Positions 1 to 64,000 of a stretch of DNA of 64,000 nucleotides are shown in pieces (within the stretch, counting starts at the first letter, position 1; each line of letters starts with the position of its first letter). The translations under genes and the position numbers were made by a program. The stretch is taken from the NCBI GenBank assembly GCA_963767925.1, contig CAVYGB010000002.1, positions 1,792,001-1,856,000 on the forward strand. The letters are read 5' to 3'. The stretch comes from an uncultured delta proteobacterium. GTDB taxonomy: Bacteria; Myxococcota_A; Polyangia; Fen-1088. The notes below the pieces were generated by a model. It saw only the letters and a list, made by a program, of their open reading frames with translations, had not been told where the DNA came from and made no database searches.

Positions 1-122
1 TGGGCCCACGCCGCACGCCCGGCCTTGCAACAGGGCGCACGCAGATACACCGCCAGGGCCGCCTCCGGCGAGGTCGGCAACCAGGGGGGTGGAGGTTTCG
101 CCGGATCGGCGCGGGGGCGGGT

Positions 123-485
123 TCAGGAGCGGAGGTAGGAGGCGCCGTTGAGGTCGACGATGGTGCCGCTGGCCCACTCCGCTTCGGGGGAGGCGAGCCA
201 GACGATGGCGGCGGCGACTTCGGTGGGGCGGGCGACGCGGTCGAAGGGGCTCTGGGCGCGGATCGCGGCGCCGCGAGGGGCCTTGAGGTCGGCGTTGCTC
301 ATGTCGGTCTCGACGAAGCCGGGCGCCACGGTGGCCACCGCGATGCCCCGCCCGCCCAGGGACACGGCCAGCGACTGCCCGAGGGCGTTCAGGCCGGCCT
401 TGCTGGCGCCGTAGGCGGGTTGCCCGGGCTCGCCCCGGAAGGCGCCGCGCGAGGAGACGTTGACGATGCGGCCGCCAGGTTTCAT
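123..485 (-). pseudogene. SDR family oxidoreductase, C-terminal half only
   Basis: [13 protein letters not shown] (YxxxK), [10 protein letters not shown] and G.IVDLNG motifs are present. The N-terminal TGxxxGxG Rossmann motif is absent and the next gene begins about 70 bp upstream. Confidence 0.75.
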
Positions 486-555
486 GCAGGGGGGCAATGC
501 CCAGCGCTCAAGTTCTCGCCCAGGAAGTCCGAACCCTTGGGCGCGAGGGCCGAGG

Positions 556-2046
<1,491 letters not shown>

Positions 2047-2093
2047 CGGGACCGGGCGAGGGCCAGGGCCAGCGAGGACGAGGAGGACAGCGG

Positions 2094-3118
2094 ATGCGAA
2101 CGTGGTCGGTCTGGGTCGCGCTGGGGGCGCTGCTGATCGCCGCTCCGGCGCGCGGCCAGGACACCCCCAGCTTCCCCGCAGAGAACGCCTGGATCGCCTT
2201 CCCTTGCGGGGGCGGCCCCATGGTGGACGCCCGCCGCGACCAGCCCGGCGCCATCCAGGAGCGGGACATCGTGGGCGACGTGCGCTTCCCCGCCGGGTTC
2301 CGGGCGGTCGACGAGGCGTTCCTGTACCTGCGGCTGCGCCTGGACGAGGCCCCCAACCAGGGCGCCGTGAACCTGCGCCCCTTCGCCTGGGGGTTTGCCT
2401 TCAGCACCGACGCGTTTCACACCGGCTACGAGGTGCTCGTCACGGTGGACGGCGACGCCCGGGTGGTCACCCTGCAGCGAAACACCGCCACCATGTTGAT
2501 CGACAGCCCGGCCGACCCCGCCGACGCGCCGCCGGCCGCCAGCTACCCCTTCGCCACCCACGGGCGCACCTCGGTGGCCGACTACACCGGCACGAACTTC
2601 GACGGCTTCGGCGGCGACCGCGACTTCTTCATCGACCTGGCCGTGCCCTGGACCGCTCTGACCGCGGTGGGGCTGGAGCGGGACCGCCCGGTGGTGGTGT
2701 GGGCCGCCTCGTCGACCGAGCCCGACCGCCTGGACGGCGACCTCGCCTGCCACGACGCCATGGGCTCGAGCGGCGTGCCTGCGCTCAGCCGTTCCGGATC
2801 GGACAGCACGAGCCCCTCGAGCACGATGCGACCGCCGACCGGCGGGGCCGGCGGCGGCGGGGCGGCGGCGGTGGCGCCGGCGGCAGCGGCGGCGCGGGGG
2901 GTGGCGGCGGTGGTGTCGGGGGTGCGGGGGGTAACGCCGGCGGGGCCGGCGGCCTGAGCCTCGAGGGAGGCCCCTCCTGCAGCCACGGCGGCTCGCGCCC
3001 GGGGTTGCCGCCCGCCGCGCTCGTCGTCCTCGTGTCGATCGGAGCGGCCTTCATCAGCATGGCGTCGCAGCGCCGGCGTCGCAGCGTCGGCCGCAGCTCC
3101 TGCCGCATGCGTCCCTAG
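2094..3118 (+). CDS. Secreted surface protein with Gly-rich linker and MYXO-CTERM-like sorting tail; one frameshift near 2860
   Basis: Signal peptide MRTWSVWVALGALLIAAPARG and a globular domain run to about 2800. The Gly linker and the EGGPSC-hydrophobic-RRRR tail continue in another frame, ending at 3118. Confidence 0.7.
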
Positions 3119-3403
3119 CAGCCGTCCTCGCATTGGCGTCGACTCCGAAGGCGTGCGCCGACCTCCGGCTGCTGCTCCAGCAACACGGCTGCGTGCGACC
3201 TGCTGCTCAGGCAGAAGCTGGGCGAGCACGCGCACGGTCACGAGTGGATCGAGGACGAACGCAAACAAGAGACTTCTCGCGTTCTCCTCACCGGCGGGTC
3301 CTGCGGGCTCGCCGCCGTCAGGTGGCACGGGTCGTGCCTGGTGGGACGGGATGTCACGCGACCGGGATCAGTGGGAGCGCCGCCCGCGCCTCCCCCCCAC
3401 CCA

Positions 3404-3775
3404 CTACCGGACTTCCGCTACGTCATCTCCGCCCACAGCCCGGAGATCCGCAAGGACATGGTCTGGCTCGACCACGACCGGACCGGGCTGACCAACCTGT
3501 TTCGCACCTTGCCCAACCACGTGAGCGACCGGGCCCCGCTCAGCCGGCACGTGACCGTCTACACCGTGGACCCCGGGCCCACCGGCGACGAGGCCGAGGT
3601 GGTGTCGGCCCTGCAGGTGTTCCGCACCAGCCTCGACGGCGGGGCCACCGAGCTGTTCGCGGTCGGCAAGATCTACGATCAGATCCGGCTGGTGGCCGGC
3701 GCCGGCCGCCTGGTCCGCCGCCGCATCCACCTCGACACCCGCCTGCTCGGCATCGGCAGCCACATCCCCTTCTAG
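3404..3775 (+). pseudogene. Ring-hydroxylating oxygenase beta-subunit fragment (methanesulfonate monooxygenase MsmB-like), N-terminally truncated
   Basis: FRYVISAHSPEIRKDMVWLDHDR...LSRHVTVY...VVSALQVFRT.LDGGATELFAVG...LDTRLLG.G.HIPF resembles MsmB as I recall it. There is no plausible start and no alpha subunit nearby. Confidence 0.6.
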
Positions 3776-3853
3776 GTTCAGCGTGGTGGCGGGGCGATCT
3801 CGTTGCCAACTCCCCGCTGCCGTCGACGAGGTTCGAGCAGGGCGCGTGCACGG

Positions 3854-4288
3854 TCATCGCGGAGGGTCCTGGCGGTCCGCAGGCTCCGGGCGATCCACCT
3901 GCAGCAGCGTCGCGTGGAGCTCGGGGGTCAGGATCTCGGCCGTCAGCTTCCCCAGGACGGTCAGCAGCTCCACCAGCAGGAAGCGGATCCCCGCCTCCAG
4001 CCCCGGGTCCTCGGCCAGGCGGGCGCGCGCCCCCGGATCGGGGCAGATGATGCCGCCTCGGGGAGCGAGCTCGAGCGACGCGAGCAGCGGGAAGCGCGCG
4101 CGGGCGTCCTGGAGGACCCGCCCGGCGATCGCGGCCAGGGTGGCCTCGTCGAGCGTAATCCTGGCGCTCGCCCACAGGGCCGCGAAGGCCGCCTCGAAGA
4201 GCGGCAGGCGCGTCTCGGCCGAGAGTTTCTCGCTGGTACGCTTCAACCAGGTATCCACGCAGGCAGCGTGATCCGGTCCGGGGGCCAT
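3854..4288 (-). CDS. Conserved hypothetical helical protein of the type usually found beside KaiC-like ATPase/His-kinase loci
   Basis: FAALW..ARITL.E.TL.AI..RVL..A..RFPLL and GIRFLLVELLTVLG.LTAEILTP.LH motifs; GAGGAAG upstream of the ATG. Confidence 0.6.
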   Translation of the reverse strand: MAPGPDHAACVDTWLKRTSEKLSAETRLPLFEAAFAALWASARITLDEATLAAIAGRVLQDARARFPLLASLELAPRGGIICPDPGARARLAEDPGLEAGIRFLLVELLTVLGKLTAEILTPELHATLLQVDRPEPADRQDPPR

Positions 4289-4523
4289 TGCTTCCTCTCT
4301 CGCGGCGACGCGGCGACTTCTAGCCTCGCCCGGGCCAGCGCGCGGCGCCAGGGCGTCGGCTCCTTCCGACAACGGCGAGCGCGCCGATCCTGGTCTCCCG
4401 ATCAGAGGCAGCGTTCGATTTACAGGTGGATGCCTGACCGTGGAATTTCGTAACCGAAAACGTCCCCGCGAAGCCCGCCGGGCCCGTGCTAAGGAAACAA
4501 GAACGACGGGCAAGGAGGCGCCG

Positions 4524-6176
4524 ATGAAACCGCGGGCGGGTAGCGAAGGGGTGGACCGGAGCCGCATGCAGCAGCTCCTCGAGATCAGCAAGCTGTTGCT
4601 CCGGTTCGAGGGCCTCGAGGAGACCTTCGACAGCGCGCTGGCCATCGCCGCCGAGGCGATCCCGCTCGGCAGCGCGATCGTCATCGCCCCCGCCGAGGGC
4701 CAACAGCAGATGATCGTGTGGCCCCGCCCCGACCGGACCTCCGCGGAGATGGCGGCGGCCAAGGCCCACCTGAAGGCGGCCCACGCCTACCTGATCGGAG
4801 GCGCCCCCGCCGAAGCCGCGCTGGTCAGCGAGCGGGCGGGCCGGACGTCGCTGCCGCGATCGACCGCCGCCGGGCTCGGCGTCGACGGCCCCCGGTACAT
4901 CGTGATGCCGCTGGTGGTCCAGGGGGGCGCGGTGTTCGGGTCGCTCCAGCTCGAAGGCCTCACCCGGCTGGACCGCTCCGATCTGGCGTTCATGAGCGCC
5001 ATCGCCAGTCAGCTCGCCATCGCCCTCGACCGGCAGGCCACCTTGCTCCAGCACCTCAGCTTTGCCCGCGCCCTGGCCGCCAGCCTGGGCGAAGGCGTCG
5101 TGGCCGTCGACCGGCAGGGGCAGATCGTGTTCGTCAACCCGACCGCGGCCGAGCTGCTGGGTTGCCCGGCCGAGGCGGCCCGGGGCCGGCGGCTCCGCGA
5201 GATCGTCGGGATGGAGAACAGCGAAGGTGGATCGCCGGAGTGCCCGCTCGAGCGGGTGCTCCGCACCGGCCAGGCCCTCCGCAGCGACGGCTACCTCTGG
5301 TTTCGGCGGGACGGTCGATCGTTTCCGGTCGGCGTGTCCGGCACGGTGCTGCGAAACGGGGAGGTCGCGACGGGAGCCGTCCTCGCCTTCCAGGACATCA
5401 GCGCGCGCAAGCAGGTCGAGACCGCCCTCCTGCAGGCCGCCCGGGGCCGCGAGCGGTTCCTGGAGATCGTCACCCACGATCTCAAGAGCCCGCTCATGGC
5501 CATCATGACCAGCACCGGCACCCTGCTCGCCGACGCCCCACCCCCCCAGGACGGCCTTCTGAAACAGCGCGCGCGTATCGAGGTGATCGATCGCTCGGCG
5601 CGGCGGATGGGCCGGCTCATCAACGACCTGGCCGACTTCGCCAGCCTCGAGGCCGGCCGCATCCCCTGGCAGAGCCAGACCCTGGACCCCGGCCCCCTGG
5701 CCCGGGAGGCGATGGCCGGCTTCGCCGCCCTCGCCGAGCAGCGGCAGCTCGCGCTCGAGGTGGAGATCACCGGCGAGCTCTGCTACCTGGAAGGCGACCG
5801 CGACCGCCTCCTGCAAGTGCTGGAGAACCTGATCGGAAACGCCACCAAGGTGACCCCCGCCGGCGGCTCGATCGTCCTGCACGTCGACAAGCGCGGCCGC
5901 GACGTCCTCTTCACCCTCTCCGACACCGGCCCCGGCATCCCGCGCGAAGACCTCCCCTCGATCTTCGACCGCTACCGCCGCGGCAGCAACCCCGGCTACC
6001 CCGGCACCGGCCTGGGCCTGGCCATCGCCGGCGCCATCGTCCGCGCCCACCGGGGAAAGATCTGGGTGGAGAGCACCCCCGGCGCCGGCACCACCTTCTT
6101 CTTCACCATCCCCGCCGCCACCACCCGCACCGACCTCCTCGCCACCTCCCGCCCCCAGGCCCGCTTTCCCTCCTGA
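4524..6176 (+). CDS. GAF/PAS sensor histidine kinase
   Basis: PAS domain (GVVAVDRQGQIVFVN...RRDGRSFPV), H-box THDLKSPL, N-box NLIGNATK, and G boxes DTGPGI and GTGLGLAI. AAGGAGG precedes ATG 4524. Confidence 0.9.
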   Translation: MKPRAGSEGVDRSRMQQLLEISKLLLRFEGLEETFDSALAIAAEAIPLGSAIVIAPAEGQQQMIVWPRPDRTSAEMAAAKAHLKAAHAYLIGGAPAEAALVSERAGRTSLPRSTAAGLGVDGPRYIVMPLVVQGGAVFGSLQLEGLTRLDRSDLAFMSAIASQLAIALDRQATLLQHLSFARALAASLGEGVVAVDRQGQIVFVNPTAAELLGCPAEAARGRRLREIVGMENSEGGSPECPLERVLRTGQALRSDGYLWFRRDGRSFPVGVSGTVLRNGEVATGAVLAFQDISARKQVETALLQAARGRERFLEIVTHDLKSPLMAIMTSTGTLLADAPPPQDGLLKQRARIEVIDRSARRMGRLINDLADFASLEAGRIPWQSQTLDPGPLAREAMAGFAALAEQRQLALEVEITGELCYLEGDRDRLLQVLENLIGNATKVTPAGGSIVLHVDKRGRDVLFTLSDTGPGIPREDLPSIFDRYRRGSNPGYPGTGLGLAIAGAIVRAHRGKIWVESTPGAGTTFFFTIPAATTRTDLLATSRPQARFPS

Positions 6177-6269
6177 CCGCCCCGCCCTCCGGCGCCGCCG
6201 TGAGGTGTCCCCTCTCGCAGGGACTCATCCAGGCGCCGTCAGCGGGTGAAGCCCAGCAGCCAGCGGTAG

Positions 6270-6395
6270 ATACCGCCCCAGGTAGCGCCAGACCCCGATG
6301 GCCCCGCAGCTCAACCCGGTGAGGTAGACCCGCCGCTCGTCCACCGCGTAGCGCCGGAGGGCGAAGCTGATGAAAGCGTGCACCTCCGTGGCCTC
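6270..6395 (-). pseudogene. Alpha/beta-hydrolase (predicted peptidase/esterase) internal fragment
   Basis: YAVDERRVYLTGLSCGAIGVW nucleophile-elbow motif; only about 40 codons are present. Confidence 0.5.
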
Positions 6396-6409
6396 CGGAC
6401 AGCGGCCCG

Positions 6410-6706
6410 GCTCGAGGCTGTCCGGACCACCTGGCCCGGCATCCGGGTCGCGCAGGCCACCTTTCTCGAGCACGTCGCCGTCGGGGTGGTCCGGCGCGAT
6501 CCGCCCGACCGCTGGACGTACCTCGCCGGCCTGAACCTCGGCGACCTCTACCTGGCCTGCGGCTGCCTCGCCAGCGACCCGGAGGCCCTGCGCGCCCTCG
6601 ACGCCTTGCTGTCTTCGGTGCCGGCCATCGTGCGGGTCGTCTCCACCGACGGCGCCTTCGCCGACGACGTGCGCGGCCTCGTCGCGGCGGAGCTGCTGGT
6701 GGCCGC
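6410..6706 (+). pseudogene. N-terminal fragment of a myxobacterial-type sigma-70/ECF-like regulator
   Basis: WPGI.V....F..HV and L.LGDLYLACGCLA.DP.AL..LD...FADDVR motifs; homology stops abruptly at about 6706. Confidence 0.55.
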
Positions 6707-7472
6707 TCAAGCTGAGAATCGATGTGCCGCGGGCGCGGACCCAGAGCGACCTTCATCGTCGAAAATGGAACCGGCGGGCGCTTCAACCTGGGGAGCACCA
6801 CCGGTCTTGTCTCCCGCGACGGCAGCTCCGGCTGGCTCGACCTCCAGCTCCAGCTTTTCGGGGGCCGGATGAGCAAGCGGAGCTGGGTCGACCGGGCACC
6901 AGCAGCGCCGACGCGCGCGCCGCGCTGGGGCCGCTGATCGAGGCTGGCGATCGCGACGAGGTCCCGGTGGCGGTGGCCCGCAGCGCGGTCGATCTCGCGC
7001 TGAAGGCGGATCCCCACTACCTGGCCGCCCACACCGAGCGCGCCCTGCTGCTGGCCCGCGAGGCCCGCGAGACCGCCCGGCTGGGCAAGGACGTGGTGAC
7101 CTCCGCCGCCCTCCTGGAACAGGAGGCGAAGCTGGCCGCCTGGGCGCCCGGCGACGCCCGGGTGAGCGCGGCCCGCTGCCGCCTGCTCGAGGCCGCGGTC
7201 GTCGTCTCCCCCGAGCCCGGTGATGCCCCCTCGGCGGCGACGACCCGCTCCCGTCCACCACCCCCTCCCCGTGACCGCCGGCCTGACGGCCAGCCCCTGC
7301 GCCCTCATCGTCCGTCACAGCACCCGCCCGCAAGCGCCGCGCCCCGCCCGGTCGCGGCGGCGACCGCTGACGCGAGGGGGAGCCGGTGATCCTTGGCGAG
7401 GGCGTGACCCCGCGGTTCCCGGGGCCCACACGTCTCTTGCGGCGGTCGGCGGGCCGGGGCAGGCTGTGCCCC

Positions 7473-8525
7473 ATGAAGTCCACCGCTGGCCAGGGACGCT
7501 CCGGGCTCCGACTTCTCCTCGCCGTGCTGGCCGGCGCTGCCGCTGCCGGCTGTGAAGGGGACCCGGGAGACCAGGGAGGCGGCTCGAACGCCGAAGGCGG
7601 CGGCGCGACCCTGGCGCTCGCGCCGGGCACCTGGCAGGCGCTGCCCCCCATCCCCGACACGCCGCGTTTTTACATGGGCGTCGCGGCCGCCCGCGGGCGG
7701 GTCTTCGTCGTGGGCGGCTACCGCCGGCCCGAGGAGATGGTCGTCGTGCACGCCTTCGACGTCGCCAGCTCGACCTGGGAGACCCTGCCGCCGCTGCCCT
7801 TCCGCATCCCGATGGCCAACGCCGTCGCGGTGAAGGATCGCCTGTTCGTGCTCGGTGGGCTCGACGTCGATCAGACCCTGGAATACGACTTCGATACCCG
7901 CTCCTGGTCGAACCGCGCGCCGGTGCCGGTCCGCGGTCCCGGGTCGGCCTCGATCGGCGTGCACGGCGACACCGTCCTGCTGGCCGGCGGGATCTTGCCC
8001 GGGCTCTCCATCAACAATCTGGGAACGGGAGAGCGGCTGCGCGACCTGCTGGCCTACGACACCGTCACGAACACCTGGGAGGTGTTGCCGGAGGCGCCGG
8101 TGGCCGTCGGCTACGCCATGGGCGCGGTCGTGCGGGACGAGCTCTTCGTGATCGGCGGCAGCTACGCCGCCCGGACCGACGAGGTCCTGGTCTTCAACGT
8201 GAAGTCGCGGCAGTGGTCGCAGGGCGTTCACCTGCCGCTCGCGATCAGCAGCGCCGCGGTCGGTGTCATCGGCAACCAGATCGTCGTCAGCGGCGGCATC
8301 GCCAGCACGACCGGCATGATCAGCGACCAGACCTTCGCCTTCGATCCGGCCAGACCGGCCGCCGGCTGGGTCACCCTCGCCCCGCTGACCACCCCCCGCT
8401 TCGCGACGGGGGGCGCCGTGGTGGACAACCGCCTGTACGTCCCGACCGGCATGGGCACCGGCCCGGGTGGTCCTCTCGACTTCCGAGCCCTCCCCAATTT
8501 CGAGGTTTTCATCCCCGGCCCCTGA
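7473..8525 (+). CDS. Kelch-repeat (beta-propeller) lipoprotein
   Basis: Lipobox AAGC and six repeats with VxGG and W motifs. Confidence 0.85.
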   Translation: MKSTAGQGRSGLRLLLAVLAGAAAAGCEGDPGDQGGGSNAEGGGATLALAPGTWQALPPIPDTPRFYMGVAAARGRVFVVGGYRRPEEMVVVHAFDVASSTWETLPPLPFRIPMANAVAVKDRLFVLGGLDVDQTLEYDFDTRSWSNRAPVPVRGPGSASIGVHGDTVLLAGGILPGLSINNLGTGERLRDLLAYDTVTNTWEVLPEAPVAVGYAMGAVVRDELFVIGGSYAARTDEVLVFNVKSRQWSQGVHLPLAISSAAVGVIGNQIVVSGGIASTTGMISDQTFAFDPARPAAGWVTLAPLTTPRFATGGAVVDNRLYVPTGMGTGPGGPLDFRALPNFEVFIPGP

Positions 8526-8592
8526 GCCCGCCAGTTGCTCGGCCCCCGAGCGCGCGCCGCCGCCCGCGTCCCGACCCCGTCCGGTCGGCGGC

Positions 8593-11379
8593 TCAGAAGC
8601 GGTAGTTCATCCCCAGTCGGATCCGGAAGGGATCCAGCCAGTCGGTCTCCACGCCGAAGTTCTGGCCGTCGTTCTGCCCGTAGGAGGTCGGCGTGCGCAG
8701 GTTCAGGATGTTGAGGGCGTCGACGTAGAAGTCGAGCTGGTGGCCGATGAGGGGCAACATGGCCAGGCGGACCTGGAGGTTGAGCTCCTGGCGGTTCGGC
8801 AGCCGCAGCTCGCGGTCGTCGTTCGGGTCATTGATGTTCTGGCCCGGGTTGATCCCGCGAAACGCCCGATAGTTCTCGAACGATCCCGTGACGGAGTTGC
8901 GGTACAGGCGGTTGTAAGGGAAGCCGGAGGCGAACTGGTAGCGCATCCCCATCGACAGCCACCGGGTCGCCGCCCAGGTGGCGGACGCCTTCAGGTCGTG
9001 CCGCCGGTCGTCCGGCAAGGGTCCGTCCAGGAAGACGTCCCGCCCCGGGATGTCGCCCCAGGGGTTGTTCGACCCGTTGAACACGGTGCCCCGGAGCTGG
9101 CTGAGGGTGTATGAAACGTAAGTTCGTACGGTCCCCTGCCGCTTCTTGAGGGCGAAGGTGACGCCCCGGTAATAGCGCCGGGCCCCGTCGGGGGTCCCCA
9201 TGTCCAGCACGGTCTCGTTCCGTCCATTGCGGTAGCCGACGATCGCCGTCCCGGAGCTGTTCCAGATACGGTTGGTCTCGCGCTGCTCGTACTGATTCTC
9301 GAATTCGCGGTAGACGAGGTCGAGCCCCAGGGCGAGGCCCGGCACGACCTCTCGCTCGGCGCCCAGGGTGTACTCGTAGGTGCGGGGGACCTGCAGCTTC
9401 TCCCGGCAGTCCGCGCCCGTCGCGTCCAGCCCGCCCGGGCCGCACGGCATCCCGAAGGTGTTGCGGCTCGCCCCGCCGCTGTAGACGCAGTCCCGGTCGA
9501 AGGCCTGCGTGTTCGCGTTCCAGAGGCAGCGCCGGCTGGTCTGGTCCCCGATGGTGTGGAGCACCGGCGTCCGGATGGCCACGTCGACGTACTGGCTGTA
9601 GCTGCCGCGCACGACGGTGCGGCCGTCGTGGGTCGCGTCCCAGGCCGCCGCCACGCTGGGGGCCCAGGTCGTGTCGTCCACCACGGTGTCTCCGTTGCTG
9701 TTCTGGCCCCGCGTCCAGACGTAGCTGATGGCGGGGGTGATGGTCAGATGTCGCGTCGGCCGCCAGGCGTCGCTGAAGCTGGCGTTGTTCCGGTAGATCA
9801 CGTCGGTGGCGATCCACCATCCCAGCCGCGCCGGCTCCAGCCGCGGGTCGTTCGAATAGTAGGTCGTGCGGGCCTCCGGGTTGTCGGCGCCGTTGTACTC
9901 GTCGAAGTAGTCCCCCGGCTGGGCGTGCCGGCGAACCTCCTTCTCGGTGTAGAACTGATCCTTGAGGGCCAGCGTGTGCTCGCCGAAGAGCTTGCTGTCC
10001 ACGAACCACTCCAGCTTGTTGAAGGCCTGCCAGACGTCGAGATCATAGCGGCGGTGGGGCACCCCGTTGCCGTTGGTGCATTCGCCGGTGCCCGTGCACC
10101 CGCGCGCCGTCCCCCCCGACTCCACCCGCCGCGGGAACCGGTTGATGGTCCCGGGCGCCAGATCGCAGGTCCCTAGCGACCCGTCTTCGCAGGCCCAGGG
10201 ATACCAGTACTGGGGCCGGCGGCTGTAGGCGACCTGGCTGCGGAATACCAGGCTGTCGGTCAGGAGCGTCTCCCAGATCACCCCCCACAGCCCGCTCAGG
10301 CCAGCCTTGCGGTTCTGCTGGGCCTCCTGCTCGACCCCGAGATCGCTCTTCAGGTTCGAGTTGAACGCGCTGTCGAAGTTGCTCAGGAGGGTCAGCTTGT
10401 TGCGGGCGTTCATCTGCCAGGTGACCTTGAGGGTCCCCTTGTTGATGAGCTTGAGGTGGGGGGGCGCCGGCGGCACGATCCCCTCGCTGTCGCGGGGCCG
10501 GCCGCGCCCCAGGAGGTGGGACTCGAAGGCGAAGGCGAACCAGACCCGGTCGCGCACGATGGGCCCGGCCACCGCGGGATTCACCAGGTAATAGTAGTTC
10601 CCGGGCGTGTCCCGGTTGTCCCCGAAGCGGAGGCTGTCGTTCTCGGCCGTCGCGTTGAAGTCGAACTCCCACTTGTTCGAGCCGGTCTTGGTGACCAGGT
10701 TGACCACGCCGCCCGAGGCGGTGGCGTTGTCGGCGCCATAGCCCGCGCTCTGGATTTCGTAGGCCGCGGAGGCCTTGGTGACGGGATACTGGTCGCGCAT
10801 GTCGAACCCGTCTTGCGTGAAGATGGTCTGGTTGCCGGCCCCGCCCCGCACCCGGTTGCCCACCGCGCCGCCGATCTGACCCACCATCTGGTTGAAGACC
10901 TGGTCGCGGCTGTTGAAGGGCATCGCCTCGACGAAGTCCAGGTCGTAGACCTCCTTGACGTTCGTCGTGGTGGTGCTGACGGTCGGCGCCCGCTCCACCA
11001 CCCGGACCTCCTCCACGCCGGACTGCACCTCCATCACGATGTTCACCTCGGCCGAGGCGCTGATTCCCACCGGGATCTCTTTCTGGATCACGGTCTGCAG
11101 CCTGGGCGCCGAGGCGGTGACCTGGAAGCTGCCGGGGAAGAGCTGGCGCAGCCGGAACATCCCCTCCTCGTTCGTATAAGTCCGCCGCTCGCCGCCGATC
11201 TGGGTGGGCGACGCGGCCGTGATCTTCACGCCGGCCAGAGGGGAACCGGTCTGGTCGAAGACGTATCCGACAATCGATCCGTCGTTGCCGCCCTGGGCGT
11301 CCGCCCGGTCCGGCAGCGAGGTCAGCGAGAGGGCCGCGATAACGAGGCCTATCGGCTTGCGCAGATGGGGTGTCTCCAC
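8593..11379 (-). CDS. Oar-like TonB-dependent receptor with carboxypeptidase-regulatory-like N-domain
   Basis: GSIVGYVFDQTGSPLAGV N-domain, GGVVNLVTKTGSN plug motif, C-terminal RLGMNYRF. Confidence 0.85.
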   Translation of the reverse strand: METPHLRKPIGLVIAALSLTSLPDRADAQGGNDGSIVGYVFDQTGSPLAGVKITAASPTQIGGERRTYTNEEGMFRLRQLFPGSFQVTASAPRLQTVIQKEIPVGISASAEVNIVMEVQSGVEEVRVVERAPTVSTTTTNVKEVYDLDFVEAMPFNSRDQVFNQMVGQIGGAVGNRVRGGAGNQTIFTQDGFDMRDQYPVTKASAAYEIQSAGYGADNATASGGVVNLVTKTGSNKWEFDFNATAENDSLRFGDNRDTPGNYYYLVNPAVAGPIVRDRVWFAFAFESHLLGRGRPRDSEGIVPPAPPHLKLINKGTLKVTWQMNARNKLTLLSNFDSAFNSNLKSDLGVEQEAQQNRKAGLSGLWGVIWETLLTDSLVFRSQVAYSRRPQYWYPWACEDGSLGTCDLAPGTINRFPRRVESGGTARGCTGTGECTNGNGVPHRRYDLDVWQAFNKLEWFVDSKLFGEHTLALKDQFYTEKEVRRHAQPGDYFDEYNGADNPEARTTYYSNDPRLEPARLGWWIATDVIYRNNASFSDAWRPTRHLTITPAISYVWTRGQNSNGDTVVDDTTWAPSVAAAWDATHDGRTVVRGSYSQYVDVAIRTPVLHTIGDQTSRRCLWNANTQAFDRDCVYSGGASRNTFGMPCGPGGLDATGADCREKLQVPRTYEYTLGAEREVVPGLALGLDLVYREFENQYEQRETNRIWNSSGTAIVGYRNGRNETVLDMGTPDGARRYYRGVTFALKKRQGTVRTYVSYTLSQLRGTVFNGSNNPWGDIPGRDVFLDGPLPDDRRHDLKASATWAATRWLSMGMRYQFASGFPYNRLYRNSVTGSFENYRAFRGINPGQNINDPNDDRELRLPNRQELNLQVRLAMLPLIGHQLDFYVDALNILNLRTPTSYGQNDGQNFGVETDWLDPFRIRLGMNYRF

Positions 11380-11790
11380 TCTGTCCTCCTGGTCCAGGGC
11401 CTTCCAAGTCGCATGCTTCGAACCGGCCGATCACCCCCTTTGGGGGCCCACGCGCGCCCGACGTTCCAACCCCGTCCAGGACACCCTCCGCCGGCCGTGG
11501 GTCCGGCTCGCAAGCGCGCTTACAAGTCGGATGCCAATCATCTCCGGCCGCTCCCCGGGCCACTTTCCGGTGTCGAGCGGGTGGCAGGGCCGTAGCATTC
11601 GGCCTCAGCGGGGCGAATCGACACGCACGGCCGGTCCAACCGAGGTCGACGAGAGGGAGCCCGGCCCCGCATCGGGCGCGCGATGTGCCCCTGTCGTATC
11701 CTGCGCAAGAATTCAAAGCCGCCCGGGTCGCCGGCGCCCGGGTCGCCGCGCCGTGACCTCCTGGCCCGGTTAGGGAATAATTGCGGCACG

Positions 11791-12315
11791 ATGTTGATCT
11801 TCGTGACCGGGGGTTATCGCTCGGGCCGATCCAATTACGCGCTCCGGCGCGCCGCCGAGCTGGGGCCACCCCCCTGGCTGTACGTCACCGCCGGCGAGGA
11901 GCCCGACGAGGCGGTCCGCAAGCGCATCGAGCGCCACCGCCGCGACAAGGAGGCCATCTGGCAGACGGCGGTGATGGGGCCCGATCTGAAGTCCATCATC
12001 GCGTCCGACAGGGTCGGCGCCATGGGCGCGGTCGTGCTCGACGGCTTCATCGGCTGGCTCGCCGCCCGCCTGGCCGCCACCGACCCGGCCGGTGAGGCCG
12101 CCCTGCTCGCCGAGCTGGAGGCCACCTCCGAGCTGCTCTACCGCTCGCGCGTCCCCGTCCTGCTGGTCAGCCAGGAGATCGGCATGGGCGTCCCCCCCAC
12201 CGACGCCGCCACCAAGCGCTTCGTGCGGATCGCCACCGGTGCCAACCAGATCCTCGCGGCCATGGCCAACCACGTGGTCATGATGGTCAGCGGCGTCCCC
12301 CTGAAGGTTCGCTAG
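11791..12315 (+). CDS. cobU: Adenosylcobinamide kinase/guanylyltransferase family protein (divergent CobU/CobP)
   Basis: FVTGGYRSGRS..A, RIERHR, VSQEIGMG and NQILA..A..V..MVSGVP motifs. Confidence 0.75.
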   Translation: MLIFVTGGYRSGRSNYALRRAAELGPPPWLYVTAGEEPDEAVRKRIERHRRDKEAIWQTAVMGPDLKSIIASDRVGAMGAVVLDGFIGWLAARLAATDPAGEAALLAELEATSELLYRSRVPVLLVSQEIGMGVPPTDAATKRFVRIATGANQILAAMANHVVMMVSGVPLKVR

Positions 12316-12351
12316 GGCGGACGGCGGATCCTCGGCCCCCGCCGAACGGGC

Positions 12352-12380
12352 TTGAATCTCTGCGCGGGGGCGTCTAGTTT
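12352..12380 (+). promoter_or_regulatory. Sigma70-like promoter of the RAYT-like gene
   Basis: TTGAAT-17 bp-TAGTTT, 12 bp upstream of ATG 12393. Confidence 0.5.
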
Positions 12381-12392
12381 GGCCCTATTCAA

Positions 12393-13085
12393 ATGTCAGC
12401 CCGCCGCCCCACCAAAGCCGAGAAGCCCGAGAAGCCCGAGAGGCCCGTGAAGTTCGGCTGGGGCGGTCGCCGCAAGGGGGCCGGGCGGCCTCCGATTCCC
12501 GGGCGCAAACGGCCGGCGCCGCATCGGGCGTTGCTGGATCACAAGGGGATCTACCCGCTGCACATGAGCGTGCGGGCGCGGGCGGGGCTGGGCTCGCTGC
12601 GGGGCAAGAAGCAGTTCGAGGTGGTGCGGGAGTGCCTGCGCGACTCCAGCTCGGGCTTCTTCCGGGTCCTGGAGTTCTCGGTGCAGGCCGACACCGTCCA
12701 CATGATCGTGGAGGCGCGGGACAAGGCCGCGCTCTCCAAGGGGGCGCGCAGCCTCGTGATCCGGACCGCGCGGACGCTCAACCGCGTCCTGGACCGGCGG
12801 GGGCCGTTCTGGGCGGACCGCTATCGCGTGCGGGAGCTGACGACGCCGCGAGCGGTGCGCGACGCGCTGGTGCTCGTGCTCATGAACCACAAGCTGCAGG
12901 GCCCCGCCGACCGCGACCCCATCGATCCCCTCTCCTCCGCCCCCTGGTTCGACGGCTTCCGCGAGCCGCTGCCGCCGCCCGCCGAGCCCGCGATCACCGT
13001 GCCCCCCCAGACCTGGCTCGGGCGTCTCGGCTGGCGCCGCCGCGGCCTCATCGACCCCGGCGAGGCCCCCCCGCCCCCGAAATGA
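12393..13085 (+). CDS. REP-associated tyrosine transposase (RAYT/Y1)-like protein with substituted catalytic residues
   Basis: WGGRRKGAGR, PLHMSVR, FSVQxxxxH.IVEA, FWADRY, LTTPR.VR.AL and DP.SSA.WFDG motifs. The HUH position reads TVH and the catalytic Tyr position reads Leu. Confidence 0.75.
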   Translation: MSARRPTKAEKPEKPERPVKFGWGGRRKGAGRPPIPGRKRPAPHRALLDHKGIYPLHMSVRARAGLGSLRGKKQFEVVRECLRDSSSGFFRVLEFSVQADTVHMIVEARDKAALSKGARSLVIRTARTLNRVLDRRGPFWADRYRVRELTTPRAVRDALVLVLMNHKLQGPADRDPIDPLSSAPWFDGFREPLPPPAEPAITVPPQTWLGRLGWRRRGLIDPGEAPPPPK

Positions 13086-13100
13086 GGGCCCCGGGCGCCC

Positions 13101-13145
13101 CGGAGGCCCCTCGCCCCTCCCTGTCCCCGCTGCCGCGGGGCGAGG
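13101..13145 (-). repeat. REP-like palindromic element directly downstream of the RAYT-like gene
   Basis: Its reverse complement closely matches the copy at 44550-44590 (CCTCGCCCCGCGG..GCGGGGA.AGGGAGGG.GAGG). Confidence 0.6.
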
Positions 13146-13394
13146 CCGAACAATTGGCCAGGTGCCGCGATCAGCGTCCGGGCGGGGCTCTCTAGCCGGG
13201 ATTATTCATCAGGCGGCAACGCTGGCGGTCGCGCGGCCACCGGCGCCGTGTTCCCGATCGTTCCCGTTCCCGTTCCCGTTCCCGTTCCCGGACCCGTGCC
13301 CGGTTTTTCGGACTGGGGCCCACGCAATGGGCGACCGAGGGCAGGGCTGCGGCCCAGCGGCGGGGGAATAGAAGGCGAAGGGAATGTGGGCGAT

Positions 13395-14016
13395 TCAGCC
13401 GAAGGGCTGCGGCGATAGCAGCCGCCTGGCGATGCGAGCCCAAAGTGCCTGCCAGGGATGGCTGGAGGCCAGATGAAACCAGATGCGACGGGCGGAGCCG
13501 AGCACGCGCACACCGATCTCAAGCAGGCGCAGGCGGAGGGTGTCCATCTGGGCATCGGCGAGCTCGGTGCCGTGTGCGGCGCGGCGGAGCATATACATGA
13601 GGACGTAGGCGGCGGCGTGCGGGAGCAGGCGAAACTGGTTGGCCCAGAAGCGGTGACAGCTCAGGCGGTCGGCCTTGAGCGCCGCTTGAGGTCCTTGATG
13701 GAGTTTTCGCAGGCGTCGGCTCGCTGCACATAGCAACGGTCGTACAGCTCCTGGGGGTCACCAGCAAGATTGGTCACCACGAAGCGAACGTTCGAGCCTT
13801 GCTCGGTGTGCTCGGCCTTGATGATCATGCGGTAGCTGCGCGGCCAGCGCTTGCGACCCGTTCCCATGGAGCGATATCGGTCAGGCCGAGGCGCCGGTCG
13901 GCCTGCCGCAGGAGCAGGAGCCCACCGTCGCTGGAGATGGGCCCGGCGTCGAAGGCCGCTCGTACCTGCCGGCGCCCCGCGAACGGGAAGTCGATTTGGC
14001 TGGTATCCTCGTGCAT
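13395..14016 (-). pseudogene. IS1380-family transposase with large internal deletion and frameshifts
   Basis: N-terminal FDAGPISSDGGLLLLRQAD is joined to the C-terminal RFVVTNL...Y.QR...ENSIKDLK and DRLSCHRF.ANQFRL...TLRLRLL in different frames. Confidence 0.85.
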
Positions 14017-14093
14017 CGAGCGGCCCTCCTCGTCGTTGCCTTCTGGTCTCGCAACCGAAAAGCAGTGCGAGAAGTGTGCCGCTCGATTCTTCT

Positions 14094-14468
14094 TCAGCGC
14101 GATGGCTCTTCTTGCTCGCCGAGCAGCTTCGCCATCTTCGTCAGCATCGAGACGATGCGCAGTAGAAGATCGCGTCCTGCCCCCAACGTAGCTTCGTCGC
14201 TGAGCTTCACCTTGCGGCAGACATCCAGTAGTGCAGCGCACTCCGTCGCCGACCGCAGTGCCATTCGGTAGAAGCGCGCCTTGTCCTTCCTGCTGAATTC
14301 CCCGGCCCCCTCGACCACGTCGAGCGGCACCGAGGTCGCCGCGCGCTGCAGTTGGTCCGCCAGGTAGGCTCGACCACGCGGCAGCTGCTCCACGATGTCG
14401 TCCGCCTTGGCGACGAACTCGATTCCCGCCTGGTACACGTCCAGCTTCTCGTGATCGAAATGGCCCGT
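14094..14468 (-). CDS. Four helix bundle protein (23S rRNA IVP/Avd-like family); the expected start codon reads ACG
   Basis: FDHEKLDVYQ...LADQLQRAATSV.L...EG.GE.S.KDKARFY..A..SA.ECAA.LD...RIVSMLTKM. Confidence 0.8.
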   Translation of the reverse strand, partial: TGHFDHEKLDVYQAGIEFVAKADDIVEQLPRGRAYLADQLQRAATSVPLDVVEGAGEFSRKDKARFYRMALRSATECAALLDVCRKVKLSDEATLGAGRDLLLRIVSMLTKMAKLLGEQEEPSR

Positions 14469-14616
14469 TCCCTGTTTTCGGCCAGCGCCTTCTCAGGTTG
14501 CGGGTACGGGGCCCGGGTCCGGGAACGGGAACGGGAACGGGAACGGGAACGATCGGGGGCCAGACACCCTGTTCGCGGCGTCTCGACGGCGGCGCCCCGC
14601 TGGTGAATAATACCGG

Positions 14617-16809
14617 CTAGAACCCCTGCACGACGCGCAGGTACAGCGTTCGGCCCAGGGTGGGGACGTCGACCCCCAGCGTGCCGCCGTGGGCGTAGCG
14701 GGCGCCGAGGGCGTTGCTGACGTGGAGGCTGAAGGTCGTGAGGCGCTCGCCGAGCAAACGCAGCTCCTGGGTGCGCACATTGAAGCCGAGGGTGGCGTAG
14801 GGGGCGAAGGTGTAGGAGGCGCCCTTCTCCAGGATGTTCGAGACGGTGGTTTTGCGGCGGCCGGCCAGAAACAGGCTGCTCGCCAGCACCACCCGCGCCT
14901 CGGGCACGGCGGCGCCGGCGTGCAGGTGGCCCATCAGGCGCGGGTAGTTGGGCAGGGTCATCGCCATCTCGGCGTCGCTGCCGTGGGCCAGCTCGAACCA
15001 GGCGGGGACCGGGTCGGGCGCCACAACGGTGGTCCGCTGCAGCGACAGGTCGAGCTTGCCGAAGAAGCGGCGGTGGCGTCCCTCGACGCTCAGCTCGCCC
15101 CCGAGGGTGTGGGTGGGGGTGAAGTTGCGGGCGACGTTCTGGCTGCCCACCTTGACGAACTCGACCCGGTCGGAGATCGACGTGAAGAAGGCGTTGAGGG
15201 CGACGCTGAGGCGGTCCTCGAGGCGGAAGGTGACCGCCGCCTCGCCGGTGCGGGCGGTCTGCGGCACCAGGTCGGGGTTGCCGGTGATGCCGTTGTCGAT
15301 CCGCAGGGGCTGGGCGTGGAGCTGGCTGAGCGAGGGCGGCACGTACGAGGTGCCCCACAGGAGCTTGACGTGCACGTCGTCGCGGGCCCGGTAGACGCCG
15401 GCCAGCCGGTAGCTCAGCTCGGTCCCCCAGCGGCGGTCGCGGTCGGCGCGCCCGTTGAGGGTCAGCTCCAGCGACGGCAACACCTGCACCATCGACTGCA
15501 GGAACAGGCCGGCGTTGCGGTAGTCGCGCGGCTCCCCCCGCACCAGCAGGGCCGCGTCGCCCGCCCGGCCGGTGCCGTCGTCCAGCCGCCGCACCTGGAA
15601 CAGGGTGTCGCCCTGGTCCCGGCTCTCCACGAAGTCCACCCCCGCCAGCGCCGAGTGCACCCCGATCTGCCAGAGCAGCTCGGTGGCGCCGGTGACGGCC
15701 AGGTTGCTGCGCGTGCGGCGCAAGGTGAAGACCGGCACGCCGACGTCGAGCACCTCCTCGGGCTGGCTGCGCCCGGAGGTGATCGAGGCGACCGACCGCC
15801 AGCTCAGCGCGCCGGCCAGGAAATCGATCCGGTGGTCCAGCCGCCCGATCCGGTTCAGCACGACGAGCCGGTTGTCCCGCTCCATCACGCTCATGTCCAG
15901 CCACTGGGCGTGGGCGTCCAGGCGCTGCTGCTGGTAGCGCAGCTCCAGCCTGCCCCCGGCGCCCAGGTCGAAGATCCCCTTGATCAGCGTCGTGCGCGGC
16001 TGCGACAGGTCGCCGGCGCTGCGGCGTCCCGCCAGGTCGGCGCGCGGCGACTCGGACGGCGGCGCCAGCCCGGAGCGATCGGCCCGCTCCCCGGCCACGG
16101 CGACCAGCAGCGCGCCCTTGCGCCGCCCCGGCGCCGAGACGCTCGCCAGCAGGCTGCCGCCGGCGCTCGGGCCGCTCCCCACCCGCCCCGCCTCGGCCCC
16201 CAGCTCGAAGTGGGCGCCCGCGGGCGCCGTCCGGGTGACGATGTTGATGACGCCGAGAAACGCGTTGGCCCCGTACAGCCCCGAGGCGGGCCCCCGGATC
16301 ACCTCGATCGACTCCACCGCGTCCATGGGGACGAGCTCGAACCCCAGCAGGTACCCGCCGCTCGCGTGGTGGGTCACCGGGTGGCCGTCGACCATGACCT
16401 TCACGATGCGGCTCCAGGAGTCGGGCCCCCCGTTGACCCCCCGGATGCCGACGTTCGCCGTCACGAGATCGTCGACCAGATAGAGGCCCGGCACCGAGGC
16501 CAGCGCCTCGCCAACCGTGCGGTACCCGTAGGCCTCGATCACCGACCGGGGGATCACCGTCACGATCGAAGGCGCCTCGGCGGCGCGGGCCCGGGTCTTG
16601 GTGGCGATGGTTACAAGCCGGTCGACCTCCAGCAGATCCTCGAGGGTGAGGTCGGTGATGTCCCAGGGCGCCGCCTCCGGCAGCAGGTGGGGCGCCTCCG
16701 GGGTGGCCCGCGCCGCCGCCCCCGGCCCGCACAGGGCCAGCAGGATGCCCGCTGCCGCCTTCGCTCCGGACCGCCGGCGCCCGCGGGGCCGCGGCGGGGT
16801 CGGCGACAT
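14617..16809 (-). CDS. TonB-dependent receptor
   Basis: LTLEDLL...EAPSIVTVI plug, IEVIRGPASGLYGANAFLGVINIVT, C-terminal Phe. Confidence 0.9.
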   Translation of the reverse strand: MSPTPPRPRGRRRSGAKAAAGILLALCGPGAAARATPEAPHLLPEAAPWDITDLTLEDLLEVDRLVTIATKTRARAAEAPSIVTVIPRSVIEAYGYRTVGEALASVPGLYLVDDLVTANVGIRGVNGGPDSWSRIVKVMVDGHPVTHHASGGYLLGFELVPMDAVESIEVIRGPASGLYGANAFLGVINIVTRTAPAGAHFELGAEAGRVGSGPSAGGSLLASVSAPGRRKGALLVAVAGERADRSGLAPPSESPRADLAGRRSAGDLSQPRTTLIKGIFDLGAGGRLELRYQQQRLDAHAQWLDMSVMERDNRLVVLNRIGRLDHRIDFLAGALSWRSVASITSGRSQPEEVLDVGVPVFTLRRTRSNLAVTGATELLWQIGVHSALAGVDFVESRDQGDTLFQVRRLDDGTGRAGDAALLVRGEPRDYRNAGLFLQSMVQVLPSLELTLNGRADRDRRWGTELSYRLAGVYRARDDVHVKLLWGTSYVPPSLSQLHAQPLRIDNGITGNPDLVPQTARTGEAAVTFRLEDRLSVALNAFFTSISDRVEFVKVGSQNVARNFTPTHTLGGELSVEGRHRRFFGKLDLSLQRTTVVAPDPVPAWFELAHGSDAEMAMTLPNYPRLMGHLHAGAAVPEARVVLASSLFLAGRRKTTVSNILEKGASYTFAPYATLGFNVRTQELRLLGERLTTFSLHVSNALGARYAHGGTLGVDVPTLGRTLYLRVVQGF

Positions 16810-16845
16810 CGACAGGGACGGCGGCGTCGGCAGGCGTCGCTCCGA

Positions 16846-18123
16846 TCAGGGCGCTTCCGGGATGACTTCGATGATCTTGAAGGCGCGGTCGTCCACGCTC
16901 CAGATCCCCACCGGCGCCCGGACGTCGTGCTTGTCGTCGAAGTCGTTGCGGTTGGCCGCGCCGTCGTAGTTGATGTCCGCGCCCTCGGCCAGCAGCTCGG
17001 TCGCCCGGGCCCAGTCACCCGGCCCCACCGTCACCCCCGGCGGAGTCGCCACCGCCAGGATGGCGTCGCGGATGCGCTCCGGATCCGCGTCCAGGCCGCC
17101 GGTCTTGACCAGGGCGAGTCCGATGATCATCAGGGCGTCGTAGGCCTCGGCGGTGCGGAGGCCGGGGTCGACCGTGTGCATCTCCATGAACCGGGCCCGG
17201 AAGTGGCGGAAGGCGGCGGTGTCCGCCCGTCCCACGGTGGCGCCGCGGATCCCCTGGGCGGTGTCCTGCAAGCTGCTGATCAGCTCCGGCTTGTACAGCG
17301 GATCGGCGGCGTACCACTGGCCGGTCCAGCGGCGGCTGAGGTTCCAGGTCTCGAGGTACTTGACCCCGTCGCCGAGGTACGAGCTGAGGAACACCGCCTG
17401 GGGCGCGGTGGCGAACACGCTGTCCAGGTCCGACTGGAAGTCGTAGCTGGCCATGGTCTCGACCTTGTCCGGGTAGTCGACCCGCCGGCTGATCGGGTCG
17501 CAGGCGCCGTCGGTCCCGCAGACCAGCGGCCGCAGGGCGCTGGCGAAGGCGGCGGCGTTGGATTGCCCCAGCGACTGCTGGTTGGCGAGGATGCCCACCT
17601 TGTCGTGACCCTGCTGGTGGGCGTAGCGGGCCAGCATCGGCATCATCAGGCCGCCGCTGGGGACGGTCCGGAAGTAGTAGCCCCCGTGGGCGTAGCTGGA
17701 GAAGGCGTCGCTTGTGTTGGCCGGCGAGACGACGGTGACCCGCCTCGGCACGGTCACCTTCAGCGCGGCCAGGGCGGCGTCGCTGCCCGGCACGCCGAAC
17801 AGGATGCGCGCAGCCGGGTCGGCCACCACCAACAGCGCCGCCTCGGTGGCGCCCGCCGCGGTGGACCGGTCGTCGTAGGGCTTGAGCCGGAGCGACCGCC
17901 CGTTGATCCCGCCGTTGCGGTTGATCTCGGCCACCGCCACCAGCGCCCCCAGGTCGACAAGCGACCCGGCGCTGGCCAGGTTCCCGGTCAGCGAGTTCAC
18001 GAACGGCAGGGTCAGCTCCCCGCTCCGGTCCGGGTCCCCCCCGCACCCCGCGAGGGCGCCCGCCAGCGCCGCCAGCACCCCCGCCGCCCGGAGTCTCCGC
18101 GCCGACGCCTTCCCGGAACGCAT
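16846..18123 (-). CDS. Periplasmic binding lipoprotein (branched-chain amino acid/Peripla_BP_6 type)
   Basis: Lipobox LAGC, EINRNGGINGR, YYFRTVPS, AYDA and G.DINYDGA motifs. Confidence 0.85.
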   Translation of the reverse strand: MRSGKASARRLRAAGVLAALAGALAGCGGDPDRSGELTLPFVNSLTGNLASAGSLVDLGALVAVAEINRNGGINGRSLRLKPYDDRSTAAGATEAALLVVADPAARILFGVPGSDAALAALKVTVPRRVTVVSPANTSDAFSSYAHGGYYFRTVPSGGLMMPMLARYAHQQGHDKVGILANQQSLGQSNAAAFASALRPLVCGTDGACDPISRRVDYPDKVETMASYDFQSDLDSVFATAPQAVFLSSYLGDGVKYLETWNLSRRWTGQWYAADPLYKPELISSLQDTAQGIRGATVGRADTAAFRHFRARFMEMHTVDPGLRTAEAYDALMIIGLALVKTGGLDADPERIRDAILAVATPPGVTVGPGDWARATELLAEGADINYDGAANRNDFDDKHDVRAPVGIWSVDDRAFKIIEVIPEAP

Positions 18124-18305
18124 GAGCCCCCTCCTCCCTCCCTCGGGATCGTCGTTTCCTTGCGCCGGCTTGAGGCGGCGGGCCAGATTCGAGGAGCGGC
18201 GATCCCACCAGCCTCGGGATTCCGTCGCCGCCCGACCGTGAACCGGCGGCGCGGGGGGCGTCGGAATGTCCCGCCGTGGCACCGTCCTCGCTGAATCTTT
18301 CGCCA

Positions 18306-18765
18306 CCAGGACGAGCGGCTCTCCATGCTGCTGGTGCTCCCCGACGCCGGCAAGCTCGCCGAGGTCGAGGGCCGCCTGGCCACCGGTGGGCTGGCCCAGG
18401 TGACCGGGGCGCTGACCGAGCAGGCGGTCATCCTGTCGCTGCCGCGCTTCCGGTTCGAGACGCCGATCGATCTGAAGGAGGCGCTGTCGGCCCTGGGCAT
18501 GCCCGTCGCCTTCACCGGCGCCGCCGACTTCTCCGGCATCAACGCGCGGGAGAGCCTCTATCTGCAGGCGGTGCTGCACACGGCCTTCATCGCGGTGGCC
18601 GAGAAGGGGACCGAGGCGGCGGCCGCCACCGCGGTGGTGGTCGGCCGGGCCAGCCTGCCGCAGGGGCTGAACGTGCAGGTCGACCGCCCGTTCCTCTTCT
18701 TCGTCCGCGACGAGCCGACCGGCGCCATCCTGTTCATGGGCCGCGTCTCCGACCCCTCCCGCTGA
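18306..18765 (+). pseudogene. Serpin, C-terminal fragment only
   Basis: LSMLLVLP, LSLPRF, ADFSGI, hinge EKGTEAAAAT, and DRPFLFFVRD..TGAILFMGRV.DP. More than half of the N-terminal sequence is missing. Confidence 0.8.
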
Positions 18766-18905
18766 AGGCCGGTCACGCCTTCCGGTTCGCGCCCTTTCGC
18801 GGAAGGCGTTTCGACGCTGCGCCCCGCCCGGTCCTGGTTGCCGGTGGCGCCTTTCCGTAACTCGTCGTTCCAGCAACTGCGCCGGGCGGGGTACGATACC
18901 TCTCC

Positions 18906-19502
18906 GTGAGCGACGCGCGAAAAGCAGCCGGAATCCTCGTCTCCCCGCCCGAGCACCCCGAGGGGTGCCGCTGCCTGCAGCGGCGCACCGAGCAGTCGGG
19001 CGAGGTGGACTCGCACCACACCTCGCGCACCCAGGAGATCGCGCTGCCCGCCGCCCGCCCGTTCACCGGGTTCCTGCCCCGGCCGGGCTACGTGCCGCCG
19101 AAGATCATCGTCTCCGATCTGCTGGCCGGGGCCTCCCAGCTCGGGGTCATGCTCATCGAGCCCGAGGGTGCCGCCCACCTCGCGCGCATGACCCGCGAGG
19201 TCGCCGGCACCCTCGACCCGCGCTTGCCCGCCCGCAAGGCCCCGCCCCCCGCCTACGGCCCGCTGAACCTCCGAACCGCCGGATCGCCGCCCGCCGCGCC
19301 TGGGAGCTACCCGCCGCCGACCTCCTTCGCCCATCCGCCCCGCCCGCCGGTGGCCCCCGCCGCTCCGAGATATCCCGCGCCTCCGCCGATACCCGCCGCG
19401 GCCTTGCGCTCCTCCTCGCCTTCGCCTGCGGCGGCCGCCCCGAAGGTTGTCGCGGGCGCCGACCTGCTCACCGCCCTCGAGGACTTCGGCTTCGAGCCCT
19501 AG
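18906..19502 (+). CDS. Hypothetical Pro-rich protein
   Basis: ORF with GC3-biased codons filling the intergenic gap; no family recognised. Confidence 0.5.
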   Translation: MSDARKAAGILVSPPEHPEGCRCLQRRTEQSGEVDSHHTSRTQEIALPAARPFTGFLPRPGYVPPKIIVSDLLAGASQLGVMLIEPEGAAHLARMTREVAGTLDPRLPARKAPPPAYGPLNLRTAGSPPAAPGSYPPPTSFAHPPRPPVAPAAPRYPAPPPIPAAALRSSSPSPAAAAPKVVAGADLLTALEDFGFEP

Positions 19503-19570
19503 CAGCCGCCCGGTCCCCCGGCGCAAGCAAGGGCTTGACGGCGGGGGAGCCTCCGCATGGAGTAGCGTCC

Positions 19571-19852
19571 ATGGGAGACCTCTTCACGACAAAGATCGTC
19601 CAGCTCTTCAGCGACGCCGTCGATCTCGTCTGCCCGTTCTGTGAGGAACCGTACGGCGCCGAGGGGCGATCCTACCTGGCGGTCGCCATGGGCCACCTGG
19701 TCGGCCAGCACGACGGCAAGCTCCGGCACGTCGGCCAGCAGACCAGCGTCGGCCCCGACGGCGTCCCCTGGCAGCAAACGACCGCCGTCCTGGAGGTCGT
19801 CCTGCCGATCGAGGAAGAGGTCACCCCCAGCGACCGCCGCAGCCCGGGCTGA
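19571..19852 (+). CDS. Small hypothetical protein with CxxC...HxxxxH putative zinc finger
   Basis: CPFC-x17-HLVGQH and coding-like codon usage. Confidence 0.55.
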
Positions 19853-20004
19853 CCGGCCAGCGCGCAGGGAGGGCCGCTCACTCTGTCGCGTCTGCCGGTG
19901 CCGCCCAGGCCGGCGGGCCGCGGGCGACGATCTCCCTGGCACCCCCGGCGTTCGGGCTAGACTGTCGCCCCTTTCACCACCCCGAGCCGAAGGAGCACGT
20001 TGTC

Positions 20005-21147
20005 ATGAAGAGCCTGGTTTCCCTGCTGGCGGCCGCCGTCACGTACCTGGCCCTGGCGCCGGGCGCCCACGCCGGCGCCGCCGACAAGCGCCTGGACTTC
20101 ACCTGGGTCGACGTCGAGGGGGGCGCCGCCACCCTGCTGACCACCCCCGCCGGCGAGACCGTCCTCCTCGACGTCGGCAACCCGGGCGAGCGCGACTCGG
20201 GCCGCATCCACAAGGCCCTCACCGAGGCCGGCCTGAAGAAGATCGACCACCTCGTCATCACCCACTACCACGGCGACCACTTTGGCGGCCTCGCCGATCT
20301 GGTCAAGCTGGTCCCCGTCGGCACCCTCTACCAGCGCGACTTGAAGAGCGCGCCCGAGCGCGAGCAGAAGGCCACGCAGGTCCCGGCCTTCGCGGCGGCC
20401 AAGGTCGGCCGGCGCGTGCGCATCAAGCCCGGCGACAAGATCCGCCTCAAGCAGGCCAGGGGCGCCGCCCCGCTCAGCCTGCAGATCCTCGGCCTCAACG
20501 AGAAGTTCGTCGACGCCAAGGGGGCCAGCGCCAACGAGGAGATCTGCAAGACCCACCAGATCAAGGCCCCCGACGCCTCCGACAACCGGAACAGCGTGGT
20601 CATGCTGCTCACCTTCGGGCCCTTCCGCTTCTTCGACGGTGGCGACCTGACCTGGAACACCGAAAGTGCGCTCGTGTGCCCCAGGAACCGCGTCGGTGCG
20701 CCGGTGGACGTCTTCCAGATCAACCACCACGGCCTCGACCAGAGCAACAACCCGGTCCTGGTCCAGTCGCTGGCCCCCTCGGTGGCCATCGTCAACAACG
20801 GCCCGCGCAAGGGGGGCGAGGCGGGGAGCTTCCGCACGCTGAAGGCCACCCCGTCGATCCAGGCGGTCTACCAGGTCCACCGCAATGTGCGCCTGGGCGC
20901 CGACCTGAACACCGAGGCCCTGCAGACCGCCAACCTGGCCGAGGCCTGCGACGGCAACCCGGTCAAGCTGTCGGTCGACCCCACCGGCAAGGGCTACACC
21001 GTCACGGTCCCGGCGACCAAACACGAGCGCACCTTCACCACCGGGAAGACCCTGGCCGCCGCCCCGGCCGCGCCCGCCGCCCCGGCCGTTCCCGCCGCCG
21101 CCCCCGCCCCGGCGCCCACCGCCACGACCGCCCCCGCCAAGCCCTGA
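20005..21147 (+). CDS. Secreted MBL-fold hydrolase (ComEC/Rec2-like)
   Basis: [24 protein letters not shown] and NHHG motifs; signal peptide; AGGAG RBS. Confidence 0.85.
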
Positions 21148-21205
21148 GCCGGCCCCGCGCAAAGGGTCGCCCCGGCCGTCCACGCTGGGCCATAATGAAA
21201 GGATC

Positions 21206-22349
<1,144 letters not shown>

Positions 22350-22385
22350 TCTCGGCCGCCAGTTGGCAGGTTGGGAGGAAGACCC

Positions 22386-22817
22386 ATGCGACGAGCGCAC
22401 GCGATCCCGATGCTGATCCTTTTCGCGCTGGGCGTGGCCTGTGCCAGCCGCGGAAGTGGACCCAGCGGCCCCGTCTCCGCGAACATCAGGCCAGATGAGC
22501 TACCACCGTCGGGCGGGGTGCCGCCCGACAAGGAGGCGGAGATCATGCTCGTGCTGCAGCAGCGCGAGGTGTCCACCCGCAAGTGCTACCAGGACGTCCT
22601 CAACGAGAAGCAGGACCGTGCCTTCCAGGGCAACGTCAAGGTCGTGATCGCCCTGCGCCCCGACGGCGCCGCCCAGGACGTGCGCGTGGTGGGCACCACG
22701 CTCAACAACAAGGAAGTCGAGGACTGCCTGGTCGGCACCATCAGCCGCTTCGAATTCCCCCCGCTCGCCCAGGCCGGCGAGGTCCAGTACGAGTTCCGCT
22801 TCCGCCCCGCCTACTGA
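22386..22817 (+). CDS. AgmX/PglI C-terminal (TonB_C-like) domain lipoprotein
   Basis: Lipobox GVAC, KCYQ..L......QG.V.V.I.L..DG, VEDCL...I.RFEFP. Confidence 0.75.
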   Translation: MRRAHAIPMLILFALGVACASRGSGPSGPVSANIRPDELPPSGGVPPDKEAEIMLVLQQREVSTRKCYQDVLNEKQDRAFQGNVKVVIALRPDGAAQDVRVVGTTLNNKEVEDCLVGTISRFEFPPLAQAGEVQYEFRFRPAY

Positions 22818-22900
22818 GGGCGGGGAGGCCCGGGGCATCGTCCGCCGTCGGGAGCAAGCCTTCACCTCTCCCCGCGGTCTGCCGTGGAGGGAGTGCAACC

Positions 22901-23376
22901 CATCACGTCTCCAGCAGGGCCCCTGGCTCACCACGTCTCCGGCAGGGCCCCTGGCTCATCACGTCTCCAGCAGGGCCCCTGGCTCATCACGTCTCCGACA
23001 GGGCCCCTGGCTCATCACGTCTCCAGCAGGGCCCCTGGCTCATCACGTCTCCAGCAGGGCCCCTGGCTCATCACGTCTCCAGCAGGGCCCCTGGCTCATC
23101 ACGTCTCCAGCAGGGCCCCTGGCTCATCACGTCTCCGGCAGGGCCCCTGGCTCATCACGTCTCCAGCAGGGCCCCTGGCTCATCACGTCTCCAGCAGGGC
23201 CCCTGGCTCATCACGTCTCCAGCAGGGCCCCTGGCTCATCACGTCTCCGGCAGGGCCCCTGGCTCATCACGTCTCCAGCAGGGCCCCTGGCTCATCACGT
23301 CTCCGGCAGGGCCCCTGGCTCATCACGTCTCCAGCAGGGCCCCTGGCTCATCACGTCTCCAGCAGGGCCCCTGGCT
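22901..23376. repeat. Tandem array of 17 x 28 bp (CATCACGTCTCCAGCAGGGCCCCTGGCT)
   Basis: Direct inspection: exact 28-bp period, a few point variants, no spacers. Confidence 0.95.
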
Positions 23377-23507
23377 CATCACCTCTCCCCGCGGTCTGCC
23401 GTGGGGAGAGGTCGGCGCGTCTGCGCGCCGGGTGAGGGGCCTCCGGCGAGGCAACCGCCCCTCACCCTGCCCCGCGGCCGCAGACGTCCGCAGAGAGAGG
23501 GCAATCA
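23377..23507 (+). repeat. Longest copy of a dispersed REP/BIME-like palindromic element
   Basis: CCTCTCCCC..GGGGAGAGG and GGGTGAGGGG..CCCCTCACCC stems. Related copies lie near 22862, 26922, 38868/39010, 44550, 49451 and 53356 (reverse). Confidence 0.8.
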
Positions 23508-23694
23508 TTCAGCGGGTTGTCTGACTGAGCGGCGGGGTGCCAGCGGCGCGCTCGTCCGGGGCGCGCGATGTGGCGCGGGGGGTGCGAAAGAGCGGAAGGG
23601 GCGGAACTTTCCTGGGCGCGCTGCGGAGCGGTAGGGGGGGCGAATCGGGGTTCTTTGGTCGGGAGGCCTGGGTTACTATCGCACCTCTTTCGCG

Positions 23695-24612
23695 ATGCGC
23701 GGCGCGACAACAGGCTGGTTCTCATCCAGCAGCCCGGCTGGGGGACCGCGGTGGTTCTGGGCGGCCGCGTCCCTCGCCGCGGCGATCGCGGCCGGCTGCG
23801 GGCACGACGACGGGGTGCAGCCGTCGCCCCGCATCGCCATCGCTCCGAAGAAGGCCGCCCCCCCCGCGCCGCCCCCCCGCCCGTACCGCCCCGGCGAGAC
23901 GCCAGTGACCATCGGCGACGAGCCCGACGAGGCGGTCGACGTCGCCCTCGAGCGGGGCTTCCTGAACGCCGGCCACGTCAACGACGTGCTCGCCGCGAAC
24001 AACACCCGGCTCGGCGCCTGTTACGACCAGGCCGGCGACGCGCAGTTTTACGCCCACGGCGAGGTCCGGCTGCGCTTCCACGTCTCGGCCGAAGGGGCGG
24101 TCAGCGACGTGCTGGTCATCGACAACGAGCTCGGTAACTTCGCGGTCGAGCGCTGCCTGATCGCCGAAAGCCGCAAGATCAAGTTCCCCCCGCCCGGCGG
24201 CAACAAGGCCTCGGACTTCGAATATTCGATGGAGTTCCGCTCGCCCCGGCAAAAATACGTCGTCATCTGGCGGCGGGGCACCCTGCGCCGCCCGATCGCC
24301 GCCAAGATGCGGACCCTGGGTCGCTGTGGCTCGCCCGGCGAGCAGCCGGTGCAGGCCATCGCCTACATCAAGCCGAACGGCTGGGTGGCCTCGGTCGGCC
24401 TGGCCTCCGAGGGGACGCTCGAATCGTCGTCCGCCCGCTGCCTGGTCGATCAGATCATGCGCTGGCGCCTGCGCGGCAGCCGCGGCCACATGGTCCGCAC
24501 CAGCTTCCCGGTCAACGGCGTCCGCCTCTCGAAGGCGACCGTGACGAAGACCGCCGCCCTCGGCCCCACCGCCCGCCTCAAACGCCCCCCCCGCCGCATC
24601 CGCCACGACTGA
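23695..24612 (+). CDS. AgmX/PglI C-terminal (TonB_C-like) domain lipoprotein
   Basis: Lipobox AAGC, ACY......GEVRLRFHV..EG.V..V....L....VERCL....IKFPPP.G, followed by a second similar domain. Confidence 0.7.
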   Translation: MRGATTGWFSSSSPAGGPRWFWAAASLAAAIAAGCGHDDGVQPSPRIAIAPKKAAPPAPPPRPYRPGETPVTIGDEPDEAVDVALERGFLNAGHVNDVLAANNTRLGACYDQAGDAQFYAHGEVRLRFHVSAEGAVSDVLVIDNELGNFAVERCLIAESRKIKFPPPGGNKASDFEYSMEFRSPRQKYVVIWRRGTLRRPIAAKMRTLGRCGSPGEQPVQAIAYIKPNGWVASVGLASEGTLESSSARCLVDQIMRWRLRGSRGHMVRTSFPVNGVRLSKATVTKTAALGPTARLKRPPRRIRHD

Positions 24613-24661
24613 TCTCGCGCCGGGCTAAGGTCGGCGAGGCGCTCCCCCGATGGGTTGGGGC

Positions 24662-26077
24662 GTGAGCACGCCCGACGCGTCCACTGCCGAGCTGGTCGCG
24701 CGGGCGCTGGTGGTCCAGCGGGTGGCCACCGCGCGGCGGCTGTCCAGCTTGCGGCTGCTCGGGGTGGGCGCCGCCCTGGCCCTGTGCCTGGTCATGGCCC
24801 ACGGCCTGGACCTCGAGGACTGGCTGGCCAGCGCCGCCGTCTTCGCCGTGTACGCGGCAGCCAGCCTGGGCCTGTGGGCGATCCTGCGCCGGTCGCAGCG
24901 GGCGGCGGGGTGGGCCGGGCTGGCCGTCGCCCTTGTCGACGTGCCGATGGTGTTTCTGTCGCAGTGGCTGTCCTTGCCGCTGTCGCCCTCGCCGGGGGGC
25001 GTGGCCGGCTTCACCCTCGGCATCCTCGTGTTGTTGCTGGGGCTGGCGGCCCTCTCTCTCAGCGTCCGGCAGACCTGGCTGGTGGCGGTCGTCGCCGGCG
25101 CGGCCGAGGTGCGGCTGCAAGCGCAGGCGGGCATCGGCTTCGGCGCCTGGATCGCCGCCGCGCTGGTGCTCGGCTGCGCCGCCGGCGTGCTCACCTACCT
25201 CGTCAACCGGGTGCGCGCCCTGGTCGCCGCCGTCACCGCCGAGGAGCAGAAGCGCTCCCGCCTGCGCCGCTACTTCTCCCCCTCGGTGGCCGAGCGCCTC
25301 CAGGCTCAGGACAGCACCTCGGCCGCCACTCCCGACACCCACGACCTGACCGTGCTGTTCTCCGACATCCGCGACTTCACCCCCACCGCCGCCTCGCTGT
25401 CCCCCGCCGCCGTGGTCCGCCTGCTCAACGAGTACCACCGCCGCATGGTGGGCGTCGTCTTCGAGCACGGCGGCACCCTCGACAAGTTCATCGGCGACGG
25501 CATCATGGCCTACTTCGGCGCGCCCCTGCCCGACGCCGACCACGCCCGCCACGCCGTCGACTGCGCCCTGGCCATGACCCGCGAGCTGCAGGCCCTGAAC
25601 GCCGTCCGCCACGGACGCGGCGAGCCCGCCCTGCGCATCGGCATCGGGCTGCACACGGGCCCCGCCGTGGTGGGCGACATCGGCTCGCCCGATCACCGCC
25701 TCGAATACACCGCCATCGGCGACACCGTGAACCTCGCCTCGCGCATCGAGGGCCTCACCAAGACCGCCGGCGTCGAGCTGCTCGTCTCCCAGGCCACCCG
25801 CGACAGGGCAGGCCCCAACTACCCCTGGCGCGCCCTGGCCCCCCTGCCGGTCAAGGGCGTCGCCTCCCTCCTCTCCACCTTCACCCCTCTTCCACCGGCC
25901 GCCACCGACGCCGCCAGCCCCGCCGCTGCGGTGGCCACAGCCGGCCCGGGCGCCGAGGTTGCCAGGACCAGGACCACGCCCGCAGCGAGCCCCGCGTCGC
26001 CGCCACTCGCCGCCCTCATCGGCAAGGCAACGTTGCCGCCACCGTTCCGGACCGGCTCGCGTCGCCCCGGCCCCTGA
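24662..26077 (+). CDS. Membrane-bound class III adenylate/guanylate cyclase
   Basis: About six hydrophobic segments, then [27 protein letters not shown] and [16 protein letters not shown]. Confidence 0.9.
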
Positions 26078-26781
26078 CCCCGGCGCCTGGCACCGGAACC
26101 TGTCCGCGGCGCCCGACACCGGAACCTGACCCTGGCGCGTGACACCCGGAACCTGACCGGGTGATCCAGACCGACCAGGGCGGTACCCGCTTCCGCGCCC
26201 TCCACGGCGGGGCCCACCCGGGCAACGGCGGCACCGAGGTGTTCCGCTTCTACTCCCGGGTCAGCGCCGTCACCGCCACCACCATCACCCTCGAGCGGAA
26301 CCTCCCCCTGCAGGTGGACACCCGCTGGACCCCCCAGGTGCGCGCCGCCCGCCCCACCGTCCGCGAGGTCGAAGCGGGGCCCGGCGATGCCCTTCGCGAG
26401 CAGCCCGATCCCGCCATGAAAAGGCGTCACCGGCATGAGCTTGGCGCCAGTCTCGCACGCCCCACCGACCTGGCGGGGCCGCGCGGCGAAAAGGGGGCGG
26501 GGAGCGGCCTTGACCCCAACCAGGAGAACCGAGGAGCGAAGCTGACCGCACCGCCCCCCCGCCCCGCCCGCAAAGGATTGCAATCGACGTTCCACTCCCG
26601 CCGCCCCCCCCTCCTCGCCCCGCGCCCGGCCCGCTCCCCCATTTTCTCCGCGCTACCCCGACCGTTCCCCCGCACCCTGCAACCCCTCCAGGCAAAACGC
26701 CCGACCCCCCCGGCCATGCCGTTCAATCAGGCGCAGCGGTCCACCTCTTCGCGGGAGGGCGCGCATCCAAACCGCCTGTGC

Positions 26782-26990
26782 CGGCCGAGCGCGCATCCAT
26801 CACCACCCTGTCCCGGCCGAGCGCCCGGCCATCACCCCTCACCCGCCCGGGCACCATCCATCACCACCTGTCCCAGCCGAGCGCGCATCCATCATCACCC
26901 CCACCGGCCGAGCGCCCGGCCATCACCTCTCCCCGCGGTCTGCCGGGGGGAGAGGTCGGCGCGTCTGCGCGCCGGGTGAGGGGCCTCCGG
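26782..26990 (+). repeat. Degenerate ~30-bp tandem repeats ending in CCATCAC, followed by a REP-like copy
   Basis: Repeated GCCGAGCGC..(G/T)CCATCAC units, then CATCACCTCTCCCCGCGGTCTGCC. Confidence 0.7.
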
Positions 26991-27017
26991 CGGGTCACCC
27001 GCCCCGCGCCCCCGGGC

Positions 27018-28145
27018 CTACTCGGGCACCAGCGGGCCGACGGCCGCCGCGAGGTCGTCGCTGCAGGTGGGGGGTTGCAGGGTGAGGACGGCGAGCTTCT
27101 TTCCCAGGACGCCGGCGACAAGCCGGGCCTCGCCGAGCTGCTCGACGTGGTCGGCGTGCCCCGAGAGGGCGAGGGCGATGGCGGTGATGCCCTGGCAGGT
27201 GGGGCTGGTCGTGGCGGGCCGGACGGCGACGGCGCGCCGGACGCCGGCATCGATCGGGGACAGGGCGAGGAAGCGCCCGTCCTCGAAGTCGCCGACGTTC
27301 CAGGCGAGGGCGGCGAGGAGCTGGCCCAGGTTGCGGGCGTCGTCGAGGGTGAGGGCGTAGGCCACGCCGAGGACGTTGCGGGCGAGCTTGGTCGGGTCGA
27401 AGGTCGCGGCGCGGTCCTGCTGGCGGGTGGGCGGCTGGGCGGCGCCCGGCGGGGTGACGAACTCCATGTTCCAGGTGGAGAACAGCGGGCTGAACACCCC
27501 GTCGGGGATCGCGAAGTGGAACCAGGGGACGGCCTGGCCGTCGACGGTCCGGCTGATGAGCCCGGTCGCGACCCGATCGGCGCCGAAGGTCGACACCATC
27601 CGATCGGTCGCCCAAACCATGCCTCCCGCCGTCTCGTCCGAGAGGGCCAGGCCCGCCCCGCCCGACGGGAACGCCTCCGACACCTCGAAGAATTCCAGGT
27701 AGGTCCGCTCGAACAGCAGGTACAGCCCCGTGTACGTGATGTCCGGTCGCACGGTCGTGCGCTCCACGACGTTGGAGAAGGTGCCGCCCAGCCACGCCGA
27801 GTCCCGCAGCGCCCGGTAGGTCGGCGTCGCCAGCGTCGTGTACACATGGTTCAGAAAGATCGGCAGCGCAGGCGCCTCCGCCTCCAGCGCGACGAGCGGC
27901 GGCGGCCCGGCCACCGCCGTCTCCTCCGCAGCGCCGTGGACCGGTGCCGAGGCGATGCCGGACCGAACCGCCGCGCCCGGCTGCCGCGCGGCGGGCGCGG
28001 GCGGCTCCGCGGCACACCCGATCGCTCCGGAGAGCAGGAGCATCACGGAGAGGCCCGCGGCCGGAATTCTCCGAGGTGTCGGAGGCCTTCCCGGCGCGCG
28101 GGAGGGGGCGATGGTTCGGTTCGTCATGTTGGTGCTCACCTTCAT
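27018..28145 (-). CDS. DUF5829-like (glyoxalase-like) lipoprotein
   Basis: LNHVY..L...TY.AL..S..L...TT.R.D.TYTGLY....TYLEFF motif, lipobox AIGC, strong AGGAGG RBS. Confidence 0.65.
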   Translation of the reverse strand: MKVSTNMTNRTIAPSRAPGRPPTPRRIPAAGLSVMLLLSGAIGCAAEPPAPAARQPGAAVRSGIASAPVHGAAEETAVAGPPPLVALEAEAPALPIFLNHVYTTLATPTYRALRDSAWLGGTFSNVVERTTVRPDITYTGLYLLFERTYLEFFEVSEAFPSGGAGLALSDETAGGMVWATDRMVSTFGADRVATGLISRTVDGQAVPWFHFAIPDGVFSPLFSTWNMEFVTPPGAAQPPTRQQDRAATFDPTKLARNVLGVAYALTLDDARNLGQLLAALAWNVGDFEDGRFLALSPIDAGVRRAVAVRPATTSPTCQGITAIALALSGHADHVEQLGEARLVAGVLGKKLAVLTLQPPTCSDDLAAAVGPLVPE

Positions 28146-28320
28146 TTCCGTTCCTCCTGCAACGGATAGGTGGCCGCGCCCCGACGGCCACGCCGCCCCC
28201 GGATCGGTTTTTACCGGGTAGCCCTTGCCGGGTGGCCCTGGCCGCGCCGGTCGAGCCAGGGGGACCGCCTTTGACCACCGCCGGCGGGCGCGGGGGCCCG
28301 GGGCGGGTCATCCTCTGGCC

Positions 28321-29169
28321 GTGAGCGACCTCCGGCATCCGCGACGCGAGCCCCTCGGTGACGGCAGTGTCCCCATCTCCGTCGCGCGGCTCAGGCGTGG
28401 GGCCGAGCGGCCGGCCCGCGCGGCTTCGAGCCATTCGTTCGCCGTGCTGGCATTTTACACGGCGGGGCGGGCGCGGGTGGAGCAGGGGGGGCGCTGGAGT
28501 GTGGAGGCGGGGGACGTCCTGGTCGTGCCGGCCGGGCAGCCGCACCGGATGCTCGAGACCGACAACCCCGAGCTGTGGGGGCTCAGCGTCGGCGTGCCCT
28601 GCCTGGCGGCGGACGGCGGCGGGGCGCTGCTCGAGCCGTTCGAGCAGGTGCGCGCGGGCGGCGCCGCGGTGGTGCGGGTCCCGGCGCCCCGGCACGCCTT
28701 CCTCGACAGCCTGTTTCGCGAGCTGGCCGACGCCGCCGCCCCGGCGCGTGGCTCCGAGCCGCCGCTCGTCGCGCGCAGCCTGCTGACGTTGATCCTGAAC
28801 GAGGTCGGTCGCGCGGCCCGCTGGGATGCCCCCGCCGCGGCCTCGAGCGGCGGCGTCGTCGCCGACAGCCTGCGCTTCATCGAGCGCAACTGCCTGCGCC
28901 CGCTGACCCTCGACGAGGTGGCCCGCGCCGTCGGCCGCAGCCCGGCCCACGTGACGACGGCCCTTACCCGGGCCACCGGCAAGAGCGCGGTCCAGTGGAT
29001 CATCGCCGGGCGCATGGCGGAGGCGCGCCGCCGGCTCCTGCAGTCGGACGAGCGGGTCGACGTCGTGGCCGAGCGGGTCGGGTACGCGGATGCCACGCAC
29101 TTCATCCGGATGTTCCGGCGCGAGCACGGCGCCACCCCGGCTGCCTGGCGATCGGCGCGCGCGAGATAG
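28321..29169 (+). CDS. AraC family transcriptional regulator
   Basis: Cupin (GDVLVVPAGQPH) plus AraC HTH (VAERVGYADATHFIRMFRREHGATPAAWR). Confidence 0.9.
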   Translation: MSDLRHPRREPLGDGSVPISVARLRRGAERPARAASSHSFAVLAFYTAGRARVEQGGRWSVEAGDVLVVPAGQPHRMLETDNPELWGLSVGVPCLAADGGGALLEPFEQVRAGGAAVVRVPAPRHAFLDSLFRELADAAAPARGSEPPLVARSLLTLILNEVGRAARWDAPAAASSGGVVADSLRFIERNCLRPLTLDEVARAVGRSPAHVTTALTRATGKSAVQWIIAGRMAEARRRLLQSDERVDVVAERVGYADATHFIRMFRREHGATPAAWRSARAR

Positions 29170-29279
29170 CTTGGGCGTTGGGTGTCGGCGCTGGAGATCT
29201 GTTGACGGATTTCGTGCACGTCTTGCGCTGACGTGCACGAGCACGTGAGTCGTGCACGTCAACGGATCCTGTGCACGAC

Positions 29280-30230
29280 TCAGAGCAAGCCAGCGGCGGC
29301 CAGCTCGGCGATGAGGCCGTGGTTCAGGGCGGAGGCGGCGTGCATGGCGGAGGCGGCGGCGATGATCGCGCTCTGCTGGGCGGTGACGAGATCGCCGGCG
29401 GCGAAGATGCCCGGGATCGACGTCTCCCGGAACCGCTCGTCCACCCGCAGATACCCCCCGGTGTCGAGGGCCAGCCCGAGCGCCTGCACCACCGGCACCT
29501 GCCGCTGCGGCGGGCGCGCGAACAGGATCTCCATTCGCACCGGCTCGCCCCCGGTCATCTCGACCCGCGCGAGCCGATCGCCGTCGGCCACCAGGCGCGC
29601 GATCGGGCGCTCCTCGATCCCGATCCCGGCCTGCACCAGCCGGGCGCGGACCTCGGGCGGCACCGCGAGCTGCCCGCCGGTGAGCACCACCACCTCCCGC
29701 GTCCAGGCTCGTAGCATCACCGCCAGCTCGAGCAGCTCCGGGCTTGTCGCCAGCACGCCGAACCGCCGATCCCGCACCTCCCAGCCGTGGCAGTAGGGGC
29801 AGATGAAGATGGCCTTCCCCCAGAGGGCGGCGAACCCCTCGAGCTCCGGCAGCATGTCGATCATCCCGGTGCACAGGAGCACCCGGCGCGCGGTCACCTC
29901 CTCGCCCGCGCCGAGCCGCACCTGGAAGGCGCTCCGCTCCCCGCGGATCGCCTCGACTCCCACCTCGCGCACCTCGACGCTGCCATAGGCCTCGAGCTGC
30001 TGGCGGCCGATGCCCCGGAGCTCGGCGGGCGGCGTCCCGTCCCGGGTCAGGAAGTTGTTCACGTGTGTCGCCGCGGCGTTGCGCCGCGGCCCTGCATCGC
30101 AGAGCAGGACCCGCCGCCGCGACCGCCCCAGGGCGAGCGCCGCCGACAGCCCCGCCGGCCCACCCCCCACAACGACAACGTCATAGCTGCCGCTGGCCCG
30201 GGGAGACGATCCCTCACGTTCAGTTGCCAT
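29280..30230 (-). CDS. Thioredoxin-reductase-like NAD(P)/FAD oxidoreductase
   Basis: GGGPAGLSAA, CPYCHGWE and TSIPGIFAAGD motifs. Confidence 0.9.
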   Translation of the reverse strand: MATEREGSSPRASGSYDVVVVGGGPAGLSAALALGRSRRRVLLCDAGPRRNAAATHVNNFLTRDGTPPAELRGIGRQQLEAYGSVEVREVGVEAIRGERSAFQVRLGAGEEVTARRVLLCTGMIDMLPELEGFAALWGKAIFICPYCHGWEVRDRRFGVLATSPELLELAVMLRAWTREVVVLTGGQLAVPPEVRARLVQAGIGIEERPIARLVADGDRLARVEMTGGEPVRMEILFARPPQRQVPVVQALGLALDTGGYLRVDERFRETSIPGIFAAGDLVTAQQSAIIAAASAMHAASALNHGLIAELAAAGLL

Positions 30231-30360
30231 ACCCCGGTGATAGCGCTCTCTGACCCCCGCCGACAGGGCGAGGTTTTCGCTGCAATCGGCGAGCCTTTCG
30301 CCCGCGACCCCGTTCAGCAGGCCCCCCGCTGCCTGTTTGGATGAGGGGCAGTTGCCGCCC

Positions 30361-31266
30361 TCAGCTGCCGAGGGGGGCGATCTCGATCTCGCGGAGGTGG
30401 TCGGGGTCCATGACCAGGTCGATGGCGGTGATCTTTCCGGCGGCGAACGTGAAGCTGAACACCGCCACCGGCGGGCCGTTCCCCGGGGCCCACATGGCTC
30501 CGGCGACGCCGTCCACCAGGGCGGCCTGCGCGCCGCGGGCCCGCCCCTTGAAAGCCTCGGCCACCGCGCGCGCCCCCCGCAGCTCGGGCGCCAGCAGCGG
30601 CGCCCCGGTGCCGGCCCGGGCGGCGGCGGTCTGGACGGCGATGGGGTCGGCCCGCAGGACGACCTCCGGATCGAGCGCCGCCAGCAGGGGGTCGAAGTCG
30701 CCCCCGCGCGCGGCGGTGAGGAAGGCCTCGACCATCTGGCGCTGCCGCGTCCGATCGGCCTCGCTGACGTGCGGCGCGCCCTGGACCCGGCGGCGCGCGC
30801 GGCTGGCGAGCTGGCGGGTGGCGGCCGGAGACCGCTCGACGATGGGGGCGATCTCGTCGAAGGGGAGATCGAACAGGTCGTGCAGCACGAAGGCGATCCG
30901 CTCGACGGGGGCGAGCGTGTCGAGCACCACCAGCAGCGCCAGCCCGATCGAGTCGGCCAGCCACAGCTCCCGGTCGGGCTGCTCCCCCTCCCGGCCCGGG
31001 AGCGCCTCCTGCGTGGTGGGGGACAGGGCCTCCTCCCGCCGCGAGCGGCGCGCGCGCAACATGTCCAGGCAGATCCGGGCCACCACCGTTGTCAGCCAGC
31101 CGCCGAGGTTCTCGACGGCGCCGGTCTCCGCCCGGCTGAGGCGCAGCCAGGCCTCCTGGACCGCGTCGTCGGCCTCCGGCGCGGAGCCCAGCATCCGGTA
31201 GGCCACCGTCCGCAGGTGCGCGCGATGGCTCTCGAACCTGTCGGTCAGGGTGTCGCGCTCGGCCAT
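30361..31266 (-). CDS. ECF41 (SigJ-like) sigma factor with SnoaL-like C-terminal extension
   Basis: AYRMLGS..EADDAVQEAWLR, ERIAFVLHDLF, RQLASRARRRV, and GD...L.A.LDP.VVLRAD. Confidence 0.9.
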   Translation of the reverse strand: MAERDTLTDRFESHRAHLRTVAYRMLGSAPEADDAVQEAWLRLSRAETGAVENLGGWLTTVVARICLDMLRARRSRREEALSPTTQEALPGREGEQPDRELWLADSIGLALLVVLDTLAPVERIAFVLHDLFDLPFDEIAPIVERSPAATRQLASRARRRVQGAPHVSEADRTRQRQMVEAFLTAARGGDFDPLLAALDPEVVLRADPIAVQTAAARAGTGAPLLAPELRGARAVAEAFKGRARGAQAALVDGVAGAMWAPGNGPPVAVFSFTFAAGKITAIDLVMDPDHLREIEIAPLGS

Positions 31267-31297
31267 GGTACGTCCGCGTCGCCTCCTTGCTTAGCAA

Positions 31298-31324
31298 GAC
31301 GGAGCCGCCCGTCCAGATGTGACC
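31298..31324 (-). promoter_or_regulatory. ECF41-type promoter driving the sigma gene
   Basis: GGTCACA-16 bp-CGTC on the minus strand (ECF41 consensus TGTCACA-n16-CGTC). Confidence 0.7.
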
Positions 31325-31367
31325 ACCGCCGAAAAAAAACCGGCCCCTCCGCTGCCGCCGATCGACC

Positions 31368-31394
31368 GGTCACATCGGCAGCGGCCAATCCGTC
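31368..31394 (+). promoter_or_regulatory. ECF41-type promoter driving the CMD gene
   Basis: GGTCACA-16 bp-CGTC, followed by an AAGGAG RBS and ATG 31419. Confidence 0.75.
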
Positions 31395-31418
31395 ATCCCC
31401 ACAGAAGGAGACGACATC

Positions 31419-31877
31419 ATGAACGCACGGATGAAGAACCCCGCCCTGCTCAACCCCGCCGCCCTGCAGGCCCTGCACGCGCTCAAGAGCGCCACCGAAG
31501 GCCACGGCGTGCCTCCGGCGACGCTGGGCCTGGTCGAGCTGCGCGCCAGCCAGATCAACGGCTGCGGCGTGTGCGTCGACATGCACTGGCGGCAGATGCG
31601 CAAGACGGGGGAGAGCGACGAACGCATCCTGGCGGTGGCCGCCTGGCGCCACACGCCCTACTTCACCGCCCCCGAGCGGGCGGCCCTCGCCCTCACCGAG
31701 GCCGTGACCCGCCTCAGCGATCGCGAGGACCCCGTCCCCGACCAGGTGTGGTCGGAGGTCAGCCGCCACTACGACGAGCCGGCCCTCGGTGCGCTCATCC
31801 TCGCCATCGCCAACATCAACGTCTGGAACCGCCTCAACGCCGCCGTGGGGCAGGTCGCCGGCGCCTGGAAAGCCTGA
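31419..31877 (+). CDS. Carboxymuconolactone decarboxylase/AhpD family protein
   Basis: LVELRASQINGCGVCVDMH, ERAALALTEAVT and INVWNRL motifs. Confidence 0.9.
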   Translation: MNARMKNPALLNPAALQALHALKSATEGHGVPPATLGLVELRASQINGCGVCVDMHWRQMRKTGESDERILAVAAWRHTPYFTAPERAALALTEAVTRLSDREDPVPDQVWSEVSRHYDEPALGALILAIANINVWNRLNAAVGQVAGAWKA

Positions 31878-31917
31878 GCCCGGGCGGCGTGCGGCCGGCC
31901 GCCGCTGCCCGCGAGCA

Positions 31918-32301
31918 TCAGCCGCCGCTGCCGTAAGGACGGGTGATGATCTCGAGGTTGTGGCCGTCGGGATCGCTCCAGTAGACCCCGCGGCCCCCGT
32001 CGTGGTGGTTGATCTGACCGGCGCGGTGGTGGCCCGGGTCGGCCCAGTAGGGCAGCCCGCGCGCCTGGATGCGCTCGAAGATCCGATCGAACTCCGCCTC
32101 GTCCACCAGGAAGGCGTAGTGCTGCCTGGCGATGTCGCCCTGTACTTGCATGAAGTCGAGGGTCACGCCGTTGTCGATGGCGACGCCGTGGAAGGGCCCG
32201 AACCGCACCGGCGCGCCCATCCCCAGCAGGTCGGCCAGCCAGGCGGCGGAAGCCTCGGGGTCGCGCGCCGGAACGATGGTGTGGTTGAGCTCGACGGGCA
32301 T
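31918..32301 (-). CDS. VOC/glyoxalase family protein
   Basis: LNHTIV.ARD, QHYAFLV.E.EFD and GRGVYW.DPDGHNLEIITRPY motifs. Confidence 0.9.
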   Translation of the reverse strand: MPVELNHTIVPARDPEASAAWLADLLGMGAPVRFGPFHGVAIDNGVTLDFMQVQGDIARQHYAFLVDEAEFDRIFERIQARGLPYWADPGHHRAGQINHHDGGRGVYWSDPDGHNLEIITRPYGSGG

Positions 32302-32664
32302 GTGGGGATCATCGATCCGTCCGGCGGGCGCGTCGTCCTGGCACGCCCCCGGTGGGCGGTGTGGTCCTCCTCAGCAGCCCGGGACCGGCCACCACCGGCC
32401 CCCACGATGGGCTGCGTCGCGCTCGCCGCCTGCGCCAGCGCACGGCCTGCGTCGTGCGCCCTGGAGCCACCGCCGCGCGGGTGTCGCGGACGCCGCCCGC
32501 GCTCCAGCCCGACCCGCTCGCCCGGCCTGACGCTCTGGCTTCCCGGGCTAGCGCTCTGCGCGTCGGTGTCCAGGCCAGCCCATGACCAGGATTTCCCGAC
32601 TGACAGCACCGGTCCTGACGAAGATGTGACGGTGTCAGTTGTCTACGCTGTCAGTCTCAATTAC

Positions 32665-33801
32665 GTGAACGAACCAAAAGCCCTCCCGCTGGACTGGCGC
32701 AACATCGCGCTCCTGACGCTCGTGCACGTCGCCGCCATCGGCGGGCTGGCCCTGTACCTGCCCCTGCACGGGCTGTCGCTGGCCGCGGGACTGATCTTCC
32801 TCAGCCTCACCATCCTCACGATCTTCAGCATCTCGGCCGGGTACCACCGGCTGTTCTCCCACCGGGCCTACGAGGCCCATCCGGCCCTGCGCGCCTTCCT
32901 GCTCTTCTTCGGCGCCGGCGCCTTCCAGAACACCGCCCTGGCCTGGGCCGCCGACCACCGGCGCCACCACGGGCGGACCGACAGCGACCACGATCCCTAC
33001 AACGCCAAGCGCGGCTTCTGGTACGCCCACCTCGGCTGGGTGCTGCGCGAGGTCGACCCCGAGATCGTGCCCCCCTCCGTGCGCGACCTCGAGCGCGATC
33101 CGCTGGTCAGCTTTCAAGCCCGCCACTACGCCTGGGTGGGGATCACGGCCGGCCTGGTGTTGCCGACCCTGCTGGGCTGGGCCTTCGGCGACCCGATCGG
33201 TGGCTTCGTCATGGGCGCGGCCGTGCGCCTCATGGTCACCTACCACACCACCTTCGCCATCAACTCGTTCGCCCACTTCTTCGGCCGGCAGCCCTATTCG
33301 GACCGCAGCTCGGCCCGCGACAGCTTCCTGGTGGCGCTGCTGAGCATGGGCGAGGGCTACCACAACTTTCACCACACCTTCCCCGCCGACTACCGCAACG
33401 GGGTCCGCCTGCACCAGTTCGATCCCACCAAGTGGATCCTGAGCACGCTGTCCCTCTTCGGCATTGCCCGCAACCTGCGCCGCACGCCGGTGCCCGCCAT
33501 CGTGAAGGCGACCCTGCGCATGGACGAGAAGCGGCTGGCCCACATCACCGAATCGCACCCTGCCCGCGAGCGCATCGAGAGCCTGCGCCGGGCCATCCAC
33601 GACCTGACCGAGCGAATGGCCAACTCCCTGTCGGCTTACGAGCAGGCCCGCGTCGAGGCCGGCCGCCAGGCCCACGGCCTGATGGCCAAGCTGCGCGAAG
33701 AGGTGCGCATCGTGCAGGGCGAGCTGCAGGAGGCCCAGGCCGCCTGGCGCCGCATGATCCGCTCTCCCGAGCTGGCGATCCTGACCGTGCGGAGCAGCTG
33801 A
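32665..33801 (+). CDS. Delta-9 acyl-CoA/fatty acid desaturase
   Basis: His boxes GYHRLFSH, HRRHH and GEGYHNFHH; FP.DYRNG; DPTKW. Confidence 0.9.
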   Translation: MNEPKALPLDWRNIALLTLVHVAAIGGLALYLPLHGLSLAAGLIFLSLTILTIFSISAGYHRLFSHRAYEAHPALRAFLLFFGAGAFQNTALAWAADHRRHHGRTDSDHDPYNAKRGFWYAHLGWVLREVDPEIVPPSVRDLERDPLVSFQARHYAWVGITAGLVLPTLLGWAFGDPIGGFVMGAAVRLMVTYHTTFAINSFAHFFGRQPYSDRSSARDSFLVALLSMGEGYHNFHHTFPADYRNGVRLHQFDPTKWILSTLSLFGIARNLRRTPVPAIVKATLRMDEKRLAHITESHPARERIESLRRAIHDLTERMANSLSAYEQARVEAGRQAHGLMAKLREEVRIVQGELQEAQAAWRRMIRSPELAILTVRSS

Positions 33802-33962
33802 CCCCCCCGGGAGGCGGGGCGCTTCGCTCCGCCTCCAGCGAGCCGGCGCCGGTCTGGCGCCGCCTCATCCCGGCGCAACAACCTCCAGAAAAAGAAAACG
33901 CCATCCGACGCCGCCGCCACGAGGGTGGGGAGCCGGATGGCGCTTCGCTTGTGGGGTCGGGG

Positions 33963-34262
33963 CTACCAGCGCTGGCGATCGCCGCCGCCAGAACGCCCGC
34001 CGCCGCCGCCACCGGAGCGCTCCTGCGCCTCGTTGATGCGGAGGGCGCGGCCACCGAGGTCGCGGCCGTCGAGCTGGCTGATGGCGTTCTGCGCCTCGGC
34101 GTCGCTCGACATCTCCACGAAGGCGAAGCCACGCGGCCGGCCGGTCTCGCGGTCGAGGACCACCTTCACCTCGGCGACGCTGCCCGCCTGCCCGAAGTGC
34201 TCGCGCAGGTCTACCTCGGTCGTGCCGTAGGCCATGTTCCCCACGTAAAGTCGTTTACCCAT
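33963..34262 (-). CDS. RRM-domain RNA-binding protein with Gly-rich tail
   Basis: LYVGNM (RNP2), RGFAFVEM (RNP1), GRALRINEA. Confidence 0.95.
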   Translation of the reverse strand: MGKRLYVGNMAYGTTEVDLREHFGQAGSVAEVKVVLDRETGRPRGFAFVEMSSDAEAQNAISQLDGRDLGGRALRINEAQERSGGGGGGRSGGGDRQRW

Positions 34263-34528
34263 TGATCGTTCTCCTGTTGCGTCGTTGCATTCGGCGGAAA
34301 TGCCGCCTCAGAAGCCCACGAACGTGCCGTCACCTCGGAATCGAACGAAAGCGGCACACTGCAACTGCGACGCGAAGGAACGAAGCCTGACTGAGCGATA
34401 CGAAGGAACTTCGGCCCAATCTATAACACGCCCCTCGCCCCCGGTCCAAGTCCCGATCACCCCCGAGCTGTGGCCGCCATGCCCGCGCCAAACCTCGGTT
34501 TGACGCACGCGCAGCGGAGCTCCCTCTC

Positions 34529-34797
34529 TCAGTGACCGAGCATCCAGGGGCGGGCCGGGGCGTGCGGGTGCGGGCTCCCGCGGGGGGGCGCCGGTGGGCC
34601 GTCTTCGCGGCGCTGGTGCACGATCGGTTCGGGCGGCCCCTTGCGGCGGGCGCCAGCGACCTGGCCGGCGGTCGGCGAGAGGACCGGGGGGCCGGGTCGC
34701 CGCAGCGGGGGCAGGGGGAGGGCGCCGCGCGGGCGGACATGGGTTGCCAGCCCTCGAAGGGGCCGCAGGCGGGGCACTCGTATTCGTAGAGCGGCAT
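34529..34797 (-). CDS. FmdB family zinc-ribbon protein with a frameshift in a G/C run near 34690
   Basis: MPLYEYECPACG...CPRCG in one frame; the RPWMLGH C-terminus is in another frame. Confidence 0.7.
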
Positions 34798-34806
34798 GGG
34801 CGGGGC

Positions 34807-34876
34807 TCAGACTGGCAAGATGCTCTTGTCGAAGATGGCCGTCGGCAGGGCCAGGGGAGAAGTCGAGGTCGCCCAT
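34807..34876 (-). pseudogene. Formamidase (FmdA-like) remnant
   Basis: MGDLDFS (cf. MGDLHFSQG) is fused to the C-terminal LALPTAIFD..I.P immediately upstream of fmdB. Confidence 0.5.
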
Positions 34877-34892
34877 CGAGAGGTTGGCGCCA

Positions 34893-35171
34893 GTCGCTGG
34901 TCCCGTCCTCCTGGATGATCTCGATCTTGCGCCCCAGGATGCCGCCGGTGGCGTTGATCTGCTCGATGGCCAGGCGCTCGGCCTGGATCGATCCGGTCTC
35001 GCTGATGGCCATGGTGCCGGTGGCGCTGTGGAGCTGTCCGACGACGACCTTGTCGTCGGTGACCGCGCGCCCGGTCTTGTTGACCTCGGAGGTGGCCATG
35101 GTCTCGGCCTGCGCCTGACCGGGGATCCCTGTCAGGCTCGGTCCCGGTCCCCCGAAGGAGAAGAGGGCCAC
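34893..35171 (-). pseudogene. Urea/short-chain amide ABC substrate-binding protein (UrtA/FmdD-like), 5' fragment
   Basis: VGQLHSATGTMAISE...LAIEQINA.GGILGRKIEIIQEDG.SDW, then an abrupt end. Confidence 0.75.
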
Positions 35172-35493
35172 GAAGACGAAGACGAAGACGAAGACAAGAC
35201 GAAGAGAGCGACCTGCGAAACGGCGGTGACGTGACGGTTGTGATGGTCGGGCATGTATTGGGACCTCGTGCTACGGGTCGAAGAGAAGCGCGTGTGCCGA
35301 CCGACCCGACTTTCTTGTAATTCAACGCCGGTTTCACGGGCATTGCGGGACCGTTAAAACCGGTCGTTCTCCCGGCACGACGGAACGAAGCAACGGCGAT
35401 CGCGGAACGAAACACATACGCGACCAACGTTTACGAAACGCCGATGGCCGGACGCTATGCTTGCGTCTCGAGAACGAGCCGGTGTTTCACAAC

Positions 35494-36057
35494 ATGCGCA
35501 ATGTCGATTCGAGTGTTCGCAAGAGAGCGCAATCCGAGGTCGAGGCAAACGCCCTCGCCGCTGCGGAAGATCGCCACCCCGAGACGGGCGCTCTGCCGGG
35601 CGCGCCGGGCGCCCGCTTCGCGCTGACCGCCGATCAGCAGCGCCACCTGCGCGAGGCGCTGCTCCACCTGGAGGTGGGCTCGTACCACGCGCGCCGGTTG
35701 CAGGTCGTGCTGCTGACTTCCCAGGGGCTGGCCGCCCGCGAGGTCGCCCTGCGCCTGGGCCTGAGCCGCTTTCACGTCAGCCGCATCCGCAGCCGCTTTC
35801 GCGCCGGGGGGGTGGAGGCGCTCGTGGCGCGCGGCCGGTCCGGGCGGCCCAGCAGCGTCAGCCTCCGCACGGTCACGCAGGTGCTCGACATGGCCGCCCT
35901 GCCGCCGCCGCCCGGCACGCGCCGCTGGAGCCTGCGGATGCTGGCCCGGGCCCACGGCCTGAGCCACTCGTCGGTCTACCGGATCTTGCGCGCCCACGGC
36001 GTGGCGCCCTACGCCGGCGGCCGGAGCGGTCGCGCGGGCCCAGCCGATCCGGTCTGA
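35494..36057 (+). CDS. Helix-turn-helix protein resembling the IS630 transposase N-domain, with no DDE domain
   Basis: R..VVLL...G....EVA..LGLS...V.RIR.RF..GG..AL....RSGRP...W.LR.LA...GLS.SSVYRIL, then a stop codon. Confidence 0.7.
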   Translation: MRNVDSSVRKRAQSEVEANALAAAEDRHPETGALPGAPGARFALTADQQRHLREALLHLEVGSYHARRLQVVLLTSQGLAAREVALRLGLSRFHVSRIRSRFRAGGVEALVARGRSGRPSSVSLRTVTQVLDMAALPPPPGTRRWSLRMLARAHGLSHSSVYRILRAHGVAPYAGGRSGRAGPADPV

Positions 36058-36295
36058 CCGGCCGTGTCGCGGGTCACAGGGCCCCCTCGGAGGCCCGGCG
36101 GCGCGCGCGGAACTTGGCCTGGTCCCCCCGGTCGAGGTAGGGCCATATCGGGCCCCGGCGCACGTCCCTTTCTGCGCGACGTCAAGGGGCCCTGCGCCGT
36201 CCCTTTGCCCCCGAAAGCCCCCGGTGAAAACGCCCCCCGCCGCTCAGCACCCGCGTCCGCGCGACCGATGGTTGGTTCCGGGTATTCTCGAGAAG

Positions 36296-37699
36296 ATGCC
36301 GAAAGGCGTTCGTTACCGCGTCCTCTCCAAGATCGCCCACGGCGGGATGGCGGAGATCTTTCTCGCCCTGCAAGGGGGCGCGGAGGGGTTCCAGAAGCCG
36401 GTGGTGCTCAAGCGCATCCTGCCCACCCTGGCCGCCGATCCGACCTTCGTGCGCATGCTTGTCGACGAGGCCCACATCGCCTCGAGCCTGAACCACAGCA
36501 ACCTGGTGCAGGTGCTCGACCTGGGGAAGTCCAACGACCAGTACTTCCTGGTCCTCGAGTTCGTCGACGGCTGGAGCCTCGAGCAGGTGCGCCGGCGGGC
36601 CCTCAAGGCCCGGGTGAAGATCCCCTTGCCGCTGGCCCTCTACGTCGTGTCGGCGCTGTGCCGCGCCCTGGCCTACGTCCACACCCGGTCGCGCGACGGC
36701 AAGCCGCTCGGCATCGTCCACCGCGACGTCACCCCCCAGAACGTTCTGCTGAGCCGCGAGGGGGAGGTCAAGCTGGCCGACTTCGGCATCGCCAAGGCGG
36801 TGGGCCGGCGCGAGCGCTCGGTCACCGGGGTCATCAAGGGCAAGTTCGCGTACATGTCGCCCGAGCAGGCGACCGGCACCGAGCTCGACGGGCGCTCGGA
36901 CCTGTTCTCCGTCGGGACGCTGCTCTACCTGCTCACCACCGGCAAGAAGCCCTTCGAGGGGGCCACCGACCTCGACGTCTTGATGCTGGTGCGCAGGGGC
37001 AAATACGAGAAGCCGTCGACCCTGATCAAGGACTTCAACCCGGAGGTCGAGCGCTTCATCGCCCGGGCCATGCGCGCCGACCTGGCCCGGCGCTGGCAGA
37101 GCGCCGAGCAGATGGCCGACAAGCTCGACGGCATCCTCGTCAAGCTCGGGCAGCCGGGCGGGCCGGCTGCGGTCAAGCGCTGGCTGGAGACGCTGTCGGC
37201 CAAGGACGGGGTCAAGGCGCCGGCGGAGATCCAGGAGGCCACCCACAAGAGCGGCACCATCGAGCTCGGCAGCGGCGACTTCGAGCTGCACGACGTGGCC
37301 CCGCCGCCGCCCAGCCTCGAGGACGAGGTGGAGCGGCGGCCGCCGGCGCGGGCCGGGTCGCGCGCGGGGACCGGGCGGTCGGTGCGGGCACCGGCGCCGG
37401 CGCCACGCGACGATGCGCCGACCCGGCTGGAGCCGCCGGCCCTGCCGGTGGTGACCTTTGCCCCGGGCGGGGCAGGGGCCGCGCCCGGCGTGCTGGCCCG
37501 CTTCGGACGCTGGCTGCGGCGGCTGATCCTGCGGACGGTGCTGGCGGCGGTGCTGGTCGGGGGCATCGTCGGCGTGGGCGGCTACTACGCGCGCCCGTAC
37601 CTGCCGACCTGGATGGTCGAGCCGGTGGAGACCTGGATCCGCCAGCTCCCACCCCCCCTCGGCGAGGGAGCACAGTCCCCACCGCCCACGGGCCGCTGA
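36296..37699 (+). CDS. Membrane-anchored Ser/Thr protein kinase
   Basis: GGMAEIF, VVLKRI, HRDVTPQN, DFG and YMSPEQ motifs; C-terminal TM segment. Confidence 0.95.
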   Translation: MPKGVRYRVLSKIAHGGMAEIFLALQGGAEGFQKPVVLKRILPTLAADPTFVRMLVDEAHIASSLNHSNLVQVLDLGKSNDQYFLVLEFVDGWSLEQVRRRALKARVKIPLPLALYVVSALCRALAYVHTRSRDGKPLGIVHRDVTPQNVLLSREGEVKLADFGIAKAVGRRERSVTGVIKGKFAYMSPEQATGTELDGRSDLFSVGTLLYLLTTGKKPFEGATDLDVLMLVRRGKYEKPSTLIKDFNPEVERFIARAMRADLARRWQSAEQMADKLDGILVKLGQPGGPAAVKRWLETLSAKDGVKAPAEIQEATHKSGTIELGSGDFELHDVAPPPPSLEDEVERRPPARAGSRAGTGRSVRAPAPAPRDDAPTRLEPPALPVVTFAPGGAGAAPGVLARFGRWLRRLILRTVLAAVLVGGIVGVGGYYARPYLPTWMVEPVETWIRQLPPPLGEGAQSPPPTGR

Positions 37700-37825
37700 C
37701 CGCCATCGCTTCGCGAAGGGCACCCACCGGGAGACCCTCCCGCCTGGCTCCTGATCCTCCGTCCCCCGGGCAGGTTTCGGCGGAGGAGGGGAGGGCGCGC
37801 GAGGCGCCCTCCTGCCGGACTCGCG

Positions 37826-38380
37826 TCAGTTCTTGGCGCCGGTGGGACCGCGGGTCGTGGCGGGCCAGATGCCGGCCAGCCAGCGGTCGGTCTCGGAGAC
37901 CTCGGACTCGGTAGGGATGGGCGTGGGGGTGGCGACGGGCATGCGGTTGACGGCGTTCAGGGTCTGCAGCGCGGGCATGATCTGCTCGACCTGCCAGTTG
38001 GCGTGTTCGGCCTGGTTGATGGCGTGCTGGAGCGAGGCCACCGACTGCCGCACGCAGTTCTCGAGCTGGCGCAGGGCCGTGGCGCTCTGGCAGGCGATCT
38101 CCCCGAGCTGCATGATGAGCGACAGGAAGGCCCGCCCGGGCGCGCCCGCGCGCACCACCTCGCCCGCTCCGCTGAGAGTCATGTCCGACAGCCGATCGGC
38201 GAGCGGCTTGAGCGAAGCCGTCACCTCGCCGATGCGGGTGAGCATCTGCTGGAGGGTGACGAGCCCCTGCCGGGCGTCCTCCAGTCGCTGGCGCGCCTTC
38301 TCGGCCGCTGCCACAGCGTCCGTTTCGAGGTCGCGAGCGTCGCTCACCACGTACGTGTCGGAAGATCTGCCGTTGGACAT
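37826..38380 (-). CDS. Soluble coiled-coil protein with a degenerate chemoreceptor (MCP) signalling-hairpin-like segment
   Basis: LADRLSDMTLSGAGEVVRAGAPGRAFLSL aligns by eye with IA.QTNLLALNAAIEAARAGE.GRGFAVV; GAGGAG RBS. Confidence 0.6.
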   Translation of the reverse strand: MSNGRSSDTYVVSDARDLETDAVAAAEKARQRLEDARQGLVTLQQMLTRIGEVTASLKPLADRLSDMTLSGAGEVVRAGAPGRAFLSLIMQLGEIACQSATALRQLENCVRQSVASLQHAINQAEHANWQVEQIMPALQTLNAVNRMPVATPTPIPTESEVSETDRWLAGIWPATTRGPTGAKN

Positions 38381-38441
38381 CGGGGCTCCTCGGGGGTCAC
38401 CCCCCTTATGATGCGTCCTGACATTTAAGTAGGATAACTGA

Positions 38442-38455
38442 GTATTAGGTAATAC
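38442..38455. promoter_or_regulatory. Palindromic operator-like site in an AT-rich patch
   Basis: GTATTA-GG-TAATAC perfect inverted repeat, about 60 bp upstream of the ATG at 38380. Confidence 0.45.
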
Positions 38456-39156
38456 AAATTCATATGTGAGAAAACCCGGACAGTCAACCACATGCCCGCA
38501 ACTCCCCGTACCCCTTGATCCCCCTCACATCCCCTGCAATTCTCGGCCCTCAGCCCTCACCTCACCGCCGCTGCGCCCACCCGCCAGAGTGCCCAAAACC
38601 GCCCCTCCGCGCCGCCGCTCTTTCCCCCTCGAGCGGCGCGCCACCCGCTCCCCATCCCCTGACCGCGCGCGACGCCCAGGGTCGCGCCCCGCGCGCGCGC
38701 CGGCCCCCCGGCCGCGCCGCGTGGTCCCACACCTCCGAACATGGGACCGATCCACCCCCCGGGGCCTGGCCCCCGCCAGCCCTGGGGCCCGAACCAGAGC
38801 GCTCCCGGCGCCGCCCCCGCGCCGATGCGAGCAATGCCGGTCCCCTCTCACCGCAGGACGCCCTGCCATCACCGCCGGGTGAGGGGCCTCCGGCGTGGCA
38901 GCCGCCCCTCACCCTTCCCTGCTATGGAAATGGCGCCGTAACCGCTCGAGATCACTGATCTCACCATTTCCGTCAGTGGGGGTGAGGCCGTCTCCGGCGT
39001 CACGAGGACTCTCCCCACGTCCGCAGACGGCCGCGGGAGAGGGCAATCATGGAAGCGGGTTGCAGGACTGAACGGCGCGGGGCTCGCCCCTCGGCTCGCG
39101 GGAGTGGCTGGCTTCTCCGGCGAGCGCCGGGCTTGCGGTCCGCGACAGGGCCCGGC

Positions 39157-39459
39157 TCAGCTACCGGGATCGCCCGCGAGCGCGTCCGCCAGGTACGCCG
39201 CCTCGTTCGCCCGCATCCGGGCCTCCTCGCGCAACCGGTCGGTCGTGCTGGCCTTCTCGGCCGTCGCGTCCCACAGCCGGTGACGTTCCTGGCAAACCGT
39301 CACGCAGGCGTCCCGCTCGAGCTGGATCGCCGTTCGCAGCGCTCGATCGATCGCGCGGATCAGATCGCGCCGCATCGCGGACGTGTACGCACCAGCGTTA
39401 CCGGCAGCCGCCTGCTCGACGGCCGCCCGCGCCAGCACCTCCGGATGAAGCTTTTCCAT
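39157..39459 (-). CDS. Hypothetical helical protein
   Basis: 100-aa ORF with coding-like composition. Confidence 0.5.
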   Translation of the reverse strand: MEKLHPEVLARAAVEQAAAGNAGAYTSAMRRDLIRAIDRALRTAIQLERDACVTVCQERHRLWDATAEKASTTDRLREEARMRANEAAYLADALAGDPGS

Positions 39460-39471
39460 GACCGCCCAAGC

Positions 39472-39796
39472 CTAGTCCCCTGGAGAGGTGATTTCTTGCA
39501 TATCTCGGCGGTCCTCTTCGTCCCTGGCTGCGTTGCTCGTCGGTTAAATACGCCAGGTATTCGCCCTCCTCGCGCCTTGCCAGGAACGAAGATGCCTCGC
39601 CGACATATGCAAGACTTCCCCTTTCCAGGGGACTAGCCCCCTGGAGAGGTGATTTCTTGCATATCTCGGCGGTCCTCTTCGTCCCTGGCTGCGTTGCTCG
39701 TCGGTTAAATACGCCCGGTATTCGCCCTCCTCGCGCCTTGCCAGGAACGAAGATGCCTCGCCGACATATGCAAGACTTCACCTTTCCAGGGACTAG
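39472..39796. mobile_element. Two tandem MITE-like elements (about 160 bp each) bounded by shared CTAG
   Basis: About 30-bp imperfect TIRs (CTAGTCCCCTGGAGAGGTGATTTCTTGCATAT and ATATGCAAGACTTCCCCTTTCCAGGGGACTAG). CTAG occurs at 39472, 39633 and 39793. Confidence 0.85.
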
Positions 39797-39900
39797 CAGC
39801 CAGACCGTGTTTCGCCGATTGGAACTGCCTTCTGTAGTCAGTGCTACCGACCGGCGGCATTATCTGAGATCCCGCTGGAATCTCGAGACACTTCCAGCAC

Positions 39901-40857
39901 ATGCGTAATCTCATGATCTCGATGCTCGCCTGTGGCGCCCTGCTCGGCGGCGCCTGCGGCGAGTCCGGTGACAGCACGGGCACGGGCGGCACCGGCGGGG
40001 CCACCGCCGGCACGGGTGGCCGTGGCGGCAGCGGCGGCGCGGGCGGCAGCGGCGGCTCGGCCACCGGCGGCTCGGGCGGCTCGGCCACCGGCGGAGCCGG
40101 CGGCAGCGGCGGTCGCACGCCCGACGCCCGCGGCCCCGACGGTCGCCAGCCCGATGGCAGCCGGGGGGACGTCCGCCCGGGTGACGTTCGCCCGTCCGAC
40201 GGAGGCGGCGCCGACTCCGGCGCGGCGGCGATCCCCCCCGTGGAGGGAGCACCCTGCCCCCGCTGCGTCCGCATCTTCGACGGCAAGACCTTCGCGGGCT
40301 GGGACACCGGCGGCAACTCGTGGACCATCACCGCCGACGGCGCCTTGCGCGGCAGCGGTGGCACCTCGCGCGCCGCTTACACCAAGGCGGACTACGGCAA
40401 CGTCCGCCTCATCGTCACGTCCCGCATGAACCCCATCAACGGCGACCACCTGGGGGTCCTGTTCTGGGGCAAGCGCCCGACCCGCATCGAGCGCCCCGAG
40501 ATCGACAACAACGGCTGGCTGCAGTGGATGCCCCCCAACGGCAACATGTGGAGCTACCAGCCGCCCATGCACCACAACATCAGCGGCATGCGCCTGGCCC
40601 AGGGCCCCGGCAACATCACCGCCTGGCACACCTCGGAGATCCTCCTCAACATCGACAAGGGCACCCTGCGCGCCGCCACCGACGGCGTGGAGCTCACCCG
40701 CTACACCCACCCCTGGCCCAGCCGCTCGATGGACGCCGACCTGCGCCTGTACAAGGGCCCCCTCGCCATGATGAAACACGGCGGCGGCGGCTCCGAATAC
40801 AAGGACATCTGGGTCGAGGCCGACCCGACCGAGGACAAGCTCTACACCGTCCGCTGA
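39901..40857 (+). CDS. DUF1080 (3-keto-disaccharide hydrolase-like) lipoprotein
   Basis: Lipobox GGAC, Gly-rich linker, IFDGKTFAGW...W.I..DG.L, and GPLA..KH......YKDIWVE. Confidence 0.75.
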   Translation: MRNLMISMLACGALLGGACGESGDSTGTGGTGGATAGTGGRGGSGGAGGSGGSATGGSGGSATGGAGGSGGRTPDARGPDGRQPDGSRGDVRPGDVRPSDGGGADSGAAAIPPVEGAPCPRCVRIFDGKTFAGWDTGGNSWTITADGALRGSGGTSRAAYTKADYGNVRLIVTSRMNPINGDHLGVLFWGKRPTRIERPEIDNNGWLQWMPPNGNMWSYQPPMHHNISGMRLAQGPGNITAWHTSEILLNIDKGTLRAATDGVELTRYTHPWPSRSMDADLRLYKGPLAMMKHGGGGSEYKDIWVEADPTEDKLYTVR

Positions 40858-40912
40858 GCGGATCGCTCGATCCGGACCGGGTCCCCGCCGACCCGGCTCC
40901 GGATCCGGCGGG

Positions 40913-42379
<1,467 letters not shown>

Positions 42380-42500
42380 CCCCGGAGTTTAGCCCCGACC
42401 CGGCCCCGCGGACACCCGGGGCTGAGGCTGGCGGTCCGGAGCGCCTTCGCCCCGACCACCCGGCCAGCCTCCCCCGACGGGCGTCCTGCGGCCGGTGTGG

Positions 42501-43817
42501 CTACTTGCCGGTGTAGCTGACCCGCCAGATTGACTTCGAGCCGTCGTCGCTGACCAGCAGCGAGCCGTCGGGCGCGGTGGTCACGCCCACCGGGCGGCCC
42601 CAGACGTCCCCCTTGGCGGTCACGAAGCCGGTGAGGAAGTCCTCGTATTTGCCGCTGGAGGTGGTCTTGCCGTCCATCGGCACGCGGATGACCTGGTAGC
42701 CGGTGCGGGTCGCGCGGTTCCAGGAGCCGTGCTGGGCGGCGAAGATGTCGCCCCGGTAGGCGGCGGGGAACTGCTTGCCCTCGTAGAACATGAGCTGCAG
42801 CGAGGCGTTGTGCGGCTGGATGAGCACGTCGGGCACGATCACCTTGTCCTTGAGCTCGGGGTGCTTGCCGGCGTGGCGGGGGTCCTGGTTGCCGCCGATG
42901 TAGAACCAGGGCCAGCCGTAGAAGCCGCCGTCCTTGACCCGGGTGATGTATTCGGGGACCAGGTTGTCGCCGAGGCGATCCCGCTCGTTGACCGAGGTCC
43001 ACAGGTCGCCGCTGCGGGGGTGCACCGCGATGCCGACCGGGTTGCGGATGCCCGAGGCGAACACGCGCAGGCCGCTGCCGTCGGGGTTCAGCTCGAGCAC
43101 GCAGGCCCGGTGGTGCTCGTCGGGGTTGTTGTCGGTGTCGTCGTTGTTGGACTTGGACCCCACCGAGACGAACATCTTCTTGCCGTCGAGGGAGAAGGCC
43201 ACGTCGCGGGTCCAGTGGCCGCCGCCGCGCAGGCGGCCGCCGCCCGGGATCTTGTCGCTGATCAGCTCGGGCTTGCCGCGGGCGACCAGGTCCCCGCTCT
43301 TGTAGGGGAAGCGCACCACCGAGTCGGTGTTGGCCACGTAGATCCAGCTCGGCTCGCCCTTGGGCGGGTAAAACGCGATGCCGAAGGGCTGCTTGAGGCC
43401 CTCGGCGAACACCGAGGCCTGCTTGGCCTTGCCGTCGGGGCCGACCCCGCGGAACACGCGGATCTTGTCGGCGCGGCTCTCGGCCAGGAAGAAGTCACCG
43501 TTGGGGGCCGTGCGGATGAGGCGCGGGTTCTCCAGCCCGTCGGCGAACAGCTCGACCTTGAACCCCTTGGGGGCCTGGGGCCAGGCGTCCTTGGGCCGGT
43601 CGACCAGGTCGGGGCCGTTGTCGACCGATTCGGTCGCGCCCGGCGGCGGCAGGTCGCTCGCCTTGATGTGGTGGACGACGCCCGGCCGCTGCGACCGATA
43701 GTCGGAGAACGGGCTCGGCTTGTCGGCGGCGGTGGCGACGACGGCCAGCCCGGGAACCAGCAGCGCCCCGCCCGTGGCGATGGCGGCTGCCCAGGATGTG
43801 CGAAGGGTGGGTTTCAC
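42501..43817 (-). CDS. Sorbosone dehydrogenase family (PQQ-type beta-propeller) secreted protein
   Basis: P.GFKVELFA.GL.NPR, GIRNPVG, VNERD.LGDNLVP, HGSWNR and GRPVGV motifs. Confidence 0.9.
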   Translation of the reverse strand: MKPTLRTSWAAAIATGGALLVPGLAVVATAADKPSPFSDYRSQRPGVVHHIKASDLPPPGATESVDNGPDLVDRPKDAWPQAPKGFKVELFADGLENPRLIRTAPNGDFFLAESRADKIRVFRGVGPDGKAKQASVFAEGLKQPFGIAFYPPKGEPSWIYVANTDSVVRFPYKSGDLVARGKPELISDKIPGGGRLRGGGHWTRDVAFSLDGKKMFVSVGSKSNNDDTDNNPDEHHRACVLELNPDGSGLRVFASGIRNPVGIAVHPRSGDLWTSVNERDRLGDNLVPEYITRVKDGGFYGWPWFYIGGNQDPRHAGKHPELKDKVIVPDVLIQPHNASLQLMFYEGKQFPAAYRGDIFAAQHGSWNRATRTGYQVIRVPMDGKTTSSGKYEDFLTGFVTAKGDVWGRPVGVTTAPDGSLLVSDDGSKSIWRVSYTGK

Positions 43818-44002
43818 AGGGCGGCATTCTAGGGCGTGTCCGTCGCGGATCGATCCTGATTTGCCGCTGTCAGTAACCGGTAAAAACCCCCGCCCGCCTG
43901 AACGCTGGCGACGGTGCCACGTCACGGGTGCGCCGGCAGGCCCGACCGACGCTGCACAGCGCAAAGAGGGGGGGCGGGGCCTGGAAAAAAAACCAGCGGC
44001 CC

Positions 44003-44030
44003 TGTCGATCTCGCCCGGGTCCATTTGACG
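44003..44030 (+). promoter_or_regulatory. Possible ECF42-type promoter upstream of the DGPF/YciI gene
   Basis: TGTCGA-17 bp-TGAC resembles the TGTCGA...CGA/TC motif known upstream of DGPF genes. Confidence 0.4.
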
Positions 44031-44103
44031 TCAAGGTGAAGGGGCGGCCCGGGAGGCCGCCCGCAACCGCGAGCCGCGAACCCCCAAACGAGGAGAAGAC
44101 GAC

Positions 44104-44454
44104 ATGAAGTTCCTGGCCATCTACCGCCCCGGCACCCCCGAGACCGATCGCCCCCCCACCCAGCAGGAGATGGACGACATGGGCAAGCTGATCGGCGACA
44201 TGACCAAGGCGGGCGTGCTGCTGGCGAGCGAGGGCTGCGCCCCCAGCGCCAAGGGGGCGCGCGTGCGCATCGAAAACGGCAAGATGACCGTCACCGACGG
44301 CCCCTTCCCCGAGACCAGGGAGCTGATCGCCGGGTTCTGCCTGATGCAGGTCCACTCCAAGGCCGAGGCCGTCGAGTGGAGCAGGCGCTTCCTGGCGGTG
44401 GTCGGCGTCGGCGAGAGTGAGATCCGCCAGATCAGCGAGTTCCCCGAGCCCTGA
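44104..44454 (+). CDS. YciI/DGPF family protein
   Basis: TVTDGPFPETRELIAGF...S.AEAVEW motif; GAGGAG RBS. Confidence 0.9.
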   Translation: MKFLAIYRPGTPETDRPPTQQEMDDMGKLIGDMTKAGVLLASEGCAPSAKGARVRIENGKMTVTDGPFPETRELIAGFCLMQVHSKAEAVEWSRRFLAVVGVGESEIRQISEFPEP

Positions 44455-44593
44455 GCGGCGTCGGCCCGCAACCCGCCCGAGCGGGCGGCCTGCGCCCGCC
44501 CCGCGGCCCCCACTGGCAAGCCGATCGTCGGTCCCCGCTGCCCGTTCGCCCTCGCCCCGCGGCCGCGGGGAGAGGGAGGGTGAGGGCCTCCGG

Positions 44594-45640
44594 CTACTGG
44601 AAGTCGGTCGACCGCCAGGGCGGCGTGACCGGCAGCGCGGCCTGCGGCTCGGCCTCGTGGGGCGGGTGGGTGTCGACCTGCTTGAACTGGAGGTTGCGCA
44701 CGACGTAGGGGCCGTCGACGCCGCTGTCGCGCACGATGAGGCCGCCAAAGCGCAGGGTGAGGGGGTGGTGGCCGGCGCCGAGGTCGACCAGCCGCTCGCG
44801 GGCGAAGGCGATCGGCCGGTCGCCGTCCGATCCGCCCCACAGCTCGGCGTAGGCCCAGTAGCTGCCCGGGCGTTCGATGAGGGCGGTGGTCTCGACCACG
44901 AGGTCGCCGCCCTTGCGCGCCACCTCGGTCCCCTCCATCTCCAGGTGTCCGCCGGGCTGGTGCAGGTAAAACTGCCCCCCCGCCGAGCGGGCGAAGGGCA
45001 CGCCCTCGAGGCGCCCGCGCGCCCGCACCAGGTAGCGGATGGCCGCCGGCGGCGGCGTCTCGACGCCCGACCCTCCCGCCACCGCCCGGGGCGCCTCGAA
45101 CCGGAAGCTGAACTCCGGCTCGGCGCCGTCGCGGAGGGTCTTCATCGGCGCGAACCGGGTGGGCGCCTGCAGCCCGGCCGCCGTGCCGATCTCGACGATC
45201 AGATCGTGCAGCGGGCGGCCCGGCGCGCGCAGCCGGGCGAACACCGTGGTGCCCGCGGGGGTCACGCGCAGGCTGGGCAGCCAGACCCGCAGCTCCGGCT
45301 GCTTTTCGACCGAGGTTGTCTCGACAACCGCCGCGGCCCGGGCCAGCGAGCCCGGCGGGAGCTGGCCCGATCGCCCCTGGTAGCGCAGCAGGTGGGGCCC
45401 GGGCCCGGCCGAGGTGGGCGGGCGCGGGGGCAGGGCCGAGGCCGGCACGCTGGCCATGTGGGGCTCGGGCCGGGGCGCGGTGGCCACGTGCAGGGCCGGG
45501 GGCCGCCCCCGCTGTCCGGCCCGCACCTCGTCGCCCCCCTGCCGGGGCGCCGTCCGGGTCGCCGCCACCGGCGGTCGATCCGAGCGGGCCAGCCACCAGA
45601 GGGCGGCGGCGATCCCGGCGGCCGCGATCAGCGCCGGCAC
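44594..45640 (-). CDS. Membrane-anchored Ig-like protein (choice-of-anchor X/DUF4785-like C-terminus), partner of the upstream hydrolase
   Basis: N-terminal TM segment; G.Y..YAELWG....PIAFA....L.AG...LTLRFGG..VRDSGVDGPY.VRNL. The start is uncertain. Confidence 0.55.
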   Translation of the reverse strand: MPALIAAAGIAAALWWLARSDRPPVAATRTAPRQGGDEVRAGQRGRPPALHVATAPRPEPHMASVPASALPPRPPTSAGPGPHLLRYQGRSGQLPPGSLARAAAVVETTSVEKQPELRVWLPSLRVTPAGTTVFARLRAPGRPLHDLIVEIGTAAGLQAPTRFAPMKTLRDGAEPEFSFRFEAPRAVAGGSGVETPPPAAIRYLVRARGRLEGVPFARSAGGQFYLHQPGGHLEMEGTEVARKGGDLVVETTALIERPGSYWAYAELWGGSDGDRPIAFARERLVDLGAGHHPLTLRFGGLIVRDSGVDGPYVVRNLQFKQVDTHPPHEAEPQAALPVTPPWRSTDFQ

Positions 45641-45684
45641 CCGGGGGGAGGCCAGGCGCAGGCGGGCGCCTGGCGCGCGTCCGA

Positions 45685-46821
45685 TCAGTTGTCCACCCCC
45701 GGCCGGTTGCCGCCCACGTATTGGCCGAGGTAGTGCTGTCCGGCCTTGAGGGCGACGTGGTCGACGATGGGGGCGATGAGATCGTCCCAGCGCCCGTGGT
45801 TGTGGTTGTGGGTGATGTCGAGCCAGGGCTGCAGCGCCCCGCTGATCACGGGGGCGCCGTTGGGGCCCTTGCCGTTGCCGTTGGGCCGCAGCCACTGGCC
45901 GTGCCCGCTGCGCTGCTCGACCAGCCCGTCGCCGGGCACGGTCTCGAAGTTCCAGACGTCCCACTGGCAGGCCGCGCCCCAGGAGTTGGCGGCGCCACGC
46001 TTGTAGCAGAGCATCACCCAGGCCAGGCTGAGATCGCCGTCGGTCTCGCTGTCGTTGCCCGAGTCGTCCTCGGTGCTGCCGCCCGCGACGGTGTAGATGT
46101 TGGTGAGGCGGCCCTCGTCAGACAGCTCGCCCCCGGGCGCGCCGGCCGCTTCCATGTAGGCCCGGGTCATCACCGACGTGGCGGGCGTCGGGTCCTTGAT
46201 GTTGAACGCGCGGGCGATGTTGCCGGCGCCGTTGGCCAGCGCGTGGTCGGCGTCGCCGTAGAGCGAGTCGGCCGCCTGGCTGCCGGTGTGGGGCGCCTGC
46301 AGCGTGATGAGGTAGGCGGTCTTGCGCCGGACCAGGTCGTAGTCCATGCGCGGGTCGACCCAGGTGTATTCGTTGTAATAGGGCGACTGGGGCGTGCCGT
46401 TGTTGATCACGTAGCGGGCCACCACCCCGCCCATCGAGTGGGCCACCAGGATGAGCCTGCCGTCGGGGATGTTGTACTTGGTGATGAAGTCGTTCAGCGA
46501 GGCGGAGATCCGTCCGGCGGCGCGCTGGTGCCACCAGGTCTGGTCGCCGTCGTAGCCCACCCGCCAGACCTGGCAGCCGTCGGGGGCAAACCGGCGGGCC
46601 GCCTGGTAGATGAAGGAGAGGGCATCGCCCCCGCCCGGGCTCCAGTAGCCGTCCATGCCCGGCGAGGCTTGCGGGTCGTCGTCGTGGTAGTTCGACCCCG
46701 AGCCGTGGACGAAGGCCATGTAACAAGGCTGCGCCGCGCGCGCTGGCGGTGGCGCCGTGCCGATGGTCCTCCCGCCCGCCACCAGGGCCAAAAACAACCC
46801 GGCCCCTACGAGGTGCTTCAT
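45685..46821 (-). CDS. Secreted alpha/beta hydrolase (lipase/PGAP1-like)
   Basis: FVHGS, AHSMGG nucleophile, PHTGS..AD, DGLV and a C-terminal His. Confidence 0.8.
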   Translation of the reverse strand: MKHLVGAGLFLALVAGGRTIGTAPPPARAAQPCYMAFVHGSGSNYHDDDPQASPGMDGYWSPGGGDALSFIYQAARRFAPDGCQVWRVGYDGDQTWWHQRAAGRISASLNDFITKYNIPDGRLILVAHSMGGVVARYVINNGTPQSPYYNEYTWVDPRMDYDLVRRKTAYLITLQAPHTGSQAADSLYGDADHALANGAGNIARAFNIKDPTPATSVMTRAYMEAAGAPGGELSDEGRLTNIYTVAGGSTEDDSGNDSETDGDLSLAWVMLCYKRGAANSWGAACQWDVWNFETVPGDGLVEQRSGHGQWLRPNGNGKGPNGAPVISGALQPWLDITHNHNHGRWDDLIAPIVDHVALKAGQHYLGQYVGGNRPGVDN

Positions 46822-47246
46822 GGCGAGACCTCCTAAAACAAGCTTCACGATAGCAGCGTCGCCGCGACTTCCGGCAGCGAAAAGCGCGGGACGCGTGCCG
46901 ATGTCGGGAGATGCAAACTGCAAGGCCGCCCCGGCGGGGGCGCCTGCTGCGTCGCTCCCTCGAGATCGTCACCGATTCCGGGCATGCGGCCGGCGAGGTA
47001 TCGGACGTCGTATCGGACGTGTGCGCTGTGTGCAGTTGTCAGGCGATGCCCGCGGTCTGGTGTTTCTGGCCGTCCCGAGCGGCCCCCGGGTCTGGCGGGC
47101 GCTACCCCCTCGCCGGAGATGTGCGGCGCGAGCCCACAGGAGGCCGTCGTCTACCTCCGGCGGCTCGAGCGAGCCCCCGCCCCGGTCTCCGCCCGGGATC
47201 GGCGCGGGTGACAGCGGGGGCGATTGGGCCTAGGCTCGGCCCTCCG

Positions 47247-48350
47247 ATGAACCGTCGGAAGCTGCTCGCCGCCGCCGGGCTCCTCGCCCCAGTCGCCGCC
47301 GGCAGCGCCCGGGCCTCGGCCCGGGAGGCCCCCGCCGCCAGCCGGGGCGAGCCGCTCAAGATGAAGGTCGGCTGCCAGCAGGGCCCCACCACCGAGGAGC
47401 TGCTGAGCTTCTTCGCCCGCCACGGCATCCGGAACGTGTGCGGCGTGCTGGGCGACCGCCCGGGCGGCGGCGCCCTGACCGTCGAGGAGTTGGAGAAGCT
47501 GCGCGACCGTTGCGCCCGCCACGGCATCAGCCTGGATCTCGTGCGCCTGCACTTCCTCCGTCCGCGCGGCGTGGACAGCGGCAGCCGCTCGGCCATCGTG
47601 CTGGGCCAGAGCCCGGAGCGCGATCGGGACATCGAGGAGATCCAGAACAGCATCCGGAGCTGCGCGCGGGCCCGGGTGCCGGGGCTGACCTACAACCTCA
47701 CCGCCCTGGGCATGTTGCGCAACAACCCGACGGTGGGGCGCGGCGGAGCGACCTACGCCGCCTGGCGCCTGAGCCGGGAGGGCGAGCAGGCCCGGCGGCC
47801 AACCCGCGCCGGGCGGCTGCCCGCCGAGGTCTACTGGGAGCGCATCAGCTACTTCCTCGAGCGGGTGGTGCCGGTCGCCACCGAACACAAGGTCCGCCTG
47901 GCCTGCCACCCCCAGGACCCGGCAGTGCCCCTCGGCTTCCGGGGCATCGACGCCGTCCTGGGCTCGGTCGCCGGGCTCGAGCGGTTCGTGTCGATCGCCG
48001 AGAGCCCCTACCACGGCCTGAACTTCTGCCAGGGCACCGTCTCGGAGATGTTGACCGATCCGGCCCGCGAGATCTTCGACGTCATCCGCCGCTTCGGCAA
48101 GCGGAAGAAGATCTTCAACGTCCACTTCCGCAACATCAAGGGCCGGCGCGACGACTTCCAGGAGACCTTCCCCGACGAGGGCGACATCGACTTCGTCCAG
48201 GCGCTCAAGGTGTACCGCGAGGTCGGCTACGACGGCATGCTCATGCCCGACCACGTCCCCGCCCACCCCGACGACCCCAGCAAACGCCAGGCCTTCGCCT
48301 TCTGCTACGGCTACATCCGCGCCCTCCTTCAGGCCGCCGCGGCGGCCTGA
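47247..48350 (+). CDS. uxuA: Mannonate dehydratase (UxuA family) with a Tat-like leader
   Basis: YFLERVVPVA....VRLACHPQDP, GLNFCQG, VHFRNIKG, E.FPDEGD.D and MPDHVP motifs; MNRRKLL leader. Confidence 0.8.
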   Translation: MNRRKLLAAAGLLAPVAAGSARASAREAPAASRGEPLKMKVGCQQGPTTEELLSFFARHGIRNVCGVLGDRPGGGALTVEELEKLRDRCARHGISLDLVRLHFLRPRGVDSGSRSAIVLGQSPERDRDIEEIQNSIRSCARARVPGLTYNLTALGMLRNNPTVGRGGATYAAWRLSREGEQARRPTRAGRLPAEVYWERISYFLERVVPVATEHKVRLACHPQDPAVPLGFRGIDAVLGSVAGLERFVSIAESPYHGLNFCQGTVSEMLTDPAREIFDVIRRFGKRKKIFNVHFRNIKGRRDDFQETFPDEGDIDFVQALKVYREVGYDGMLMPDHVPAHPDDPSKRQAFAFCYGYIRALLQAAAAA

Positions 48351-48531
48351 GTTGCGCTCGCAGTGCCGACGCAGGCGTCGGGGCTCCGCGAGGGCGCGGC
48401 GGAGTCGCGACCCTCCGAGCTCGTCGATCCAGGAGAGGTGAAGCCCATGCGCTCAGGGGGGCTCGCGCGCAGGGGCGGCTTCGCAGGGTGGTGCGCCCCG
48501 TTGCGTCGGGGGGCCCAAGGAACGGCCGCGC

Positions 48532-49245
48532 TCAGAGGGTGAAGCCCATGCGCTGCAGGGGGTCGCGCAGGTCGGCGGGCAGGGGCGCCTGGAAGGTCAC
48601 GCGCTCGCCGCTGCGGGGGTGGTCGAAGCTGAGGCTGACCGCGTGCAGCGCCAGCCGAGCCAGCCCGAAGCGCTCGCGGCAGCGGCGGTTGTGCTCGCTG
48701 CGCCCGTGGTTGACGTCGCCCAGCACGGGGTGGGCGATGTGCTTGAGGTGGCGCCGGATCTGGTGCAGCCGCCCCGATCGGGGCCGCGCCTCGACCAGCG
48801 CGTAGCGCGACTCGCGAAAGTCCTCCCCCGGCGCCAGCGCGACCGTGACCACCTGCAGCCGCCGAAACTCGGTGCAGGCCGGCACCCGGGGCCCGTCCTC
48901 GCGCCGGGGAATCGGCTGATCGATGACCCCCGCCTCGGGCGGCGCCCCCCGCACCGCCACCAGGTACCGCTTGTCGGCCGCCCCCTGCTCGAGCTGCGCC
49001 TGCAAGCTCGCCGTCGCCTCCGCCGATCGGGCCAGCACCAGCACCCCGCTGGCCCCCCGGTCCAGCCGGTGCACCGGATGCAACGTCCCCCCCTCCCCCC
49101 GCCGCACGAGCTGCACCACCGTCACCCGATCCGGCGCCAGCCCCGTCGGATGCACCAGCAACCCCGCCGGCTTGCCCACCACAACCAGGTCCTCATCCCG
49201 GTAAAGCACGACAACCTCCCCCGCAACCTCCTCGTCTGCTGCCAC
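48532..49245 (-). CDS. RluA/TruC-family pseudouridine synthase
   Basis: KPAGLLVH, HRLDRGASG, GRLHQIRRH, HPVLGD and LALHA motifs. Confidence 0.9.
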   Translation of the reverse strand: MAADEEVAGEVVVLYRDEDLVVVGKPAGLLVHPTGLAPDRVTVVQLVRRGEGGTLHPVHRLDRGASGVLVLARSAEATASLQAQLEQGAADKRYLVAVRGAPPEAGVIDQPIPRREDGPRVPACTEFRRLQVVTVALAPGEDFRESRYALVEARPRSGRLHQIRRHLKHIAHPVLGDVNHGRSEHNRRCRERFGLARLALHAVSLSFDHPRSGERVTFQAPLPADLRDPLQRMGFTL

Positions 49246-49261
49246 CCACCGACCTTACCAC

Positions 49262-49409
49262 CCCCGCCCGCGCCGCCCCGGCTCGCCCCGCCCGCGCCGC
49301 CCCGACTCGCCCCGCCCGCGCCGCCCCGACTCGCCCCGCCCGCGCCGCCCCGACTCGCCCCGCCCGCGCCGCCCCGACGCGCCCCGCCCGCGCCGCCCCG
49401 ACTCGCCCC
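49262..49409. repeat. Tandem array of about 6 x 24 bp (CGCCCCGCCCGCGCCGCCCCGACT)
   Basis: Direct inspection. Confidence 0.85.
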
Positions 49410-49905
49410 GGCACGCGCGAGCCCCTCTCCTCGGGGGCAATAGCCCTCTTACCCTCTCCCCGCGGTCTGCCGTGGGGAGAGGGCAGGGTGAGGGGCGGTT
49501 GCCGGCCCGGGGCGCCCGCCCCCGATGGGGCGCCGACCGCCTCCGCCCGGTAGCCGGAGACGCCCGGCTCCCATCCGTCGCCATCGCACCAGGACGTCCA
49601 ACCCAGACGAAATGCGCCCGACGTTGGCGCTCCAACTTGAATAGGGCATTAGCAGCGCAGCCGGGCGCCCCCTGACCTGCGAAGGCTGATCATGCGCAGT
49701 CGCAGGCGAACGGCATCGCTGTACCCGACTGACTCGTCACCGCCTCGCGCAGCGCCACGCCCGCAAGGCACCGTGAAGAAGAACCCTTCGCGAGCACGGG
49801 CCGCAGGTCGTGGTCCGAGCGCGGCGCGACCGGGCGGCCTGGGCCGAGCCGCTCGCCTCCAGGAGGGGGAGATGGACGGGCAGGGCTCCCCGGCGCTGCC
49901 GGCGC

Positions 49906-50856
49906 TCAGCCGCCGCGCTGGGAGCGGAGCTCGCCGCAGAGGCTCTTGATGGAGGAGCGGTCGGCGGGGCTCACCTGGATGGGGGCCCGGCCCTGGCGGC
50001 TCAAGGTGAAGGCCAGCGTGCGGCGCGCACCCGGCTTGGCGTCGCCGCGGAGGATCGACTGGAAGGACGCGGTCAGGCCCCGCTGGATGTCGGCCACCTC
50101 GGCGCCGCCGAAGGCCGCGCGCAGGGCGGCGGTGCGGTCGGCCGGGGTGCTGGCGATCGAGCTGTGGGCGATGAGGCGCTGCAGGCGGTCCACGACCCCC
50201 GGACCGGGGTCGCCGAGGAGCTGCCGCACGAGCATCCAGGCGGTCATGTACACGGCGCGCGCGTCCGATCCGAAGAAGTCGCCGCTGCCCGAGGTCAGCA
50301 GGCGGTCGATCGGAATCGGGTCCTCGAAGTACACCCAGCTCGGCACCACGTTGGCCGAGTCGAAGGCCACCTGGCGGTCGCGGATCTCGAGGGCGGCGAC
50401 GTATTCGGCGAAGCCCTCGTGCAGCCAGCGGGGCACCTTCTCGTTCACCGCGTGCAGCAGGCGGTGGGCCAGCTCGTGGGCCGCGGTGGCCTCGGCGGCG
50501 GCCATGTCCTCGCCGTCGGCGGACAGCACGAGCAGGCCGTCCTCGAAGGACGAGGCGCGCAGGGTGAGGAACCCGAGCAGGTTGCCCGGCGCCACCCCCT
50601 CGAAGTCCTCCTGCTTGGCGAACAGCAGCACGTCGATGGGCGGCACGCGCACACCCTGGAAGAAGGTGCCCGAGAGCGCCTCGTAGACGTCCTCGAGGTG
50701 GTCGATCACCCGCTGGTAGCGGCCGGCCGGCGCGTCGGTCCGCACCACGAAGTGCGGGCTGACGACCACCTTCCACTGCTCGACCGGGTTCTCCCAGGGC
50801 TTGTGACCACAACCAACTCCCACGAGCACCGACAGCATCAGCAGAGGGGCGCGCAT
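49906..50856 (-). CDS. DUF1570-like zincin (HExxH) lipoprotein
   Basis: Lipobox GVGC, SPHFVVRTD, AHELAH, P.WLHEGFAEY and Y..AW.LV motifs. Confidence 0.75.
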   Translation of the reverse strand: MRAPLLMLSVLVGVGCGHKPWENPVEQWKVVVSPHFVVRTDAPAGRYQRVIDHLEDVYEALSGTFFQGVRVPPIDVLLFAKQEDFEGVAPGNLLGFLTLRASSFEDGLLVLSADGEDMAAAEATAAHELAHRLLHAVNEKVPRWLHEGFAEYVAALEIRDRQVAFDSANVVPSWVYFEDPIPIDRLLTSGSGDFFGSDARAVYMTAWMLVRQLLGDPGPGVVDRLQRLIAHSSIASTPADRTAALRAAFGGAEVADIQRGLTASFQSILRGDAKPGARRTLAFTLSRQGRAPIQVSPADRSSIKSLCGELRSQRGG

Positions 50857-51157
50857 CCTCTACAAGTGTATAAAGGTAGTATGATGGGTTACAAGTATTA
50901 CCGCGTCAGACATTGAGACTACCGACAGGTCCAGCCCCCGCCCGGCCCTGGCGATCGCGGGTCAACTCCCGGAAACCAGAGGCGAAGCCGGGCACCCGCC
51001 GATTGCTTGGTGCCGGCGAGCACCCGCCCCGCTGGCGCTGACGCCCGCGCCCGGTCGCTTCGCTCCGCGCTCACGCCCTCGGCCGGCAGGCCGACCGTTG
51101 TCGCGGGGTGCCGGCCACCCCAGCCGACCACCTGACGAACGAGCCGAGCGCGGTCGC

Positions 51158-51306
51158 GTCGTGGAGTCGCTGTCGTGGAGTCGCTGTCGTGGAGTCGCTG
51201 TCGTGGAGTCGCTGTCGTGGAGTCGCTGTCGTGGAGTCGCTGTCGTGGAGTCGCTGTCGTGGAGTCGCTGTCGTGGAGTCGCTGTCGTGGAGTCGCTGTC
51301 GTGGAG
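51158..51306. repeat. Tandem array of about 10.5 x 14 bp (GTGGAGTCGCTGTC)
   Basis: Direct inspection; perfect period of 14. Confidence 0.95.
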
Positions 51307-51509
51307 GTGGCGATGGTGGAATCAGCCCCTCGGGCGCGGCCGTCGGGCAGGTGACGTGTGGAAGAGCGGGAGTCGCGCGGACTCGTGGGCGGAGCTCGGG
51401 CGCCTCCGGAAAGGGGGGCGGAGAGGAGGGTGGGCCGCGGTGCCGTGGGATCCGGCGGCGCGGGCGGCGTCCGCTCGGTCACGGACGCGACCGGCGAGAG
51501 CGGTCAGGC

Positions 51510-51899
51510 GCGATCTTGAAAATGGCGTTTGTTGCGAGGGGGCGAGGCCGCCGCCGTGAGAGAGCGATGGGCGTGTTGGGCTGGTGGGTGCGGTTTCGGC
51601 GCCGTCGGGAAGAGTGGTCGCTCGGGACAGGAGGGTTGGTTCAGGCGCTGCCGTAGACGGGGGAGGATGGTGCCGCTGGTGAGGAGGTTTTCCGGGGAGA
51701 CGAGTGCGATCTTGAAAATGGCGGTTGTTGCGGGAGGCGGGCGGCCGCCGCCGTGAGGAGCGGTGGGCGTGTTGGCCTGGTGGGCGCGGTTCGGCGCCGT
51801 CGGGGGAGAGGGGTCGCGCGGGACAGGAGGGTTGGTTCAGGCGCTGCCGTAGACGGGGAGGATGGTGCCGCTGGTGAGGAGGTTTTCCGGGGAGACGAG
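51510..51899. repeat. Imperfect tandem duplication (about 196 bp) that includes the 3' end of the SDR gene
   Basis: GCGATCTTGAAAATGGCG starts at 51510 and 51706, and TCAGGCGCTGCCGTAGACGG...GGAGACGAG occurs twice. Confidence 0.85.
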
Positions 51900-52529
51900 C
51901 CAGACAATCGTGCGGGCGATCTGGTCGGGCCGGGGCCAGCGGTCGTGCGAGGCCTTCGGCATGGCGGCCCGGTTGGCGGCGGTGTCGATGGTCGAGGGGG
52001 CGATGGCGTTGACCAGGATGCCGTCGGCTTTCACCTCCTCGGCGAGCGCGGCGGTCAGCAGATTGACGCCGGCCTTGGACACGGCGTACGCGATCGAGCC
52101 GCCCGCCGGGACGAGGGCAGCCCGCGAGGTGACGTTCACGATGCGGCCGCCCGCGCCCGGGGTGCGGCGCAGGTTGCGGACCGCCTCCCGGCTGCAGAGG
52201 AAGGTGGTGACCAGGTTCATGTCGAGCTGCTGCCGCAGGTCACTCAGCCCGGTCTCGAGGATGGGGCTACCGGCGTACCCGCCCGCCAGGTGGACCGATC
52301 CCCACAGCGGCGGCAGGCCCGCGTAGTAGCCGGTCACCGAGCCCTCGTCGGTCAGATCGACCCCCGCGGTGACGACCACCTCCGCCCCCGGCGCCGCTCC
52401 CGCCCCGCCGGCACGCACCGGCAGGTGGCAGCGCGCCCCCGCCGCCACCAGCGCCTCCACGACCGCGCCCCCCAGCCCACCCCGACCTCCGGTCACGACG
52501 ATGTCTCGACCCTGCAGCAAAAGTCCCAT
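51837..52529 (-). CDS. SDR family oxidoreductase
   Basis: [22 protein letters not shown] and [11 protein letters not shown] motifs. Confidence 0.9.
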
Positions 52530-52599
52530 CCCCCGACTCTACCCCCCCCCGCCCCCGCCACGCAGCGCCTGCTCACGGCAAAGTCCCGCGCTCCTCTGC

Positions 52600-53110
52600 C
52601 CCATCTCGCGCGCCCCCATCTCGCGCGCCCCCATCTCGCGCGCCCCCATCTCGCGCCCCCCCATCTCGCGCGCCCCCATCTCGCGCGCCCCCATCTCGCG
52701 CCCCCCCATCTCGCGCGCCCCCATCTCGCGCCCCCCCATCTCGCGCCCCCCATCTCGCGCGCCCCCATCTCGCGCGCCCCCATCTCGCGCCCCCCCATCT
52801 CGCGCGCCCCCATCTCGCGCCCCCCCATCTCGCGCGCCCCCATCTCGCGCGCCCCCATCTCGCGCGCCCCCATCTCGCGCGCCCCCATCTCGCGCGCCCC
52901 CATCTCGCGCGCCCCCATCTCGCGCGCCCCCATCTCGCGCCCCCCATCTCGCGCCCCCCCATCTCGCGCGCCCCCATCTCGCGCCCCCCCATCTCGCGCG
53001 CCCCCATCTCGCGCGCCCCCATCTCGCGCCCCCCCATCTCGCGCCCCCCATCTCGCGCCCCCCCATCTCGCCCGCCCCCCCCCATCTCGCGCCCCCCCCC
53101 ATCTCGCGTG
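52600..53110. repeat. Tandem array of about 34 x 15 bp (ATCTCGCGCGCCCCC and variants)
   Basis: Direct inspection; some units differ in the length of the C run. Confidence 0.95.
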
Positions 53111-53870
53111 CCCCACCCGCGCCTCCAATCTCACGTCCTCAACCTCGCGACCCGCCATCCCGCGTCCCCCGCCATCGGCAAGGGGTCGTTGTCTTGCCAG
53201 GTCTGGCTGGATTGGCGGTGCTCGAGGTGATCGAGGGCGATGGCCCGGTAGCGACACGCGAGGTCAGAGAGAAACGTGCGGGACTCCCCAATGCCGTTCT
53301 GTTGCTCTTTAGACCCTCTTTCCGCGGCCCGATGTGGGGGAGGCAGGGTGGGGGGCGGTTGCCACGCGGGAGGCCCTCACCCGGCGCGCAGACGAGCGAC
53401 TTCTCCCCAAGGCAGGCCGCGGGGAGAGGTGATCGGTCTGTCTTGCGCGAGGTGAACCTCTCCGCCTAATCCAGCACGGCATTGGCTGCTAGCCGTCTGC
53501 TAGCCGAGAGCCCGCCGGCCGCATACTTGAAAAGGGCACTACTTGAAAAAGGTGCTGCTCGAATAGGGCGCTGCTACAAACGAGGCGTCACCAGCCCAGC
53601 CGACGTCGGCTACCTGGCCGATACGGTCTCTTGACCGGCCACTTCGAGGCGGCCGGGCGAGTAAACGCAAGGCCATCTCCGTGCTCAAGAAGCCCAGCAC
53701 GGCCTGGTGGGTCGGTGGCATGGCGATGGTGAGACGGTCGCATGGACGCCGCTGCTTCGCTGCCGCGGCCGTGCAGTCGCACGCTCCGAGGCCACAATGC
53801 GAGCGCTAGGTCGGCTCGCGCTCGAGATCCAGCACGCCGGTGTTTAGAGTGAGCCGCTGAAACCTGTGAA

Positions 53871-54533
53871 TTACGCACGAGAGGCAGCGTTGAAGGCAAT
53901 CAGCGCACAGGCGAGCCGAACGAAGGCTAAGTAATTCTCGGCTTTGCGTTCCCAGCGGATGAGAAGACCTCGATATCGGTTGTGCCAGCTGTTGGTGCGC
54001 TCGACCACCCAGCGTCGCGGGCTACCGTGAACACAGCCGACCAGTGGTGGGTTCGCCTCGCCGGCGGATGTGAGGAACGATTCGACGGCGGCGAACCTCC
54101 TGCTCACAGTCGGCGTAGTCGTAGCCTTTGTCGAGGCACAAGTTCTTGGGGCGACGTGGACCACGAGGGCCCCGCAGGACCATGGCATCCAGGGTCTGGC
54201 CCACCATCCACTTGTCGTGCACGTTCGCCCCTGTGATGGTGACGGCCAGGGGCACGCCGTCGGCGTCGGTCAGGATGTGGCGCTTGGTCCCGAGTTTGGC
54301 CCGATCGGTCGGACTGGGGCCGGTGAGGTCCCCCCTTTTGGTGCCTTGACAGTGGCGCTGTCGAGCGAGCACCAGCTCAGGTCGACGCCAACATGCTGGT
54401 CGTAGTAGAGGACCATCTCCACGTGCATCATGTGGAACACGCCCGCCGCTCGCCACTGCTGGAACCGCTGGTAGCACACGCTGCCGCTGCCGAACTCGCG
54501 GGGGATGGCATCCCATTGGCACCCGGTCTTGAG
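53871..54533 (-). pseudogene. IS5-family transposase, 5'-truncated and frameshifted
   Basis: TGCQW.AIP.EFG...YQRFQQW...G, LDSATVKAPKGG with an A4G5 slip, PTDRAKLGTKRH.LTD..G.PL, DKGYD, and RWVVERT.SW....R.L.IRWERK..NYL. Confidence 0.85.
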
Positions 54534-54537
54534 CTTG

Positions 54538-54787
54538 TTGCAGGGCCAGCTTCGGCGCGCGCTGTTGTCGGCATACCTGGGCATCGCCGAGGCATCCAGC
54601 CGAACGGGCGCCGGATCTCACGGTTCCGCACCGCCAGAGGCGAAGCGTCCGAGGCGGCAGCCGCCTTGGAGGCGGTTGCAATCCTGGGACTTGCTCCGAT
54701 ACCGAGATCGAAGCGGTGATGTCTCTGCTCGACCGGCTGTGCGCGATGCTCACTCGGCTCGCCGGCATGCACCGCCACCAACCCTGA
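54538..54787 (+). pseudogene. Second four helix bundle protein, 5'-truncated and frameshifted (not called intact in the ORF track)
   Basis: Across three frames: QLRRALLSAYLGIAEASSR / RFRTARGEASEAAAALE / VMSLLDRLCAMLTRL*. Confidence 0.65.
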
Positions 54788-54950
54788 TGACTGCCGCGGC
54801 TGTCGTGGTCGTGCTCGTGTGCGAGCGCGTGTTCGAGTTCGTGTCCGTGTGTGGTGAGCGTGTTCGGCCCGCGGGCCTCGGCTCGCGTGATTTACGCGCA
54901 CCGAGAGCCGCCTGGCCGCTCAACGCTCGCCCCACACGAACACGAACACG

Positions 54951-56979
54951 GTGCGACCAGGCAAGGCTGGTCGGAAAGGACTGAATCATGCGGTGATTCA
55001 TGAAATTCCGAATCGTCGTCCAGCGGGTGTGAAACCCGCCCGGCAAGAGCCGAGCCCGGCAGGCCGGTAGCGAGCCTTGCTTCGGGGGCAGCGATGTCAC
55101 CGGATGATGCGTAGGCACGCAAGGACGCGGGCCGCGTGAGTACAGCCTCGAAACTGTTGGTTCCCGAGCGCCCAGGAGCTCGTGTTCTCTGAAGGCAGCA
55201 GCGCCGTCACCGATAAAGGGCCAGGTGACTGCGCGCTCGGCGGGGTCTCGGACCGCGGCACGTATCAAGAGGACGACCCAGCAACCTGGGAGAGCCTCGC
55301 CCTTCCTCGGGCAACTCAGGCCAAACGGGGAGCCTGCCCAAGAATCTCCGACGCGCCGTGGGTCGAGGGTGCACCGACGGCCGGTACAGAAGAAGCGCCC
55401 GACCGAGGTGGGGCCGCGCAGCGAGGGACGACCGGAGCGGCGGCTGAAGAAGGCGAGGCGTCGGAGGGCCCAATAAGAGCGAAGACGTCGGGGAACGGGA
55501 AGGCACCCGGACCCGGCCGAGCAAAGGGGGCCCCGTGTCGAGACGAACTTCAGAGGGGGAACATGAGCGGCGCCAAGACGTCGACGAACCTGTCACCGAA
55601 ACTGATGAAGGTAGCGGAGAGAGCGAAACGGGGAACCCGAAGCCCGGTTGCTCGCGCTGGCATACCTGATGGACGAGGAGCTGATGAAGGAGGCGTTCGG
55701 CCGCATCCGCAAGGATGCGGCGGTGGGCGTCGATGGGGTGACCAAGGAGCAGTACGGAGCGCACCTGGATGACAACATCCGGGGGCTGCACACGCGGATG
55801 AAGGAGGTGCGATATCGCCACCAACCGATTCGGCGGGTGCACATTCCGAAAGCCCCGGGGAAAACGCGGCCGATCGGCATCTCGGCCATCGAGGACAAGA
55901 TCGTGCAGAATGCGCTGACGATGGTGCTGGGGGCCATCTACGAGCAGGACTTCTTGGACTGCTCGTACGGCTTCCGGCCCGGAAGAAGCGCGCACGATGC
56001 GCTGCGGACCCTGAACGCGGCGTGCATGCGAGGCGAAGTGAACGTGGTGCTGGAGGCTGACATAGAGTCCTTCTTCGACAGCATCGACCGCAAAAAGCTG
56101 ATGGAGATGCTCCGGCGGCGGGTGGGCGACGAGTCGTTCATGCGACTCGTTGGCAAGTGCCTCCACGTGGGAGTGCTCGACGGCGAGGATTACACCGAGC
56201 CGGACGTGGGTACGGCACAAGGGTCGGTGCTTTCGCCAATGCTGGGCAACATCTACCTGCACCACGTCCTGGACGTGTGGCTCGACCGGGAGGTCAGGCC
56301 GCGGCTGCGAGGCAAAGCGTGCCTCGTGAGGTACGCGGACGATCTCGTAATCGGATTCGAGCGACCCGAAGAGGCCGAGATGGTGATGGCGATGCTGCGA
56401 CAGCGGATGGCGGAGTACGACCTGCGACTGCATCCAGAGAAGACCCGGCTCGTGCCCTTCAAAAGGCCGTCTTCGCGGCAAGATGGGGGTAAAGGGCCGG
56501 AAAGTTTCGACTTTCTGGGATTCACTCTCCTGTGGAAGAGGACCCGGAAGGGACACTGGGGGCAGAACTTCAAAACCCGAAAGGCGAGGCTCCAGAGGGC
56601 CAAGCAAGCCATCAACGACTTCTGTCGGCGCCACCGACACGAGCCGGTCAAGGAGCAGCACGCCTCGCTCTGCAGGCGCATCAGCGGACATATCAACTAC
56701 TTCGGCGTCAACGGCAACCTGGCCTGCATTTCCCGGCTCGTGAGGGTCGCGGAGAGAATCTGGTACCGGTGGCTGCGACGCCGGAGCAACCGCACGCGCC
56801 TGAACTGGCAGCGCTTCGGGGACCTTCTTCGAGCATTCCCGCTGCCGCGCCCACGGCTGAAAGTTCAGCTCTGGGCAAAGCTGACGTGAGACGTCTCGGC
56901 GGAAGAGCCGGATGGTGGAAATCTCCTTGTCCGGTTCCGGTGGGGGCCCGGGGTGGGTAACTGCCCCGGGCTACCCGAC
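54951..56979 (+). mobile_element. Group II intron, full length (IIB-like, IEP without endonuclease domain)
   Basis: 5' GTGCG at 54951. Domain V GAGCCGGATG..GAAA..TCCGGTTC lies at 56905-56937, followed by a domain VI hairpin with a bulged A and the 3' end CCCGAC. EBS1 CGTGTT (55181-86) is complementary to the exon end AACACG. Confidence 0.9.
55563..56889 (+). CDS. ltrA: Group II intron reverse transcriptase/maturase with a +1 frameshift in a G run at about 55630
   Basis: AVGVDG, IPK..GKTRPIGI..IEDKIVQ, SYGFRPGRS.HDA, ADI.SFFD, QGSVLSP.L.NIYL, YADD, FDFLGF and an X domain; no HNH domain. Confidence 0.9.
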
Positions 56980-57489
56980 AACACGGGCTCGAACACGCCC
57001 ACGAGCACGCGTCCCGGCCTCGATACCTCGTTTCGCCCATCGGCGCAAATTCTCCACAGGTTTCAGCGGCTGGCTCTTAGCAGCCGGACGAGAAGGCGCG
57101 AGGATTGCGAGGTCGGTCTCGTGGCCGAATTCGGTGGGGTGGAGGTCGCGCGCGAAGGTAGCGACGGCGGCGGCGGCGTCTGCGACGGAGACGGGTTGAC
57201 CGCTCTGGAAGAGATCGAGCAGGCAATTGAGTTGCGCAGGCACTTCGGGGTAGGAACCTCGGGTCAGCAGCGGTAGGGCGTGTTCGTCGGACAGGCGCAG
57301 CCGGTCTCTGGGTGTCAACCTGCCGGCGGACTGGGCTGAAAGCACGTCGTCCAGGTGGACGAGCGGGGGACGAGGTTCCGGGCCAGTCCAGGCGTTCTCG
57401 GCTGCGGCGCTGGCGGCATCGAAAATGGTCACGTATTCGCGCGCGACGGCATGGATGTCGCGAGATTCTTCTCGGCGGCGGGAAGCCTG

Positions 57490-58383
57490 ATGACGAGCTT
57501 CAACAGCATCACCGGTCAAGGCGCGAGGGCTCCCGCTGCCGACGTCGGATCCGCCGGCGGGCCACTCCTGGACCCCGAAGAAACCGATGCCAACGGCCCC
57601 CTGGGTCCGGGTACGCCTCAGTCGATTGACTTCATCGAGGATCCCCCGGCGCCGCAGCCATGGGCAGTGCCGTCCACAGGTGGAGAGACCGTGTCAGGTG
57701 GTGGAGGGTCGTACGGTCCGCAACCCGAACCCCAGCCTGTTTCGGTGGCCGCCCCGGCGAAGCCCGACAAGCCTCGCCTTGCGCCACTGATCGTGTCGGG
57801 TCTGGGCAAGGACGTCGACAAGCTCCTGAACCTGAGCCCCACCATGCGCGACCTGTGGGCGAAGGCCAAGGACAAGGGCTATCAGATCGAGTTCCGCAAC
57901 GGATCGAACGAGACCGACTACGAGAAGGGAAAAATATATGTAAATCCGAATTCCTTCGTCGATGGTCACAAGTTGACCACCACGGAGCTCGCGAGCCTAG
58001 CCGCCCATGAAATTGAACATGCAGCCAATGGAGGAGATCGCGTGTTCATGGTTCCAGATCGCGAGGGCTTCGCGAGCAATAACACCCGCAGGGAGATTGA
58101 AGGGGAGGCTGCCGCGGCCCTCACCAACGCGCGCGTCAGGGACGAGATCAAGAGCGCTGGTGGTCCGGACATCGGAATTCGCGGCGGATCGGACAAAGAG
58201 ATCACGGACATCTTCGAACGACGCAAGAGCGGCGAGATCGAGACCGACGAGGAGGCCAGGGCGGCGATGTATCCCGTTTGCGCCAAGGAGCCCCGACTCA
58301 TGAAGGATGGCAGCCGGGGAACTACCGAACAGGTGTTCATGGAGAAGCACCGGGACAACTACGACGAGCTTCAGAAGAAATGA
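57490..58383 (+). CDS. Putative effector/toxin with a C-terminal HExxH metallopeptidase-like domain
   Basis: Low-complexity P/G/S-rich N-terminus; SPT...L......GY.I, LAAHEIEHA, EGEAAA..N..VRDEI..AGGPDIGI. Alternative start at 57451. Confidence 0.6.
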   Translation: MTSFNSITGQGARAPAADVGSAGGPLLDPEETDANGPLGPGTPQSIDFIEDPPAPQPWAVPSTGGETVSGGGGSYGPQPEPQPVSVAAPAKPDKPRLAPLIVSGLGKDVDKLLNLSPTMRDLWAKAKDKGYQIEFRNGSNETDYEKGKIYVNPNSFVDGHKLTTTELASLAAHEIEHAANGGDRVFMVPDREGFASNNTRREIEGEAAAALTNARVRDEIKSAGGPDIGIRGGSDKEITDIFERRKSGEIETDEEARAAMYPVCAKEPRLMKDGSRGTTEQVFMEKHRDNYDELQKK

Positions 58384-59114
58384 CTTGGTCCACGCCATCG
58401 CAGTGGTCGGCTCTGCGAGGGCGCAGCCCGAAGGGGTTGTGGTTCGTCCTCTGTTGCTTCGCCGGCTTGGTCATCACAGCCGCGTGCGCGGCCAAGGACT
58501 CAAACGCCGCGCCTGCCGCGGGGCCCGATGCCGCAATCGGCAAATTGGCGCGACAGATTCTCGAGGTCTCGCGTCTGTCGCCATTGAACCTCCGGAAAGC
58601 AGCCACATTGCTGGGTTCCAGTCTGGGGCCAGAACGTCGGGTGACAGAATACCGCATCGAATGGATCCTTGCGCCGACGGACGGGATCTCCAAGGGGACC
58701 GGAGTCCACGCCGGAAAAGACTCCCCATGGACAGCCATGTGGTTTTCCCCGCGGCCCTCGCTAGATGTGGCGTTTCAGGACCTGGCGCCCGCGTTGCTCG
58801 ATTTTCCGTTCGCCCTGACGGACGTCTGGGTCCACGGCCAAGAAGACAGCCTCGCGAAAGATCTGGACCGGTTCCAGTACAAATTCGCCGTGCCCGCCGG
58901 TGAGTTGACGATCGAGGTACCGGTGCGCCTTCCTAAAGATACAGCGAAGCGCGAGACCCGGGCCGCAAAGGACGCGTTCGAGGCGGCGAAGGGGAGAAGC
59001 GACGTGAGGGGTCAGGTGACTGAGATCTTATTCAGCACCAAGCTCAGCCGGGAGTGGGGCAATGAACCCACTTTGCGGGAATTCCGAAAGCGCTCCGAGC
59101 GTCGGTCGAAGTAG
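58380..59114 (+). CDS. Hypothetical lipoprotein, candidate immunity protein
   Basis: ATGA overlap with the upstream stop codon; hydrophobic leader ending in TAAC. Confidence 0.6.
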   Translation: MTWSTPSQWSALRGRSPKGLWFVLCCFAGLVITAACAAKDSNAAPAAGPDAAIGKLARQILEVSRLSPLNLRKAATLLGSSLGPERRVTEYRIEWILAPTDGISKGTGVHAGKDSPWTAMWFSPRPSLDVAFQDLAPALLDFPFALTDVWVHGQEDSLAKDLDRFQYKFAVPAGELTIEVPVRLPKDTAKRETRAAKDAFEAAKGRSDVRGQVTEILFSTKLSREWGNEPTLREFRKRSERRSK

Positions 59115-59177
59115 TCGTCCCGGATCTCAAAAGTATCCTGGTGTCCACACTCGCGACTGAGGATGTGTGTCTCTAGA

Positions 59178-59432
59178 CTGGTCCCCTGTCCCTGAAAAAC
59201 GCGTAATAAATCGCGCCGAGGGCCGTTCTCCTCTACGAAGGGGAAGAACGACATGCGGACAGGTCGGCCTAAAGCACCTCTCGTGTTCCTGGACGCCAGC
59301 AACGACAACCCCAAGCCATTCGTCTGGACCAAGACCGCGGCCGAAATACTGGCCAGCATCGCCCGGTTCGCACAAAGGACCGCAGAACTCCAGGCTCAAC
59401 TTATGTCACGAACCACTGGGACAGGAGACCAG
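59178..59432 (+). mobile_element. Miniature IS630-family element (255 bp) with an internally deleted transposase
   Basis: IRs CTGGTCCCCTGTCCC and GGGACAGGAGACCAG (14/15), followed by TAG. The ORF fuses MRTGRPKAPL to the IS630 C-terminus N.NPKPFVWTKTA.EILASI. Confidence 0.8.
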
Positions 59433-59478
59433 TAGCCGGGGCCCGTAGCGAGGGGCCCCGGCTGCTTTTGCGACGTCT

Positions 59479-60603
59479 CTAGCGGGTGGCGGGGGGCTGG
59501 CAGTCTTGCTTGACCACCTTGCCGGCCTCGTCGACGCAGATGGTGCAGGTGCTGGTCGCGTTCATGAAGGTGTTGCAGGTGATGGCGGGGCCGGACATGC
59601 CCGGGGGGACCATGGGGTTGGGGGCGGGCGGGGTGGATGCCTCGCAGCTCTGGCGGACGACAACGCCCTGCCCGTCGACGCAGGTGATGCAGCGGACGCC
59701 GTTTTCCAGGTGGTCCTTGCAGGTGACCATCGAGGGGTTGGTCGGCGGGGGGGCTGGCCGCCAGCAGCCGCTCTTGACGACGTTGCCACGGGCGTCGGTG
59801 CAGTGGGTGCAGGTCAGGCCGTCGGCGTAGCTGCGCTGCTCGCAGGTGACGGCATCCGGCGGGGTCATCGGGTTCGGCTGGCAGGCGCGGCGGATCTCCT
59901 GGCCGCTGGCATCGAGGCAGACCGTGCACTTGAGGCCGTTGATCTCCGTGTCGCGGCAGACCGGTCCGGGCGGCGGCGGGGGGACCGGCTCGGGGGGGCG
60001 GCAGCCGCTCGGCGGGACGTGACAGCCGCGCCGGATGACGCCGCCGTTGCCGTCCTTGCACAGGACGCAGATGCTCCCGTCGGGCTCGCGGTACTCCGCG
60101 CAGGAGCTGCCGGCGGGATCGCTCCCCCGGTCGATGCACTCGTTGCTCACGGTGCGGCCGGAGGCATCGACGCAGGTCACGCACACCAGCGGGCCCTCGA
60201 CCCGCATCGTGCAGGCCGCGCCGGGTGGGGGGATGGTGCCGCCGGCGGCGCCTCCGGTCCCCGGCTGGCCGGGGTGGCCACCCGCGCCGGGTCCCATGTG
60301 GCCGGGGCGGCCGCCGGTGGCGCCGTGGCCGGGGCGGCCCGCGGTGCCGGGAGGGGCCTGGCCGGCGCGGCCGCCGGGGCCAGGCGGGACCTGGCCGCCG
60401 CTCATCCCCGGGTCGGGCACCGGCATCGGATCTTGCCCGCTGGCTCCACCGAACGGGCCGTTGCCCCGGCCCTCGCTCAGGGCCGAGGTCAGCTCGGCGG
60501 TCTCGCTACACCCCAGCGCCAGGCCGGCCGCCAGCACCAGCCAGGTTCGCGGGCCGATCAACGCGATCGACGGTCCGGGTCTTCGGTACGACGTTACGAG
60601 CAT
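59479..60603 (-). CDS. Cys-rich repeat lipoprotein (six 4-Cys repeats)
   Basis: Lipobox ALGC, Gly/Pro linker, six C-x9/10-CxxC-x-D-xx-G-x6-C units; AAGGAG RBS. Confidence 0.75.
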   Translation of the reverse strand: MLVTSYRRPGPSIALIGPRTWLVLAAGLALGCSETAELTSALSEGRGNGPFGGASGQDPMPVPDPGMSGGQVPPGPGGRAGQAPPGTAGRPGHGATGGRPGHMGPGAGGHPGQPGTGGAAGGTIPPPGAACTMRVEGPLVCVTCVDASGRTVSNECIDRGSDPAGSSCAEYREPDGSICVLCKDGNGGVIRRGCHVPPSGCRPPEPVPPPPPGPVCRDTEINGLKCTVCLDASGQEIRRACQPNPMTPPDAVTCEQRSYADGLTCTHCTDARGNVVKSGCWRPAPPPTNPSMVTCKDHLENGVRCITCVDGQGVVVRQSCEASTPPAPNPMVPPGMSGPAITCNTFMNATSTCTICVDEAGKVVKQDCQPPATR

Positions 60604-60705
60604 GGAGTCTCCTTTTGCTGTGCGCCCCTGAAAACAACCGAAGGGACGCAGGGGGGTGAGTCTCCCGGCGCCTCGGCAACTTGAAAAAAAACCGCGCGGG
60701 CGCCT

Positions 60706-61230
60706 TCATGGCCCGCTCCCCGTGTTCTGCGGCGGCGGATACACGAAGGTCTCGCGCCGGACCCTGTCGCAGCCGTCGTCGCTGGCGACGCCGCCTGCGT
60801 CGAAGCACTGCAGGCAGCGCAGGCTCGGATCGTCGCTCCAGGCGCAGACGCGGCACTGGCCACCGGCGCTGCTGGTCACCGGCAGCGCGCACTCGAGGCA
60901 GGTCATCCGCGACTGGCCGCTCATCGGGTCGGCGCACAGCGCGCAGCGGTCGCTCCCCACCACCGTCACCAGGCAGGTGCCGGCCGGGACCGGCGGCACG
61001 CTGGCCGCGTCGGGCGACGCCGCGCAGACCAGGCTCGTGATCGCGCCAGTGTCGCCGAAGCAGATGCGGCAGAGGGCGCGGTCGTCGCGCACGAACTCGC
61101 TGCAGACCGGCGCCGGGCCGCCGGCATCGGGCGTGCGCACCAGCTCCACCACGCGGGTATCGCAGCCAGCGGCCGCCAGCACGAGCGCCGCGCCCGCGAG
61201 GCGAAGCGCCCGCCCGAGCCGGACGGTCAT
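60706..61230 (-). CDS. Cys-rich lipoprotein with related CxxC repeats
   Basis: Lipobox AAGC; units CRICFGDTG...C, CALCADP..G...C and CLQCFDAGG...C. Confidence 0.7.
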   Translation of the reverse strand: MTVRLGRALRLAGAALVLAAAGCDTRVVELVRTPDAGGPAPVCSEFVRDDRALCRICFGDTGAITSLVCAASPDAASVPPVPAGTCLVTVVGSDRCALCADPMSGQSRMTCLECALPVTSSAGGQCRVCAWSDDPSLRCLQCFDAGGVASDDGCDRVRRETFVYPPPQNTGSGP

Positions 61231-61289
61231 GGCCGCCAGGCCTCGCGGTGGCGCGCCCCGGTGGGCAAGCGCCTGTCTTGGCGGGACGG

Positions 61290-63701
61290 TCAAGGCCGGC
61301 AAGCCTCGCGACGGCGGCGCGCCTCGGTGGCCAGGGGGCCGGTCGGGTGATGGGCGAGGTACGCCTCGAGCAGCGCGCGGCCTTCGCTGCTGCAGTCGGT
61401 CTCCCGGGAGGACAGCCGCAGCAAGGCCCCCAGCGCCTCGGCGTCTTGCACCGAGCCGGGATGCCGGGCGCGGAAGCGGGTGTAACAGCCACGCGCCGCT
61501 GGCAGCGCGCCGGCGCGCAGCTCGATCTCGCAGGCCAGGAACGCGGCGGGCTCCGCCAGATCGGGCGCGTCCTGAGCACGCACACGATCGAGGCGGGTGC
61601 GCGCCTCGTCGAGATCGCCGGCCCGCAACGCGAGCTGTGCCAGCTCGTAGCTCGCCACCGCGCCCAGCGCCCCCGTCCCCGGCAGGACCGCCAGCTCGAG
61701 CAACCGCCGGCGCGCCTCCGCCGCGTCCCCTCGCGCCATCGCCTCCTCCGCCCGCCGATACAGGTCAGCCGCCCCCCGAGGCGGTGCTGCCCCAGGGCCA
61801 GCCCCGGGCGCGCCGGCCGGTGAAGGCGCCACCGCCGCGTCGGGAGGCGCCCCCGCCGCCGGGGTCGGTCTGTCGCCCGCCGCCCAATCCGTACCTCCAG
61901 TCGCGCGAACGCCCGGGAGCGACAGCGCCACGGCGGGACGAGATGCCGGAGCGGCGGCGCGATCGCGCGACGTCGCGGTGGACCGACGCAGGGTAGGGGT
62001 TGCGCCGGCCTGGCGATCGGATGCGGGCACGGACGCTCGCCTGGTTGCCCGTGCACCCGGAGGCCCGGTGATCGCGCCGGTCCCGACCGCTCGGAGCAGG
62101 CCGGCGCCGTGTTCGGCGAACAAGCGGACGACGGATCGGGGCAAGCCAGAGAACCGACCGCGGCCGGCGATCCGCGCGGGCGTTGGTTGGGTGGCAAGGC
62201 CGGGGTGAGCGCCGGGGGGGCCGTGTGCGTCCGGAGGTGGGGTGGACCAGATCTGGCCGGCGGAGACGAGCTGATCGTGGTCGTCGCGATCGCGGACCAG
62301 GACGCGGCCCTCGGAGACCGCCACCCGGCTCCCGCTGGCCTGCGCCTCGACGTAGAAGGTCGTGCCGACCACGTCGGTGCGGGTGCCGGGCGAACGGATG
62401 CGCAGCCGCCCGCCGGCGCCGTGCCGGTAGTGACCGACGAGGGTGCCGCGGGTGAGGATCACCTCGAGCAGCTCCGGGCTCGAGGCGATCACCTCCAGCT
62501 CGGCCGGCCCGACGAGCAACAGGTGCGTGCGGTCGCCCAGCCGCGCCCGCTCACGCGTCCCCGCCGCCAGCACCAGTCGCCGGACCGCCGCCCCCTCGAC
62601 CCCGTCGCCCGCGCGGCGCAACCCCGGTCCTGGACCGGGCCGCGCGCCCGCCCTCTTGCCCGAGGCGGCCCCGGCGGCCCTGGGCTCCAGCCGGATGAGC
62701 GCCAGCGCCTCGCGTGGGCCGGCCCCGGGATCGGCGCCCACGGCCTCCGCGCCGGAGCGCTCGCCCGGTCGGAGGGCGATCCCCGACCGCGGCGGCACCG
62801 GGAGGCCGCTCCGCTCGCCCGCCGTCGCAGGATCCGCACCCTTCGAGCCAGGCTCGGTCGCGGCAGCGGGGTCCGCCGGCCCCGATGCGGGGCCAGCCGT
62901 CGTCGCAGCGGGATTCGCGGCCCCCGGTGCGAGGCCAGCCATCGGCGCGGCGGGATCCGCCGCCCGGGCTCCAGTAGCGCTCGTGGCAGTGGAGGAATTC
63001 GTCGTCCTCGACTTGAGGTTTCCTGCCGCTCTCGAAAAATCCGTAGCCGCGTTTCCTCCACGCTCGCCCTCGCTCGCCGAGCCGGCGGGCGGAGGGGCCT
63101 TCAACAGGAAGGCGAGGGCCAGCACGGCCGCCGCGGCCGAGGCGCTGCCCGCGGCGAGCCACCCGGCCAGGGCCAGCCGGCGGGGCCGGGCGGCCGGAGC
63201 TCGGGTGGTCGACCATCTTCCTGGCCGCCCACCAGGGGCGCCGCCGGTGCGGGTGCCGGGCTCCCGACCGGGTCCCGTGGCCCCAATGCGGTCGCCGGTT
63301 TCCCGGGCGGGTCTCGTGGCGCCGCTGGCGTGGGCGGACCTCGAGGTGCCACCGGTGCGGGAGGGTTCGTGGGCGGGGCCCGTGGCGCCGCCGGCGTGGG
63401 CGGGGCCGCGGGCGGGGCGGGGCGCGCCGGGGGGGCGGGTGGCGGCGAGATCGTCGAGGGCGGGGGTGAGGCGATCGAGGATGCGGGCGCGCGTGAGGTC
63501 GTCGAGCGGAGCGGGGTCGGTGCGGACGGCCGCGCGGAGGGCGTCGAGGCGGGCGTGTTCGGCCTGGCAGGCGGCGCAGCGGGCCACGTGGCGGGCCACG
63601 CGCGCGGCCATGCCCACGTCGGCGGCTCCCAGCAGCGCCACCTCCCGCGCCTCCGCGCAGGCGGCGTGGTCGTCGCCCCGCTTGCCCCGGCCCCAGCCCA
63701 T
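61290..63701 (-). CDS. Anti-sigma factor-like protein: zf-HC2-type motif, TM segment, FecR domain, C-terminal TPR
   Basis: HVARCAAC, a TM segment, FecR motif I.SP..R..VVGT.F.VE.....RVAVSEG.V.V, and TPR-like helices. It is coupled (TGATG) to the sigma gene. Confidence 0.8.
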   Translation of the reverse strand: MGWGRGKRGDDHAACAEAREVALLGAADVGMAARVARHVARCAACQAEHARLDALRAAVRTDPAPLDDLTRARILDRLTPALDDLAATRPPGAPRPARGPAHAGGATGPAHEPSRTGGTSRSAHASGATRPARETGDRIGATGPGREPGTRTGGAPGGRPGRWSTTRAPAARPRRLALAGWLAAGSASAAAAVLALAFLLKAPPPAGSASEGERGGNAATDFSRAAGNLKSRTTNSSTATSATGARAADPAAPMAGLAPGAANPAATTAGPASGPADPAAATEPGSKGADPATAGERSGLPVPPRSGIALRPGERSGAEAVGADPGAGPREALALIRLEPRAAGAASGKRAGARPGPGPGLRRAGDGVEGAAVRRLVLAAGTRERARLGDRTHLLLVGPAELEVIASSPELLEVILTRGTLVGHYRHGAGGRLRIRSPGTRTDVVGTTFYVEAQASGSRVAVSEGRVLVRDRDDHDQLVSAGQIWSTPPPDAHGPPGAHPGLATQPTPARIAGRGRFSGLPRSVVRLFAEHGAGLLRAVGTGAITGPPGARATRRASVPASDRQAGATPTLRRSTATSRDRAAAPASRPAVALSLPGVRATGGTDWAAGDRPTPAAGAPPDAAVAPSPAGAPGAGPGAAPPRGAADLYRRAEEAMARGDAAEARRRLLELAVLPGTGALGAVASYELAQLALRAGDLDEARTRLDRVRAQDAPDLAEPAAFLACEIELRAGALPAARGCYTRFRARHPGSVQDAEALGALLRLSSRETDCSSEGRALLEAYLAHHPTGPLATEARRRREACRP

Positions 63702-64000
63702 CACGTCTCCCCCTTGCCGCTCCGGCGCGCGCTGAGCGCCTCGATCTCCGCCTGGGCGTGGCGGACCCGCTGGGCCACCGCCGCCGGAGTCGCGTCCACG
63801 AGCGCCCCGATCTCCTCGAGCGAGAGCCCCTCCACCACCCGCAGCACGAAGGCGATCCGCTTCTTCGGCTTGATCCGGTCGAGCAGCGCCGAGGTGGCAG
63901 CCAGCCGCTCGCGCTGGGCCGCGTGCGCCTCGGGCGAGGCGCCTTGATCGCACAGGCCCGCCAGCAGCTCGGGATCCGCCGCCGCCGGGCGCTTGCCCCG
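63701..64000 (-). CDS. ECF sigma factor, region 4 (partial; continues past the window end)
   Basis: LLDRIKPKKRIAFVLRVVEGLSLEEIG.LV.....AV..RV.HA, stop at 63701-63703. Confidence 0.8.
   Translation of the reverse strand, partial: RGKRPAAADPELLAGLCDQGASPEAHAAQRERLAATSALLDRIKPKKRIAFVLRVVEGLSLEEIGALVDATPAAVAQRVRHAQAEIEALSARRSGKGET

Follow-up and report, generated by a model that had tools for sequence, protein, structure and literature searches.

The cobU locus and its Y1 gene

The window, that is the whole stretch of 64,000 nucleotides that was analysed, carries on its forward strand a cobU-like gene followed by a gene of the Y1 family. The features of this locus are:

11791..12315, + strand: cobU-like gene (context), same strand, 77 nt before the ATG of 12393-13085
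12352..12395, + strand: promoter-like motif and short leader, TTGAAT-17 nt-TAGTTT-GGCCCTATTCAA-ATG, common to 12 of 14 copies, below scan threshold
12393..13085, + strand: Y1 gene for a TnpA-Y1 (RAYT-fold) protein of 230 amino acids, predicted to be catalytically dead (intact ORF, Y1_Tnp match, model against 4ER8)
13101..13157, + strand: member of a hairpin repeat with 371 copies across the genome, probably not gene-specific (genome-wide repeat search)

The initial annotation had described this gene as an intact ORF for a nuclease-dead RAYT-like protein, possibly kept as a hairpin-binding factor. The frame of 12393-13085 (+) indeed crosses all 230 codons without a stop or a frameshift. The protein passes the Pfam Y1_Tnp cut-off (25.3 bits, cut-off 23) and falls below those of the NCBIfam models NF047646 for RAYT (20.9 bits, cut-off 80) and NF033573 for IS200/IS605 TnpA (18 bits, cut-off 55). 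A PDB search with the protein by sequence alone gave no match. Its predicted model (pLDDT 90.6, from an input alignment of intact relatives) has as top Foldseek match 4ER8, the TnpA-REP of E. coli (E 5.8e-5), which is also the best match by superposition (Z 14.7, rmsd 2.6 A over 151 residues), and the modelled chain shows the TnpA-REP fold including the C-terminal extension. No C-terminal HTH domain was detected, Pfam giving Y1_Tnp alone and the tail of the model being two short helices in an extended chain, and the Y-x3-Q signature of IS200/IS605 TnpA is absent.

The host, a soil bacterium, has in its genome (71% GC, 83.8% complete) 14 places of the Y1 family: the dead copy, nine open-frame siblings, one of them with an apparent 5' frameshift, one sibling interrupted by a frameshift, and three fragments. 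HUH, Tyr and Asn are present in each of the ten full-length siblings. Identity is 76-91% among the siblings and 64-67% between them and the dead copy, which groups with these own-genome siblings in the trees (support 96% and 0.996). In the host's taxonomic family the distribution is patchy and multi-copy, with matches in 25 of 89 genomes and up to 32 in each; three of these genomes (G091, G094 and G096) have 15-32 matches each, and the copies checked there (in L075-L082) carry a variant motif, H-G-H. The mis-extracted L020 was left out of later analyses, and the distant L003, L005 and L013 were not used in the codon models.

The cobU-like gene, which has a GGYRSGRS loop, is the second CobU of the genome (32% to that at C8:1006996). 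At the orthologous cobU loci of 14 relatives, 13 read for 1.5 kb downstream and one for 111 nt, the Y1 gene is found in none, so that the proposed search for syntenic orthologues behind cobU came out negative and the gene is to be seen as a lineage-specific arrival. In eight of the 14, among them the one further genome that the genus has, cobU is directly followed by an MBL hydrolase; no orthologue of this hydrolase was found in the host assembly (best 39%), and we know of no role for the pairing of a cobU-like gene with an MBL-fold hydrolase. Orthologues of the dead copy were also not found in 88 other genomes of the taxonomic family or 400 genomes of the class, in a search with P0001 among relatives and taxonomic-family genomes (best non-self identity 54%), or with dead-copy-specific peptide patterns in JGI metagenomes and GTDB. 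Syntenic orthologues across species, one mark of a domesticated gene, are therefore wanting, in a genus that has one other genome.

Further downstream in the window an inverted-repeat pair (13174-13304 and 14506-14636, 79% over 134 nt, with a CCCGTT array in each) encloses a four-helix-bundle gene (TIGR02436, 14094-14438, minus strand) and fragments of the N- and C-terminal parts of an IS1380 transposase (13395-14241, minus strand).

The sigma70-like promoter of the initial annotation was recovered in part. A sigma-70 scan does not call TTGAAT-17-TAGTTT (12352-12380), and the motif becomes apparent only through the alignment of siblings, the -10 of the dead copy being poorer than theirs. Being common to 12 of the 14 family copies it is inherited from the mobile family, and it was therefore rejected as a sign of domestication. 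No terminator-like site lies between cobU and the Y1 gene.

The palindrome annotated as REP-like after the stop codon is real, and it folds little or no better than its shuffles (z -0.5 to -1.8). The 371-copy hairpin to which it belongs lies just after the stop of 151 of 5094 crude genes (3%) and within 1 kb of only one of the 13 other Y1 copies, as a weak match; three copies surround a DUF559 gene at C2:1618567 in inverted arrangement. It was rejected as the cognate REP, and the reading of the protein as binding factor for this palindrome is not supported. The DUF559 locus itself (L109, G000:C2:1618226-1618984) is REPtron-like in layout, with inverted hairpins flanking an endonuclease-like gene that is not of the HUH type.

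The siblings have a multi-hairpin repeat of their own, 127 nt long and present 11 times, never farther than about 710 nt from a sibling. It is inverted on the two sides, stands beside nine of the ten full-length siblings and is missing near the dead copy; cognate flanking REPs (GT[AG]G-tagged), as expected of a RAYT, are likewise missing at 12393-13085, where the only adjacent hairpin is of a different family. The 127-nt repeat (e.g. of siblings L011, L029 and L024) folds as DNA at about -37 to -45 kcal/mol, is often followed by (CAGAGG)n arrays and was found only beside full-length copies. Rfam returned three sub-threshold matches alone for the dead-copy locus and three sibling loci, none at gathering level.

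Active-site residues lost and retained

The active site of E. coli TnpA-REP consists of H59, H61, Y115, N119 and H123, according to the accessible part of PMC3479197. Independent contigs of two runs, X1 and X2, cover part of the equivalent codons. A 356-nt contig of X1 matches 12547-12884 with a single other letter, at 12742; a relative in X2, about 95-96% identical, is represented by two contigs of 150-160 nt at depth 2-3 from the same study. The relevant features within the gene are:

12393..12455, + strand: N-terminus rewritten, containing a tandem repeat of 9 nt and lacking the QLxL (beta-clamp-like) motif of the family
12693..12695, + strand: first HUH His replaced, H101T, codon ACC, equivalent to H59 of TnpA-REP; same codon in X1
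12750..12824, + strand: retained helix C to R143 region (R124, R127, N130, G137, W140, R143), equivalent to the hairpin-binding surface of TnpA-REP
12825..12827, + strand: H145R, codon CGC, aligned to W99 of TnpA-REP, which positions guide bases
12873..12875, + strand: catalytic Tyr replaced, Y161L, codon CTC, equivalent to Y115 of TnpA-REP; no difference in the X1 or X2 contigs
12894..12899, + strand: K168L and H169Q, H169 aligning with H123, the third His that binds metal in TnpA-REP; no difference listed in X2

Three of five catalytic residues are thus gone (H101T, Y161L, H169Q), and N165 is kept together with H103, H57 and E224. The HUH position reads D-T-V-H, DRYH has become DRYR, and the Tyr helix is ALVLVLMN followed by H, all as the initial annotation had located them (at 12693 and 12873 for the first and last); its list did not include H169Q and K168L, nor that QL[AD]L is gone from the N-terminus. 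When the family profile is aligned with E. coli TnpA-REP, YvLmNakkh falls on YIYINPVKH, in a weak match (E 0.31). Among the best 120 of 283 matches His101 and Tyr161 are each present in 119 of 119 other proteins and His145 in 113 of 119. No substitute His or Tyr aligns to the lost positions. In all nine siblings compared position 101 is CAC and position 161 is TAC or TAT, hence H101T and Y161L each took two substitutions, as had been argued. An intact HUH, the catalytic Tyr and the full metal-ligand pair N119 plus H123, which characterise RAYT, are all lacking in the protein of 12393-13085, and the nuclease-dead reading is supported: judged from its residues, the protein is predicted to be catalytically dead as a nuclease.

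A degenerate pattern for loss of the first His found 9 + 14 stretches in the collections, of which seven are family members; all seven have His changed to Tyr or Asp and none to Thr, each of these single losses is a one-base change, and Tyr161 is kept wherever covered. The Tyr-dead pattern occurs in one of 401 class genomes, namely in the 64,000-nt window itself.

Tyr is lacking in five of 147 new representatives (best 150 of 4283 matches), namely P0129, P0136, P0184, P0192 and P0200, which are 42-49% identical to the 12393-13085 protein and scattered on the tree. A single clade of dead forms was not seen: the dead copy groups with its own siblings (0.996) and the others elsewhere, at weakly supported deep nodes. 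All six dead proteins lack Tyr161, His145, Lys168 and QLxL, and five lack His169. QLxL is found in none of the six versus 197 of 260 others with the WGG arm (p 0.0003, with kin not independent and start calls uncertain). All six keep W23, G24, G25, R27, G31, R32, R124, R127, N130, G137, R143 and Y144, a retention that is partly built in for the other five, which were found by similarity; their counterparts in 4ER8 are the helix C and R97 contacts through which the hairpin is bound. When the six were combined into a profile, its 105 new top matches were nearly all intact (three without Tyr, one without His103).

A P0200-type gene is present in G001, of the same genus, at two contig ends (L123 C141 and L028 C821; 81% and 68% identical) which may represent one gene. 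This second, independent dead form lies among host genes: its start coincides with the stop of a membrane-protein gene, 13 nt separate its end from an acyl-CoA synthetase gene, and its protein breaks off behind the Tyr helix.

Probable selection after the loss of catalysis

A codon model with two ratios, fitted to 13 sequences and 209 codons, gives a dN/dS of 0.33 for the dead-copy branch and 0.12 elsewhere; the branch value is significantly above the background and below 1 (p 0.002 in each case). With site classes set by conservation in outside homologues the branch value is 1.06 for the five catalytic sites, 0.096 for 60 conserved, 0.27 for 56 middle and 0.54 for 88 variable sites. Of the models with six parameters the best (lnL -4404.4) is one in which the catalytic sites are released first and a short neutral stretch follows; active-then-neutral decay reaches -4408.9 and neutral catalytic sites with uniform scaling -4410.0, while free classes with nine parameters reach -4403.1. 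This comparison indicates that catalysis was probably lost early, with the rest kept under constraint. The best six-parameter model holds a whole-gene neutral stretch of 0.047 out of 0.46, with conserved sites about 20-fold relaxed, and the branch may have ended in a neutral phase spanning roughly a tenth of its length.

Changes on the dead copy fall on three of five catalytic sites versus six of 60 other conserved sites (p 0.017), or on one of three (p 0.30) when the two catalytic sites picked beforehand by the earlier reader, a post-hoc choice, are set aside. Of 4000 neutral simulations at most one produced three catalytic changes with two double hits. The remaining 18 private replacements are of a conservative kind (mean BLOSUM +0.22 versus -0.82 under neutrality, p 0.004) and spare G, W, P and R (2/18, p 0.01). 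Codon usage lies at the host median (CAI rank 0.51 versus 0.08-0.20 for the siblings), and only one of 13 private third-position changes goes from GC to AT, versus 67 of 114 in siblings (p 0.0006). The X2 relative keeps L161, L168 and Q169, and the four coding differences listed for it are all synonymous (p 0.005-0.008, with six of the 14 differences in its two contigs unlisted); counting in G117V, the non-synonymous change at the invariant G117 in X1 (depth 3.65), gives p 0.02-0.03. Purifying selection after the loss of catalytic residues, another mark of a domesticated gene, is thus likely, with moderate support from one genome and two short contigs, and the earlier inference that the gene is kept draws the same degree of support.

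An error of sequencing or assembly is effectively refuted. At least one sibling does contain a single frameshift, but the dead copy has five clustered codons with multi-base changes, X1 carries the same codons at 101, 145 and 161, and the X2 contig has L161, L168 and Q169. Since X1 may be the source sample its match excludes read error only, which the initial annotation had held unlikely. It is very improbable that the protein is still an enzyme through other residues. The retained H103, N165, H57 and E224 would fit, and H54Y adds a Tyr; in the model, however, this Tyr lies before strand 1 and away from the Tyr helix, it occurs in 6% of intact homologues, and two of the three metal histidines are gone.

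Simple decay, in which a diverged active copy lost its ends and became neutral so recently that no stop or frameshift has yet hit it, is unlikely. It would agree with the failure to find orthologues, with the commonness of broken family copies in the host genome (4/14), with the prior ascertainment of some catalytic sites, and with the neutral runs, 17-35% of which stay free of stops when simulated without indels, an intact frame alone being weak evidence; TnpA-Y1 proteins without a complete core or motifs (202 of 924) were likewise dropped as probably non-functional by Quentin et al., as stated in the available part of PMC6006769. Yet decay fits 4.5 lnL worse, it predicts a GC3 fall of 0.04-0.07 where GC3 of the dead copy is above that of all siblings, it predicts radical replacements where the observed ones are conservative, and the other losses of the first His were one-base changes with Tyr161 kept. 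We give a similarly low probability to a protein that was once useful, or was merely defanged, and is now idle, selection having removed a harmful nuclease and kept an expressed protein foldable for a while, with erosion starting. The best six-parameter model has this very order of events, G117V in X1 would be such erosion, and with no terminator before the gene expression could possibly come by read-through from cobU. Against it, deletion or silencing of the gene is a cheaper route, bacteria having a deletion bias, the basic residues of the surface have been retained both in this protein and in five other, independent dead lineages, and the listed X2 differences are synonymous.

A candidate non-cutting hairpin binder among known systems

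We lean, with modest confidence, to a functional protein that would bind hairpins of single-stranded DNA and leave them uncut. A family copy settled directly behind the cobU-like gene, where relatives have the MBL hydrolase. Having neither the 127-nt flanking repeat nor QLxL, it would have become immobile. With Tyr161, His101 and His169 lost it would, going by the TnpA-REP structure, neither attack DNA nor hold the metal, while by statistical measure constraint continued on the fold, on the basic arm GWGGRR..GAGR at the N-terminus and on the surface of helix C and R143. The dead protein could then occupy hairpins such as the flanking repeats of the siblings and block their cleavage. As TnpA-REP is a monomer (accessible text of PMC3479197), such interference would act by competition for DNA and not through mixed dimers. 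Expression, hairpin binding and target are all putative. If the protein is a functional binder, damping of the siblings has a little less than an even chance, and a host target, or a mix of the two, is slightly favoured. The dead protein is more acidic (D+E 20 versus 13-15 in siblings) and carries H145R at the guide-positioning site, so that its specificity may have left the siblings' repeat.

It is a more doubtful proposition that the Y1 family repeatedly spawns, along one common route with Tyr, H145, K168/H169 and the clamp motif lost and the basic arm and hairpin face kept, non-cutting hairpin binders that serve hosts as trans-acting brakes on active copies. The convergent signature in six lineages would provide a rule for finding more, the dead copy itself being known from one species-level lineage only. 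The binder reading is unusually testable, since the dead copy, nine open-frame siblings and the flanking repeat share one genome. The case bears on why bacteria keep RAYT-like genes; published surveys, in their accessible parts, exclude copies that lack HUH or Tyr, taking them to be non-functional, and the case suggests that selection keeps some of them. No description of a catalytically dead and selected RAYT or TnpA-Y1 was found in the part of the literature that was searched.

Among known systems the nearest is TnpA-REP/RAYT of E. coli (4ER8; Messing et al. 2012, PMC3479197), RAYT being class 2 of Quentin et al. 2018 (PMC6006769), each as far as the available text goes. The likeness extends to the modelled fold, with a cis Tyr helix and the C-terminal extension (Z 14.7), and to H-x-H, the Y-x3-N-x3-H register, the W/R of the hairpin strand, the SS motif and the C-terminal Glu. 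It differs in the three catalytic residues missing from the 12393-13085 protein, and in that the Y1 family here adds a basic N-terminal arm with QLxL, reaches up to 32 matches per genome and has Y-x3-N without the Pro of class 2 TnpA-Y1 (Y-x3-NP). The protein resembles a TnpA-REP without its blade, yet is outside RAYT by catalytic and REP criteria. The QL[AD]L that the siblings have before their WGG arm resembles the beta-clamp consensus QLSLF (given in the accessible part of PMC3971601) and may bind the clamp.

With TnpA of IS200/IS605 (IS608, ISDra2) the family shares the core fold (Z 9-10) and the multi-copy spread of the siblings, but it has no Y-x3-Q and its siblings, at 76-91% identity, are not near-identical. 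The intact siblings with their long inverted flanking repeat resemble TIRYT/subclass 2.1 (Di Nocera et al. 2013, PMC3733652, available part), whereas 12393-13085 has no detected C-terminal HTH and no flanking repeat. A parallel in kind is TldR, the nuclease-dead TnpB repressors (PMC10705468, accessible part), where a transposon nuclease has several times lost its activity and been kept for its binding. TldR derives from RuvC and is guided by RNA; in the present case a TnpA-type HUH is disarmed, and no guide RNA was seen, Rfam giving no gathering-level match. If the brake reading is true, the gene would be an HUH counterpart of TldR, caught young, with its targets still in the same genome.

Follow-up and report, generated by a model that had tools for sequence, protein, structure and literature searches.

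The group II intron RmInt1 sits in a transposase gene. It is described from Sinorhizobium meliloti as an intron without D and En domains that homes into the insertion sequence (IS) ISRm2011-2 (PMC1802570), and a role in retrohoming has been reported for the exon-binding site EBS2 (PMC3753933). Class C (IIC) introns are described as inserting just downstream or at the edge of a stem-loop, with an IBS1 of 3–4 bp, no EBS2 and a CGC domain V (PMC7923331; PMC4424553). IIB introns (CL1, class E) have been reported to adjoin attC hairpins in halophile integrons and CALINs, and a speculative role has been proposed for the hairpins upstream of them (PMC7923331). Outside class C, homing sites are given as the prevailing specificity of every lineage, and copies of bacterial introns as often truncated and lying amid other mobile DNAs (PMC4424553).

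The window analyzed here is a stretch of 64,000 nt from an uncultured delta proteobacterium (assembly GCA_963767925.1, contig CAVYGB010000002.1), and it carries an intron that is closest to RmInt1 in ISRm2011-2; the nesting itself is well known, and a target that is read as a repeat is unusual. The window intron differs from RmInt1 in its host, which is an IS5-family element and not ISRm2011-2, in its site, which lies in a non-coding, subterminal hexamer hairpin and not in the transposase gene, and in that its EBS1 and EBS2 read the identical repeat unit. Common to both are a natural homing site in a multi-copy IS, a site set by EBS1, EBS2 and EBS3 pairing, and the piling up of truncated copies (PMC1802570; PMC8914252); in these features the window intron is similar to RmInt1, a class D intron. 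With CL1 and class E introns, the window intron shares a non-IIC character, the lack of an endonuclease and a position near hairpin-forming repeats, for which a structural role is proposed only; in those introns the hairpin is upstream, in integron cassettes, whereas the window intron splits one arm of a hairpin carried by an IS. Group IIE and IIF introns likewise have a compact ribozyme, of 450–700 nt once the ORF is left out, and an EBS1 and EBS2 that covary within domain I (PMC3753933). Searches with the intron protein against PDB and by tblastn against plasmids placed it in no named class: the best PDB matches are IIC-type reverse transcriptases (E ~1e-39), followed by LtrA, identity in the plasmid search is at most 46.6%, and the matches of both searches, at 40–47% identity, are to unclassified or IIC proteins. 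The features of the locus are as follows (window coordinates).

53844–53846, no strand: left target-site duplication TTA; the same TTA stands at 57077–57079, after the right end
53847–57076, + strand: IS5-family element, internally deleted, about 1.2 kb plus the 2029-nt intron (megablast with a full copy)
53847–53868, + strand: left terminal inverted repeat GAGTGAGCCGCTGAAACCTGTG (ends read in the sequence)
53871–54538, − strand: IS5-family transposase remnant, C-terminal DDE part kept, 5′ part lost in the internal deletion (approximate coordinates, mapped from L009 by megablast)
54538–54787, + strand: remnant of the IS passenger ORF, stop codon at 54785–54787
54804–54950, + strand: left arm, apex (about 54889–54893) and proximal right arm of the hairpin (folds; alignment of 27 copies)
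54939–54942, + strand: IBS2 AACA, exon positions −12 to −9, pairing with TGTT at 55155–55158
54945–54950, + strand: IBS1 AACACG, exon positions −6 to −1
54951–56979, + strand: group II intron with IIB-type exon recognition (sequence and Rfam alignments; more copies in the same genome)
55155–55158, + strand: EBS2 TGTT, within the variable part of a 13-nt bulge that precedes the EBS1 hairpin (RF02005 structure line)
55181–55186, + strand: EBS1 CGTGTT, in a terminal hairpin loop (RF02005 alignment)
55248, + strand: EBS3 T, pairing with A at 56980, the first 3′-exon base
55563–56889, + strand: reverse transcriptase/maturase gene, frameshifted in the window copy, no endonuclease domain
56903–56979, + strand: domains V and VI (RF00029 alignment), AGC triad in domain V, bulged A in ...CTACCCGAC
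56980–57012, + strand: IBS3 (A at 56980) and distal part of the right arm of the hairpin (sequence, covariation, fold)
57055–57076, + strand: right terminal inverted repeat, followed by the TTA duplication at 57077–57079

The intron, as read from the sequence, is 2029 nt long and has the ends GTGCG...GAC, with junctions at 54950/54951 and 56979/56980 (...CACGAACACGAACACG / GTGCGACC...CTACCCGAC / AACACGGGCTCGAACACGCCCACGAGCACG). The 5′ GTGCG at 54951 and the 3′ ...CCCGAC at 56979 agree with the group II consensus ends (5′ GUGYG, 3′ AY; PMC7923331), and position 54802, given as the start in the original prediction, is the beginning of the left arm of the hairpin rather than that of the intron. 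Group II structure is recognized in domain I and in domains V/VI, by Rfam RF02005 (group-II-D1D4-6) at 55030–55255 with 118.3 bits (gathering score 49) and by RF00029 at 56903–56979 with 42.4 bits (gathering score 40). Domain V, AAGAGCCGG in the RF00029 alignment, contains AGC and not the CGC of class C.

The protein gene in domain IV is broken in the window copy by one extra G in a run ending at 55630 (+1 frameshift), and the encoded reverse transcriptase/maturase was judged on the second copy in the genome, in which the gene is intact and encodes 441 amino acids (P0001). P0001 matches TIGR04416 with 337.7 bits (cut-off 300) over residues 39–407. In Pfam searches with E up to 0.1, it yields RVT_1, a weak match to GIIM and one further weak match that is spurious, and no D or En (HNH) region was found after the maturase domain; Rfam, TIGR04416 and Pfam thus bear out the expectation of a group II intron without an endonuclease domain. 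With its frameshifted gene, the window copy may rely on the second copy or may be dead; homopolymer errors may also be present in the assembly. One low-depth public contig is without the extra base at 55630 and has three other differences.

Each of the EBS1, EBS2 and EBS3 pairings, which span 6, 4 and 1 bp, respectively, is backed by covariation among relatives. CGTGTT at 55181 was correctly picked out as EBS1 by the original prediction: it sits in the EBS1 terminal loop of the RF02005 alignment, in a hairpin that immediately precedes GAAGGCA, and pairs with the last six exon bases, AACACG, as had been proposed. The relative L011 carries a compensatory change (EBS1 CGTGCT with exon AGCACG), and across 29 introns 5.48 of the 6 EBS1 positions are paired versus 4.02 in permuted exons (1000 permutations, maximum 4.55). 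The corresponding values for EBS2 are 4.31 of 5 positions and 3.22; the position of IBS2 was set by covariation among relatives, and the EBS2 of L015 and L020 is complementary to exon positions −13 to −8 over all 6 bp. The EBS3 column (intron position 298) is Watson–Crick with the first 3′-exon base in 29 of 30 introns, L011 being the exception. Recognition is therefore of the IIB type, with EBS3–IBS3 pairing at the first 3′-exon base and an EBS2. Because the site lies in an AACACG hexamer tract, EBS1 and EBS2 read two successive repeat units and EBS3 the opening base of the unit that follows.

The target had been taken for an independent intergenic repeat. However, in a genome scan for paired hexamer-repeat arms, 20 of the 23 arm pairs fall within copies of one IS5-family element, and the remaining three are unrelated CACGTG arrays. 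The window element has the terminal inverted repeats and short target duplications of IS5 elements: its 22-nt left end matches the reverse complement of 57055–57076 at 20 of 22 positions (read by eye), and an identical T(A/T)A triplet flanks both sides of 10 of the 13 IS copies examined. The full-length IS is ~1.6 kb (reference copy 1610 bp, C8:2215924–2217533), and by megablast against the full copy the window IS corresponds to reference positions 2496–3188 and 3584–4098, about 400 bp being missing between them. Four full copies (~1.61 kb) and many deletion derivatives, all with both ends in common, occur in the genome. The transposase gene of the full copy is split over two overlapping frames; its ORF matches NF033580 ‘IS5 family transposase’ (138.3 bits, cut-off 110) as well as PF01609 and PF13340, and the window ORF at 54022–54768 (− strand) matches PF01609 DDE_Tnp_1 (E 9.2e-10). 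The passenger ORF of the full copy (L009:1414–1845) matches PF05635 with E 3.4e-5 and 24.5 bits, under the cut-off of 33.8, and so resembles, though weakly, the four-helix-bundle family of 23S rRNA intervening-sequence proteins.

The hairpin is the subterminal part of the IS, is located in non-coding DNA downstream of the passenger gene, and has arms composed of CGTGNN and CACGNN hexamers. About 27 hairpin-bearing copies are present in the genome, which agrees with the proposal of a multi-copy, non-coding hexamer-repeat target. Removal of the intron by script (54795–54950 joined to 56980–57025) restores the imperfect palindrome that had been predicted, as one long hairpin of ~190 nt with −82.3 kcal/mol for single-stranded DNA (100 mononucleotide shuffles: mean −42.3, sd 3.8; z = −10.5). 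An intron-free hairpin (L009:1850–2050) gives −77.7 kcal/mol and z −9.35, with none of 200 dinucleotide shuffles folding as well, and −127.1 kcal/mol (z −9.5) as RNA. The intron is inserted in the 3′ arm at a point about 32 nt short of the base of that arm, and the target bases are paired in the fold, so that the structure would compete with EBS–IBS pairing. A coding origin of the hexamers, whose arms would translate into His/Glu-rich strings on opposite strands, was considered and rejected, as the + strand ORF runs past the IS end.

The original prediction had likened this arrangement to IIC introns, with which the window intron does share the lack of an endonuclease, the association with an inverted repeat, and multi-copy, largely neutral targets. 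The analogy nonetheless fails on every IIC feature tested: the site lies paired within the 3′ arm, EBS1 is 6 bp, an EBS2 is present and domain V has AGC. The ribozyme part is also ~700 nt. Because the site is base-paired inside the 3′ arm, the target is not read in the IIC manner; it is recognized as by ordinary homing-site introns.

The hairpin site is shared by intron copies, as had been anticipated. A second full-length copy, at C2:1092594–1094618 and 97% identical, occupies the same position in a diverged IS variant (~80% identical flank), and two 5′-truncated copies have the 3′ junction of the window copy, AACACGGGCTCG. In addition, a 56-nt 5′ fragment (L006) lies at the mirror position in the other hairpin arm on the opposite strand, a site that is the 3′ arm of its own strand, and a 200-nt 3′ fragment (L005), 100% identical to the window copy, is followed by sequence other than the hairpin. 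In the census of 27 IS hairpins, four have the full IBS2+IBS1+IBS3 site, of which two hold full-length introns and two stand empty, near C10:1777932 and C2:2197957, and none of the 23 hairpins without the full site (14 with IBS2 AACT, two with IBS1 and IBS3 only, seven with none) holds a full-length intron. Six further genome sites outside the IS share the same 11 specified bases and are unoccupied, so that confinement to the IS is not accounted for by pairing alone: either the protein reads more of the flank, or the context has an influence, in which the hairpin may take part, or the six sites have simply not yet been hit. Cumulative GC skew, weak and noisy on contigs C2, C8 and C10, was examined for a strand bias relative to replication with only the two full-length copies to compare (n = 2); they lie in the same skew trend but in opposite orientations.

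Logan contigs of soil metagenomes were also searched, the best run having 0.46 of the sampled words. In two DNA runs, 54951–56979 is skipped exactly at a joint that is found identically in at least one empty IS copy and is therefore not assignable to the window locus. No evidence for expression of the window locus was found in Logan contigs, the RNA runs of which hold 0.05 of the sampled words.

Most relatives in other genomes are inserted in unrelated sequence free of hexamer repeats. L011, the closest relative with both junctions (85%), occupies the 3′ arm of another palindrome, a giant, multi-copy one of unrelated sequence; the G008 palindrome is a hairpin of ~650 nt (−341.5 kcal/mol, z −31.7) found at many loci in both orientations. 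The expectation that homologues would keep to repeats is thus contradicted by the distant relatives and upheld by the closest one. The position of L011 is not predicted by a purely incidental role of the palindrome. Relatives were also screened by local folding, a crude measure with a fixed span of ±100 nt and mononucleotide shuffles, which called for 80 nt or more of flank on either side and from which eight further relatives were dropped for short flanks: z ≤ −2.5 was obtained at 3 of 19 sites from other genomes, that of L011 included. The window site itself scores only z −3.6 in this screen, most of the left arm lying outside the span. Sites of the near relatives L019, L024 and L034 have no strong palindrome.

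Given the observed anatomy, pairings, copy census and IS context, the locus is best explained as an endonuclease-less mobile intron with IIB recognition that entered a multi-copy IS5-family IS by retrohoming, at a specific site in its non-coding 3′ end (probability about 0.78). EBS1 (CGUGUU) pairs with AACACG (−6 to −1), EBS2 (UGUU) with AACA (−12 to −9) and EBS3 (U) with A (+1); the IS supplies many nearly neutral targets, and the palindrome adds a mirror-image, near-cognate site on the opposite strand. By analogy with other endonuclease-less introns, reverse splicing would proceed into transiently single-stranded DNA at the replication fork, with the nascent strand as primer. The intron is probably still active, and the hairpin structure is probably incidental rather than required. 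That the copies are instead immobile remnants spread passively by IS transposition or recombination is very unlikely: the frameshift in the window copy, the several frameshifts of L011, the fragmentary state of four of the six intron loci and the presence of a full intron in just 2 of 27 hairpins are all in keeping with decay, but the IS flanks are ~80% identical where the introns are 97% identical, so that the intron moved between diverged IS lineages rather than being copied along with one. The intact gene of the second copy, the absence of substitutions between the two copies over the 613-nt 5′ ribozyme part, and the perfect identity of L005, which suggests recent events, point the same way. 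A chimeric junction of intron and hairpin, arising in a repeat-rich metagenome-derived assembly (83.8% complete, 5.0% contamination), is extremely improbable. Compared with the second copy, the window copy carries four inserted single bases and a 700-nt patch with 47 substitutions, as such an error might leave; identical junctions nevertheless recur at independent loci with differing outer flanks, and EBS–IBS complementarity at the junction is exact. A public 173-nt contig also spans 54939–55111 with no differences, although with 12 exon bases only it was not counted as bridging.

A role for the hairpin in targeting is unproven, and it is unlikely that structure is part of the target. In such a scheme, the lineage would prefer long palindromes that extrude or stall replication in single-stranded DNA, which would lay the site open or leave a stalled nascent 3′ end immediately downstream of it to act as primer. 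Two sister lineages with both junctions are each in the 3′ arm of multi-copy palindromes of unrelated sequence (z about −10 here, −31.7 in G008), L006 at the mirror site is again in the 3′ arm of its own strand, and the six sites outside the IS that share the 11 specified bases are all empty; the speculation on hairpins upstream of IIB introns beside attC sites is in line with this (PMC7923331). On the other hand, pairing of the target bases in the hairpin should hinder EBS–IBS pairing, low local fold scores are found at just 3 of 19 relatives, L011 among them, near relatives are without a strong palindrome, and L005 runs into non-hairpin sequence. The sample is, moreover, two lineages, and multi-copy repeats in such genomes may often be palindromic. 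Likewise unlikely is the broader proposal of a sub-lineage of endonuclease-less, non-IIC introns specialized on the 3′ arms of long multi-copy palindromes, where extrusion or fork stalling would give access or a primer, and symmetry would provide a site whichever strand is the lagging-strand template. Structural assistance, if true, would be an IIC-like principle in a non-IIC intron, and specialization on palindrome arms would add a fourth target strategy to those of homing sites, terminators and attC sites.

The ‘intergenic hairpin’ is part of an IS, and the locus is another case of a retroelement inside a transposon, a niche that offers many neutral targets. Among IS copies that are nearly identical, it also offers a natural experiment, on a small scale, in how targets are recognized: where IBS2 is perfect, two of the four hairpins hold an intron, and where IBS2 has a single-base change, none of 14 does, which fits the published idea that EBS2 serves retrohoming and not splicing. 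The sister intron in an unrelated giant palindrome raises the question of whether long palindromes favor invasion by endonuclease-less introns.

The target of the group II intron is a multi-copy hairpin within an IS5-family element (the IS), and it is read by ordinary pairing between exon-binding sites (EBS) and intron-binding sites (IBS). The window reads ...CCCCACACGAACACGAACACG|GTGCGACCAGG... at the 5′ junction (54950|54951) and ...GGGCTACCCGAC|AACACGGGCTCGAACACGCCCACGAGCACG at the 3′ junction (56979|56980), and both ribozyme ends match Rfam models. The junctions and these matches bear out the original observation of an intron inside a run of hexamers, and the element is a genuine group II intron.

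Features of the intron and its host element in the window
53847–57076: window copy of the IS, with about 400 bp of internal loss, carrying the intron
54951–56979: intron (2029 nt)
55030–55255: domain I of group II intron (RF02005, 118.3 bits; gathering score 49)
55155–55158: EBS2, TGTT, pairing with AACA at 54939–54942
55181–55186: EBS1, CGTGTT
55248: EBS3, T (intron position 298)
56903–56979: domain V/VI (RF00029, 42.4 bits; gathering score 40)

In a second full-length copy in the source genome the protein gene is intact; its 441-aa product (P0001) scores 337.7 bits against TIGR04416 (‘group II intron reverse transcriptase/maturase’; cut-off 300) and has Pfam matches to RVT_1 and, weakly, to a maturase. 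No Pfam match resembling an HNH endonuclease is found in P0001 at E up to 0.1, and the TIGR04416 model spans residues 39–407, which leaves no space for a D/En region; the intron is therefore endonuclease-less, as had been proposed. Comparisons of its protein with PDB and plasmid sequences assign it to no named class. In the window copy, one extra G at 55630 shifts the frame of the protein gene after about 23 codons. Because the assembly is in 13 contigs at 83.8% completeness, and because each of the four indels between the two full copies is one additional base in the window's version, this G may be a sequencing error. The approximately 47 substitutions between these copies all lie in 55845–56553 (intron positions 895–1603), within the reverse-transcriptase gene, and the 613-nt 5′ ribozyme part has none; the substitutions also set the window copy apart from L003 and L004, two truncated copies, where these overlap it. 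This stretch of about 700 nt resembles a segment acquired by recombination from a different intron variant, or else a mixture of strains in the assembly, and the other allele at 56289–56379 is present in public contigs (run X1).

BLAST searches with the flanks find the left and right sides of the intron contiguous at more than 20 other places in the genome. The repeated unit is an IS of about 1610 bp with conserved ends; the genome has four complete copies and numerous internally deleted ones in which both ends are retained. Its 22-nt terminal inverted repeats match at 20 positions, and an identical T(A/T)A triplet stands on either side in 10 of 13 copies. One strand encodes the transposase in two overlapping frames (NF033580, ‘IS5 family transposase’, 138.3 bits; cut-off 110), and the opposite strand a small passenger ORF whose match to PF05635, a 23S rRNA intervening-sequence protein family, is weak and short of the threshold (24.5 bits vs. 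33.8). This ORF occupies 1414–1845 of the locus with a full IS copy (L009) and 54538–54787 of the window; its N-terminal half is in another frame in the full copy, and it is either a pseudogene or hit by an assembly indel.

The hairpin starts past the stop codon of the passenger ORF and ends about 40 nt short of the right inverted repeat. As originally described, removal of the intron in silico (54795–54950 joined to 56980–57025) restores one long hairpin with imperfect pairing (−82.3 kcal/mol as DNA; z −10.5, 100 shuffles). An intron-free copy elsewhere in the genome folds at −77.7 kcal/mol (z −9.35; 0 of 200 shuffles as stable), with a z of −9.5 as RNA. A whole-genome scan finds 23 pairs of hexamer arms, comprising 20 in the IS and three unrelated CACGTG arrays. 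In this genome the hairpin is thus IS-borne rather than the free intergenic repeat that had been proposed. In G076, a genome from another genus of the family, a very similar hexamer-repeat hairpin (L138 1499–1669, G076:C659; −76.2 kcal/mol) occupies the space between two convergent ORFs as a free repeat, and extended (GAACAC)n arrays that have no partner arm occur in other genomes (e.g., L143, L141, L147); the hexamer motif therefore predates its association with the IS. Matches to the hairpin arms number 10–19 in each of genomes G076, G077, G064, and G003. Within the source genome, a (GGGAAC)n array lies just past the IS end beside L003 (contig C2, about 1148740–1148812), and an array of about 125 nt (C10:325051–325175) matches the left arm at 79% in many registers.

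Exon recognition was analyzed by aligning the 5′-terminal ~330 nt of the intron with eight relatives within the same bacterial family, and then with 35 further relatives found via the intron protein. EBS1 lies in the terminal loop of the hairpin 5′ of the conserved GAAGGCA in the RF02005 alignment and is exactly complementary to the final six exon bases, so its original placement is correct. The loop covaries with the exon end (CGTGCT/AGCACG in L011, CGTGCA/TGCACG in L071, TGGATA/TATCCA in L096). EBS2 is the variable part of a 13-nt bulge directly 5′ of the EBS1 hairpin and base-pairs with exon positions −13 to −8; pairing is perfect in L015 (CTTACG with CGTAAG) and L020 (CCTATG with CATAGG). 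Among 29 introns with usable exons, EBS1 pairs at a mean of 5.48 of 6 positions (all six in 20 introns) vs. 4.02 ± 0.17 (maximum 4.55) with 1000 exon permutations, and EBS2 at 4.31 of 5 vs. 3.22, figures that overstate independence because many introns are related and have targets in common. Introns with a 5′ end other than GTG or an exon shorter than 16 nt were left out, as were L013 and L002, the latter being the same intron as that of the window. When every alignment column was tested against the first 3′-exon base, one, EBS3, was its Watson–Crick complement in 29 of 30 introns, all but L011. Exon recognition is therefore of the IIB type, with 6 + 4 + 1 base pairs. The exon consists of tandem AACACG units, so EBS1 and EBS2 pair with two adjacent units and EBS3 with the first base of the third.

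The source genome has six intron loci. The second full copy, 97% identical, occupies the same position in a diverged IS variant with a flank about 80% identical; this difference argues that the intron has moved between IS lineages rather than been carried passively. Two partial copies, one truncated at intron position 553 and the other a 3′ fragment of 513 nt, have a common 3′ junction (AACACGGGCTCG) in the IS. A 56-nt 5′ fragment adjoins the opposite arm, on the opposite strand (…GGACACGAACTCG|GTGCG), at the mirror-image position and with a single mismatch to EBS1. A 200-nt 3′ fragment is 100% identical to the window copy and then runs into non-hairpin sequence. When 27 aligned hairpins were scored for IBS matches, the full site AACA-NN-AACACG|A was found in four, two of which hold the full-length introns; AACT replaces AACA in 14, two have only IBS1 and IBS3, and seven have neither. 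None of the 23 hairpins lacking the full site holds a full-length intron. Though small, these numbers agree with a genuine contribution of EBS2 to site choice, a role that Nagy et al. suggested for related compact introns, in which splicing can do without EBS2 (PMC3753933). Across the genome, the 11 specified bases occur unoccupied at eight places, two in the IS and six elsewhere, a hint that something more than these bases confines the intron to the IS.

That the palindrome structure itself is part of the target seems unlikely. Nearly all of the 13 target bases pair with the left arm in the fold, so extrusion of the hairpin would conceal the site. The original analogy to class IIC introns fails: passages on that class describe insertion after a stem-loop, an IBS1 of 3–4 bp, no EBS2, and CGC in domain V (PMC7923331, PMC4424553), whereas here the fold, the pairing counts, and the RF02005 and RF00029 alignments give a site inside the 3′ arm, a 6-bp EBS1, an EBS2, and AGC rather than CGC. 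More distant relatives lie in unrelated sequence without hexamers, many at a different target word that they have in common, ATAGGA-AAACA|AGC. Among the 19 relatives with flanks of 80 nt or more on each side (eight with shorter flanks were excluded), only three reach a local fold z of −2.5 or below, and a strong palindrome is absent from the near relatives L019, L024, and L034. In favor of a structural role, L011 (genome G008), the closest relative with both junctions (85% identical, degenerate protein gene), sits in the 3′ arm of a near-perfect palindrome of about 650 nt (−341.5 kcal/mol, z −31.7; L148, G008:C3:259713–260960, element at about 301–948) that recurs at many G008 loci in both orientations (flank matches 56 and 46). 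The prediction that relatives avoid unrelated non-repeat DNA thus holds for L011 but not for the distant relatives. That two sister lineages each occupy the 3′ arm of a multi-copy palindrome, the two palindromes being unrelated in sequence, is suggestive, but the sample is two, and the most abundant neutral multi-copy DNA of these genomes may simply be long palindromic repeats.

About a dozen relatives from several phyla, including L057, L060, L062, and L100, have a near-identical target (...ATAGGA(A/G)AAACA|AGC.G.GTTTT...), which suggests a conserved homing site. A second G008 palindrome copy (L151, G008:C4:922700–925900) is split at about 679–2787 by an element of about 2.1 kb with inverted ends (CCTCATGATTG...CAATCATGAGG), an apparent TTTGAGC duplication, and a domain V/VI match (RF00029, 40.3 bits). 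Its insertion point is a few bases at most from the L011 site, so this arm is apparently a hot spot at which several mobile elements insert. L015 (G084:C254, 1501–2305), a relative of 805 nt, retains ~674 nt from the 5′ end of the intron and ~84 nt from its 3′ end and lacks the protein gene; it seems to be a deletion derivative without an ORF, located at an EBS-matched site of its own, GAAACA|.

RmInt1, the nearest described case, homes into ISRm2011-2 rather than an IS5-family element, and its protein likewise lacks D and En domains (PMC1802570). In their review, Zimmerly and Semper (PMC4424553) describe many bacterial intron copies as truncated and set among other mobile DNAs, endonuclease-less introns as priming from replication-fork strands and homing sites as the specificity of every lineage but class C; the window intron fits this description of endonuclease-less homing-site introns. 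Particular to it are the repeat-reading target and the palindromic context. The intron is a further example of an already known kind and of modest interest, and the locus raises the testable question of whether palindromes are a preferred niche of such introns.
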